Shown here: positions 1-37,231 of the stretch, in pieces
Layout of the letters: every line of letters starts with the position of its first letter
How positions within the stretch are numbered: position 1 is the first letter of the stretch
Assembly: GCA_011046405.1 (NCBI GenBank)
Contig: DSAR01000349.1
Location: 1-37,231, forward strand
Direction of reading: 5' to 3'
Source: Chloroflexota bacterium
GTDB taxonomy: Bacteria > Chloroflexota > Anaerolineae > B4-G1
DNA: 37,231 nucleotides
Made by a program: the position numbers and the translations under genes
The notes under the pieces: model-generated
Told to the model about the DNA's origin: nothing
Database searches by the model: none
What the model saw: only the letters and a program-made list of their open reading frames with translations

Positions 1-18
1 CATCACCTCCTTCTTTCT
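1..18 (-). other. Probable start (RBS + ATG) of a divergent minus-strand gene running off the left edge
   Basis: The minus strand reads AGAAAGAAGGAGGTGATG, a strong SD followed by ATG at 3..1. The product cannot be seen. Confidence 0.45.
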
Positions 19-92
19 CTCCCCACAGCCCCTCTCCCTGATCATTTCCTTTCATCATCTTATCGACGGGAGAGGGGCTGGTGGGAAAAGAG
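17..92. repeat. GC-rich REP-like stem-loop
   Basis: cccacagcccctctccc (22-38) pairs with gggagaggggctggtggg (68-85), with one bulge. Confidence 0.6.
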
Positions 93-129
93 CGCGTGCC
101 AGGGCCCCATAGGGGGCCCATACGAGGAC

Positions 130-158
130 TTGGCAGACTGCGCAATCTGAAGTAGACT
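130..158 (+). promoter_or_regulatory. Possible sigma70 promoter for mvk
   Basis: TTGGCA-17 bp-TAGACT just upstream of the AGGAGG RBS. Confidence 0.35.
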
Positions 159-175
159 AAGCGCAGGAGGTTTTT

Positions 176-1183
176 ATGCGATCTGAACAAGTCCGCGCGT
201 CGGCTCCCGGGAAAATCATCCTGTTCGGCGAACACGCCGTCGTCTACGGTCGCCCGGCCATTGCAGCACCGGTGACACAGGTCCAGGCCACGGCGACGGT
301 TCAACCTGCCCCACCGGGTGCAGGCTTCACCATCGCCGCTCCCGACATCGGCCAGGTGTTCTCGTTCGCCACGAAAACGAGCACGGCCGCTCCCGATGAC
401 CCGCTCGCCGTCGCTGTCCAACTGGTATTGGCAGATCTCTCGGTCGAAGCGCCCGATGCGACGCTCACTATTCGCTCCACCATCCCCATCGCCAGTGGAC
501 TGGGCAGCGGCGCGGCCGTCGCCACCGCCCTCGTGCGAGCGCTGGCGGCCTATCTCGGCCGTCCCCTGGCCCCAGATCAAATCAGTGCCCTGGTCTACCA
601 GGTGGAAAAGCTCCATCATGGGACACCCAGCGGCATCGACAACACCGTCATCGCCTACGAACAACCCATCTACTTCGTCAGGAAGCCAGCCAAGGACCCC
701 GCTGGCTTCCCAGTTGGCCTCATTGAGCGTCTGATTGTGGGCGCCCCGCTGATCCTGGTCATCGGCGATACCGGGCTCCCCAGCCCCACCAAGCAGATCG
801 TCGCGCAGGTACGGCGCACGCGAGAGCGCGACCCGGCGCGCTGCGATGCACGTCTCGATCAAATCGGCGACGTCGCCGTCTCGGCGCGGCACGCCATCGA
901 GGCCGGCGACGTGGACACGCTGGGGCCGCTGATGGACGAGAACCACGCTCTCCTGATCGAGCTAGGCGTCTCCTCGCCCAAACTCAATGCCGTGGTAGAA
1001 GCGGCCCGCATCGCCGGCGCCATTGGGGCCAAGCTCTCTGGCGCGGGCCATGGCGGCAATATGATCGCCCTGGTGCAAAGGCAGAAAGACGCCGCCGACG
1101 TTATCGAGGCCCTGAAAGAGACCGGCGCCAAAAACGTCATCTGCACGACAATCCAGTCGACCCTTCCGCAGGTTCAAAAATGA
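176..1183 (+). CDS. mvk: Mevalonate kinase (GHMP family)
   Basis: Motifs APGKIILFGEHAVVYG, PIASGLGSGAA, HGTPSGID and GAKLSGAGHGG; AGGAGG RBS. Confidence 0.93.
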   Translation: MRSEQVRASAPGKIILFGEHAVVYGRPAIAAPVTQVQATATVQPAPPGAGFTIAAPDIGQVFSFATKTSTAAPDDPLAVAVQLVLADLSVEAPDATLTIRSTIPIASGLGSGAAVATALVRALAAYLGRPLAPDQISALVYQVEKLHHGTPSGIDNTVIAYEQPIYFVRKPAKDPAGFPVGLIERLIVGAPLILVIGDTGLPSPTKQIVAQVRRTRERDPARCDARLDQIGDVAVSARHAIEAGDVDTLGPLMDENHALLIELGVSSPKLNAVVEAARIAGAIGAKLSGAGHGGNMIALVQRQKDAADVIEALKETGAKNVICTTIQSTLPQVQK

Positions 1184-1190
1184 CCGCAAG

Positions 1191-1232
1191 ACTTGCATAC
1201 TTGCAACTTGCACACTTGCAACTTGCACACTT
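1191..1232. repeat. Short tandem array of ACTTGCA(C/T) units
   Basis: acttgcat-acttgca-acttgcac-acttgca-acttgcac-actt, with alternating 8- and 7-bp units. Confidence 0.9.
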
Positions 1233-1237
1233 CAACC

Positions 1238-2053
1238 ATGCAAAACATCATCTTTCTAAAATTGGGCGGATCGCTCATCACCGATAAGACACAGGCCTAC
1301 ACCGTCGAAACCCGGCGCCTCGCGCGCCTGGCGGAGGAAGTCGGTCAGGCCCTGGACAAGAACGCCGGTCTGAAATTGCTCCTCGGTCATGGCTCGGGGT
1401 CATTCGGGCATTGGGCGGCCAAGCCCTACGACACCCGTCACGGCGTCGAGACGGCCGCACAGTGGCGCGGTTACGCCGAGGTCGCTGCGGCCGCCGCTCA
1501 CCTCAACCACATCGTGACCCAAGCTTTCTGCAGCGCCGGTGTGCCGGTATGGAGCCTACAACCCTCGGCATCGGCCCGGTGTCACGATTACGTCCTGCAA
1601 CACCTGGACGTCCATCCCATTCACGCCGCCCTGGCGCGCGATCTCGTCCCATTGGTCTACGGCGACGTGGCCCTGGACGACGTGCACGGCGGCACCATTA
1701 TCTCGACCGAGGACATCTTCCTGTTTCTGGCCCATCACTTGCGCCCGACACGCATCCTGCTGCTGGGGCAGGTCGATGGCGTGTTGGATAGTGAAGGCCG
1801 CGTCATCCCCCGCATCACGCCTGCCGATCTCCCCGCCATCCAACAGGCGCTGTCCGGCTCGGCCGGCGTCGACGTCACCGGCGGCATGACCGACAAGGTC
1901 TCGCGGATGATCGAATTGGTGCAAGGTCTCCCGGCGACTTGCGTGCACATCCTCAACGGCGCCCGACCGGGCGCTCTGCGACGAACGCTCCTCGACCCCG
2001 CAATCGACACAGGCACGCGCATCTACGCTCCGCCCAAAGACGAGGATCACTAA
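1238..2053 (+). CDS. ipk: Isopentenyl phosphate kinase (amino-acid-kinase family)
   Basis: Motifs LKLGGSLITDK, GHGSGSFGH, PLVYGDV and DVTGGM..K; adjacent to mvk. Start moved to ATG 1238 because the longer ORF only translates the repeat. Confidence 0.88.
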   Translation: MQNIIFLKLGGSLITDKTQAYTVETRRLARLAEEVGQALDKNAGLKLLLGHGSGSFGHWAAKPYDTRHGVETAAQWRGYAEVAAAAAHLNHIVTQAFCSAGVPVWSLQPSASARCHDYVLQHLDVHPIHAALARDLVPLVYGDVALDDVHGGTIISTEDIFLFLAHHLRPTRILLLGQVDGVLDSEGRVIPRITPADLPAIQQALSGSAGVDVTGGMTDKVSRMIELVQGLPATCVHILNGARPGALRRTLLDPAIDTGTRIYAPPKDEDH

Positions 2054-2069
2054 TCCCACGTGCTTCCCA

Positions 2070-2096
2070 TCTTGCAACTTGCACACTTGCACACTT
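2070..2096. repeat. Second ACTTGCAC tandem array
   Basis: tcttgca-acttgcac-acttgcac-actt, in the same orientation as 1191-1232. Confidence 0.88.
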
Positions 2097-2099
2097 AGA

Positions 2100-2128
2100 T
2101 TGACACAAGCGCCTCGCTCGGTTATAAT
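2100..2128 (+). promoter_or_regulatory. sigma70 promoter of secDF
   Basis: Perfect consensus TTGACA-17 bp-TATAAT. Confidence 0.85.
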
Positions 2129-2197
2129 CCCCAACGTTTGCGTTCGTTTTCATACAAACAAACAGGAGAAGAAAAAAAGCACCGAAAGGATCCCCTT

Positions 2198-4273
2198 ATG
2201 AAACAATCAGAATCATGGCGATTCGCCATCATCATACTTATCGCGCTCGTAGCGCTGTACGTGAGCCTGGACATTGAGCACCCTCAATGGGTGAAAAATC
2301 TGGCTTTCTGGCAGCCGGCCGCGCACAGGGACATCGCCCTGCGCCTGGGGCTCGACCTGCAAGGCGGTCTCAAGGTGCTGCTGGCCGCCCAGGCGCCGGA
2401 GGGAGAGGAGATCGATCCCGGCTCGATACAGGAAGTGAGACGAATCATCGAGAGCCGGGTCAACGCCCTGGGATTGACCGAGCCAGTCGTCCAGTCGCAG
2501 GGGGAACGGCGTATCATCGTCGAGCTGCCCGGCATCGAGAACCCCGAGCTGGCGGTAGAGACGATCAAAGATACCGCCCTGCTAGAATTCGTCGACGTTG
2601 GGCGCATGTGGCTGGAACCGGGGGCCGTCATCACGACGACCGAAGGCCCCCCCACTTTTGGCGTGTCCGGCGTCGAAGAAACGGCGTTGATCCTCTCCGA
2701 GGAAGACGCTATGCCAACAACCGTCCTGCCCACACCCACGGAACCCACAGCGGTTGAGGAGACCGTGGAGGAGCGGGATCTCCCGCCCATGCCCGAAGAT
2801 CCTGCCGAGCGGGCCGATATGTACAGCGCCCCGCCCGAGATGCAGATCGACGTCGGGCAGACCTACACCGCCACGATCTCCACCGCCAAGGGAGACATCG
2901 TCGTCCAACTCGATCCCCAGGCAGCGCCCCTGACCGTCAACAACTTCGTTTTCCTATCCCAACAGGGGTTCTACGACGGGCTGACCTTCCACCGCGTCGA
3001 ACCGGGCTTCGTCATCCAGGGCGGCGATCCGTTGGGGACCGGCGGCGGCGGCCCGGGATATACCGTGCCCGCCGAAATCGGCCTGCCACATACCAAGGGC
3101 GCCATCGCCACCGCTCGCCTGGGGGATCAGATGAACCCGGAACGCGCGTCCAGCGGAAGTCAATTCTACATCGCGTTAGAAGCGTTACCCCAGTTGGACA
3201 ACGCCTACACGGTCTTTGGCCAGGTCGTCGAGGGGATGGACGTCGTCGAGTCGATCGAGATTGGCGACGTCATTCAGAACGTCAGCATCGTTGACGAAGA
3301 CGGAGAGGCGCCTGTTCCAGCCGATACAGTGACCGATCCAACGGTCGAGACGCCCCCGTCGCCAGCGACGACGCCGCAGACGAACGGCGAAGCAATCGTC
3401 TACGAGACGATATTGACCGGTGATCAGTTGACCGGGGTGGATCTAAACGTCTCGCCACAGAACGAGTTCATCGTCAGCATCGCGTGGAACGATGAGGCCG
3501 CCGAGATCTTTTACGAGTATACTGCGGCCCACGTCGGGCAACATCTCTGTATCCTGCTCGACAAGACCGTCATATCCTGTCCACGCATCAACCAGCCCAT
3601 CCCGGGCGGACAGGCCTCCATCACCGGCAACTTCACTCTCGAAGAAGCCCGCCGGCTGGCGCTCCAATTGCGTTACGGCGCCTTGCCCGTCCCGATGCAT
3701 GTCGAGAGTTTCAACCGCATCGGCGCCACGCTGGGTTCCGAATCGGTGGAAAGGTCGATTCGCGCCGGCCTCGTCGGTCTATCTATCGTCCTGTTCTTCA
3801 TGCTGGTCTATTACAGAATTCCCGGCGTGTTGGCCAACTTCGCGCTCATCATTTACGTGTTGATCAACATCGCAGTCTACAAACTCGCCCCGATCACGCT
3901 CACCCTGCCCGGGATCGCCGGGTTCATCCTATCGGCTGGGATGGCGGTAGACGCCAACATCCTCATCTTCGAGCGGCTGAAAGAGGAGTTGCGGCGGGGG
4001 CGACGGCTGATGACGGCAATCGAGATCGGTTTCGACCGGGCGTGGCCCTCGATCCGCGATGGTCAGCTTTCCAACCTCATCATCTGTGGCATTCTCTTCT
4101 TCTTTGGCAGCAATTTCGGCGCCAGTATCGTCAAAGGGTTCGCCATTACGCTGGCTATCGGCACGGTGATCAATATCTTCACGGCGGTCTTCGCTACCCG
4201 CACCTTCGTCCGTCAATTCGCGGCCTTGGCTGGCGATTGGCTCGCCGAGCACGAGAGGTTACTAGGAGTATAG
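2198..4273 (+). CDS. secD: Protein translocase subunit SecD with an in-frame cyclophilin-type PPIase insertion
   Basis: SecD motifs LGLDLQGG, RVNALGLTEP, RIIVELPG, LRYGALP, TLTLPGIAG and GMAVDANILIFER. Cyclophilin motifs FHRVEPGFVIQGGDP, SGSQFYI and YTVFGQV at about 2819-3298. ATG 2198 follows an AAGGA RBS. Confidence 0.93.
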   Translation: MKQSESWRFAIIILIALVALYVSLDIEHPQWVKNLAFWQPAAHRDIALRLGLDLQGGLKVLLAAQAPEGEEIDPGSIQEVRRIIESRVNALGLTEPVVQSQGERRIIVELPGIENPELAVETIKDTALLEFVDVGRMWLEPGAVITTTEGPPTFGVSGVEETALILSEEDAMPTTVLPTPTEPTAVEETVEERDLPPMPEDPAERADMYSAPPEMQIDVGQTYTATISTAKGDIVVQLDPQAAPLTVNNFVFLSQQGFYDGLTFHRVEPGFVIQGGDPLGTGGGGPGYTVPAEIGLPHTKGAIATARLGDQMNPERASSGSQFYIALEALPQLDNAYTVFGQVVEGMDVVESIEIGDVIQNVSIVDEDGEAPVPADTVTDPTVETPPSPATTPQTNGEAIVYETILTGDQLTGVDLNVSPQNEFIVSIAWNDEAAEIFYEYTAAHVGQHLCILLDKTVISCPRINQPIPGGQASITGNFTLEEARRLALQLRYGALPVPMHVESFNRIGATLGSESVERSIRAGLVGLSIVLFFMLVYYRIPGVLANFALIIYVLINIAVYKLAPITLTLPGIAGFILSAGMAVDANILIFERLKEELRRGRRLMTAIEIGFDRAWPSIRDGQLSNLIICGILFFFGSNFGASIVKGFAITLAIGTVINIFTAVFATRTFVRQFAALAGDWLAEHERLLGV

Positions 4274-4275
4274 TT

Positions 4276-5220
4276 ATGTTCAATATCGTAGAAAAACGAC
4301 GTTGGTTCTTTGTCATCGCAGCCATCACGATGCTGTTGTCGGTCGCTGTGATGCTCGTCTCCACCGCTCGCTTCGGCCAACCGATGCGTATTGGCATCGA
4401 CTTCACCGGCGGGAGCATCTTCGTCCTTCAATTCGACCCCAGCGCTGAAGGAGAACGAGAGGAAATCATCCGTTCCGTCTTCGTCGACTATGGACTGGAG
4501 GGGGCCATCGTACAGCAATTGGGCGACCCGGAAGAACATAGGTGGCAAATTCGCACCCGTGAAGTCACCGCTGACGAGGTCAATGACATCCTGGGGGCGT
4601 TGGATGAACAGGTAGGACAGATCGACCGCGACGCGATCACATTCGATACGGTCGAACCGACCGTCGGCGGCGAGGTGGCCCGGGCGGCGGGATTGGCCAT
4701 CCTGGTCGCCGCCGTCATCATCATCCTGTTCATATGGTTCTCCTTCCGGCGCGTCCCGAATGCGATTCGCTACGGGGTCTGCACCATCTCTGGCATGCTC
4801 TACAATCTGATCATTTCCTTTGGATTCTATTCGCTGATGGGCATCGTCGCCGGGTGGGAAGTCGACGCCCTCTTCCTCACTGCCATCCTGACCGTGATCG
4901 GGTTCTCGGTACAGGACGTGATCGTCGTCTTCGACCGCATCCGCGAGAACATCCCCCTGCGCCGAAGCGAACCTTACGAAACGGTGGTCAATCGCTCGAT
5001 CCTGGAGACGATCCACCGCTCGTTGGCCACCGAGCTCAACGCTATGTTCGTGATGGTCGCCATCATCCTCTTCGGGGGAGCGACCATCAAGCCCTTCATC
5101 GCCACGATGTTGGTCGGTATGCTCAGCGAGACCTTCTCGGCTATCTTCATCGCCGTGCCGCTGCTGGTCGTCTGGGAAAAGGCATCTGAACAACGCGCCA
5201 AATTGCAAGCGCGGGCCTAA
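4276..5220 (+). CDS. secF: Protein translocase subunit SecF
   Basis: Motifs GIDFTGG, V.PTVGGE and GFSVQDVIVVFDRIREN. ATG 4276 follows AGGAG, 2 nt downstream of secD. Confidence 0.93.
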   Translation: MFNIVEKRRWFFVIAAITMLLSVAVMLVSTARFGQPMRIGIDFTGGSIFVLQFDPSAEGEREEIIRSVFVDYGLEGAIVQQLGDPEEHRWQIRTREVTADEVNDILGALDEQVGQIDRDAITFDTVEPTVGGEVARAAGLAILVAAVIIILFIWFSFRRVPNAIRYGVCTISGMLYNLIISFGFYSLMGIVAGWEVDALFLTAILTVIGFSVQDVIVVFDRIRENIPLRRSEPYETVVNRSILETIHRSLATELNAMFVMVAIILFGGATIKPFIATMLVGMLSETFSAIFIAVPLLVVWEKASEQRAKLQARA

Positions 5221-5252
5221 CGCGGGCCTGGGAGCCATCGCTTTAGTGAAGC

Positions 5253-5285
5253 AGAAACCAGGTTTTTTCGAAAAACCTGGTTTCT
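5253..5285. repeat. Palindromic element (REP-like, possibly a terminator) after secF
   Basis: agaaaccaggttttt-tcg-aaaaacctggtttct forms a 15-bp perfect stem. A right-half-like copy lies at 30488-30503. Confidence 0.75.
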
Positions 5286-5319
5286 CCTGTCATGGGAGTT
5301 AGATTCGGAGGTCAGCCCA

Positions 5320-6102
5320 ATGTCCGATACCATCACCCTGCTATCCTGGAACGTCAACGGCATCCGCGCTTGTTACCGCAAGGGTTTCCTGGACTGGCTA
5401 TTTAACGCGCAGCCCAACGTGCTCGGCCTGCAAGAAACCCGGGCTGAAGCACACCAGCTTCCCCAGAAACTCGCGCAACCCGAGGGATACCAGGGTTACT
5501 GGAACCACTCACGTCGCAAAAAAGGATACAGCGGCACTGGCCTGCTCACCCAGATCGAAGCGTTGGACGTTCAATTTGGATTGGGAATCGAGGAATTCGA
5601 CCAGGAGGGCCGCACGATCATCGCTCAATATTCATCGTTCACCCTGCTCAACTGCTACTTCCCCAACGGTGGGCGTGACCTCAAGCGCGTGCCCTTCAAG
5701 ATGGCCTTCTACGACGCTTTCCTGGAAAAATGTGAACGGCTCCGCGCCCAGGGGCACGCGATCATCTTCTGTGGCGACGTAAACACTGCCCACCGCGAAA
5801 TCGATCTGGCTCACCCAAAGGCGAACGAGAAAAACACCGGCTTTCTGCCGGAAGAGCGGGCCTGGATCGACGCGGTCGTAGCCGCCGGGTACGTGGATAC
5901 TTTCCGTCACTTCTACCCGGATTTGACCGAGCAATATACCTGGTGGTCGATGCCCACCCGGGCTCGAGAACGGAATGTAGGCTGGCGCATTGACTACTTC
6001 TTCGCTGCCGAGGAGGTGATGGAGCGAATCACCGATGCCTTCATCCTGGCGGATGTGATGGGCAGCGACCATTGTCCGGTAGGGTTGAGGCTTCGCGTGT
6101 GA
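5320..6102 (+). CDS. xth: Exodeoxyribonuclease III / AP endonuclease
   Basis: Motifs SWNVNGIRA, LQET, KKGYSG, YFPNG, GDVNTAH, YTWWS, GWRIDY and GSDHCPV. Confidence 0.95.
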   Translation: MSDTITLLSWNVNGIRACYRKGFLDWLFNAQPNVLGLQETRAEAHQLPQKLAQPEGYQGYWNHSRRKKGYSGTGLLTQIEALDVQFGLGIEEFDQEGRTIIAQYSSFTLLNCYFPNGGRDLKRVPFKMAFYDAFLEKCERLRAQGHAIIFCGDVNTAHREIDLAHPKANEKNTGFLPEERAWIDAVVAAGYVDTFRHFYPDLTEQYTWWSMPTRARERNVGWRIDYFFAAEEVMERITDAFILADVMGSDHCPVGLRLRV

Positions 6103-6124
6103 GATCGTCTTTTTGTTGGGGAGC

Positions 6125-7066
6125 CTAATCGGGCAGATCCGGATAGACGTCTATCACCTTCCGCCCGCCGACGACCGACTGGGCCGCTACCCGACCCTTG
6201 ACCGAAGCAGGGTCCAACGTCACACCGGCGATCTGGCTCACGTTTTCTGTCAGGGACGCCAGAGGCAGAGCCAGCCCGATCAGCGTGCGGGATTCGTTCA
6301 CGACGAATCGCGGCCTGCCAGCCGAGACCAGGCGTAACTGGGCGGCGTCCCAAACCAGGAAGTACGGTTCGTAATTGCCGCTGGCCTCGTTGTATGAGAC
6401 GCCGATAGCGGCCTCGTACCCCAGGTCGGGATTGACGAGAACCGTAGCGGGCGGACGACCGCTCGTTTGATCCCCATCCACGTCTAACACGAAGACCCAA
6501 TCGGTGAAAGCGGCCGGCGGATCGGGGATCGGGTCGTATAGAGAGACCCACAACAGCACATCTCCCTCATTGGCCCACTCGATGAGTTCTGCCGGTGTGC
6601 CATCCGTCGGCTGAAGCGAAACCAGCAAATCGGCCCCCACATTGGCAGCCTGGATATCCACGCCACCGGGAAATGCTGCAACCGGTTCGCTTGTGTCGTA
6701 GATTATCACGTCTCCCCGGGCATCAGCGGATGAGATAGCCGGGGAAGACGGAAGCGTTGGGGATACCACGGCAGGCGAAGGAGACACCGGAACAGTTGGA
6801 GATTGCGTGGGCATTGGGGTATCGGTGGACACAGTTGAAGCCGGCGTTGGCGGCGTCGGCGTGCTAGATGCGGGCGTTATCGTGAGCCCCCCGGATGCAA
6901 GCATAGCGGTCGCGGTTGGGGCCGGTTCACCCTCTGACGTGGATCGCGAGTACGTGTACGCAACCAATACCACGCCAAGACACAGGGTGAGCACGACGAT
7001 GCTCAACACGACGGCCCAAAGCTCTTTCGTCTGCTGCTGGGCCACGATTCGTTGATATTCACGCAT
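6125..7066 (-). CDS. Membrane-anchored hypothetical protein with a Pro/Ser/Thr-rich stalk
   Basis: N-terminal hydrophobic helix, a long PTS-rich linker and a C-terminal beta-rich domain with LDVDGDQTSG; has its own promoter. Confidence 0.75.
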   Translation of the reverse strand: MREYQRIVAQQQTKELWAVVLSIVVLTLCLGVVLVAYTYSRSTSEGEPAPTATAMLASGGLTITPASSTPTPPTPASTVSTDTPMPTQSPTVPVSPSPAVVSPTLPSSPAISSADARGDVIIYDTSEPVAAFPGGVDIQAANVGADLLVSLQPTDGTPAELIEWANEGDVLLWVSLYDPIPDPPAAFTDWVFVLDVDGDQTSGRPPATVLVNPDLGYEAAIGVSYNEASGNYEPYFLVWDAAQLRLVSAGRPRFVVNESRTLIGLALPLASLTENVSQIAGVTLDPASVKGRVAAQSVVGGRKVIDVYPDLPD

Positions 7067-7081
7067 AGGCTAGTTACTCCA

Positions 7082-7116
7082 ATTCGTGTCGTTTGTCTAT
7101 TCGGGAGATTCGTGAT
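7082..7116. repeat. ATTCGTG-type degenerate tandem repeat
   Basis: attcgtgtc-gtttgtct-attcgggag-attcgtgat, with the same 9/8/9/9 layout as 27186-27220. Confidence 0.6.
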
Positions 7117-7186
7117 CTCACACGATCTCAAAAATGTCCGCCAGCGAATTCAGTCAAAGGCAAAAATCTGACAGTCAGTTGGTCTC

Positions 7187-7215
7187 ATTATAATGAAGCC
7201 TATAAGAAACGTCAA
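7187..7215 (-). promoter_or_regulatory. sigma70 promoter for the 6125-7066 gene
   Basis: Minus strand TTGACG-17 bp-TATAAT. The -10 lies in the palindrome CATTATAATG, which gives TATAAT on both strands. Confidence 0.7.
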
Positions 7216-7259
7216 CTTGAGTCCTCCTCAGGCAATTCGTCGTGCAGCGATGAAAAATC

Positions 7260-8831
7260 ATGCCATATACCCACCAACCTGATCCAGGGCAAACGACCCA
7301 AATGACCGACAAGAAAAGTCCCGGATGTTTCACCGGTGTATTCACGGCTTTCCTGTTGTTGGGGTTCATCACCATCGGCGCTTTCGCCTTCTGGACCATC
7401 AAGCAGGTCGTCCTGGCACCTTACGAGACCCGTATCTACCCCAACGTCTACGTGAGCGGCGCAGGTCTCGCCGTTAACCTGGGTGCTTTGACGGTGGAAG
7501 AAGCGAGCGCCGTCCTCTCCGGACATCCCCTCGATGCCACAGCGACGCTCAAATTCAGCGACGGGGAGCACACCTGGGAAATCGCCTGGTCAGATATGGA
7601 GGTACAGTTGGATGCCGGTGCAACAGCCCAGGCTGCCTTTGCCGTCGGCCGGGAGAACCTGGATCTACAAACGTTCATCCACATGCAAAGAGGAAGCTAC
7701 GAAGTTGCGCCCGTTTTCACCCTGGACACCGGCAAAGCACGAATTGCCCTCGAAGATCTGGCGCGCCACGTTGCTCTCGCCCCCATCGACGCCACACTCC
7801 GGTTGGAGGGAGAGACGTTGATCGCCGCGCCGGGCCAACCGGGGCGCGCGCTCGACGTCGAGGCCACGTTGGAAAACGTATCCGCCACCATCACCCACCT
7901 GGGTCCCGATAACCGCTTCGCGCTGAAATTCGTCTCGATACCGCCCCAACAGGTCGACGTCGATGCAGCCAAAGCCCAGGCCGAGGATATGTTGGAGCGC
8001 CAGGTGCAAATCGCCGCGCACGACTGCTTCACAGGCGAAACCTTCGAGTGGACGTTAAAACGCGATACCTTGATCACTTGGCTGCGCGTGGAGGCGGCGG
8101 AAGACGGCAACGGCCCCCTCGTTCGAGTCGATGAGCAAGCTGTCTTCACGACGCTGGAAACGCTGGCCGCTTCGATTGGCGAGGGACGCGGGCTCGACGC
8201 CAACGAGGCGACCCGACAGGTCCTGGAGACCTTCCAGTCCGGCGGCGGCGCGGTGGACCTGAGAGTGACACACCCACCCCGCACGTACACCGTCCAAGCC
8301 GGCGACGACCTCAGCCTCATCGCCCACAAGTTTGGTATGCCGCCGGGCCTGATCGCCGAGGCTAACCCCGGCATTGATCCTGATTGGCTCTTCGTCGGTC
8401 AGGAGATCACCATCCCATCGGAAGACATCCTGCGGCCCTACCGACCGGTACCCGCTAAGCAGATCGAAATCAGCATCGAAGATCAACGCTTGCGGGTCTA
8501 CGAAAACGAGCAATTGCTCCACGATTGGCCCGTGTCGACCGGCATCGCGAGTTCGCCCACTTACGTTGGCCGGTTCCAGGTACTTGGCAAGAACGAGAAC
8601 GCCTACGCCAGCCAATGGGATCTGTGGATGCCTCACTTCATCGCCATCTACCGCGCCGGCGGCGACACGTACAACGGCATTCACGCCCTGCCTATCCTGT
8701 CGAACGGCCAGCGTTTGTGGGAAGGATCGTTAGGTTCGCCTGCTTCCTACGGGTGCATCATTCTGGGGATCGAGGAGGCCGAAACGCTCTTCAATTGGGT
8801 CGAAATCGGCGTGCCGGTGACCGTCGAGTGA
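7260..8831 (+). CDS. L,D-transpeptidase family protein (TM anchor, putative PG-binding repeats, LysM, YkuD)
   Basis: LysM YTVQAGDDLSLIAHKFG...L.VGQEITIP; YkuD PVSTG, GIHALP...SYGC. The start may be ATG 7302. Confidence 0.88.
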   Translation: MPYTHQPDPGQTTQMTDKKSPGCFTGVFTAFLLLGFITIGAFAFWTIKQVVLAPYETRIYPNVYVSGAGLAVNLGALTVEEASAVLSGHPLDATATLKFSDGEHTWEIAWSDMEVQLDAGATAQAAFAVGRENLDLQTFIHMQRGSYEVAPVFTLDTGKARIALEDLARHVALAPIDATLRLEGETLIAAPGQPGRALDVEATLENVSATITHLGPDNRFALKFVSIPPQQVDVDAAKAQAEDMLERQVQIAAHDCFTGETFEWTLKRDTLITWLRVEAAEDGNGPLVRVDEQAVFTTLETLAASIGEGRGLDANEATRQVLETFQSGGGAVDLRVTHPPRTYTVQAGDDLSLIAHKFGMPPGLIAEANPGIDPDWLFVGQEITIPSEDILRPYRPVPAKQIEISIEDQRLRVYENEQLLHDWPVSTGIASSPTYVGRFQVLGKNENAYASQWDLWMPHFIAIYRAGGDTYNGIHALPILSNGQRLWEGSLGSPASYGCIILGIEEAETLFNWVEIGVPVTVE

Positions 8832-8848
8832 CGTGGCGTGTACTCAGT

Positions 8849-8877
8849 TTGACATCATTGCAGAAAACGATTAAAAT
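8849..8877 (+). promoter_or_regulatory. sigma70 promoter of the ABC operon
   Basis: TTGACA-17 bp-TAAAAT. Confidence 0.75.
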
Positions 8878-8886
8878 ACGATAAGC

Positions 8887-8900
8887 CAGGTGTATACCTG
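8887..8900. promoter_or_regulatory. Candidate operator just downstream of the predicted TSS
   Basis: Near-palindrome CAGGTgtatACCTG. Confidence 0.4.
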
Positions 8901-9041
8901 CAACGTATCAGCCTCGTTGTTTTTGGAACCATCTACATCTACAAGATAAGAGCAAGATAAGAGAAAGGAGGTCTCCCACAACACATAAAATCTCGGCTCG
9001 TTTTACTCGCAAAGTCCCTTTTAACCTTAAGGAGGAAAAAC

Positions 9042-10184
9042 GTGTTCAAGAGAACGTTAATGGTTTTGTTGGTAGTGGTAGCGATCGCCAGTCTAGTTGG
9101 TTGCCAACCAAAAGATGCAGAGCCTGCGGCCACAGAGGATTGGAAGATCGGCATCATGACCGGCACTGTAACCCAAAATGAAGAAGAGTTCCGTATGGCT
9201 GAACAGATGCAAGAGAAGTACGGCGCCGACCGCATCCTGATCTCCACCTATCCAGACCGCTTCATGCAAGAGCAGGAGACCACCATCACCAACATGTTGG
9301 AGATGGCCTCCGATCCTGACGTCAAGGCGATCGTCATGGTGCAGGCCGTGCCCGGCACCGTGGCGGCTGTGGACAAGGTGCGGGAGATCCGCCCCGATAT
9401 GTTCTTCGTGTTGGGCGCGCCCCAGGAGGATCCGGACATCATCACCCAGAAGGGTGACATCATCCTCAACACCGACGACCTGGGCCGTGGCCCACAGATC
9501 GCCGAGCACGCCCACGCCATGGGCGCCGAGGTGCTGGTGCACTACTCCTTCCCGCGCCACATGTCTATCGAGTTCCTGGCGCAGCGTCGTCAGATGATGA
9601 AGGATCGCGCCGAAGAACTGGGCATCCTGTTCGTGGATGAGGACGCCCCCGACCCCACCGGCGACGCCGGCGTGCCAGGCACCCAGCAGTTCATCATGGA
9701 AGACGTGCCGCGCAAGATCGCTCAGTACGGCCCCAACACGGCCGTCTTCGGCACCAACTGCGCGATGCAGGAGCCACTCATCCGTCAGGCCGTGGAGTAT
9801 GGCGGCATCTTCCCCGTACAGTGCTGCCCCTCCCCCTACCACGCTATGCCGGCCGCCTTGGGCATCGAGGTGCCCGAGGAACACAAGGGTGACGTCGTGT
9901 GGATACTGGGACAGATCAACGATAAGGTCTGCGACGCCGGTGCAGCGGGCCGCGTCGCGACCTGGCCTGCTCCCGTCAACATGATGTTCATCCAGGCGGG
10001 CGTGGAATATGCCATCGACTGGATCAACGGGGATATTACAGAGCGTGTGGATCAGGCCGCTCTGGTCAATATCATGGAGGGCATTCTCAAGGAGATGGGT
10101 GTCAGTGGCAGTGTGCAACTGACGCCATACGAGGGCACAGACAACTACTTCCTCTACCTCTCCGACCACATCATCTTCGAGTAA
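9042..10184 (+). CDS. ABC transporter substrate-binding lipoprotein, DUF3798-like
   Basis: Lipobox LVGC; motifs KIGIMTGTVTQNEEEFR, TYPDRFMQEQETTI, HYSFPRHMS and TNCAMQEPL; GTG start with AAGGAGG RBS. Confidence 0.85.
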   Translation: MFKRTLMVLLVVVAIASLVGCQPKDAEPAATEDWKIGIMTGTVTQNEEEFRMAEQMQEKYGADRILISTYPDRFMQEQETTITNMLEMASDPDVKAIVMVQAVPGTVAAVDKVREIRPDMFFVLGAPQEDPDIITQKGDIILNTDDLGRGPQIAEHAHAMGAEVLVHYSFPRHMSIEFLAQRRQMMKDRAEELGILFVDEDAPDPTGDAGVPGTQQFIMEDVPRKIAQYGPNTAVFGTNCAMQEPLIRQAVEYGGIFPVQCCPSPYHAMPAALGIEVPEEHKGDVVWILGQINDKVCDAGAAGRVATWPAPVNMMFIQAGVEYAIDWINGDITERVDQAALVNIMEGILKEMGVSGSVQLTPYEGTDNYFLYLSDHIIFE

Positions 10185-10229
10185 CCGAGTAACCCTTGTT
10201 GGAGATGACATCCGACGTGTAAGGTAAAA

Positions 10230-10313
10230 CGTGAGGTTGCCGGTCGACCGGCAGCCTCACGCTTTGGGTAGGGCTGTTAGTCCGCCCAGATGCGCGGACT
10301 TAACAGCCCACCC
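10230..10313 (+). terminator. Two tandem stem-loops between the SBP and ATPase genes (partial terminator or mRNA stabiliser)
   Basis: cgtgaggttgccggt/accggcagcctcacg (10230-10261) followed by cttt; gggctgttagtccgc/gcggacttaacagccc (within 10266-10313). Confidence 0.6.
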
Positions 10314-10336
10314 TTATCATTTTCAGAGGAGGAGGT

Positions 10337-11935
10337 ATGACAGAACAACCTCTGTTGTCCATGCACGGTATCAACAAGAGCTATTATGGCACCCAGGTCT
10401 TGCAAGACATCGATCTCACGCTCCGGGCGGGAGAAATCCACGCCATCGTGGGTGAAAACGGCGCCGGCAAATCGACCCTGATGAACATTCTGTTTGGGAT
10501 GCCCGTGATCCACGAAACCGGCGGTTACCAGGGAGAGATTCTCTTCGAGGGGCAGCGAGCCGACATCCTGTCGCCTCACATGGCGATGGAATTGGGCATT
10601 GGGATGGTACACCAGGAATTCATGCTGTTGCCCGAGTACACGATCACGGAGAACATCAAGCTCAACCGGGAAATACTCAAAGACAATCCCCTGAGCCGGA
10701 TCTTTGGCGAGCAATTGAAATTGCTGGACGTGAAGGCGATGCGAGCCGACGCCCGCCGGGCATTAGACAGCCTCGACATTGGGATCGAGGAGTACGTCAA
10801 GGTGGCAGGCTTGCCTGTGGGCTACATGCAATTCACCGAAATCGCCCGCGAGATCGACAAGACCAACATCAAGCTCATCGTCTTCGACGAACCTACGGCC
10901 GTCCTGGCCGAGAGCGAAGCGGCCCACCTGTTGGAGGCGATGCAGCGGATCGCTGCCCAGGGCATAGCCATCCTGTTCATCACCCACCGCCTGGACGAGG
11001 TGATGGAAGTCGCCGAGAACATCACCGTGTTACGGGATGGACGCCTGGTAGCGACCAAGTCCAGGGAGGAGACAAGCATCTACGAGTTGGCCGAATTGAT
11101 GGTCGGCCGCAAAATAGAAAAACTGTCCCTCAGAGCAGAACAGCCGTCCAACGGCAAGGTCGCCTTGAGCATCCGGGATCTGGTGGTCGAGATGCCTGGC
11201 GAGGAGGTCAAGCGACTCGATCTCGAGGTGCGCCAGGGTGAGATTCTCGGCATCGGCGGGTTGGCAGGACAGGGCAAGGTCGGCATTGCCAATGGCATTA
11301 TGGGACTTTATCCAGCCCGAGGTACTGTCCAGGTGAACGGTTCTCCCCTTCAGTTGAACGACACACCCACATCCATCGCGCGCGGGCTGGCCTTCGTCTC
11401 GGAGGACCGTCGCGGCGTGGGACTGCTGCTCGACGCGTCTATCGAGATGAATATCGCCATCACCGCGATGCAGAACCAGGACCGCTTCATTCGCAAATTT
11501 GGCTTTCTCACCCAGATCGACGGGCGCGCGATGCGCGAACACGCGTCGAAGATGATCGAAGATCTCGACATCCGTTGTACCGGTCCGACCCAGATCGTCC
11601 GGCGGCTCAGCGGCGGCAACCAGCAAAAAGTCTGCGTCGCGCGCGCGCTGACGCTGGAACCGGAGATCCTGTTCGTGTCGGAACCCACGCGGGGTATCGA
11701 CGTGGGCGCCAAACGCCTGGTGTTGGAGACGTTAATTCAACTGAATACCGAGGAGGGTATGACCATCGTGATGACATCCAGTGAATTGGGCGAGTTGCGC
11801 AGCGTGTGCGATCGCATCGCCATCATCTCCGAGGGACAACTCGCCGGCATCCTGAAACCGGACGATTCGGACGTGGATTTCGGTCTGCTCATGGCCGGAC
11901 AAAAAAAGCAGGCAAGGAGCATAGGACATGGGTAA
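10337..11935 (+). CDS. Sugar/nucleoside-type (CUT2) ABC transporter ATP-binding protein with two NBDs
   Basis: Motifs GENGAGKST, FDEPT, ITHRLDE, SEDRR, LSGGNQQK and EPTRGIDVGAK. Confidence 0.93.
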   Translation: MTEQPLLSMHGINKSYYGTQVLQDIDLTLRAGEIHAIVGENGAGKSTLMNILFGMPVIHETGGYQGEILFEGQRADILSPHMAMELGIGMVHQEFMLLPEYTITENIKLNREILKDNPLSRIFGEQLKLLDVKAMRADARRALDSLDIGIEEYVKVAGLPVGYMQFTEIAREIDKTNIKLIVFDEPTAVLAESEAAHLLEAMQRIAAQGIAILFITHRLDEVMEVAENITVLRDGRLVATKSREETSIYELAELMVGRKIEKLSLRAEQPSNGKVALSIRDLVVEMPGEEVKRLDLEVRQGEILGIGGLAGQGKVGIANGIMGLYPARGTVQVNGSPLQLNDTPTSIARGLAFVSEDRRGVGLLLDASIEMNIAITAMQNQDRFIRKFGFLTQIDGRAMREHASKMIEDLDIRCTGPTQIVRRLSGGNQQKVCVARALTLEPEILFVSEPTRGIDVGAKRLVLETLIQLNTEEGMTIVMTSSELGELRSVCDRIAIISEGQLAGILKPDDSDVDFGLLMAGQKKQARSIGHG

Positions 11936-12989
11936 ATACATCAAGGAATTCGTGCGGAATTTCGGACTCCCCAGATTGATCATTCTGGGCTTCTTCATCT
12001 TCCTGTGTGTGCTTGCTCTGGTCCTGGGGTTGGACTTTGCCGAACTGATGAGCTCGAGCCTCGTGCGCATCGGTATGAACGGGGTGCTGGTTCTGGCGAT
12101 GCTGCCGGCGATTGTGAGCGGCATCGGTCCTAACTTCGGCGTATCCCTGGGCATCCTGTGCGGCCTGATCGGTTCGCTGATGGCTATCGAGTTCAGACTG
12201 GACGGTTTCGCCAACTTATTTGCCGCCATCCTCTTCTCCATGCCGTTCGCGGTTGCCGTGGGCTACGGCTATGGGTGGTTGTTGAACCGAGTCAAGGGGT
12301 CCGAGATGATGCTGGCGACCTTTGTAGGCTTCTCCACGGTCTCCGTCATGAAGATCGCCTGGTTGATCCTGCCTTTCAAAAGCCCCGAGATGGCATGGCC
12401 GATCGGACGGGGCCTGCGCGTCACCGTCTCACTCGAAAATCGACAACTCTCACAACTCCTGAACAACTTTCTGGCTTTCGAAATCGGCGGCATCGTGATC
12501 CCCACCGGCTTGTTGCTCTTTTTCCTGGCTTGTTGCCTGTTGATGTGGCTGTTCATGCGCTCCAAGGCTGGCGTCAGTATGTCTACGGCGGGCAGCAATC
12601 CGCGCTTTGCAGAGGCTGCGGGCATCGACGTGAACCAGAACCGGATTCTGGGTACCATCGTCTCCACGATTTTGGGCGCCGTGGGCATCCTGGTCTATGC
12701 ACAGAGCTACGGCTTTCTCCAACTCTACGAGGGGCCAATGTTCATGCCCTTCGTGGCAGTCGCCGCCATCCTCATTGGCGGCGCGTCCATCCGGAAGGCA
12801 ACTATCGCTCACGTGATCATCGGCGTCTTCCTCTTCCAGGGCATTTTGGTGGTGGCGATGCCCGTCGCCAATACGATCACCACCGTCTTCCCCACGGATA
12901 TGACCAGTATGGCGGAGATATCACGCATCATCATCCAGAACGGGATCATTCTCTACGCATTGACACAGACCGGAGGAGAGCAAGCATGA
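11928..12989 (+). CDS. ABC transporter permease
   Basis: Multi-TM protein with G.NPRFAEAAGI and AAILIGGA; overlaps the ATPase stop. Confidence 0.9.
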   Translation: MGKYIKEFVRNFGLPRLIILGFFIFLCVLALVLGLDFAELMSSSLVRIGMNGVLVLAMLPAIVSGIGPNFGVSLGILCGLIGSLMAIEFRLDGFANLFAAILFSMPFAVAVGYGYGWLLNRVKGSEMMLATFVGFSTVSVMKIAWLILPFKSPEMAWPIGRGLRVTVSLENRQLSQLLNNFLAFEIGGIVIPTGLLLFFLACCLLMWLFMRSKAGVSMSTAGSNPRFAEAAGIDVNQNRILGTIVSTILGAVGILVYAQSYGFLQLYEGPMFMPFVAVAAILIGGASIRKATIAHVIIGVFLFQGILVVAMPVANTITTVFPTDMTSMAEISRIIIQNGIILYALTQTGGEQA

Positions 12990-14275
12990 GTATCCAAGAG
13001 CGTATCACATCTATGCTGGGACCAGAGTTCGATTTTAAGCGGACGTTGGTGCAATTCTTGACCAAAAATATGGTCACGATCATGTTCGTCGTCCTCAGCC
13101 TGGCGGGGCTGTACGTCTCTGGACTGAACGCGCTCCTTTACGTCACGGACATCATCTCTCGCGTGTCGCGCAATTCCTTCCTGGTACTGTCGTTGATCGT
13201 CCCTGTCATCGCCGGGATGGGACTGAACTTCTCTATCGTCTTGGGCGCGATGGCGGCGCAGGCAGTCATCATCTTCGTCTCCCATTGGGGGATCACCGGT
13301 TTTCCCGGGATTTTGTTGTGTGTGGTGCTGGTGACGCCGTTGGCGATCTTGCTTGGCACGTTGACCGGCAAGCTCTTCAATCGCACCAAGGGGCAGGAGA
13401 TGATCACCGGCCTGATCCTGGGCTTCTTCGCCGCCGGCTGGTACCAATTCATCTTCCTGCAACTGGTGGGCGGCATCATTCCCATGGACAACGACGTGTT
13501 GGTGCTCAGCTCCGGGATTGGGATCCGGACGACGGTGGACCTCTCCAAGGGTCTGAAATACGGCCTGGACGACGTTCTCCGGATCAATTTGCCGACGCTG
13601 TTGATCATCACGGGCCTCATTGGTCTGGGGATACAGGGTTACCGTTTCTTCAAGTCGAACGATGGCAATCGCAGCAAATCCCGCCTGATTCTGGACAGCG
13701 CTATCCCGATCGGCGCGATTGCTTGGGCCGCGTGGCTGCTGATCAGCCAATCCTTGCTCCAGAACGTCTTGATTCCCGCCGGAACGTGGTTGGCGATCGC
13801 TGGCCTATGCCTTTTCCTTTTCTTTCTCTCCAAGACCAAGTTGGGCCAGGATATGCGCTCCGTGGGGCAGGATCGTCACGTGGCCGAGGTATCTGGCATT
13901 CCGGTGGAAAACATTCGCGTCAAGGCCATCGTCTTCTCCACGGTCTTCGCCGCGTGGGGCCACATTATCTTCCTGCAAAACATGGGCGCCTTCAGCACCT
14001 ACGGTAGCCACGAGCAGGTGGGTCTTTACGCGACGGCCGCGATCTTGATCGGCGGGGCTACCGTAACCAAGGCCACCATCGGGCAGGCATTGCTGGGCGT
14101 CTTCCTGTTCCACACCCTCTTCATCGTCTCACCCGCTGCGGGGCGACAGCTCTTTGGCGATGCCCAGATCGGCGAATACTTCCGCGTCTTCGTAGCTTAC
14201 GGCGTCATCGGTGTGACCCTGGCGATGCACGCCTGGAAAAAGCTACTGCAACGCCAGCAGGGCCACGTGGAGTAA
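12986..14275 (+). CDS. ABC transporter permease 2
   Basis: True start is ATG 12986 (ATGA overlap, GGAGG RBS); motifs GMGLNF, TKLGQDMRSVGQD and AAILIGGA. Confidence 0.9.
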   Translation: MSIQERITSMLGPEFDFKRTLVQFLTKNMVTIMFVVLSLAGLYVSGLNALLYVTDIISRVSRNSFLVLSLIVPVIAGMGLNFSIVLGAMAAQAVIIFVSHWGITGFPGILLCVVLVTPLAILLGTLTGKLFNRTKGQEMITGLILGFFAAGWYQFIFLQLVGGIIPMDNDVLVLSSGIGIRTTVDLSKGLKYGLDDVLRINLPTLLIITGLIGLGIQGYRFFKSNDGNRSKSRLILDSAIPIGAIAWAAWLLISQSLLQNVLIPAGTWLAIAGLCLFLFFLSKTKLGQDMRSVGQDRHVAEVSGIPVENIRVKAIVFSTVFAAWGHIIFLQNMGAFSTYGSHEQVGLYATAAILIGGATVTKATIGQALLGVFLFHTLFIVSPAAGRQLFGDAQIGEYFRVFVAYGVIGVTLAMHAWKKLLQRQQGHVE

Positions 14276-14313
14276 AGCAGACTGTAACACAGCGATGGGA
14301 AGTAACGGAGCAA

Positions 14314-15177
14314 ATGAAAACCTTTGCCGTACTACAGCTCAGCGGTTGTGCTGGTTGCGAGGTATCGCTCCTCAATTCCAAGGCGTGGATCCAACAGTAT
14401 AGATTGCTCTATCTACCTCTGGTGAGCTCGACCTACGAGGTCCCAGAGGTAGAGGTGCTGTTGGTGAGCGGGGGTGTGCGCAACGATGAAGACCTCTACA
14501 ATCTACAACGGGCTGTGCGGCGAGCGGGACGAGTCGTCGCCGTGGGTACGTGCGCTATCTCGGGGGGCGTGCCTAGCCTGGGCGACCGGGCGGAGGTGCG
14601 AGAGATGTTCATCGCCGAGGAGAGACGGCGTCACGTGCCGCACCTGTTGCCCCAGTGCCGCCCCATCGATACGGCCGTGGCGGTAGACCTATACCTGCCA
14701 GGATGCCCGCCGACGCCGGAACTTCTCATGGGGGCGCTGACCGGACCGGAGGCCTTTCAAGCCTCCCGACTCGTCTGCCAGGAGTGCGGGCGCAAAAAAC
14801 TCAAAGATATGCGCCCCAAACGCCTGCTCGGCTTCCAGCAAGGCGAGGTCTTGCCCGACATCTGCCTCATCAATCAGGGCTTTCTGTGTGTCGGCTCTTC
14901 AACCAGGGGCGGTTGCCGCGCTCCCTGCCCCCGCGCGGGTCACCCTTGTGTGGGTTGCCGGGGCCCCACCAATGCGCTGATCGATCAACAATCAGCGGTC
15001 TGGTTCACGCTCATCCAACGCGTCTTCGATACACTGACCGACATTCCCCGGGAAGAGATCGAGGCTGGCCTGCGCTCGCCCCAGTACGCCCTGTTCCTGT
15101 TTCAATTTGCCGACTATTTTGGGCCAGTCCACGTAGAGGGAGGCGGCAAACCCCGGCCCAAGGAAAAGGTGTTGTGA
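14314..15177 (+). CDS. [NiFe]-hydrogenase small subunit, MvhG-like (group 3c-like)
   Basis: Motifs GCAGC, GTCA, LPGCPP, VCQECGRK, CLINQGFLCVG and GCRAPCP...PCVGCRGP; no Tat signal. Confidence 0.85.
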   Translation: MKTFAVLQLSGCAGCEVSLLNSKAWIQQYRLLYLPLVSSTYEVPEVEVLLVSGGVRNDEDLYNLQRAVRRAGRVVAVGTCAISGGVPSLGDRAEVREMFIAEERRRHVPHLLPQCRPIDTAVAVDLYLPGCPPTPELLMGALTGPEAFQASRLVCQECGRKKLKDMRPKRLLGFQQGEVLPDICLINQGFLCVGSSTRGGCRAPCPRAGHPCVGCRGPTNALIDQQSAVWFTLIQRVFDTLTDIPREEIEAGLRSPQYALFLFQFADYFGPVHVEGGGKPRPKEKVL

Positions 15178-15178
15178 C

Positions 15179-16498
15179 GTGCCGACTTTGACGTTTCCAT
15201 TAAGCCGCATCGAGGGCCACGCCCAGGTCGTCATCGAGGTGCAGGCCGGCGAAGTGCTCGCCACACACTTCCAAGCGACCGAGTTCCGGGGATTCAAGCA
15301 CCTGGTCCAGGGGATTCCAGCCGAGCAGATGGTCGTCATCGTGCCCCGCATCTGCGGCGTCTGCTCGACGGCGCACCACCTGGCGGCAGTCAAGGCGTTG
15401 GAAGATATCTATGACGTCGCTCCCCCCCCGTTGGCGTGTGAGATTCGGGAACTGTTGATGCTGGGGCAAATTGTGCAAAATCAGGCTACTTCTCTCTTCA
15501 TCTTCACTATGCCCGACCGCTTGGGCGTCTCTAGCATCTACCAGTTGGCCCAGCGAGAGGGGGATGAGGCCGACACGCTAAGATCTCAAATCGCCACCCA
15601 GGCGCTGCGGGTGCGGGCAGCTGGCACACATTTGATCACCCTGGCGGGCGGACAGTTCATCCATCCGGTCAAGGCGGTCGTCGGTGGCGTAATCAGCGGC
15701 GTGAGCGAGGGGCAATCTGCCAATATGCGCGACGAGGTGCTGGAGTCGCTGCCTATAGCGCGCCAGTTGTTCGATTACTATTGGGAGCAATCGGTAGCCC
15801 TCAAAGAGCGCATCGGCACCTGGGGCGACGATCAGCCGGCATGTTACATCGCCGCCATCGAAGACACGTGTCCCGACTACACCGGGGCCGACATCCGGGT
15901 GATGGACGTCGATGGGCGGGTAAGCGCTCGTTTCCCTCCACGGGATTTCCAGCACTATCTCTCTTACGAGGAGACTGACTACAGTTATGCCGGCCGGACC
16001 AGCTACAGGGGAGCGATGATGCGCGCCAATAGCCTGGCGCGGATCAATATGACCAAGTCGATGGGGACGCCGCTGGCCGACGAGTACCTGGCCCGTTTCC
16101 GGGATACGTTCGGCCAGCCGGCCCACGCGATTCTCCTATTCGATCTGGCACGAGGGATCGAACTGGTCTATGCGCTGGAGCGGGCGGCTGAAATCCTGGG
16201 CCAACGACTGGATGGAGAGGATACCGCCGTCGCTTACACCCCTCGTGACGGGGAGGGCTACGGCCTGGTCGAGGCCCCGCGCGGCCCCCTGATCCATCAT
16301 TACGTCGTCCGAGATGGTTTGATCGAGCAGGCCGCGTTTGTCATCCCCACGGTGCACAACGTGTTGGCCATCGAGCGGGCATTGCGCGTGGCAGCCGAGC
16401 GCTACATCACCCCAGACCGGGTAGATATGGAGTTGGAGCGCGCCGTTGGGCGAGTGGTGCGCGCATTCGACCCATGCATCGCCTGCGCGACCCATTGA
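15179..16498 (+). CDS. [NiFe]-hydrogenase large subunit, MvhA-like, without a C-terminal extension
   Basis: RIEGH, L1 motif PRICGVC, HP...VGG, EAPRG, and L2 motif DPCIACATH followed immediately by TGA. Confidence 0.88.
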   Translation: MPTLTFPLSRIEGHAQVVIEVQAGEVLATHFQATEFRGFKHLVQGIPAEQMVVIVPRICGVCSTAHHLAAVKALEDIYDVAPPPLACEIRELLMLGQIVQNQATSLFIFTMPDRLGVSSIYQLAQREGDEADTLRSQIATQALRVRAAGTHLITLAGGQFIHPVKAVVGGVISGVSEGQSANMRDEVLESLPIARQLFDYYWEQSVALKERIGTWGDDQPACYIAAIEDTCPDYTGADIRVMDVDGRVSARFPPRDFQHYLSYEETDYSYAGRTSYRGAMMRANSLARINMTKSMGTPLADEYLARFRDTFGQPAHAILLFDLARGIELVYALERAAEILGQRLDGEDTAVAYTPRDGEGYGLVEAPRGPLIHHYVVRDGLIEQAAFVIPTVHNVLAIERALRVAAERYITPDRVDMELERAVGRVVRAFDPCIACATH

Positions 16499-16500
16499 CA

Positions 16501-16535
16501 CATGGGCACATTGGCATGGGCACATTGGTATGGGC
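16501..16535. repeat. 14-bp tandem repeat between convergent stop codons
   Basis: catgggcacattgg x2 plus tatgggc. Confidence 0.8.
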
Positions 16536-16544
16536 GACCTATCG

Positions 16545-19500
16545 CTAGGCGCTCTCCGGCTCTGATTCTACGATCGGGATGGTGAAGGCAAACTTGCTCC
16601 CTTTGCCCAACGTACTCTCGGCCCAGATATCGCCCCCTTGCAATTCCACGAGGCTTTTGGTAATCACCAATCCCAAACCAGTACCAGGCTCGCTCTGCAC
16701 GGATGGATCGTCGGAGCGGAAATATTTGGTAAACAGGCGGCCTTGATCCTCCGGTGACATGCCCACCCCGGTGTCGACGACTGCGCATACGACGAAGCCA
16801 TTCTCCCCCCGTTGCGCAGAGACGCTGATCTGCCCAGCTTCTGGAGTGTATTTATGCGCGTTGCTCAATAGATTGGTCATCACCTGCACCAGCCGAGTAC
16901 GGTCTCCTCTGACCAGGGGCAAATCTGGCGCAACGTCAACCGTCAACGATTGCTGCTTGGTCTTGATTTGAGCCCGAATCGTATGCAGAGCCTCTTCGAC
17001 GACCTCCTCAACCGAGATTTCCTCCAGGTTGATTCGAATGCGCCCACTCTCGATCCGCGAAATGTCCAACAAGCTACTGACCAGCATATCCATTCGTTCG
17101 ACGTTGGAACGAATCGTATCCAAGAACGCCTGCTGATCCTGGTTCAGTTCACCGGCCACACCCTTGGACAACAGATCTGTGTATCCTCTCATCGACGTCA
17201 TCGGCTGTTTGAGTTCGTGAGAGACGAAAGAGACAAACTCCGTCTTGGCCTCGTTGGCCTGGTGGACTTGCTCGAAGAGGCGCGCGTTCTCAATCGAGAT
17301 GGCGGCGTGGTCGGCCAGGCGTGTCACGAAAGCCAGCGCGCTTTCGTCGAGACGCCCCTGATGGAACGATTCCAGGGCAATCGAACCGATAATTCGATCC
17401 TCACACCAGATAGGCACCGTCAATTGAGCAACCACACCCGGCACCGTCGCCTGGTAATCGGGGTCTGCCCCCACGTCCAACACGAGTTCTGGCCTTTTGT
17501 TTCGCATAGCCCGACCGATAATCCCGCGATCTAAGGGCCACAATTCATCCTCATGGGCAGCGATAAAACTCTCCGGATACCCTTTGTTGGCCAGGAGCTG
17601 CAATCCACGCTCCCCCTCTTCGGTCTCAACGACGATGGCCACCAGGCCCATATCGGCGTCGGTCATACGCATTGCCCAATCAAGCGTCTGCTTCATCACA
17701 CGATCGTAATCCAAGGTCGCGTTGAGCTCTCGATCAATACGCTGCATCATGGAAAGCTCTTCGACCCGGGCCGCCAGCGCCTGATCGGTTTGCGTAAACA
17801 GCCGCGCGTTTTCGATAGAAACGGCTGCGTTGGCTGCAAAGGCGGTCAGTAAGCGCTCATCTTCCTCGTCGAAAGACACCCCATCGCGCCGATTGAGCAA
17901 CTCGATCACCCCGATGACGTCTCCTCGACTGACCATCGGCACGGCAATGATGGAATGGGTGATGAAGGCGTCATCCAAATCCTTGTACCAACGTTGATCG
18001 GTCTGCGCATCCTTGATGAGCACCGGTTTCTGTTCCTGGACCACTGTGCCCAGGATACCGGTGGAGGGGGGCAAACGCATCCCCACCAAATCGGCGGAAC
18101 CGGGACCGGCCGTCACCTCGAAGACCAACTCGCCGGTATTGCGATCGACTAGCACCAAAGATCCAGCTTCGGCCTGGAGTAACGCCACCGCCTTGTCCAT
18201 GATCAGATTCAACACCATCGGCAGGTCCAACGTCGACGTAATCACGCTGCCGACTTCATTCAGCGCCTTGAGCTGGCGAGCCCGTTCCTCCATCCGTCCA
18301 TACAAGCGTGCCTTGTCCAGGATTGCAGCCGCCTGGTCGGCAATCGCCGAGAAGAACTGTAACTGTTCTTCAGTATACGTCACGGCCGGATCGAAGCTTG
18401 AGACATTCATCACACCGATGATCTGGTCGCCGGCGCTAAGCGGCACGCTCATCCAGGCCTTGCCCGGCCGACCGCCGGGCGCGACGCCCCTGGCCCGACA
18501 TTCCTGAGCGTAGTCATCGGTGACGATGGCGCGACCGGTTTGCACAATTTGCCCGGTCAGACCGGTATCCACTGACCACTCGTAGCTGTTGTACATCCGA
18601 TCTCCATTCTCGACGTAAAAAGCGAAGGAAAGCGAGCGCTTCTCTGGATTGTACAACGCGATGTAGAAGTGACTGGTATCCATCACGCGACCGGTCTGGG
18701 TGTAGATCAACTCTAGCAGGTCATCGACGTTCATCGAGAAATTAACCGCCTGCCCCACCCAGCGGAGCACCTCCACCTCGGTCATTCGTCGTTCCAGATC
18801 GGTGAAAAGTCGGGCTTTGGCCAAAGCCACAGCAATCTGGGCGGCCAATGACTCCAAGGCAGCGAGATCATCCGAGGAAAAAAGCGCGCCACTAGATTTC
18901 ATCCCCAGGGTCAGCCACCCGTAATTGGGGATGGGGACAAAAAGCGCCGGACGCAGGGTGTCTAATTTACTACGCTCATCATCTAAATCAGGGGGTAGGG
19001 GACAGTCATGGTACAGAAAAAGGCTTTTTCTCTGCTGAAGCATCTGCCGGACCAACGGGCTATCCGTCGCAAAGGCCACGTCGGGAAAGTCGCCATCACC
19101 CAGTGTGTGCGGTACGTAGCGTCCTCGCCGTTGATCATAGAGATATAGAGCCGCAAAGGTAACGCCCCAGCCTGACGATAGGGTCTCATCGAGCGCCTCG
19201 AGCACCGAAGTCAGGTTAGTCGTCTCAGTTAACTGATCGGCAAAACGACGCGCGAGTTGACGATAGTCAAGCGAAGCGCCCAAGAACACCCGTTCAACTA
19301 CACGTTGCACCTGCCCCTGAAGCGGATTCAACACAAGCACCAAGAAGAAGACGAAAACGCCTAAGATAACAGGGTGTCCAACCTGGATCGGGACGTCGAT
19401 AAGCCACCCCAGGAGATAAGCAAAAAGAGAATAAATGCCTACAACGGTTGCGCTCAGAAGCGCGTACATCACCCCTCGGCTGATGACCCGGTTGATGTCG

Positions 19501-20561
19501 AACAGACGATAGCGCAAAATAGCATAGGCAATAGATAGCGGGAAAAGAACTAGCCAGGGGAAGGCGAGCATCGACCCAATCCACCATCCCAGCCAGGCAA
19601 ATGAGATAAACCAGAAGGAAATAGGGCCAAAAGCCAGGAGGCTGCCCCACATAATCGTCCGGGCCTGGGCCTGAGCGATGGGTGATTCGGAAGACAGGCT
19701 CCGGTAAATCATCATGCCCAGGAATGCCAGCGCGCTCAGGGCCACTGAAATGTAAACAAGTTGCCAGGATTTAAAATAAAGTCGCGGCGCGGAGAAATCA
19801 AAAATGGAGAATTGATTGTTGATGGCAAGAATAAGGCCCGGTGCGTAGACAATGTAGCGTAATGCTGGCGCCCGGTTGAGAATCCGCATCCGCTGGGGGA
19901 ACACCAGCGCCAGGTGTAACAACGCGCTCCCCACCAACGAAAACGCGCCAATCCACAACCGGGAAAAGCGGTGGGAGGTATACGTATCGAACATTAACCC
20001 CAGGCTCAATGCGATGACGGCGCACAAGAAAGCAAAGGCCCGGCCGGCCGACTCACGCCACCGCTCCACAAAGACACCGATCCCAATAGCCAGGTAGATG
20101 ATTGCAATGAGGTAAGGCAGCGCGAAAAAATCCCCCAACGCTCCCAGCGGGAAAGAGCAAAGCACCAGTTGAAACTCACGCTGTTCACCATCCAATCCTT
20201 CCACCGCCAGCGTGATCCGATCACCAACCTCGTATTGCGCCAGGAGACGCGTCAACGCGCCCGACGTATTCAATGCTTGATCGTCTACGGCTAAAATTCG
20301 ATCGTGCACACGCAGGCCGATCTCATGCGCCGAGCAGGTCGATTCCTCGGCGCCATTCGCCACCAGCGTCGGCTCGACAAAGAAACCGGGGAAAGGTAAT
20401 CGGATGACGCGCCAGGCGAGAAAGGCGGCCACAATCAAAATAATGACCGCCATGATGAGCGACGCCGCAACAAAGTATACCTGGGGAAGCAAGCGCTGAG
20501 AATTCAGATGGCGGGTTTGACGTCTCTTTTTATCTTCCAAGATGTTTACCTCGTACCTCAC
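16545..20561 (-). CDS. Membrane sensor histidine kinase: PDZ-like domain, multi-TM region, four GAF domains, HisKA/HATPase
   Basis: PDZ-like GLRVHDRILAVD; four GAF units each ending A..ENARL or KARL; SHELKQP, NLLSNAHKYT, DTGVG and GTGLGL. The start may be TTG 20540 after GAGGT. Confidence 0.9.
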   Translation of the reverse strand: MRYEVNILEDKKRRQTRHLNSQRLLPQVYFVAASLIMAVIILIVAAFLAWRVIRLPFPGFFVEPTLVANGAEESTCSAHEIGLRVHDRILAVDDQALNTSGALTRLLAQYEVGDRITLAVEGLDGEQREFQLVLCSFPLGALGDFFALPYLIAIIYLAIGIGVFVERWRESAGRAFAFLCAVIALSLGLMFDTYTSHRFSRLWIGAFSLVGSALLHLALVFPQRMRILNRAPALRYIVYAPGLILAINNQFSIFDFSAPRLYFKSWQLVYISVALSALAFLGMMIYRSLSSESPIAQAQARTIMWGSLLAFGPISFWFISFAWLGWWIGSMLAFPWLVLFPLSIAYAILRYRLFDINRVISRGVMYALLSATVVGIYSLFAYLLGWLIDVPIQVGHPVILGVFVFFLVLVLNPLQGQVQRVVERVFLGASLDYRQLARRFADQLTETTNLTSVLEALDETLSSGWGVTFAALYLYDQRRGRYVPHTLGDGDFPDVAFATDSPLVRQMLQQRKSLFLYHDCPLPPDLDDERSKLDTLRPALFVPIPNYGWLTLGMKSSGALFSSDDLAALESLAAQIAVALAKARLFTDLERRMTEVEVLRWVGQAVNFSMNVDDLLELIYTQTGRVMDTSHFYIALYNPEKRSLSFAFYVENGDRMYNSYEWSVDTGLTGQIVQTGRAIVTDDYAQECRARGVAPGGRPGKAWMSVPLSAGDQIIGVMNVSSFDPAVTYTEEQLQFFSAIADQAAAILDKARLYGRMEERARQLKALNEVGSVITSTLDLPMVLNLIMDKAVALLQAEAGSLVLVDRNTGELVFEVTAGPGSADLVGMRLPPSTGILGTVVQEQKPVLIKDAQTDQRWYKDLDDAFITHSIIAVPMVSRGDVIGVIELLNRRDGVSFDEEDERLLTAFAANAAVSIENARLFTQTDQALAARVEELSMMQRIDRELNATLDYDRVMKQTLDWAMRMTDADMGLVAIVVETEEGERGLQLLANKGYPESFIAAHEDELWPLDRGIIGRAMRNKRPELVLDVGADPDYQATVPGVVAQLTVPIWCEDRIIGSIALESFHQGRLDESALAFVTRLADHAAISIENARLFEQVHQANEAKTEFVSFVSHELKQPMTSMRGYTDLLSKGVAGELNQDQQAFLDTIRSNVERMDMLVSSLLDISRIESGRIRINLEEISVEEVVEEALHTIRAQIKTKQQSLTVDVAPDLPLVRGDRTRLVQVMTNLLSNAHKYTPEAGQISVSAQRGENGFVVCAVVDTGVGMSPEDQGRLFTKYFRSDDPSVQSEPGTGLGLVITKSLVELQGGDIWAESTLGKGSKFAFTIPIVESEPESA

Positions 20562-20656
20562 TCTTTTAAACCCAATTGAGTCCTAAATGACGATGGATCC
20601 CAAGTGAGACTGAACCCGCCCTAACCTGACAGAGCCAGAGCCAACAAGGTCCATCC

Positions 20657-20765
20657 GTATCTTCTCAATAAGTTGGGGAGCTGTGGCCGGTCTCCCGACC
20701 GAGCCCAGCGGGCACGGTCAGGAGACCGGCCCGAGCGAGTTTGCCCCGGTTTATTGAGATGATAC
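20657..20765. mobile_element. 109-bp MITE with an 8-bp target-site duplication
   Basis: TIRs gtatcttctcaataagttgggg / ccccggtttattgagatgatac match at 18/22. GTCCATCC is repeated directly at 20649-20656 and 20766-20773. Contains an internal GC hairpin. Confidence 0.82.
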
Positions 20766-20799
20766 GTCCATCCTTATTGGTTAGGCCCTATGACGATTT

Positions 20800-20828
20800 A
20801 TTCTAGCATAGATAAAGCGAATTGTCTA
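20800..20828 (-). promoter_or_regulatory. sigma70 promoter of the histidine kinase
   Basis: Minus strand TAGACA-17 bp-TAGAAT with an extended -10 TG. Confidence 0.6.
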
Positions 20829-20916
20829 TGTGTTGGCTTCCGTCACCACCCATGATGGCCCTTGCACCATCGACGCGGATTGTGATCCGCACTGCACACG
20901 TAGGCTGAGCAGTTAC

Positions 20917-20960
20917 AAAAGAAAAACGTAAAGCGTAACAAATATTACGCTTTACGTTTT
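20917..20960 (-). terminator. Intrinsic terminator downstream of nrdJ (possibly bidirectional)
   Basis: Perfect 16-bp inverted repeat aaaacgtaaagcgtaa/ttacgctttacgtttt, with a T-rich tail on the minus strand. Confidence 0.65.
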
Positions 20961-20988
20961 ACCAATCAGCGCCAGAAGCACTACGAGC

Positions 20989-21132
20989 CTAAGCGTTCAG
21001 GGGATTGAACGATGGGACACAGATCGACACAGATTTTTTCCATCGAGTGCCAAGTAAGGCCTACTTGATGGCCTCAATCTGTGTGAATCTGTGAAAATCT
21101 GTGTCCAATGTTCCCCCGGCCTGAACGGTTAC
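20989..21132. mobile_element. MITE-like nested inverted-repeat element
   Basis: Ends ctaagcgttcagg / cctgaacggttac; internal ggacacagat/atctgtgtcc repeats and a central caagta/tacttg hairpin. No TSD seen. Confidence 0.6.
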
Positions 21133-21138
21133 ACAGCG

Positions 21139-23601
21139 CTAACACTCGCTGTATCCGCATGAATAGCAGCGCCGGCATCCTTCCGTATTGACCAAAGCGG
21201 CATGGCCGCATTCAGGACACAGATCACCCGCCGGGAACAGGGCCAGTTGTTCGGCTGGGGACTGACCTTCCTCTGGCACCGGATCTATCATCCCCAGGTG
21301 CTCGGCCAATATCTGTGCGATCCCATCGGGAAGGCTGCGGACCCGGTCACGTCCGAATCCCAGGGGGCGTCCGCCGCCAATACCCTTCAATTGCCGCACC
21401 ACCTGTTTCAGTCGTCGCGTGGCCGAAAGAGGTGAAGGAACACGCAGTATCAGCGAGATCAAGCGCCCGATCGCCTCGGCCACTGCGGCTGTATCAGACC
21501 CGGCCTTGCCCACGTTGAGGAAGACCTCGAATGGCTCGCCATCACCGTTTGCGTTGATGGTCGTATATGCGGTACCCAAAGGCGTGTTCAAGCGATAGGT
21601 CTGGCCCGCCAACGCACGCGGCCGAGGGCGCACCTTTATGGAAGCTAGATCCGGGGAATACGGTTGGTGCTGCTTGGCCTTTCGCGTCTCTTCAGTCTCC
21701 AGGACGACTTTTTCCCGCGAGCCGGTCACGTAGACGGTCAACCCCTTGCAACCCAATTTCCAGGCCAATTGGAACGCGTGCGCCACATCGTCAGGCGTCG
21801 CCGACGCTGGGAAATTGATCGTCTTGGAGATCGAGCTATCGACGAATGCCTGTAACGCCGCCTGCATGCGCACGTGCTCCTCGGCGGCGATGTCGCTGGC
21901 GACGACAAAAACTTCCCGTACGGCGGATGGGACGGCGTCGACCGCCTGACAACTGCCCGTCTCCATCACCTCCTGGAAAATCGTCTCTCTCGCTCCCTCG
22001 TCCAGACCGATCTCCTCCAACGCCCGATCGAAGAGCGGACTGATGTAACGTAGCTCCAGGTCCTGACCATTGTCGTTGACGTGGCGCACGTAAGCCAAAG
22101 CAAAGACCGGTTCGCACCCATAGGCCTCACACCCCGAGACGGTCGCGACGGTGCCCGTCGGCGCCACCGTCGTCTGGGCCGCATTCCGGATACCGTGACG
22201 TTTTATGTCCTGCACAATAACGTCCCAATCCAGGGCAGGCCGTCCCCACTCTTCCAGGCGTTCGTAGGGGGTCACAGGACGGGGCGGCCGCCATTGCAGA
22301 TCATTGGGATCATAAACACTGCCCTCAATCGCCGGGAACGGTCCCCGAACCTCCGCCAACGCGATACTGCTTCGCATGACGTGATAGCGGATGTATTCCA
22401 TAACCTGGGCTACCAATTCCTGAGCCTCCTCGCTGCCGTAGCGCACCCGCAGATGGTAGAGTAAGTCACCCAGCCCCATGATACCCAACCCGATCCGCCG
22501 GGTCTGCTGGGCCGCGCGTTTCAGTTGGGGCACTGCCGGGACGTAGGCATTTGCGTCGATCACGTCATCCAAAAAACGGGTCGCTCGCTCGACCGTCTCG
22601 CGTAGTTTTTCCCAATCCACCGAGGCGTGCCCGTTGTGCCCATAGGTCACGTGCCGGGCCAGATTCACCGATCCCAGGCAACAATTCTCATAAGGCAACA
22701 AAAACTGTTCCCCACACGGGTTGCTCGCTTCATATGTGCCCAAATGTGGGCAAGGATTTTCTCGATTGGCCGCGTCCAAGAAGAGCATCCCCGGCTCACC
22801 ATTGCGATGCGCCCCGGCGATGATGTCGTCGAATATCTGTCGCGCCTCGACCGTCTCCCAGACCTCATCATCCTGGGGATTGACCAGCTCGATCATCCCC
22901 TCCTCCGCCACCGCCTGCATAAACACATCTGTCACGCCAACGGAGACATTGAAATTGGTGATCGCGTGTTCGTCGCTCTTGCAATGAATGAATTCACTGA
23001 TGTCGGGATGATCGACGCGCAACACGGCCATGTTGGCGCCCCGCCTGGCCCCGCCCTGGCTGACGATGCCTGAAGCGACGTCGAAAACCTGCATAAAGCC
23101 TACTGGCCCGGTGGCCTGACCGCCACTGCTGCGCACCAACGCGCCCTTGGGACGGAGTCGAGAGAAGGAAAAACCGGTCCCCCCCCCCGTCTGTTGGATC
23201 AACGCCGCATCCCGTAGCGTCTGAAAAATGCCCTCTCCATCGCGACCCATATCGTCAGCGACGGGAAGAACAAAACAAGCAGCCAATTGCCCTAAAGGCG
23301 TCCCAGCTCCGGTGAACGTGGGAGAATTGGGCATAAACTGAAAGCTGGTGATCAAATCATAAAAGCTATCCTCGACCGCCGATACATCCTCACCCCACAC
23401 CTCCTCGACGGCAGCGACGTGACTAACCACGCGATGGAACATCTCCTCTACCGTTTCGACCGGTTGGCCATTCATCCCCCTGCGCAAATAACGACGCTTC
23501 AAAACCGCAAGGGCGTTCTCACTTATCTTGATCCCGGCTCTCTTGGATCTCGCGACCGAAGCCATGGTACTTTTCACAATGTGCCCCATCATTTCCTCCA
23601 T
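21139..23601 (-). CDS. nrdJ: Class II (adenosylcobalamin-dependent) ribonucleotide reductase with C-terminal TSCPD and zinc ribbon
   Basis: Motifs FMPNSPT, QLAACFV, RRGANM, NPCGEQ, APTGT, ISKTIN, GKAG...IGRLIS and CPECG...EGC..C..CGYSEC. The start may be ATG 23592 or 23589. Confidence 0.93.
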
Positions 23602-23628
23602 AGAAAACTATTCCCGCCGCTCCTCAGT

Positions 23629-24099
23629 CTATGCCTCTTTAGTGCTCTCTTTGCTCTCTTCCAGCAATCGATCAATCTCCGATCGCACTGCCTCCAGATC
23701 CTCTAAACCCAGGTAGACAATAGCATAACGGACGTAAGAAACGGGATCTAGTTCCTTCAACTCTTTGATGGTCAAATCCCCAACGACGTGACTGGGCACC
23801 TCCATCCTGCCCATCTGGCAGATCGCGTGCTCGACGCGATCCACCAATCGCTCCAGATCATCGGCCGAGACCGGGCGCCGGGCGCAAGCCGTCCGTAAAC
23901 CAACGAGTAGCTTCTCGCGACTGAACTCCTCCCTTTGATCGTCCCGTTTGACCACCAGGGGTGTATTCAATACCGGCCGCTCCATCGTACTAAAACGCTG
24001 ATCGCACGATTGACACACCCGTCGCCGGCGCACGCCCCTTTCGTTACGCCGTGTATCGATCACCCGTGTATCGTCGCTATCACAAAAAGGACAACGCAT
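23629..24099 (-). CDS. nrdR: Transcriptional repressor NrdR
   Basis: MRCPFC...VIDTR..RRRRVC..C..RFSTME followed by an ATP-cone. Confidence 0.95.
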   Translation of the reverse strand: MRCPFCDSDDTRVIDTRRNERGVRRRRVCQSCDQRFSTMERPVLNTPLVVKRDDQREEFSREKLLVGLRTACARRPVSADDLERLVDRVEHAICQMGRMEVPSHVVGDLTIKELKELDPVSYVRYAIVYLGLEDLEAVRSEIDRLLEESKESTKEA

Positions 24100-24187
24100 A
24101 ACACTCGCCTCCTGAATCTACCCGCCCTCTCCTATCCCGGACAGAGGGTGCTTCACACCCGCCAAACGACCCAAACCCCCCACTCTC

Positions 24188-24219
24188 CATCGCAGCAAGG
24201 GACTGGCCTGAGCAGTTAC
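24188..24219. repeat. 32-bp dispersed repeat, copy 1
   Basis: catcgcagcaagggactggcctgagcagttac, the exact reverse complement of 30370-30401. Confidence 0.9.
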
Positions 24220-24384
24220 GACTGCCAAATTCTTGCTCGTTGTGCAGGAACCTTGTCGGTTAGGCCCTTACTCTCCGGCGTTGCCAATAAAAAAAGGCCC
24301 CCTACATCCTTCAAGCAATGGCGCTTAGCTTAGCGTTCAAACATGGACCTGTCCCAAAGCCATGGGGCATTCAAGCTCTAAATA

Positions 24385-24430
24385 ACACCAGATGTAGGGG
24401 GATAACAAAAAAAAGCCCTATATGTAGGGG
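24385..24430. promoter_or_regulatory. Tandem NrdR boxes
   Basis: acaCcAgATgTaGggg (24385-24400) and gccCtAtATgTaGggg (24415-24430) match the C.A.AT.T.G core. They are 30 bp apart and lie upstream of nrdR-nrdJ. Confidence 0.75.
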
Positions 24431-24449
24431 GGTCGTTAAGGTGGTGCAG

Positions 24450-24478
24450 ATTATAGCATAGCCTACAACAATGCACAA
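24450..24478 (-). promoter_or_regulatory. sigma70 promoter for nrdR-nrdJ
   Basis: Minus strand TTGTGC-17 bp-TATAAT with an extended TG. Confidence 0.7.
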
Positions 24479-24543
24479 GCGCTTTCAAGAAGATTATCTT
24501 AAAAAGCAAGGGGAAATAATCGTAGCGCCATAAACGCCATCAA

Positions 24544-24572
24544 TTGACAATTGTCTCACTTTAGAGTACATT
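24544..24572 (+). promoter_or_regulatory. sigma70 promoter for the GAF gene and tgt
   Basis: TTGACA-17 bp-TACATT. Confidence 0.5.
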
Positions 24573-24666
24573 TGATGGAAGATAGCCAATCAACTTACCC
24601 ACCGACTGAAAGGACAGAAAATTTCGCCTCGGCGCCCCAGCCAATCACGAGGAAAGGAGGGTTTCT

Positions 24667-25278
24667 ATGTCAGCAACCAACAATCAATTTATCCGTTTTC
24701 TCCAACAGGAATGCTCCCGGTTCAAGGACGAAAACCGACTGCTGCTGGAAGAGGTGCGCGCGCTAAGACGTTATCTCAATGCCCTGCAGCATCTACAGAA
24801 AACTGTCCAGCATTTTACGCCGGAACAGGACATTCTATCCCTGCTCGATGATACGCTCAAATGCGCCCTCGTTCTATTAGACGCTATCGATGGTTCGCTG
24901 ATGTTGATTGATGAGGAAACGGACGAGCTGGTCTTTGTGCTCGTGCACGGCACAGCCAGCGACAGCCTGGTCGGCCATCGCTTCGACCGCCGCCAGGGCA
25001 TTGCCGGATGGGTAGCCGAAAATATAGAGCCGGCCATCAGCGATAACGTCCGCACCGATGCACGCTTCTTACCAACCGTCGATGAGCAGGTCGGTTTCGA
25101 GACCCGTTCCCTGGTCGCGGTGCCATTGGCTGCCCGGGGACGCACACTCGGCGTCATCGAGGTCGTCAACAAACGCTCTGAACGGCCTTTCACCGAAGAA
25201 GACGCCAACCTGCTTTCGATTCTGGCCACTCTGGCTGCCTCGGCCCTTGACTACGCGGCTTCTGCTATGGAAGAATGA
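24667..25278 (+). CDS. Stand-alone GAF-domain protein with an N-terminal coiled coil
   Basis: Motifs GIAGWVA, TRSLVAVPL and GVIEVVNK...FTEED; strong AAAGGAGG RBS. Confidence 0.85.
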   Translation: MSATNNQFIRFLQQECSRFKDENRLLLEEVRALRRYLNALQHLQKTVQHFTPEQDILSLLDDTLKCALVLLDAIDGSLMLIDEETDELVFVLVHGTASDSLVGHRFDRRQGIAGWVAENIEPAISDNVRTDARFLPTVDEQVGFETRSLVAVPLAARGRTLGVIEVVNKRSERPFTEEDANLLSILATLAASALDYAASAMEE

Positions 25279-25290
25279 AGATCATCATAA

Positions 25291-27076
<1,786 letters not shown>

Positions 27077-27077
<1 letters not shown>

Positions 27078-27220
27078 CACGAATTTTGGCTCGAATTGTG
27101 AAAAAACAGGTTCTTTTCGTGTAATTCGTAGTAAAAAATTGACCGCTTGCTAAGCCAACCATGCGAACTAGGAGAGCCAAAAAACATTCGTGAAATTCGA
27201 GCATTCGTGCGATTCGTGAT
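27077..27220. repeat. CACGAAT/ATTCGTG repeat cluster
   Basis: acacgaatt...ttcgtgtaattcgt in inverted arrangement, plus attcgtgaa-attcgagc-attcgtgcg-attcgtgat (27186-27220). Confidence 0.65.
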
Positions 27221-27458
27221 AGAAAATCTCGGGTAGTGAATGTTTTTATCGCAATTGCCCAGCGACAGAGATGAGTGACGGGACGATGGCAAAAATCGTC
27301 AAGACAATGCGAGATAAATGAAGGATAGAGGAGCTTTTATCGGGCGAGCGCCGCAACGAAGATCAAGACAAGTGATTTTCTCTCTGCTATACTGGATCGC
27401 AGAAAGTCAGGCTGTTCACAAGTTTTTGGCAACCAGATTATAGCAAGGAGATGAATAA

Positions 27459-27938
27459 ATGGAAAAGACGCAGGATGTGTATCACATACGCCCGATTGGG
27501 ACGGTGCGCCGCAACGGGGACGACGTTTGCCTGGAGATCGACGAGCCTTTCCGTCCAGCGATGAGGGAACTGGGCGGTTTCAGTCACGTGATGGTTTTCT
27601 GGTGGGCGGACCGTTTCGCTGACGAAGAGCACCGTACCACGTTGCAAATGAATCCGCCCTACGCTGAAGACCACTTGACCGGCGTGTTTGCCTCCCGGTC
27701 GCCCGTCCGTCCCAACCCACTGGGGATGACGACCTGCAAGGTGGTGGACGTCGACGAGGCGGAGGGTGTCATCCGCGTGGCCGACATCGACGCCTTCGAC
27801 GGCACGCCGGTCGTGGACCTGAAGGCCTACTTCCCGGTTTGTGACCGGGTGCAAACGGCCCACATCCCCAAGTGGCTGGTGGGGTGGCCTGAATGGATGC
27901 CGGAGGACGGTATTGGACTCCAGCCGGGAGAGGCATAG
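27459..27938 (+). CDS. TrmO/TsaA-like (UPF0066) SAM-binding beta-barrel protein
   Basis: Motifs IRPIG, FSHVMVFWW, GVFASRSPVRPNPLG and DAFDGTPVVDLKAY. Confidence 0.88.
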   Translation: MEKTQDVYHIRPIGTVRRNGDDVCLEIDEPFRPAMRELGGFSHVMVFWWADRFADEEHRTTLQMNPPYAEDHLTGVFASRSPVRPNPLGMTTCKVVDVDEAEGVIRVADIDAFDGTPVVDLKAYFPVCDRVQTAHIPKWLVGWPEWMPEDGIGLQPGEA

Positions 27939-27972
27939 ATTCGAGCTTCGATAAAGACTTAGGCAGGATGCG

Positions 27973-27994
27973 GCCCCGGGCAATCGCCCGGGGC
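27973..27994. repeat. GC-rich intercistronic hairpin (REP-like)
   Basis: gccccgggc-aatc-gcccggggc. Confidence 0.6.
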
Positions 27995-28019
27995 TATCCC
28001 GCTTTCCGAGGAGTGAACG

Positions 28020-28544
28020 ATGGAACCAACCAGGATAGTCGACAAGCCCCGGATGATTTTGCTGGGCCTCAACTTTTTCGGCGACCCGTTCAGATTCAGC
28101 GGTGACTGGACCGAGGAGAACGAGATCGGGCGATTGTGGAAGCGGTTTCTGGCTTACTTGCAGGAAAATGAGCAGCGTATCAAGCACGCTCAGATGGACG
28201 GCCCGATGTACGAGGTGCACGTCCAGCACGAGATGACACCGCGCACCGGCGAGTGCGAAGTTTTCGTGGGAATCGAGGTTGAAAAGCTGGAGGACGTGCC
28301 GGTGCTCCTGTCGGCGAAGATTTTGCCGGCGGTAACGTACGCAGTCTTCACCTTCCGCGGAAAGCAAATTGTGTCGGATTGGGGGCACTGGATCTTCGAC
28401 GAGTGGTTACCCCAATCCGATTTCGAGTCCGCCTATCCCTACGGCTTCCAGTATTACGACGAACGCTTCAAGGGACTCGAGCGCCTGGAAGAATCCGTTC
28501 TGGACGTCTACATTCCGGTGAGAAAGATCAAGCAAGATGCTTGA
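28020..28544 (+). CDS. GyrI-like small-molecule-binding protein
   Basis: Motifs EIGRLW..F, FVGIEV, LPAVTYAVFT, IFDEWLPQS and FQYYDERF...DVYIPV. Confidence 0.85.
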   Translation: MEPTRIVDKPRMILLGLNFFGDPFRFSGDWTEENEIGRLWKRFLAYLQENEQRIKHAQMDGPMYEVHVQHEMTPRTGECEVFVGIEVEKLEDVPVLLSAKILPAVTYAVFTFRGKQIVSDWGHWIFDEWLPQSDFESAYPYGFQYYDERFKGLERLEESVLDVYIPVRKIKQDA

Positions 28545-29397
28545 CGCTGTCGTCATCTCTCAGGCTATCGACTTCATCGAAGACAACCTCCGGGAGAATA
28601 TTGCCGTGGCCGACGTGGCGGATGCCGTTTCGTATTCGCTGTATTATTTCTGCCGGGCATTCAACCAGGTCACTCACCTCACCCCTTACGATTACTTGAT
28701 CCGGCGGCGGCTGGCGATGGCGGCCCGAGCGCTGCTCGAGACCGATCGTAAGGTGATCGACGTCGCGCTCGACTACCAGTTCAACAACCCCGAGACGTTT
28801 TCGCGGGCCTTCAAGCGGGTGTTTGGAACATCGCCGAGCGGATGGCGGAAGCGGGGCCGCCTCGACGAATGGGACCTCATGCCGCGGCTGACGCTGGCTC
28901 ATCTCGAACACATCGCGAAGGGAGATTACCTGAAACCGGTACCGGTGACACAGGAGGCGGTCCGGGTTGCCGGGGTGATGACGTGGGTGCAGGAGAGGCG
29001 GCGGAGCGTCTCGGACCTGTGGCATCTGCTGGCCGACATACTCGTCCGGCGAGAGATCGCTCACATGCCGGGGGCGTATTACGGCATCTCGATGCGAGCC
29101 TCCCAGGAGATGGGGGGCTTCCTGTACCTGGCGGCGGTCGAACTAGCGGAGGGAGAGATCGGGGACGCGGCGTTGGTGGTGAAGGAGATCCCCGCACTGG
29201 GGTGCGTGCGTTTTGTCCACAAGGGGCCAGGGTGGGATCTGCCGCTGACGCTGGATTACGTCTATCACACCTGGCTGCCCAAATCGGGGCTGCGGCCGAG
29301 CGTGCCGTGGACGATCGAACAGAGCGAACGAAACTTCTGCCACTTGGACGAGGCGCCGTCGGAACGGGCGGTCTACGTGCCGGTGGACAGACAATAG
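28537..29397 (+). CDS. AraC-family regulator with a C-terminal GyrI-like effector domain (Rob-like)
   Basis: AIDFIEDNL...VSYSLYYFCRAF, RRLA.AA, FNNPETFSRAFKRVFG; C-terminal F.HKG...YVYHTWLP. Confidence 0.9.
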   Translation: MLDAVVISQAIDFIEDNLRENIAVADVADAVSYSLYYFCRAFNQVTHLTPYDYLIRRRLAMAARALLETDRKVIDVALDYQFNNPETFSRAFKRVFGTSPSGWRKRGRLDEWDLMPRLTLAHLEHIAKGDYLKPVPVTQEAVRVAGVMTWVQERRRSVSDLWHLLADILVRREIAHMPGAYYGISMRASQEMGGFLYLAAVELAEGEIGDAALVVKEIPALGCVRFVHKGPGWDLPLTLDYVYHTWLPKSGLRPSVPWTIEQSERNFCHLDEAPSERAVYVPVDRQ

Positions 29398-29451
29398 CGC
29401 TGACGGCGGTTGACCTGGTTTTATACAGCGCGTAAGAGAGAAGAGGTTAGC

Positions 29452-29485
29452 AAAAGCTCGACGACCGAGAACCGTCGGGCTTTTT
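29452..29485 (+). terminator. Intrinsic terminator
   Basis: aaaagctcgacg/cgtcgggctttt stem ending in a T5 tract. Confidence 0.65.
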
Positions 29486-29536
29486 GAGGATGTGAACGTT
29501 TGCCGCCGGATTTCGAAAACCCAGCTATCATCAAAT

Positions 29537-29565
29537 TTGTGCAAGTTCGACCATTAGGCTATAAT
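29537..29565 (+). promoter_or_regulatory. sigma70 promoter
   Basis: TTGTGC-17 bp-TATAAT. Confidence 0.55.
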
Positions 29566-29625
29566 CCCTTGCGATGACGTACGCACCTGCAACCTGCCTA
29601 ACTGACATCTTACACGCGCCTAAAG

Positions 29626-30342
29626 ATGACCAACATTTCAGCTGATCAACTAAGTCCCAGTCAAATCCTCTTACTCCGAGGCGACCGCTTCGTCCACCAA
29701 CGGGGCAAGCTCGTGCTGCCCACTGGTGCCTCCGTTTCGATGCAAGCGATGGCCGAGAAGTTAATGACCGTCGCCTTCCTGGCCTGCGCAGCTCAAAATA
29801 TCATGGAACTCCAAATTCAGACGCAGGAGACGCTCTTCGGGCTCTGGACCGTTCAAAAGCTGCTCGTTATCCCTCACACCACCGACGTTCCCTGGCCCAA
29901 AACCTCTTTGGAGGCTCGCCTAACCCAATTGGCCGCACATCTCCTGCCAGAAAACCGATGCCGCGTTCAATCTCTCGTTCACGTCTTTCTGGGGGAGGAC
30001 AGCCCCTATCCCTGGCGCCAGATCGTGGCTATCGCTCAGGGCGGCCTGGTCGCCCAGGGGGTCTTGGCCCACATCGACGAAGCGCACTGGTCGATGTTCG
30101 AGCACCGCAAAAAGCTTCACCTGGCCCGACCCACGTGCGGCTCGCTCGACGATCTCGACTGCACGGTGCCCGAGGCGTTATTGGTCCATTACGCCCAAGC
30201 AACGCCCCAAATTTGGCATCGCCTGCGTCAGGAGATCGCGTGGGGCATCGGTGCGCGCAATAAACGCCCCCATCCACTACGCGAGAACCGCCAACGACGA
30301 ATCAAGCTCATCAACGAACACCGCCCTTTCAACCGGTTCTAG
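29626..30342 (+). CDS. Hypothetical protein
   Basis: 238-aa ORF filling the gap, with its own promoter; no recognised motif. Confidence 0.65.
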   Translation: MTNISADQLSPSQILLLRGDRFVHQRGKLVLPTGASVSMQAMAEKLMTVAFLACAAQNIMELQIQTQETLFGLWTVQKLLVIPHTTDVPWPKTSLEARLTQLAAHLLPENRCRVQSLVHVFLGEDSPYPWRQIVAIAQGGLVAQGVLAHIDEAHWSMFEHRKKLHLARPTCGSLDDLDCTVPEALLVHYAQATPQIWHRLRQEIAWGIGARNKRPHPLRENRQRRIKLINEHRPFNRF

Positions 30343-30369
30343 TGGCAATATGCTTTAAATAACGGAAAA

Positions 30370-30401
30370 GTAACTGCTCAGGCCAGTCCCTTGCTGCGAT
30401 G
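30370..30401. repeat. 32-bp dispersed repeat, copy 2 (inverted)
   Basis: gtaactgctcaggccagtcccttgctgcgatg. Confidence 0.9.
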
Positions 30402-30405
30402 CTAA

Positions 30406-30483
30406 GGACTTGTTCAAAAATAACTTCGGTGTTTGGGCCGACTTTTCCCAGGGAAAAGTCCGAAGTTATTTCTGAACAGCTCC
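30406..30483. mobile_element. 78-bp MITE flanked by TAA direct repeats
   Basis: TIRs ggacttgttcaaaaataacttcgg / ccgaagttatttctgaacagctcc match at 21/24. TAA lies at 30403-30405 and 30484-30486. Internal gacttttccc/gggaaaagtc inverted repeat. Confidence 0.7.
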
Positions 30484-30543
30484 TAAGGAAAAACCCGGTT
30501 TCTAACAGCGTTAACCAAACCTGATCGATTTTAGGAGTCAACT

Positions 30544-33165
30544 TTGGAAGTCATCCTGACCCACGAGAACGCCGATTTCGACGCCATCGCCAGCCTGCTG
30601 GGCGCCAGCAAGCTATTCCCGGCCGCCACGCCCGTGCTGCCTCGGCGCGTCAATCGCAATGGGCGGGCGTTCCTGGCGCTCTACGGAGCGGAACTCCCAA
30701 TGATCGAGGAAAAGGACCTTCCAAGGCGTCGCCAGATCACCCGCGCCATCCTGGTGGACACTCAGGGTCTGAACACCCTCAAGGGAATGAAACGTAACCT
30801 ACGGGTTGACGTCATCGACCACCACGAACGGGATCAGAAACTGCCAGAAAATTGGACCTTCACCGGAGAGCCGCTAGGGGCGACCACCACCCTGCTGGTC
30901 GAGGAAATTTCAGGACGGGCCTTGAAACTCACCAGCATCGAAGCGACCCTGCTACTCCTGGGCATCTACGAGGATACAGGCTCTCTATCCTACGAAACGA
31001 CTAGTCCCCGCGACGTGCGGGCAGCCGCCTGGCTCATGGAACAGGGCGCCCGCCTGTCTGAGGCCAACAAATTTCTTCACCATCCCCTCGCCCCAGAACA
31101 ACGCGATCTCTACGAACAGCTGCTGGAACAAAGCGATACCCGCGAAATTGAGGGACACCATATCCTCGTCGCCTGGGCCGAGGCGCCCCGCTTCGACGAG
31201 GAAATCTCCACCCTGGCCCACAAGCTGCGCGACCTGCTGGAGCCCTCGGCCTTGTTCGTCCTCGTCGGTCTCAACGATCACGTCCAGATGGTGGCCCGCA
31301 GCGCCACCGACGATATCGACGTCTCGAAGGTAGCCAGACACTTTGGCGGCGGCGGGCATAAACAGGCAGCGGCCGCTCTCGTCCGTGAACGTCCGTTGCA
31401 GGCCGTGCGCGAGGAACTGATCGACCTGTTAAGCGACATCGTCCAGCCCAGCACCACCGTCGCCCAGATTATGTCGTGGGGCGTCCAGGTGCTCTCGCCC
31501 GACGATACCATCGCCGAAGCAGCCCACCGCATGCAACGCACCGGGCACGAAGGTTATCCGGTCGTCGACGCAGGCCGCGTAGTTGGCCTGCTCACCCGCC
31601 GGGCCGTCGATCGCGCCCAACAATTCAAAATGCTTGACAAGCCGGTTAGCCAGGTGATGGAAGCCGGCGCCGTCACGGTAGAAAGCGACGACTCGGTCGC
31701 TTATCTCCAACAACTGATGATCGAAAGCGGCTGGGGCCAGATACCCGTCGTCGAGAACGATCAGGTCGTCGGGGTCGTCACGCGCACTGATCTGATCACC
31801 CTGTGGGGGTCTACTCCCCCGTCACCCCGGCAACGAGAGTTCGCCCGGCTATTGGAACAGGCGTTTCCGGCCCCGGTGCTTGCCCTGGTGCGCTGCATTT
31901 CACGAGAAGCCAGCGACATGGACGTCGTTCCCTACTTCGTCGGCGGGTTGGTTCGCGATCTGATCCTCAAACAACCCATCTTCGACATCGACATGGTGAT
32001 AGAGGGTGACGCCATCGCTCTGGCTCGCCGCCTGGCCCAACAACTGGGTGGTCGGGTGACGACCCACCGGCGATTCGGCACAGCCAAGTGGCTCCTCTCT
32101 TCCCAGGTTTGGCGACAGGTCGCCCCCCACGAGAAAATCTCGACCGAGGACACGCTCCCTCCCAGCGTGGATTTTGTCACGGCGCGCACCGAATTTTACA
32201 CGCACCCGAGCGCCCTCCCGCAGGTAGAGCGTAGTTCCATCAAACAAGACCTCCACCGGCGCGACTTCACCATCAATACGCTGGCAATTCGCCTGGATCC
32301 TGAGCACTGGGGCGAGATATTGGATTTCTACGGCGGCGAAGCCGACATGGACAACCGCGTCATCCGAGTGCTCCATAGCCTCAGTTTCGTGGACGATCCC
32401 ACCCGGATGTTGAGAGCGGCGCGACTGGAATGCCGTTTGGGATTCCACCTGGACCCCCGCAGCGAAGAACTCATCTCCAAGGCCCTGCCACTGCTAAAGC
32501 GCGTCAGCGGGGATCGCATTCGACACGAACTGGCGTTGATTTTCTGCGAACCGGAACCGGAGCAGGCCCTGTGCCGCCTGCAAGCATTGGACATCCTGCC
32601 CCAAATCCACCCCGATCTGAGGTGCGACACCTGGCTCCAGGAGAAATATACCGCGCTCCGCCAGAGTTTCGACGCCGCCGTGTGGGATCTGAAATCGAAT
32701 GACTGTCCCTTCCTTCACCTGGCCCTGCTCACCTACCGCCTCGATAAGAAAGGGCTGACCACCCTGATCGAGCGACTGAAAGTACCGCGCAGCGACGCTG
32801 ACGACCTGCACCTGCTCTTCAACCTCCGGCAAGCGCTCCCCCAGCTGGGTAAAGCGCGCCGGCCCAGCGCCGTCTACCACCTGCTTCAACCCTATCCCTC
32901 GCAGGTCCTGGGGGCAGCGTGGTTGCTTAGCGAACGCGCGCGCCTTCGCCAGCGCATCTATCAATACCAGACGGAGTGGCGCCAGGTAGAACCAGAACTG
33001 ACCGGCGACGACCTGAAAGCGATGGGGCTGGAACCGGGTCCCATCTTTGGGCGTCTGCTGGAAACCCTGCGCGACGCCCGTCTCGACGGCAAGGTCAGCA
33101 CGCGGGAAGAGGAGATTTGCCTGTTGAAAAGAAAGCTGAAAGCCGAGGAAACGTCAGAAGTATAA
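30544..33165 (+). CDS. cca: tRNA nucleotidyltransferase (CCA- or A-adding) with DHH/DHHA1 and CBS domains
   Basis: HENADFDA, IDHH, GGGGH..AA, a CBS pair, GGLVRD, DID, DLHRRDFTIN and DDPTR; TTG start with AGGAG RBS. Confidence 0.88.
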   Translation: MEVILTHENADFDAIASLLGASKLFPAATPVLPRRVNRNGRAFLALYGAELPMIEEKDLPRRRQITRAILVDTQGLNTLKGMKRNLRVDVIDHHERDQKLPENWTFTGEPLGATTTLLVEEISGRALKLTSIEATLLLLGIYEDTGSLSYETTSPRDVRAAAWLMEQGARLSEANKFLHHPLAPEQRDLYEQLLEQSDTREIEGHHILVAWAEAPRFDEEISTLAHKLRDLLEPSALFVLVGLNDHVQMVARSATDDIDVSKVARHFGGGGHKQAAAALVRERPLQAVREELIDLLSDIVQPSTTVAQIMSWGVQVLSPDDTIAEAAHRMQRTGHEGYPVVDAGRVVGLLTRRAVDRAQQFKMLDKPVSQVMEAGAVTVESDDSVAYLQQLMIESGWGQIPVVENDQVVGVVTRTDLITLWGSTPPSPRQREFARLLEQAFPAPVLALVRCISREASDMDVVPYFVGGLVRDLILKQPIFDIDMVIEGDAIALARRLAQQLGGRVTTHRRFGTAKWLLSSQVWRQVAPHEKISTEDTLPPSVDFVTARTEFYTHPSALPQVERSSIKQDLHRRDFTINTLAIRLDPEHWGEILDFYGGEADMDNRVIRVLHSLSFVDDPTRMLRAARLECRLGFHLDPRSEELISKALPLLKRVSGDRIRHELALIFCEPEPEQALCRLQALDILPQIHPDLRCDTWLQEKYTALRQSFDAAVWDLKSNDCPFLHLALLTYRLDKKGLTTLIERLKVPRSDADDLHLLFNLRQALPQLGKARRPSAVYHLLQPYPSQVLGAAWLLSERARLRQRIYQYQTEWRQVEPELTGDDLKAMGLEPGPIFGRLLETLRDARLDGKVSTREEEICLLKRKLKAEETSEV

Positions 33166-33180
33166 AAATAGGAGAACATC

Positions 33181-33516
33181 ATGTCCACCAGACGAACAAA
33201 TCGGCGCCCCCCCGCGCTGTCCAGCGAGATCGTCCAGGGAGAACCCATGCCAGCAGGAGAGCGGGAAATCATTCCTGTAGTCCGAGTGACGACCTACGCC
33301 CGTCGCCGCGCCCTCGTCGGCGCCCAGCGATTGACCGGGCAGGGCGGCGGCTTTGTACACCTCAAGCCCATCGCCATCATAGCGCGCGGACCGGACGGCG
33401 AGCGCCGCATACCCATCCCCGATAAGACCGTCCAGATACTGGGAGGACTCCTGCTGGTCGCTTTCATCGTCCCTGTGATCTTGATGTTGGCCGTACAACT
33501 GATGCGCAAGCGCTGA
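33181..33516 (+). CDS. YtfJ/GerW-like small protein with a C-terminal TM helix
   Basis: GEP..AG.R.IIPVVRV and GGG...KPIAII, with a C-terminal hydrophobic helix. Confidence 0.7.
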   Translation: MSTRRTNRRPPALSSEIVQGEPMPAGEREIIPVVRVTTYARRRALVGAQRLTGQGGGFVHLKPIAIIARGPDGERRIPIPDKTVQILGGLLLVAFIVPVILMLAVQLMRKR

Positions 33517-33556
33517 TCTTCGGCAAAACCTGATGAGTCTCACGAAAGGAGAAGCT

Positions 33557-34000
33557 ATGGATATGGAAAAGGAAATTCAAAAACTACTGGATGCTGTCGC
33601 CGATTTACGCCACAAAGCCAACGCGAACGCCTGTTTCGGCGAGCCCGTGCTCGTCGAGGATTGCGTCGTCATCCCCGTCGCCAGCGTCAGTTATGGTTTC
33701 GGCGCGGGGATAGGACAATGCCCCAGGATGGAAGACATGGGGATGAGAAAAGCACCAGACACCGAGGAACCCAAGGTAACCGAGCAGGAGGAAAACGACA
33801 TCGACAGTGGAAAAGGCGGAGGCGGAGGAGGCGGCGCTTCGGCGCGGCCTATCGCTGCTCTCGAAGTGACGTCGAAAGGCGTCAGAGTAGAGCCGGTCAT
33901 GGATGAGCAGAAACTGGCCCTCGCTGGCGCCCTGTTGATCGGGTGGAACGTCTTCTGGCTGGCACGCGCGCTGATCAAGATATTCGGCCAGCAGGATTGA
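33557..34000 (+). CDS. YtfJ/GerW family protein
   Basis: FGEPV...VIPVASVSYGFGAG.G and GGGGGGG..ARPIA; ATG 33557 follows AAGGAG. Confidence 0.8.
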   Translation: MDMEKEIQKLLDAVADLRHKANANACFGEPVLVEDCVVIPVASVSYGFGAGIGQCPRMEDMGMRKAPDTEEPKVTEQEENDIDSGKGGGGGGGASARPIAALEVTSKGVRVEPVMDEQKLALAGALLIGWNVFWLARALIKIFGQQD

Positions 34001-34027
34001 GCGCCTCACAACGAGGATTGTTTTTTG

Positions 34028-34056
34028 TTGAAGAACCGGCCTGCCTGTGGTATAAT
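34028..34056 (+). promoter_or_regulatory. sigma70 promoter of lgt
   Basis: TTGAAG-17 bp-TATAAT with an extended TG. Confidence 0.65.
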
Positions 34057-34139
34057 CCCTCGCGGGCTGGAGATCGCAAACATACGCCCGTTTCAAACGT
34101 TCAAAAATTCCATATCTATGCAGCAGGAGGAGGACACCT

Positions 34140-35030
34140 ATGAAGCCACCGCTTGACCCCATACTCATCCGCTTTGGGCCAAATCTGGGCATTCACTGGT
34201 ACGGTATTCTCATCGTCAGCGGCGTGATGCTGGGCGCTGTTTACGCAGCCTGGCGGGCCAAACAGGCGGGCGACGACCCCGATCACGTCTGGAACGCGCT
34301 CATTCTCGCCATCACCCTGGGCATCATCGGCGCCCGGATCTATCACGTCTTCTCTAACCCGGCCGGCATGATCGGTTGGGATTATTACAAAGAGAATCCT
34401 ATCGAGGTTTTTTACATCTGGCAGGGAGGTCTGGGCATTTACGGCGCCATCATTGGCGGCGCATTGGGCATCCTGACCTACGCCTGGCGAGCTAACTTGA
34501 AAGCGCTTCGATGGCTGGATTACGGCGCCCCTGGTCTGGCCCTGGGACAGGCTATCGGGCGGTGGGGAAATTTTATCAATCAAGAACTCTACGGTCCCCC
34601 GACCGATCTGGCGTGGGGATTGATCATCGATCCCGCACACCGCATCCCACCTTACAATGACCTCACCACCTATCCCCTTGACACCCTATTCCATCCTACC
34701 TTCCTGTACGAATCGCTGTGGTGTCTGCTGCTATTCATCTCGTTGGCCGTCATCTCCAGGAAACTGAAGGATAAATTGCTCCCGGGAGACATTCTCCTGG
34801 GCTACCTGATTGGCTATCCCCTGGGACGCTTCTTCATCGAGTACTTCCGCCCCGATGCCTGGACCATCGGTTCCATCGCCGCCGCGCAACTATTTGCTCT
34901 CATCAGCATCGCCGCTGCCGTTGCCATTCTCGCCGTTCGCCACGTCCGGGCAAAGGAGAAGGAGAACGGGATTGAGAATGGGATTGAGAACGAGATTGAG
35001 AACTCGAGTCAAAGCGATCTGGATGTGTGA
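34140..35030 (+). CDS. lgt: Prolipoprotein diacylglyceryl transferase
   Basis: Motifs IHWYG, GARIYHV, GGLGIYG, GQAIGRWGNFINQELYG, HPTFLYES and RFFIEYFR. Confidence 0.95.
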   Translation: MKPPLDPILIRFGPNLGIHWYGILIVSGVMLGAVYAAWRAKQAGDDPDHVWNALILAITLGIIGARIYHVFSNPAGMIGWDYYKENPIEVFYIWQGGLGIYGAIIGGALGILTYAWRANLKALRWLDYGAPGLALGQAIGRWGNFINQELYGPPTDLAWGLIIDPAHRIPPYNDLTTYPLDTLFHPTFLYESLWCLLLFISLAVISRKLKDKLLPGDILLGYLIGYPLGRFFIEYFRPDAWTIGSIAAAQLFALISIAAAVAILAVRHVRAKEKENGIENGIENEIENSSQSDLDV

Positions 35031-35088
35031 TGTCTGACGAAAGAAACCCGACCAGTTTAGCGCATGTCGATAGACAGCTGAGTCAGTC

Positions 35089-35132
35089 AAGAAGAGAGGC
35101 CTAATGCCTGAGGGTGTTAGGCCCGTTTCTTT
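35089..35132 (+). terminator. Probable terminator after lgt
   Basis: ggcctaatgcc-tgag-ggtgttaggcc stem followed by cgtttcttt. Confidence 0.5.
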
Positions 35133-35151
35133 CCTAGGGGAGGAATAACCG

Positions 35152-35850
35152 ATGGACATAGGGAGCACCTTATACCATTTGCAAGAACTGGATACAGAAA
35201 AAGATGCCGCGCAACGTCGATTATCCGAAATCGAGGCAGTGTTGGGGGAAAACGAGGCCCTAAAACGCGCCCGTCACGCCCTGAAAACCGCACAGGAGCA
35301 GTTGAAAAAGTGGTCGAAGCAACAACGCGAATTGGATCTCCAAATCCAAAGCATCGCAAACAAACGAGCGCGCTCTGAAAAAAGACTCTACAGCGGCGAA
35401 GTCACAAACCCCAAGGAATTGACCGATCTCCAATCGGAGATCACATCCCTGCAACGACGGAAACGAAAACTGGAGGATGAACTGCTGGAGGCGATGATCG
35501 CGCTGGAAGAATCGGAAAACGCCCAAACACAGGCACAACAACACTTCGATCAAACGGAATCCCAGTGGCTGGGCCAACAGGCGAATCTGAAAGCTGAACA
35601 ACAACAGCTTCAAAGCCGGCTGATAGAGATCCAACAGGCGCGCGCGAAGCTTCCGCCCCAGATAAGCACCGACAAACTGGCTGCTTACGATACCTTACGT
35701 GCGAAGAAAAGTGGATTGGCCGTCGTAAAAATCAACGGTGACGCTTGCGGAGGTTGCGGCGTGAGCATCACACCTGCCCTGAAGTGGGAACTGCGCCAAC
35801 AGGAGATGGCCTATTGCGGTAACTGCGGGCGCATCATCGTGCCAGTATGA
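35152..35850 (+). CDS. Coiled-coil protein with a C4 zinc ribbon (DUF164/CT398-like)
   Basis: LY.LQ.LD, a long coiled coil, KEL..LQ.EI, and CGGC...CGNCGRI. Confidence 0.88.
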   Translation: MDIGSTLYHLQELDTEKDAAQRRLSEIEAVLGENEALKRARHALKTAQEQLKKWSKQQRELDLQIQSIANKRARSEKRLYSGEVTNPKELTDLQSEITSLQRRKRKLEDELLEAMIALEESENAQTQAQQHFDQTESQWLGQQANLKAEQQQLQSRLIEIQQARAKLPPQISTDKLAAYDTLRAKKSGLAVVKINGDACGGCGVSITPALKWELRQQEMAYCGNCGRIIVPV

Positions 35851-35854
35851 GGAT

Positions 35855-35896
35855 AAAAAGTCACGGCCTCCTCTTTAGAAAGAGGAGGCCGTGACT
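35855..35896 (-). terminator. Intrinsic terminator oriented for a minus-strand transcript
   Basis: agtcacggcctcctcttt-ag-aaagaggaggccgtgact; the A5 tract on the left gives a U-tract on the minus strand. Confidence 0.8.
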
Positions 35897-35963
35897 GCGA
35901 AAGGAGGGTAACCACAAACAGCCTTTGATGTCAGTCAGGGGGGCGGAACCCTTTCCAACATCA
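35855..35963 (-). ncRNA. Candidate small RNA with an anti-SD motif
   Basis: Lies between a TTGACT-17-TAAAAT promoter and an 18-bp-stem terminator with U-tract. Has a 5' hairpin, a central ACCCUCCUUUC and no ORF. Ends are approximate. Confidence 0.65.
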
Positions 35964-35968
35964 ATTAC

Positions 35969-35997
35969 ATTTTAATGGACAGCGTCCCCCAAGTCAA
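35969..35997 (-). promoter_or_regulatory. sigma70 promoter of the candidate sRNA
   Basis: TTGACT (35997-35992), a 17-bp spacer and TAAAAT (35974-35969). Confidence 0.7.
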
Positions 35998-36033
35998 TAG
36001 TACTATCGTACCATTGGCAGGCAAATGAGTAGA

Positions 36034-36066
36034 AAGTGTGCAAGTGTGCAAGTGTGCAGGTGTGCA
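36034..36066. repeat. Third ACTTGCAC array (reverse orientation)
   Basis: aagtgtgc x3 plus aggtgtgc. Confidence 0.88.
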
Positions 36067-36114
36067 CCCGCTTCCCTTTCGATGCGCCATCATGTTGCTA
36101 TCCGCTCTCGCAAG

Positions 36115-36143
36115 TTGACATTCACGCTAAATTTAGCTATCAT
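36115..36143 (+). promoter_or_regulatory. sigma70 promoter of the response regulator
   Basis: TTGACA-17 bp-TATCAT. Confidence 0.7.
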
Positions 36144-36224
36144 TAGGCATATTCGATAACATACATAATTGACAAAATTCGTGTCATCCATTTCTATCTC
36201 GTTCAGGTCAGGGAGGTATAAGCC

Positions 36225-36920
36225 GTGGAATACAAAATCTTGCTCATTGAAGACGATGAAGCCCTATCGCGAATGATGCGCCTTCAGTTGGAACACGCTG
36301 GTTACGCGGTAACGGCTTGTCAAACAGGCACAAGCGGACTAGAGGCCGCTCGAAAGTCTGAGCCGGATTTAGTTCTACTGGACATCCTCCTGCCCGATAT
36401 GGACGGGTGGGACGTTTGCGAGCAATTAAAAAAAATAACGCCAGCCCCCATCATCTTCTCCACTGCCCTGGGTTCCGAGCGCGACGTCATCCGGGGCCTC
36501 GAACTGGGGGCTGACGATTATATGATCAAGCCCTTCAGTTACAAGGAGCTTCTCGCTCGCGTCAAGGCCGCCCTGCACCGGGCGAACCGCTCTGACCCCC
36601 CCACGACGGTGTATAAAAACGGCCCTCTCGTGGTAGATATGGAGCAACAACAGGTAACGGTCGCGGGGAAAAATGTCTTTCTAACACCAATGGAGTACAA
36701 AATGTTAGTCGCCTTGATCCAAAAGGCTGGAGATACCGTGTCTGACGAGGAACTGCTCCAACAGGTATGGGAAGACCAACACGAAGACCGTGGGCAATAT
36801 ATCAAGCTCTACATCTCGTACCTGCGCCAGAAAATCGAAGCCGATCCATCGAACCCCAGGATCATCCTGACAGAAGAAAACGTTGGATACCGTCTGGTCG
36901 ACTCACAAGACACACGATGA
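36225..36920 (+). CDS. OmpR/PhoB-family response regulator
   Basis: ILLIEDD, LLDILLPDMDG, GADDYMIKPF and a winged helix LTPMEY...LRQKIE.DPSNP. Confidence 0.93.
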   Translation: MEYKILLIEDDEALSRMMRLQLEHAGYAVTACQTGTSGLEAARKSEPDLVLLDILLPDMDGWDVCEQLKKITPAPIIFSTALGSERDVIRGLELGADDYMIKPFSYKELLARVKAALHRANRSDPPTTVYKNGPLVVDMEQQQVTVAGKNVFLTPMEYKMLVALIQKAGDTVSDEELLQQVWEDQHEDRGQYIKLYISYLRQKIEADPSNPRIILTEENVGYRLVDSQDTR

Positions 36921-37231
36921 TATCTTATCTTCCCGGATCACTGATACGTCGCGTATCAGAAATAATCGTGAGGTCGAATGCCTGGCGTTTCGACCTCACG
37001 TCAGCGCTGATTGGCGCAATCATCACGCTGCTCCTGCTTGGATTGGCCTATTACTTCCGGGATCAATTGCGCGCTGGCTGGCAATCGGCGAAAGCTCCAT
37101 TTCATCAAATCTCCCGCTACTTCCAGGCTGACGCGGCCGAGCGCTACCTCGAGCAGATCATCACCTACACCCAGTCCCTCTCGACACCGGCCTTTATCTC
37201 TCTGGAAACCACTTACATCGAGCCACAACTC
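36917..37231 (+). CDS. Partial CDS running off the right edge, with an N-terminal TM helix
   Basis: The frame is open from ATG 36917 (ATGA overlap; alternative start GTG 36968) to the window end: ...WRFDLTSALIGAIITLLLLGLAYYFRDQLR...ERYLEQI...SLETTYIEPQL. Confidence 0.65.
   Translation, partial: MISYLPGSLIRRVSEIIVRSNAWRFDLTSALIGAIITLLLLGLAYYFRDQLRAGWQSAKAPFHQISRYFQADAAERYLEQIITYTQSLSTPAFISLETTYIEPQL

Follow-up and report, generated by a model that had tools for sequence, protein, structure and literature searches.

Closest to the locus described here are the canonical SecD and SecDF proteins of T. thermophilus (3AQP/5YHF), D. radiodurans (5XAN/5XAP) and E. coli (SecD). Conserved Asp and Arg residues of SecD and SecF have a role in proton flow, and the connector between the base and head of the P1 region moves during the SecDF cycle. 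SecD draws on the proton-motive force to promote Sec translocation at a late step. How exported chains are handed over from SecYEG to folding helpers is an unsettled question. The helpers proposed to receive them at the Sec exit (PpiD/YfgM, SurA, PrsA and Mpn444) are separate parvulin-type proteins that associate non-covalently, and the parvulin domain of PpiD is generally regarded as inactive. One study finds that SurA binds the holo-translocon and proposes, on the strength of binding and modelling data, that the periplasmic domains of SecDF recruit this chaperone (PMC9987972). According to two further papers, PpiD cooperates with SecD/F (PMC7793623) and the parvulin lipoprotein Mpn444 of M. 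pneumoniae cross-links to SecD (bioRxiv 10.1101/2024.09.05.611430). Anchored extracytoplasmic PPIases of the cyclophilin family are represented by L. lactis PpiA (PMC3307742) and the streptococcal SlrA/PpiB-type proteins (7L6Y/7L6Z).

The window, the whole 37,231-nucleotide stretch of Chloroflexota DNA that was analysed, brings a SecD and a cyclophilin together in one polypeptide, encoded next to secF:

2100..2128, + strand: putative promoter-like site upstream of secD, read from the sequence (TTGACA, 17 nt, TATAAT)
2198..4273, + strand: secD carrying a cyclophilin insert, 691 aa and stop codon (TIGR01129, Pfam)
4276..5220, + strand: secF, 314 aa (TIGR00966, 233 bits, cut-off 160)

The sequence-only reading had described one uninterrupted frame with a cyclophilin inside it, and the stop-free 691-aa translation of 2198-4273 (+), with its matches to TIGR01129 and PF00160, bears this out. 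The ATG at 2198 agrees with the N-termini of homologues, and the open frame reaches upstream to a TTG at 2138. The equivalog model TIGR01129 scores 382.1 bits on the product (cut-off 244.4), its alignment running over model positions 1-397 of 397, or aa 50-671 of SecD. The source genome is a fragmented metagenome-assembled genome (585 contigs, 88% complete, 7% contamination), and the cyclophilin-bearing protein is its sole SecD match. The start codon of secF lies two bases past the secD stop, and in alignment its product corresponds to the SecF half of D. radiodurans SecDF. The GMAVD of SecD and the SecF motifs were rightly said to be kept, since they hold residues that align with the conserved Asp and Arg of solved SecDF: D585 of GMAVD lines up with residue 340 of T. 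thermophilus SecDF (3aqp; counted in the alignment), and the QDVIVVFDRIRE and HRSL of SecF line up with NDSIIVSDRIRE and SRT of 5xan. The product of 2198-4273 is the single SecD of an Anaerolineae-type bacterium of the Chloroflexota, and is predicted to be functional.

The protein has the elements by which a SecD is recognised, an N-terminal transmembrane helix, a P1 base and head and then an RND-like membrane domain, and in Pfam the order is SecD_1st (PF21760), cyclophilin (PF00160), SecDF_P1_head (PF22599) and SecD_SecF_C (PF02355). Along the gene the parts fall as follows:

2210..2266, + strand: N-terminal transmembrane helix, aa 5-23 (AF2 model; aligns to the D. radiodurans SecDF N-terminus)
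2429..2599, + strand: N-terminal part of the P1 base, SecD_1st, aa 78-134, ending in LLEFVD (PF21760, E 4.2e-22)
2654..2779, + strand: N-side tether, aa 153-194, Pro/Thr/Glu-rich, predicted disordered (pLDDT < 50)
2720..3304, + strand: cassette absent from unfused SecD, aa 175-369, 195 aa (columns empty in 25 unfused relatives)
2783..2872, + strand: conserved pre-cyclophilin extension, aa 196-225, PPMPE..R.DMYS.PPEMQID (conservation 0.73)
2873..3277, + strand: cyclophilin-type PPIase domain, type A, aa 226-360 (PF00160, E 8.4e-42)
3311..3391, + strand: C-side tether, aa 372-398, Pro/Thr-rich, predicted disordered (pLDDT < 50)
3386..3691, + strand: P1 head subdomain, aa 397-498 (PF22599, E 3.7e-28; aligns to solved SecDF)
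3701..4216, + strand: SecD membrane domain SecD_SecF_C, aa 502-673, with D585 in GMAVD (PF02355)

The transmembrane helix at aa 5-23 places the downstream part of SecD outside the cytoplasm, and the domain does lie in the extracytoplasmic P1 region, as had been claimed. It sits, also as anticipated, between LLEFVD (aa 128-133) and ILTGDQL (aa 405-411). The earlier borders of about 2819-3298 are close to the Pfam match, and the block that separates this protein from its unfused relatives extends further, over 2720-3304. The Pro/Thr/Glu-rich linkers noted from the sequence are there, but they did not arrive with the insert: a Pro/Thr-rich loop occupies the insertion site in unfused relatives too, and the cassette lies within that loop. 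A literature search for the boundaries of P1 head and base found no paper, so the placement of the cassette in the connector rests on Pfam borders and alignments to solved SecDF.

Compared with canonical SecD and SecDF, the protein has the full domain set, a score above the equivalog cut-off, the GMAVD Asp in register with Thermus residue 340 and an adjacent secF, and differs by a cyclophilin cassette of 195 aa within the P1 base-to-head connector. Foldseek comparison of the AF2 model with 5yhf, 5xan and 3aqp gave E values of 3e-19 to 4e-16, and the solved SecDFs align to the SecD flanks only, with no match to the cyclophilin part. The model has a pTM of 0.36, at which its domain arrangement is uninterpretable, so nothing in it shows the active site facing the channel exit; a fixed orientation of the cyclophilin module on P1 was dropped on this ground together with the predicted disorder of the tethers.

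The insert itself is a well-formed cyclophilin. It scores 143.5 bits against PF00160 (gathering score 21.7), matches PDB 2mvz at E 6e-33, and is modelled as a cyclophilin beta-barrel that superposes on 2mvz (Foldseek TMt 0.85, rmsd 2.2 over 151 columns), with pLDDT 84-93 across most of the domain. The motifs FHRVEPGFVIQGGD, GSQFYI and GMAVD were all found in the SecD translation, and the catalytic-pocket positions have their counterparts in alignments to solved cyclophilins. Among 86 fused homologues, F264, H265, R266, F271, Q274, G276, D277, A306, S321, Q322, L333, D334, F340 and G341 are invariant in all 86, which upholds the claim of an intact catalytic signature. The pocket residues R266, F271, Q274, Q322 and F323 are present here and invariant or nearly so in the same set; these positions and position 337 are presumably those with the textbook cyclophilin residue roles. 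Position 337 is Tyr in 63 and His in 23, position 324 is Tyr in 63 and Phe in 23, and the position of the cyclosporin-binding Trp varies (Q in 44, H in 21 and W in 16 of 86). It is Q332 in the protein of the window, which would predict that cyclosporin A does not inhibit it. Conservation across the 86 is 0.82 in the domain as against 0.34 in the N-side linker (aa 175-195) and 0.47 in the C-side linker (aa 361-399), and the mean consensus frequency for aa 50-134 is 0.95.

How does this module relate to the PPIases already known outside the membrane? It shares enzyme family and membrane side with the anchored cyclophilins, and its pre-domain extension aligns with 7L6Y. The same extension precedes free transmembrane-anchored and lipoprotein cyclophilin modules, and the closest free relatives of the SecD-borne domain are transmembrane-anchored or lipobox proteins. 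Unlike in those proteins, the anchor here is SecD, which ties the module to the motor associated with the translocon. With PpiD/YfgM, SurA, PrsA and Mpn444 it would share the proposed job of receiving chains at the Sec exit, but those are parvulin-type, separate and non-covalently bound, whereas here a cyclophilin is joined covalently. The SecD protein has no Rotamase match in Pfam; as a cyclophilin within SecD it may work like the PpiD, PrsA and SurA chaperones, of which it is not a member.

The architecture is recurrent. The same fusion is present in 95 of the 120 best database clusters (NCBI, JGI, ENA and Logan assemblies) and, within the family, in 16 of 48 species genomes and 12 of 27 genera; ordinary SecD of about 500 aa is found in 23 of the 48. 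Every homologue stems from an uncultured organism. Public databases already contain the architecture, annotated only as SecD, and a search of the ESM Atlas, where small clusters are invisible, returned ordinary SecD clusters only. No paper describing a SecD-cyclophilin fusion was found in the literature, in keeping with the earlier statement that no characterised chimera was known; the search across genomes proposed at that stage shows the fusion to be real and recurrent.

Two cyclophilin paralogue types occupy the same SecD loop, A in 63 and B in 23 of the 86 fused homologues. A single origin of the SecD-borne A and B modules is rejected (AU test, delta lnL 102.9, p-AU 0.00038). In FastTree the B modules carried by SecD group in a well-supported clade of their own (0.98), and the clade of SecD-borne A modules is weaker (0.83). 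On the tree of the SecD core (111 clusters), A, B and unfused SecDs do not separate, some of the mixed clades being well supported, and both types occur within one genus. There have been at least two independent captures, of types A and B, in this loop. Differential loss from an ancestral tandem B-A insert may also be considered, but none of the 95 fused clusters contains a two-module SecD.

The cassette is also lost repeatedly from SecD. The allele pair P0166 and P0196 is identical at 500 of 501 positions outside a 196-aa block, and that block, of the same kind as the cassette, and the one residue account for all differences between them. Together with the 23 of 48 genomes that have ordinary SecD, this pair establishes that the cassette is dispensable. 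In sister genomes the module has a free form, as transmembrane-anchored single modules and lipobox tandem proteins. A close free module (63% or more) is present in 23 of 23 unfused genomes and in 6 of 16 fused ones, so that free and SecD-borne copies have a roughly complementary distribution. In two unfused genomes examined, the free cyclophilin gene lies two to three genes downstream of secDF, with unrelated genes between, which is too little on which to rest a neighbourhood link between the two.

A second fold has entered the same place elsewhere. In SecD of Patescibacteria, a parvulin PPIase lies between SecD_1st and SecDF_P1_head, the homologous site, and in BLASTP both flanks, LLEF and T.L.G, fall on the same residues. 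The parvulin insert was found in 10 of 30 long SecD representatives, in all 120 best matches of P0309 and in 22 of 80 loci retained after scanning genomes, and no paper on it was found in the literature. The likeness to the Anaerolineae protein is in the insertion of a PPIase between these two domains; the differences are that the parvulin is of unrelated fold, in another phylum and of independent origin. A further 19 of the 30 long representatives have a gap without a Pfam-recognised domain, so the site takes other insertions as well.

Taken together, these observations favour a tethered foldase near the Sec exit, coupled to translocation by proximity and not by a shared power stroke, to which we give a probability of about 55%. 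An extracytoplasmic cyclophilin module, which in sister genomes is a separate surface protein with its own transmembrane helix or lipid anchor, would have entered a pre-existing disordered Pro/Thr-rich loop, the connector from P1 base to head. The module would be an active prolyl isomerase or chaperone that SecD keeps within a few nanometres of the SecYEG exit, and unfolded exported chains would meet it there; SecDF itself would work as usual. The sequence-only reading had gone further and proposed a mechanically coupled pull-and-isomerise machine; the disordered tethers, the repeated loss and the existence of a separate anchored form argue against this, and are more easily reconciled with a tethered accessory foldase than with a core component of the motor. 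Its suggestion that the Pro/Thr-rich protein of 6125-7066 is a client also falls away, because nothing ties that ORF, which is transmembrane-anchored and Pro/Thr-rich with no Pfam match, to SecD.

Could SecD serve simply as an anchor? An outer-face cyclophilin might ride on a tolerant SecD loop, its closeness to the translocon carrying no functional meaning. The exchange with self-anchored forms follows just as well from this account: the module is held by its own helix or lipid in other genomes, free copies roughly complement fused ones, the tethers are long and predicted to be disordered, and the cassette is repeatedly lost. Under pure anchoring, however, any membrane protein would do, and PPIases have been captured three times at one SecD site (cyclophilin A, cyclophilin B and the Patescibacteria parvulin); published studies moreover link PPIase chaperones to SecDF non-covalently (PMC9987972, PMC7793623). 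Pure anchoring is accordingly judged unlikely, though it is the strongest of the rival accounts.

The module could instead add a substrate-binding or holdase surface to the P1 head or modulate its movement, with no isomerase chemistry involved. The parvulin domain of PpiD, if inactive as described, would be a precedent, and by Pfam order the insert lies in the very connector that moves in the SecDF cycle. Such a role is improbable, given that the whole catalytic set, Arg included, is invariant in 86 of 86 homologues of both types and that flexible tethers speak against a rigid effect on the hinge. Less probable still is a nearly neutral passenger of little selective value, recombining in and out of a repeat-like Pro/Thr-coding loop. 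The intermixing of A, B and unfused states on the core tree, their meeting within one genus and the near-identical allele pair are what such a passenger would leave. Yet the module is under purifying selection in SecD (conservation 0.82, invariant active site), forms SecD-borne B and A clades (0.98 and 0.83), is kept across 12 genera and lacks the flanking repeats and the change in composition expected of a mobile element. An intein or other self-excising or mobile insertion was likewise rejected: Pfam finds no Hint domain in SecD, there are no direct repeats flanking the insert, and GC content is flat across it.

An artefact of assembly or gene calling, joining secD to a separate cyclophilin gene, is conceivable in a fragmented genome, and is practically ruled out by the same in-frame architecture in four independent data sources and 16 species genomes, by the clades that set SecD-borne modules apart from free ones, by the lack of a second intact SecD in the source genome and by its other cyclophilins, only 51-55% identical to the insert. 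In the read check, run X1 from a sediment metagenome contained 0.08 of the sampled words, and placement at 80% likeness gave short contigs of relatives (121 of 149 under 90% alike), which are uninformative on the window's own assembly. One such contig of 305 nt covers 2660-2967, across the N-side border at 2720, and none of the X1 contigs properly bridges the C-side border.

The tethered foldase also leads to a wider proposal, which we hold tentatively and at somewhat less than even odds: a PPIase has been hard-wired into the P1 connector at least three times, the outward-facing P1 region of SecDF may be a general docking platform for foldases at the Sec exit, and the Anaerolineae cassette may be exchangeable between SecD and an anchor of its own. 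The P0166/P0196 pair sets exact boundaries for deletion and grafting and makes the link between SecDF and chaperones directly testable, and for secretion engineering the loop, which tolerates insertions, would be a convenient existing position in which to put folding factors beside the translocon exit. If the proposal is true, the fusions would be 'Rosetta stone' evidence for a chaperone-recruiting role so far only proposed for SecDF. Natural single-chain SecD-PPIases lend the link between SecDF and chaperones independent support from evolution: the enzymes belong to two folds with no relation to each other, the insertion site is shared between two distant phyla, and within one family two paralogues have been captured.

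The gene at 2198-4273 of the window is a single open frame in which a cyclophilin sits inside SecD. Pfam finds four domains in it, and the SecD equivalog of NCBIfam, TIGR01129, reaches 382 bits (cut-off 244) in a match that extends across the insert. The sequence-only reading had described just such a SecD-cyclophilin protein; the open frame, Pfam and TIGR01129 confirm that observation, and all the motifs it quoted are found in the sequence. The gene lies among the following features:

176-1183, directly upstream of secD: GHMP-kinase gene (Pfam)
1193-2053, directly upstream of secD: amino-acid-kinase-family gene (Pfam)
2100-2128, about 70 nt upstream of the secD start: perfect sigma-70 consensus, TTGACA-17 nt-TATAAT (sequence)
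2198-4273, + strand: secD with built-in cyclophilin, 691 codons (translation)
aa 78-134 of SecD, + strand: SecD_1st (Pfam), first of the four domains
aa 226-360 of SecD, + strand: Pro_isomerase, the cyclophilin (Pfam, E 8.4e-42), second
aa 397-498 of SecD, + strand: SecDF_P1_head (Pfam), third
aa 502-673 of SecD, + strand: SecD_SecF_C (Pfam), last
start at 4276, two bases past the secD stop, + strand: secF, a normal SecF (TIGR00966, 233 bits against 160)
6125-7066, - strand: TM-anchored protein whose long linker is rich in Pro, Thr and Ser and whose C-terminal domain has no Pfam match
7260-8831, + strand, adjoining 6125-7066: YkuD L,D-transpeptidase with LysM and PG_binding_4 (Pfam)

By their Pfam families, the two upstream kinase genes would be compatible with a modified mevalonate pathway, as its mevalonate kinase and isopentenyl-phosphate kinase. 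Pro/Thr-rich tethers seem common among the surface proteins of this organism.

The fusion is real, is restricted to a single family and can be found in public databases, where no comment is made on it. As a fragmented MAG, the window's genome comprises 585 contigs, at 88% completeness and 7% contamination. Its one SecD match is the gene described here; its three further cyclophilin genes show just 51-55% identity to the SecD insert. Among the 120 best clusters (90% identity) of a whole-protein search, 95 have the same architecture, at 60-81% identity across the full length, in NCBI, JGI, ENA and Logan assemblies; the other 25 are ordinary SecDs of about 470-500 aa. The fused proteins are labelled simply SecD: their sources, MAGs of Chloroflexi, Anaerolineae or Thermoflexia, annotate them as "protein translocase subunit SecD" and nothing more. 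Within the window's family, a full-length fused gene occurs in 16 of 48 species genomes and 12 of 27 genera. When 401 genomes sampled from the class were searched, just 2 among the 150 best matches listed covered the query from end to end. Clustering of a library at 50% identity leaves a single representative of the entire fused group, and the one sequencing run checked for read support gave short contigs of relatives. One genus and three database clusters (P0167, P0176, P0184) carry SecD, cyclophilin and SecF as a single chain of about 985-1035 aa, for example at loci L005 (genome G272, 1387-4494) and L029 (G428). Elsewhere in the family, genomes G423-G426 (genus g235) and G411 gave only distant SecD-like matches (27-35% identity), together with close free cyclophilin modules; contig C410 of G424 has two such modules in tandem.

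Comparison with 25 unfused close relatives delimits the extra block as aa 175-369 (nt 2720-3304). The Pro/Thr-rich loop that hosts it, between "..TTT.GGP" and "VYETILTG", already exists in unfused SecDs. Judged by Pfam borders and alignment with solved SecDFs, this loop is the connector between P1 base and P1 head: the Thermus protein aligns at aa 35-132 and 422-674 of the window's SecD, and that of Deinococcus at aa 7-134 and 378-674. The cassette consists of a conserved 30-residue extension (PPMPE..R.DMYS.PPEMQID) followed by the cyclophilin barrel. An AlphaFold2 model built from 124 sequences (mean pLDDT 70, pTM 0.36) is confident across most of the cyclophilin (pLDDT 84-93), with both tethers, aa 153-194 and 372-398, below 50; Foldseek matches it to SecDF structures (E 3e-19 to 4e-16) and also to cyclophilins (2mvz, TMt 0.85, rmsd 2.2). 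Across 86 full-length fused homologues F264, H265, R266, F271, Q274, G276, D277, A306, S321, Q322, L333, D334, F340 and G341 are invariant, and mean conservation, 0.34 and 0.47 in the linkers, rises to 0.73 in the extension and 0.82 in the cyclophilin domain. Since the catalytic residues are invariant and the domain is far better conserved than its linkers, these alignments indicate purifying selection on an intact active site.

Two paralogous cyclophilins occupy the loop. In type A (63 of the 86 homologues, including the window's) position 337 is Y and the sequence contains "AR..SSGSQFY"; type B (23 of 86) shows H at 337 and "SMAN..GSQFF", and its C-terminal loop is longer. Domain identity is 60% from one type to the other and 82-85% within a type. 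Similarity of the SecD core is 0.82 alike within types, between types and against unfused SecDs. Both types are present in one genus. The closest relatives outside SecD found by database search are Anaerolineae-type lipobox proteins in which Pro/Thr-rich linkers connect tandem modules, two of them in 74 proteins and three in 22 (P0002, P0010, P0038 and 93 other proteins); many of the two-module proteins have a B-like module first and an A-like one after it. Unfused genomes of the family encode a single module after a basic tail and one TM helix, and the window's genome itself encodes a TM-anchored single-module protein of type B. On its contig C542 (locus L004), a 423-aa open frame combines a lipobox, a thioredoxin/DsbA-like part with a CPGC motif, and a cyclophilin module that shares its N-terminal extension with the SecD cassette; a 615-aa relative, P0083, matches PF01323/PF13462 and PF00160. 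In an IQ-TREE (PMSF) phylogeny built from 66 modules, SecD-B and free B-like modules share a branch that has 100% support. On the far side of it are SecD-A and the free A-like modules, with one free TM-anchored form nested among the SecD-A sequences. An AU test rejects a single clade for all SecD-borne modules (delta lnL 102.9, p-AU 0.00038, with a FastTree phylogeny known beforehand but the tested group defined by location in SecD), so either the loop received a module on at least two occasions or a first module was later overwritten by a paralogue.

Trees of the SecD core bear on gain and loss of the cassette. Among 29 family genomes the core tree places the unfused state in two clades and type B in two places, with moderate supports (0.65-0.99); among 111 database clusters A, B and unfused forms are intermixed even inside clades with 0.98-1.0 support. 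Unfused P0196 (501 aa) and type B P0166 (697 aa) agree at 500 of the 501 positions they share, and one clean 196-aa block makes up their difference in length. A close free module (at least 63% identity to the A or B query) is present in all 23 genomes with unfused SecD (19 type A, 4 type B) but in only 6 of 16 fused genomes, a pattern and not a test, as the genomes are mutually related and incomplete; it suggests that SecD-borne and self-anchored modules can replace each other.

A counterpart exists in another phylum. From the 150 best hits of an exhaustive search, 30 long SecD representatives were selected in which the P1 head follows a long stretch. A parvulin-type PPIase (PF00639/PF13616) lies between SecD_1st and P1 head in ten of them, SecD or SecDF proteins of Patescibacteria (CPR): P0252, P0257, P0261, P0286, P0309, P0317, P0319, P0336, P0338 and P0342. 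The architecture recurs in 120 of the 120 best hits of P0309, which where named belong to Patescibacteria or Parcubacteria groups, Buchananbacteria or Kerfeldbacteria, and a genome scan placed a parvulin within the SecD frame at 22 of the 80 retained loci (L045-L066). Across 25 aligned sequences the parvulin His residues vary little or not at all. By BLASTP, aa 44-131 and 404-668 of the window's SecD align with 40-131 and 386-647 of P0309, so the cyclophilin and the parvulin occupy one and the same gap. The representatives also include unusual SecDs of other kinds: among P0335, P0331 and P0339, two show an FHA/YscD-like domain behind a partial SecD_1st match and one has four CarboxypepD_reg-like repeats preceding SecD_1st.

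SecD and cyclophilin are each ordinary; their built-in combination, the two paralogue captures and the parvulin counterpart are not. Searches from cyclophilin, parvulin, Chloroflexi and Patescibacteria angles, with subscription journals and supplementary files outside their reach, found no published description of a covalent SecD-PPIase protein.

Could SecD be merely an anchor for the cyclophilin? This main rival is rather unlikely. The same site also accepts inserts without a recognised domain (19 of the 30 long representatives), and the surface cyclophilin PpiA of L. lactis had little effect in vivo (PMC3307742). However, PPIase domains have been captured three times at this one site, and PPIase chaperones have published non-covalent links to SecDF: SurA with the holo-translocon (PMC9987972), PpiD with SecD/F (PMC7793623), and Mpn444 by cross-linking to SecD (bioRxiv 10.1101/2024.09.05.611430). 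The sequence-only reading had proposed that PMF-driven pulling is mechanically coupled to isomerisation; that part is not supported, given the disordered tethers, the dispensable cassette and its interchange with a separately anchored form. As a whole, that interpretation is supported in part. A tethered prolyl isomerase or chaperone at that exit is the best-supported reading, with a probability of roughly 55%, because of the extracytoplasmic site, the flexible tethers, the conserved catalytic residues and the surface-anchored free relatives. In its extracytoplasmic position, with TM1 on one side and the P1 head on the other, the module hangs on two flexible tethers of about 40 and 27 residues; kept next to the Sec exit, it would work on chains as they emerge, and SecDF itself would cycle as usual.
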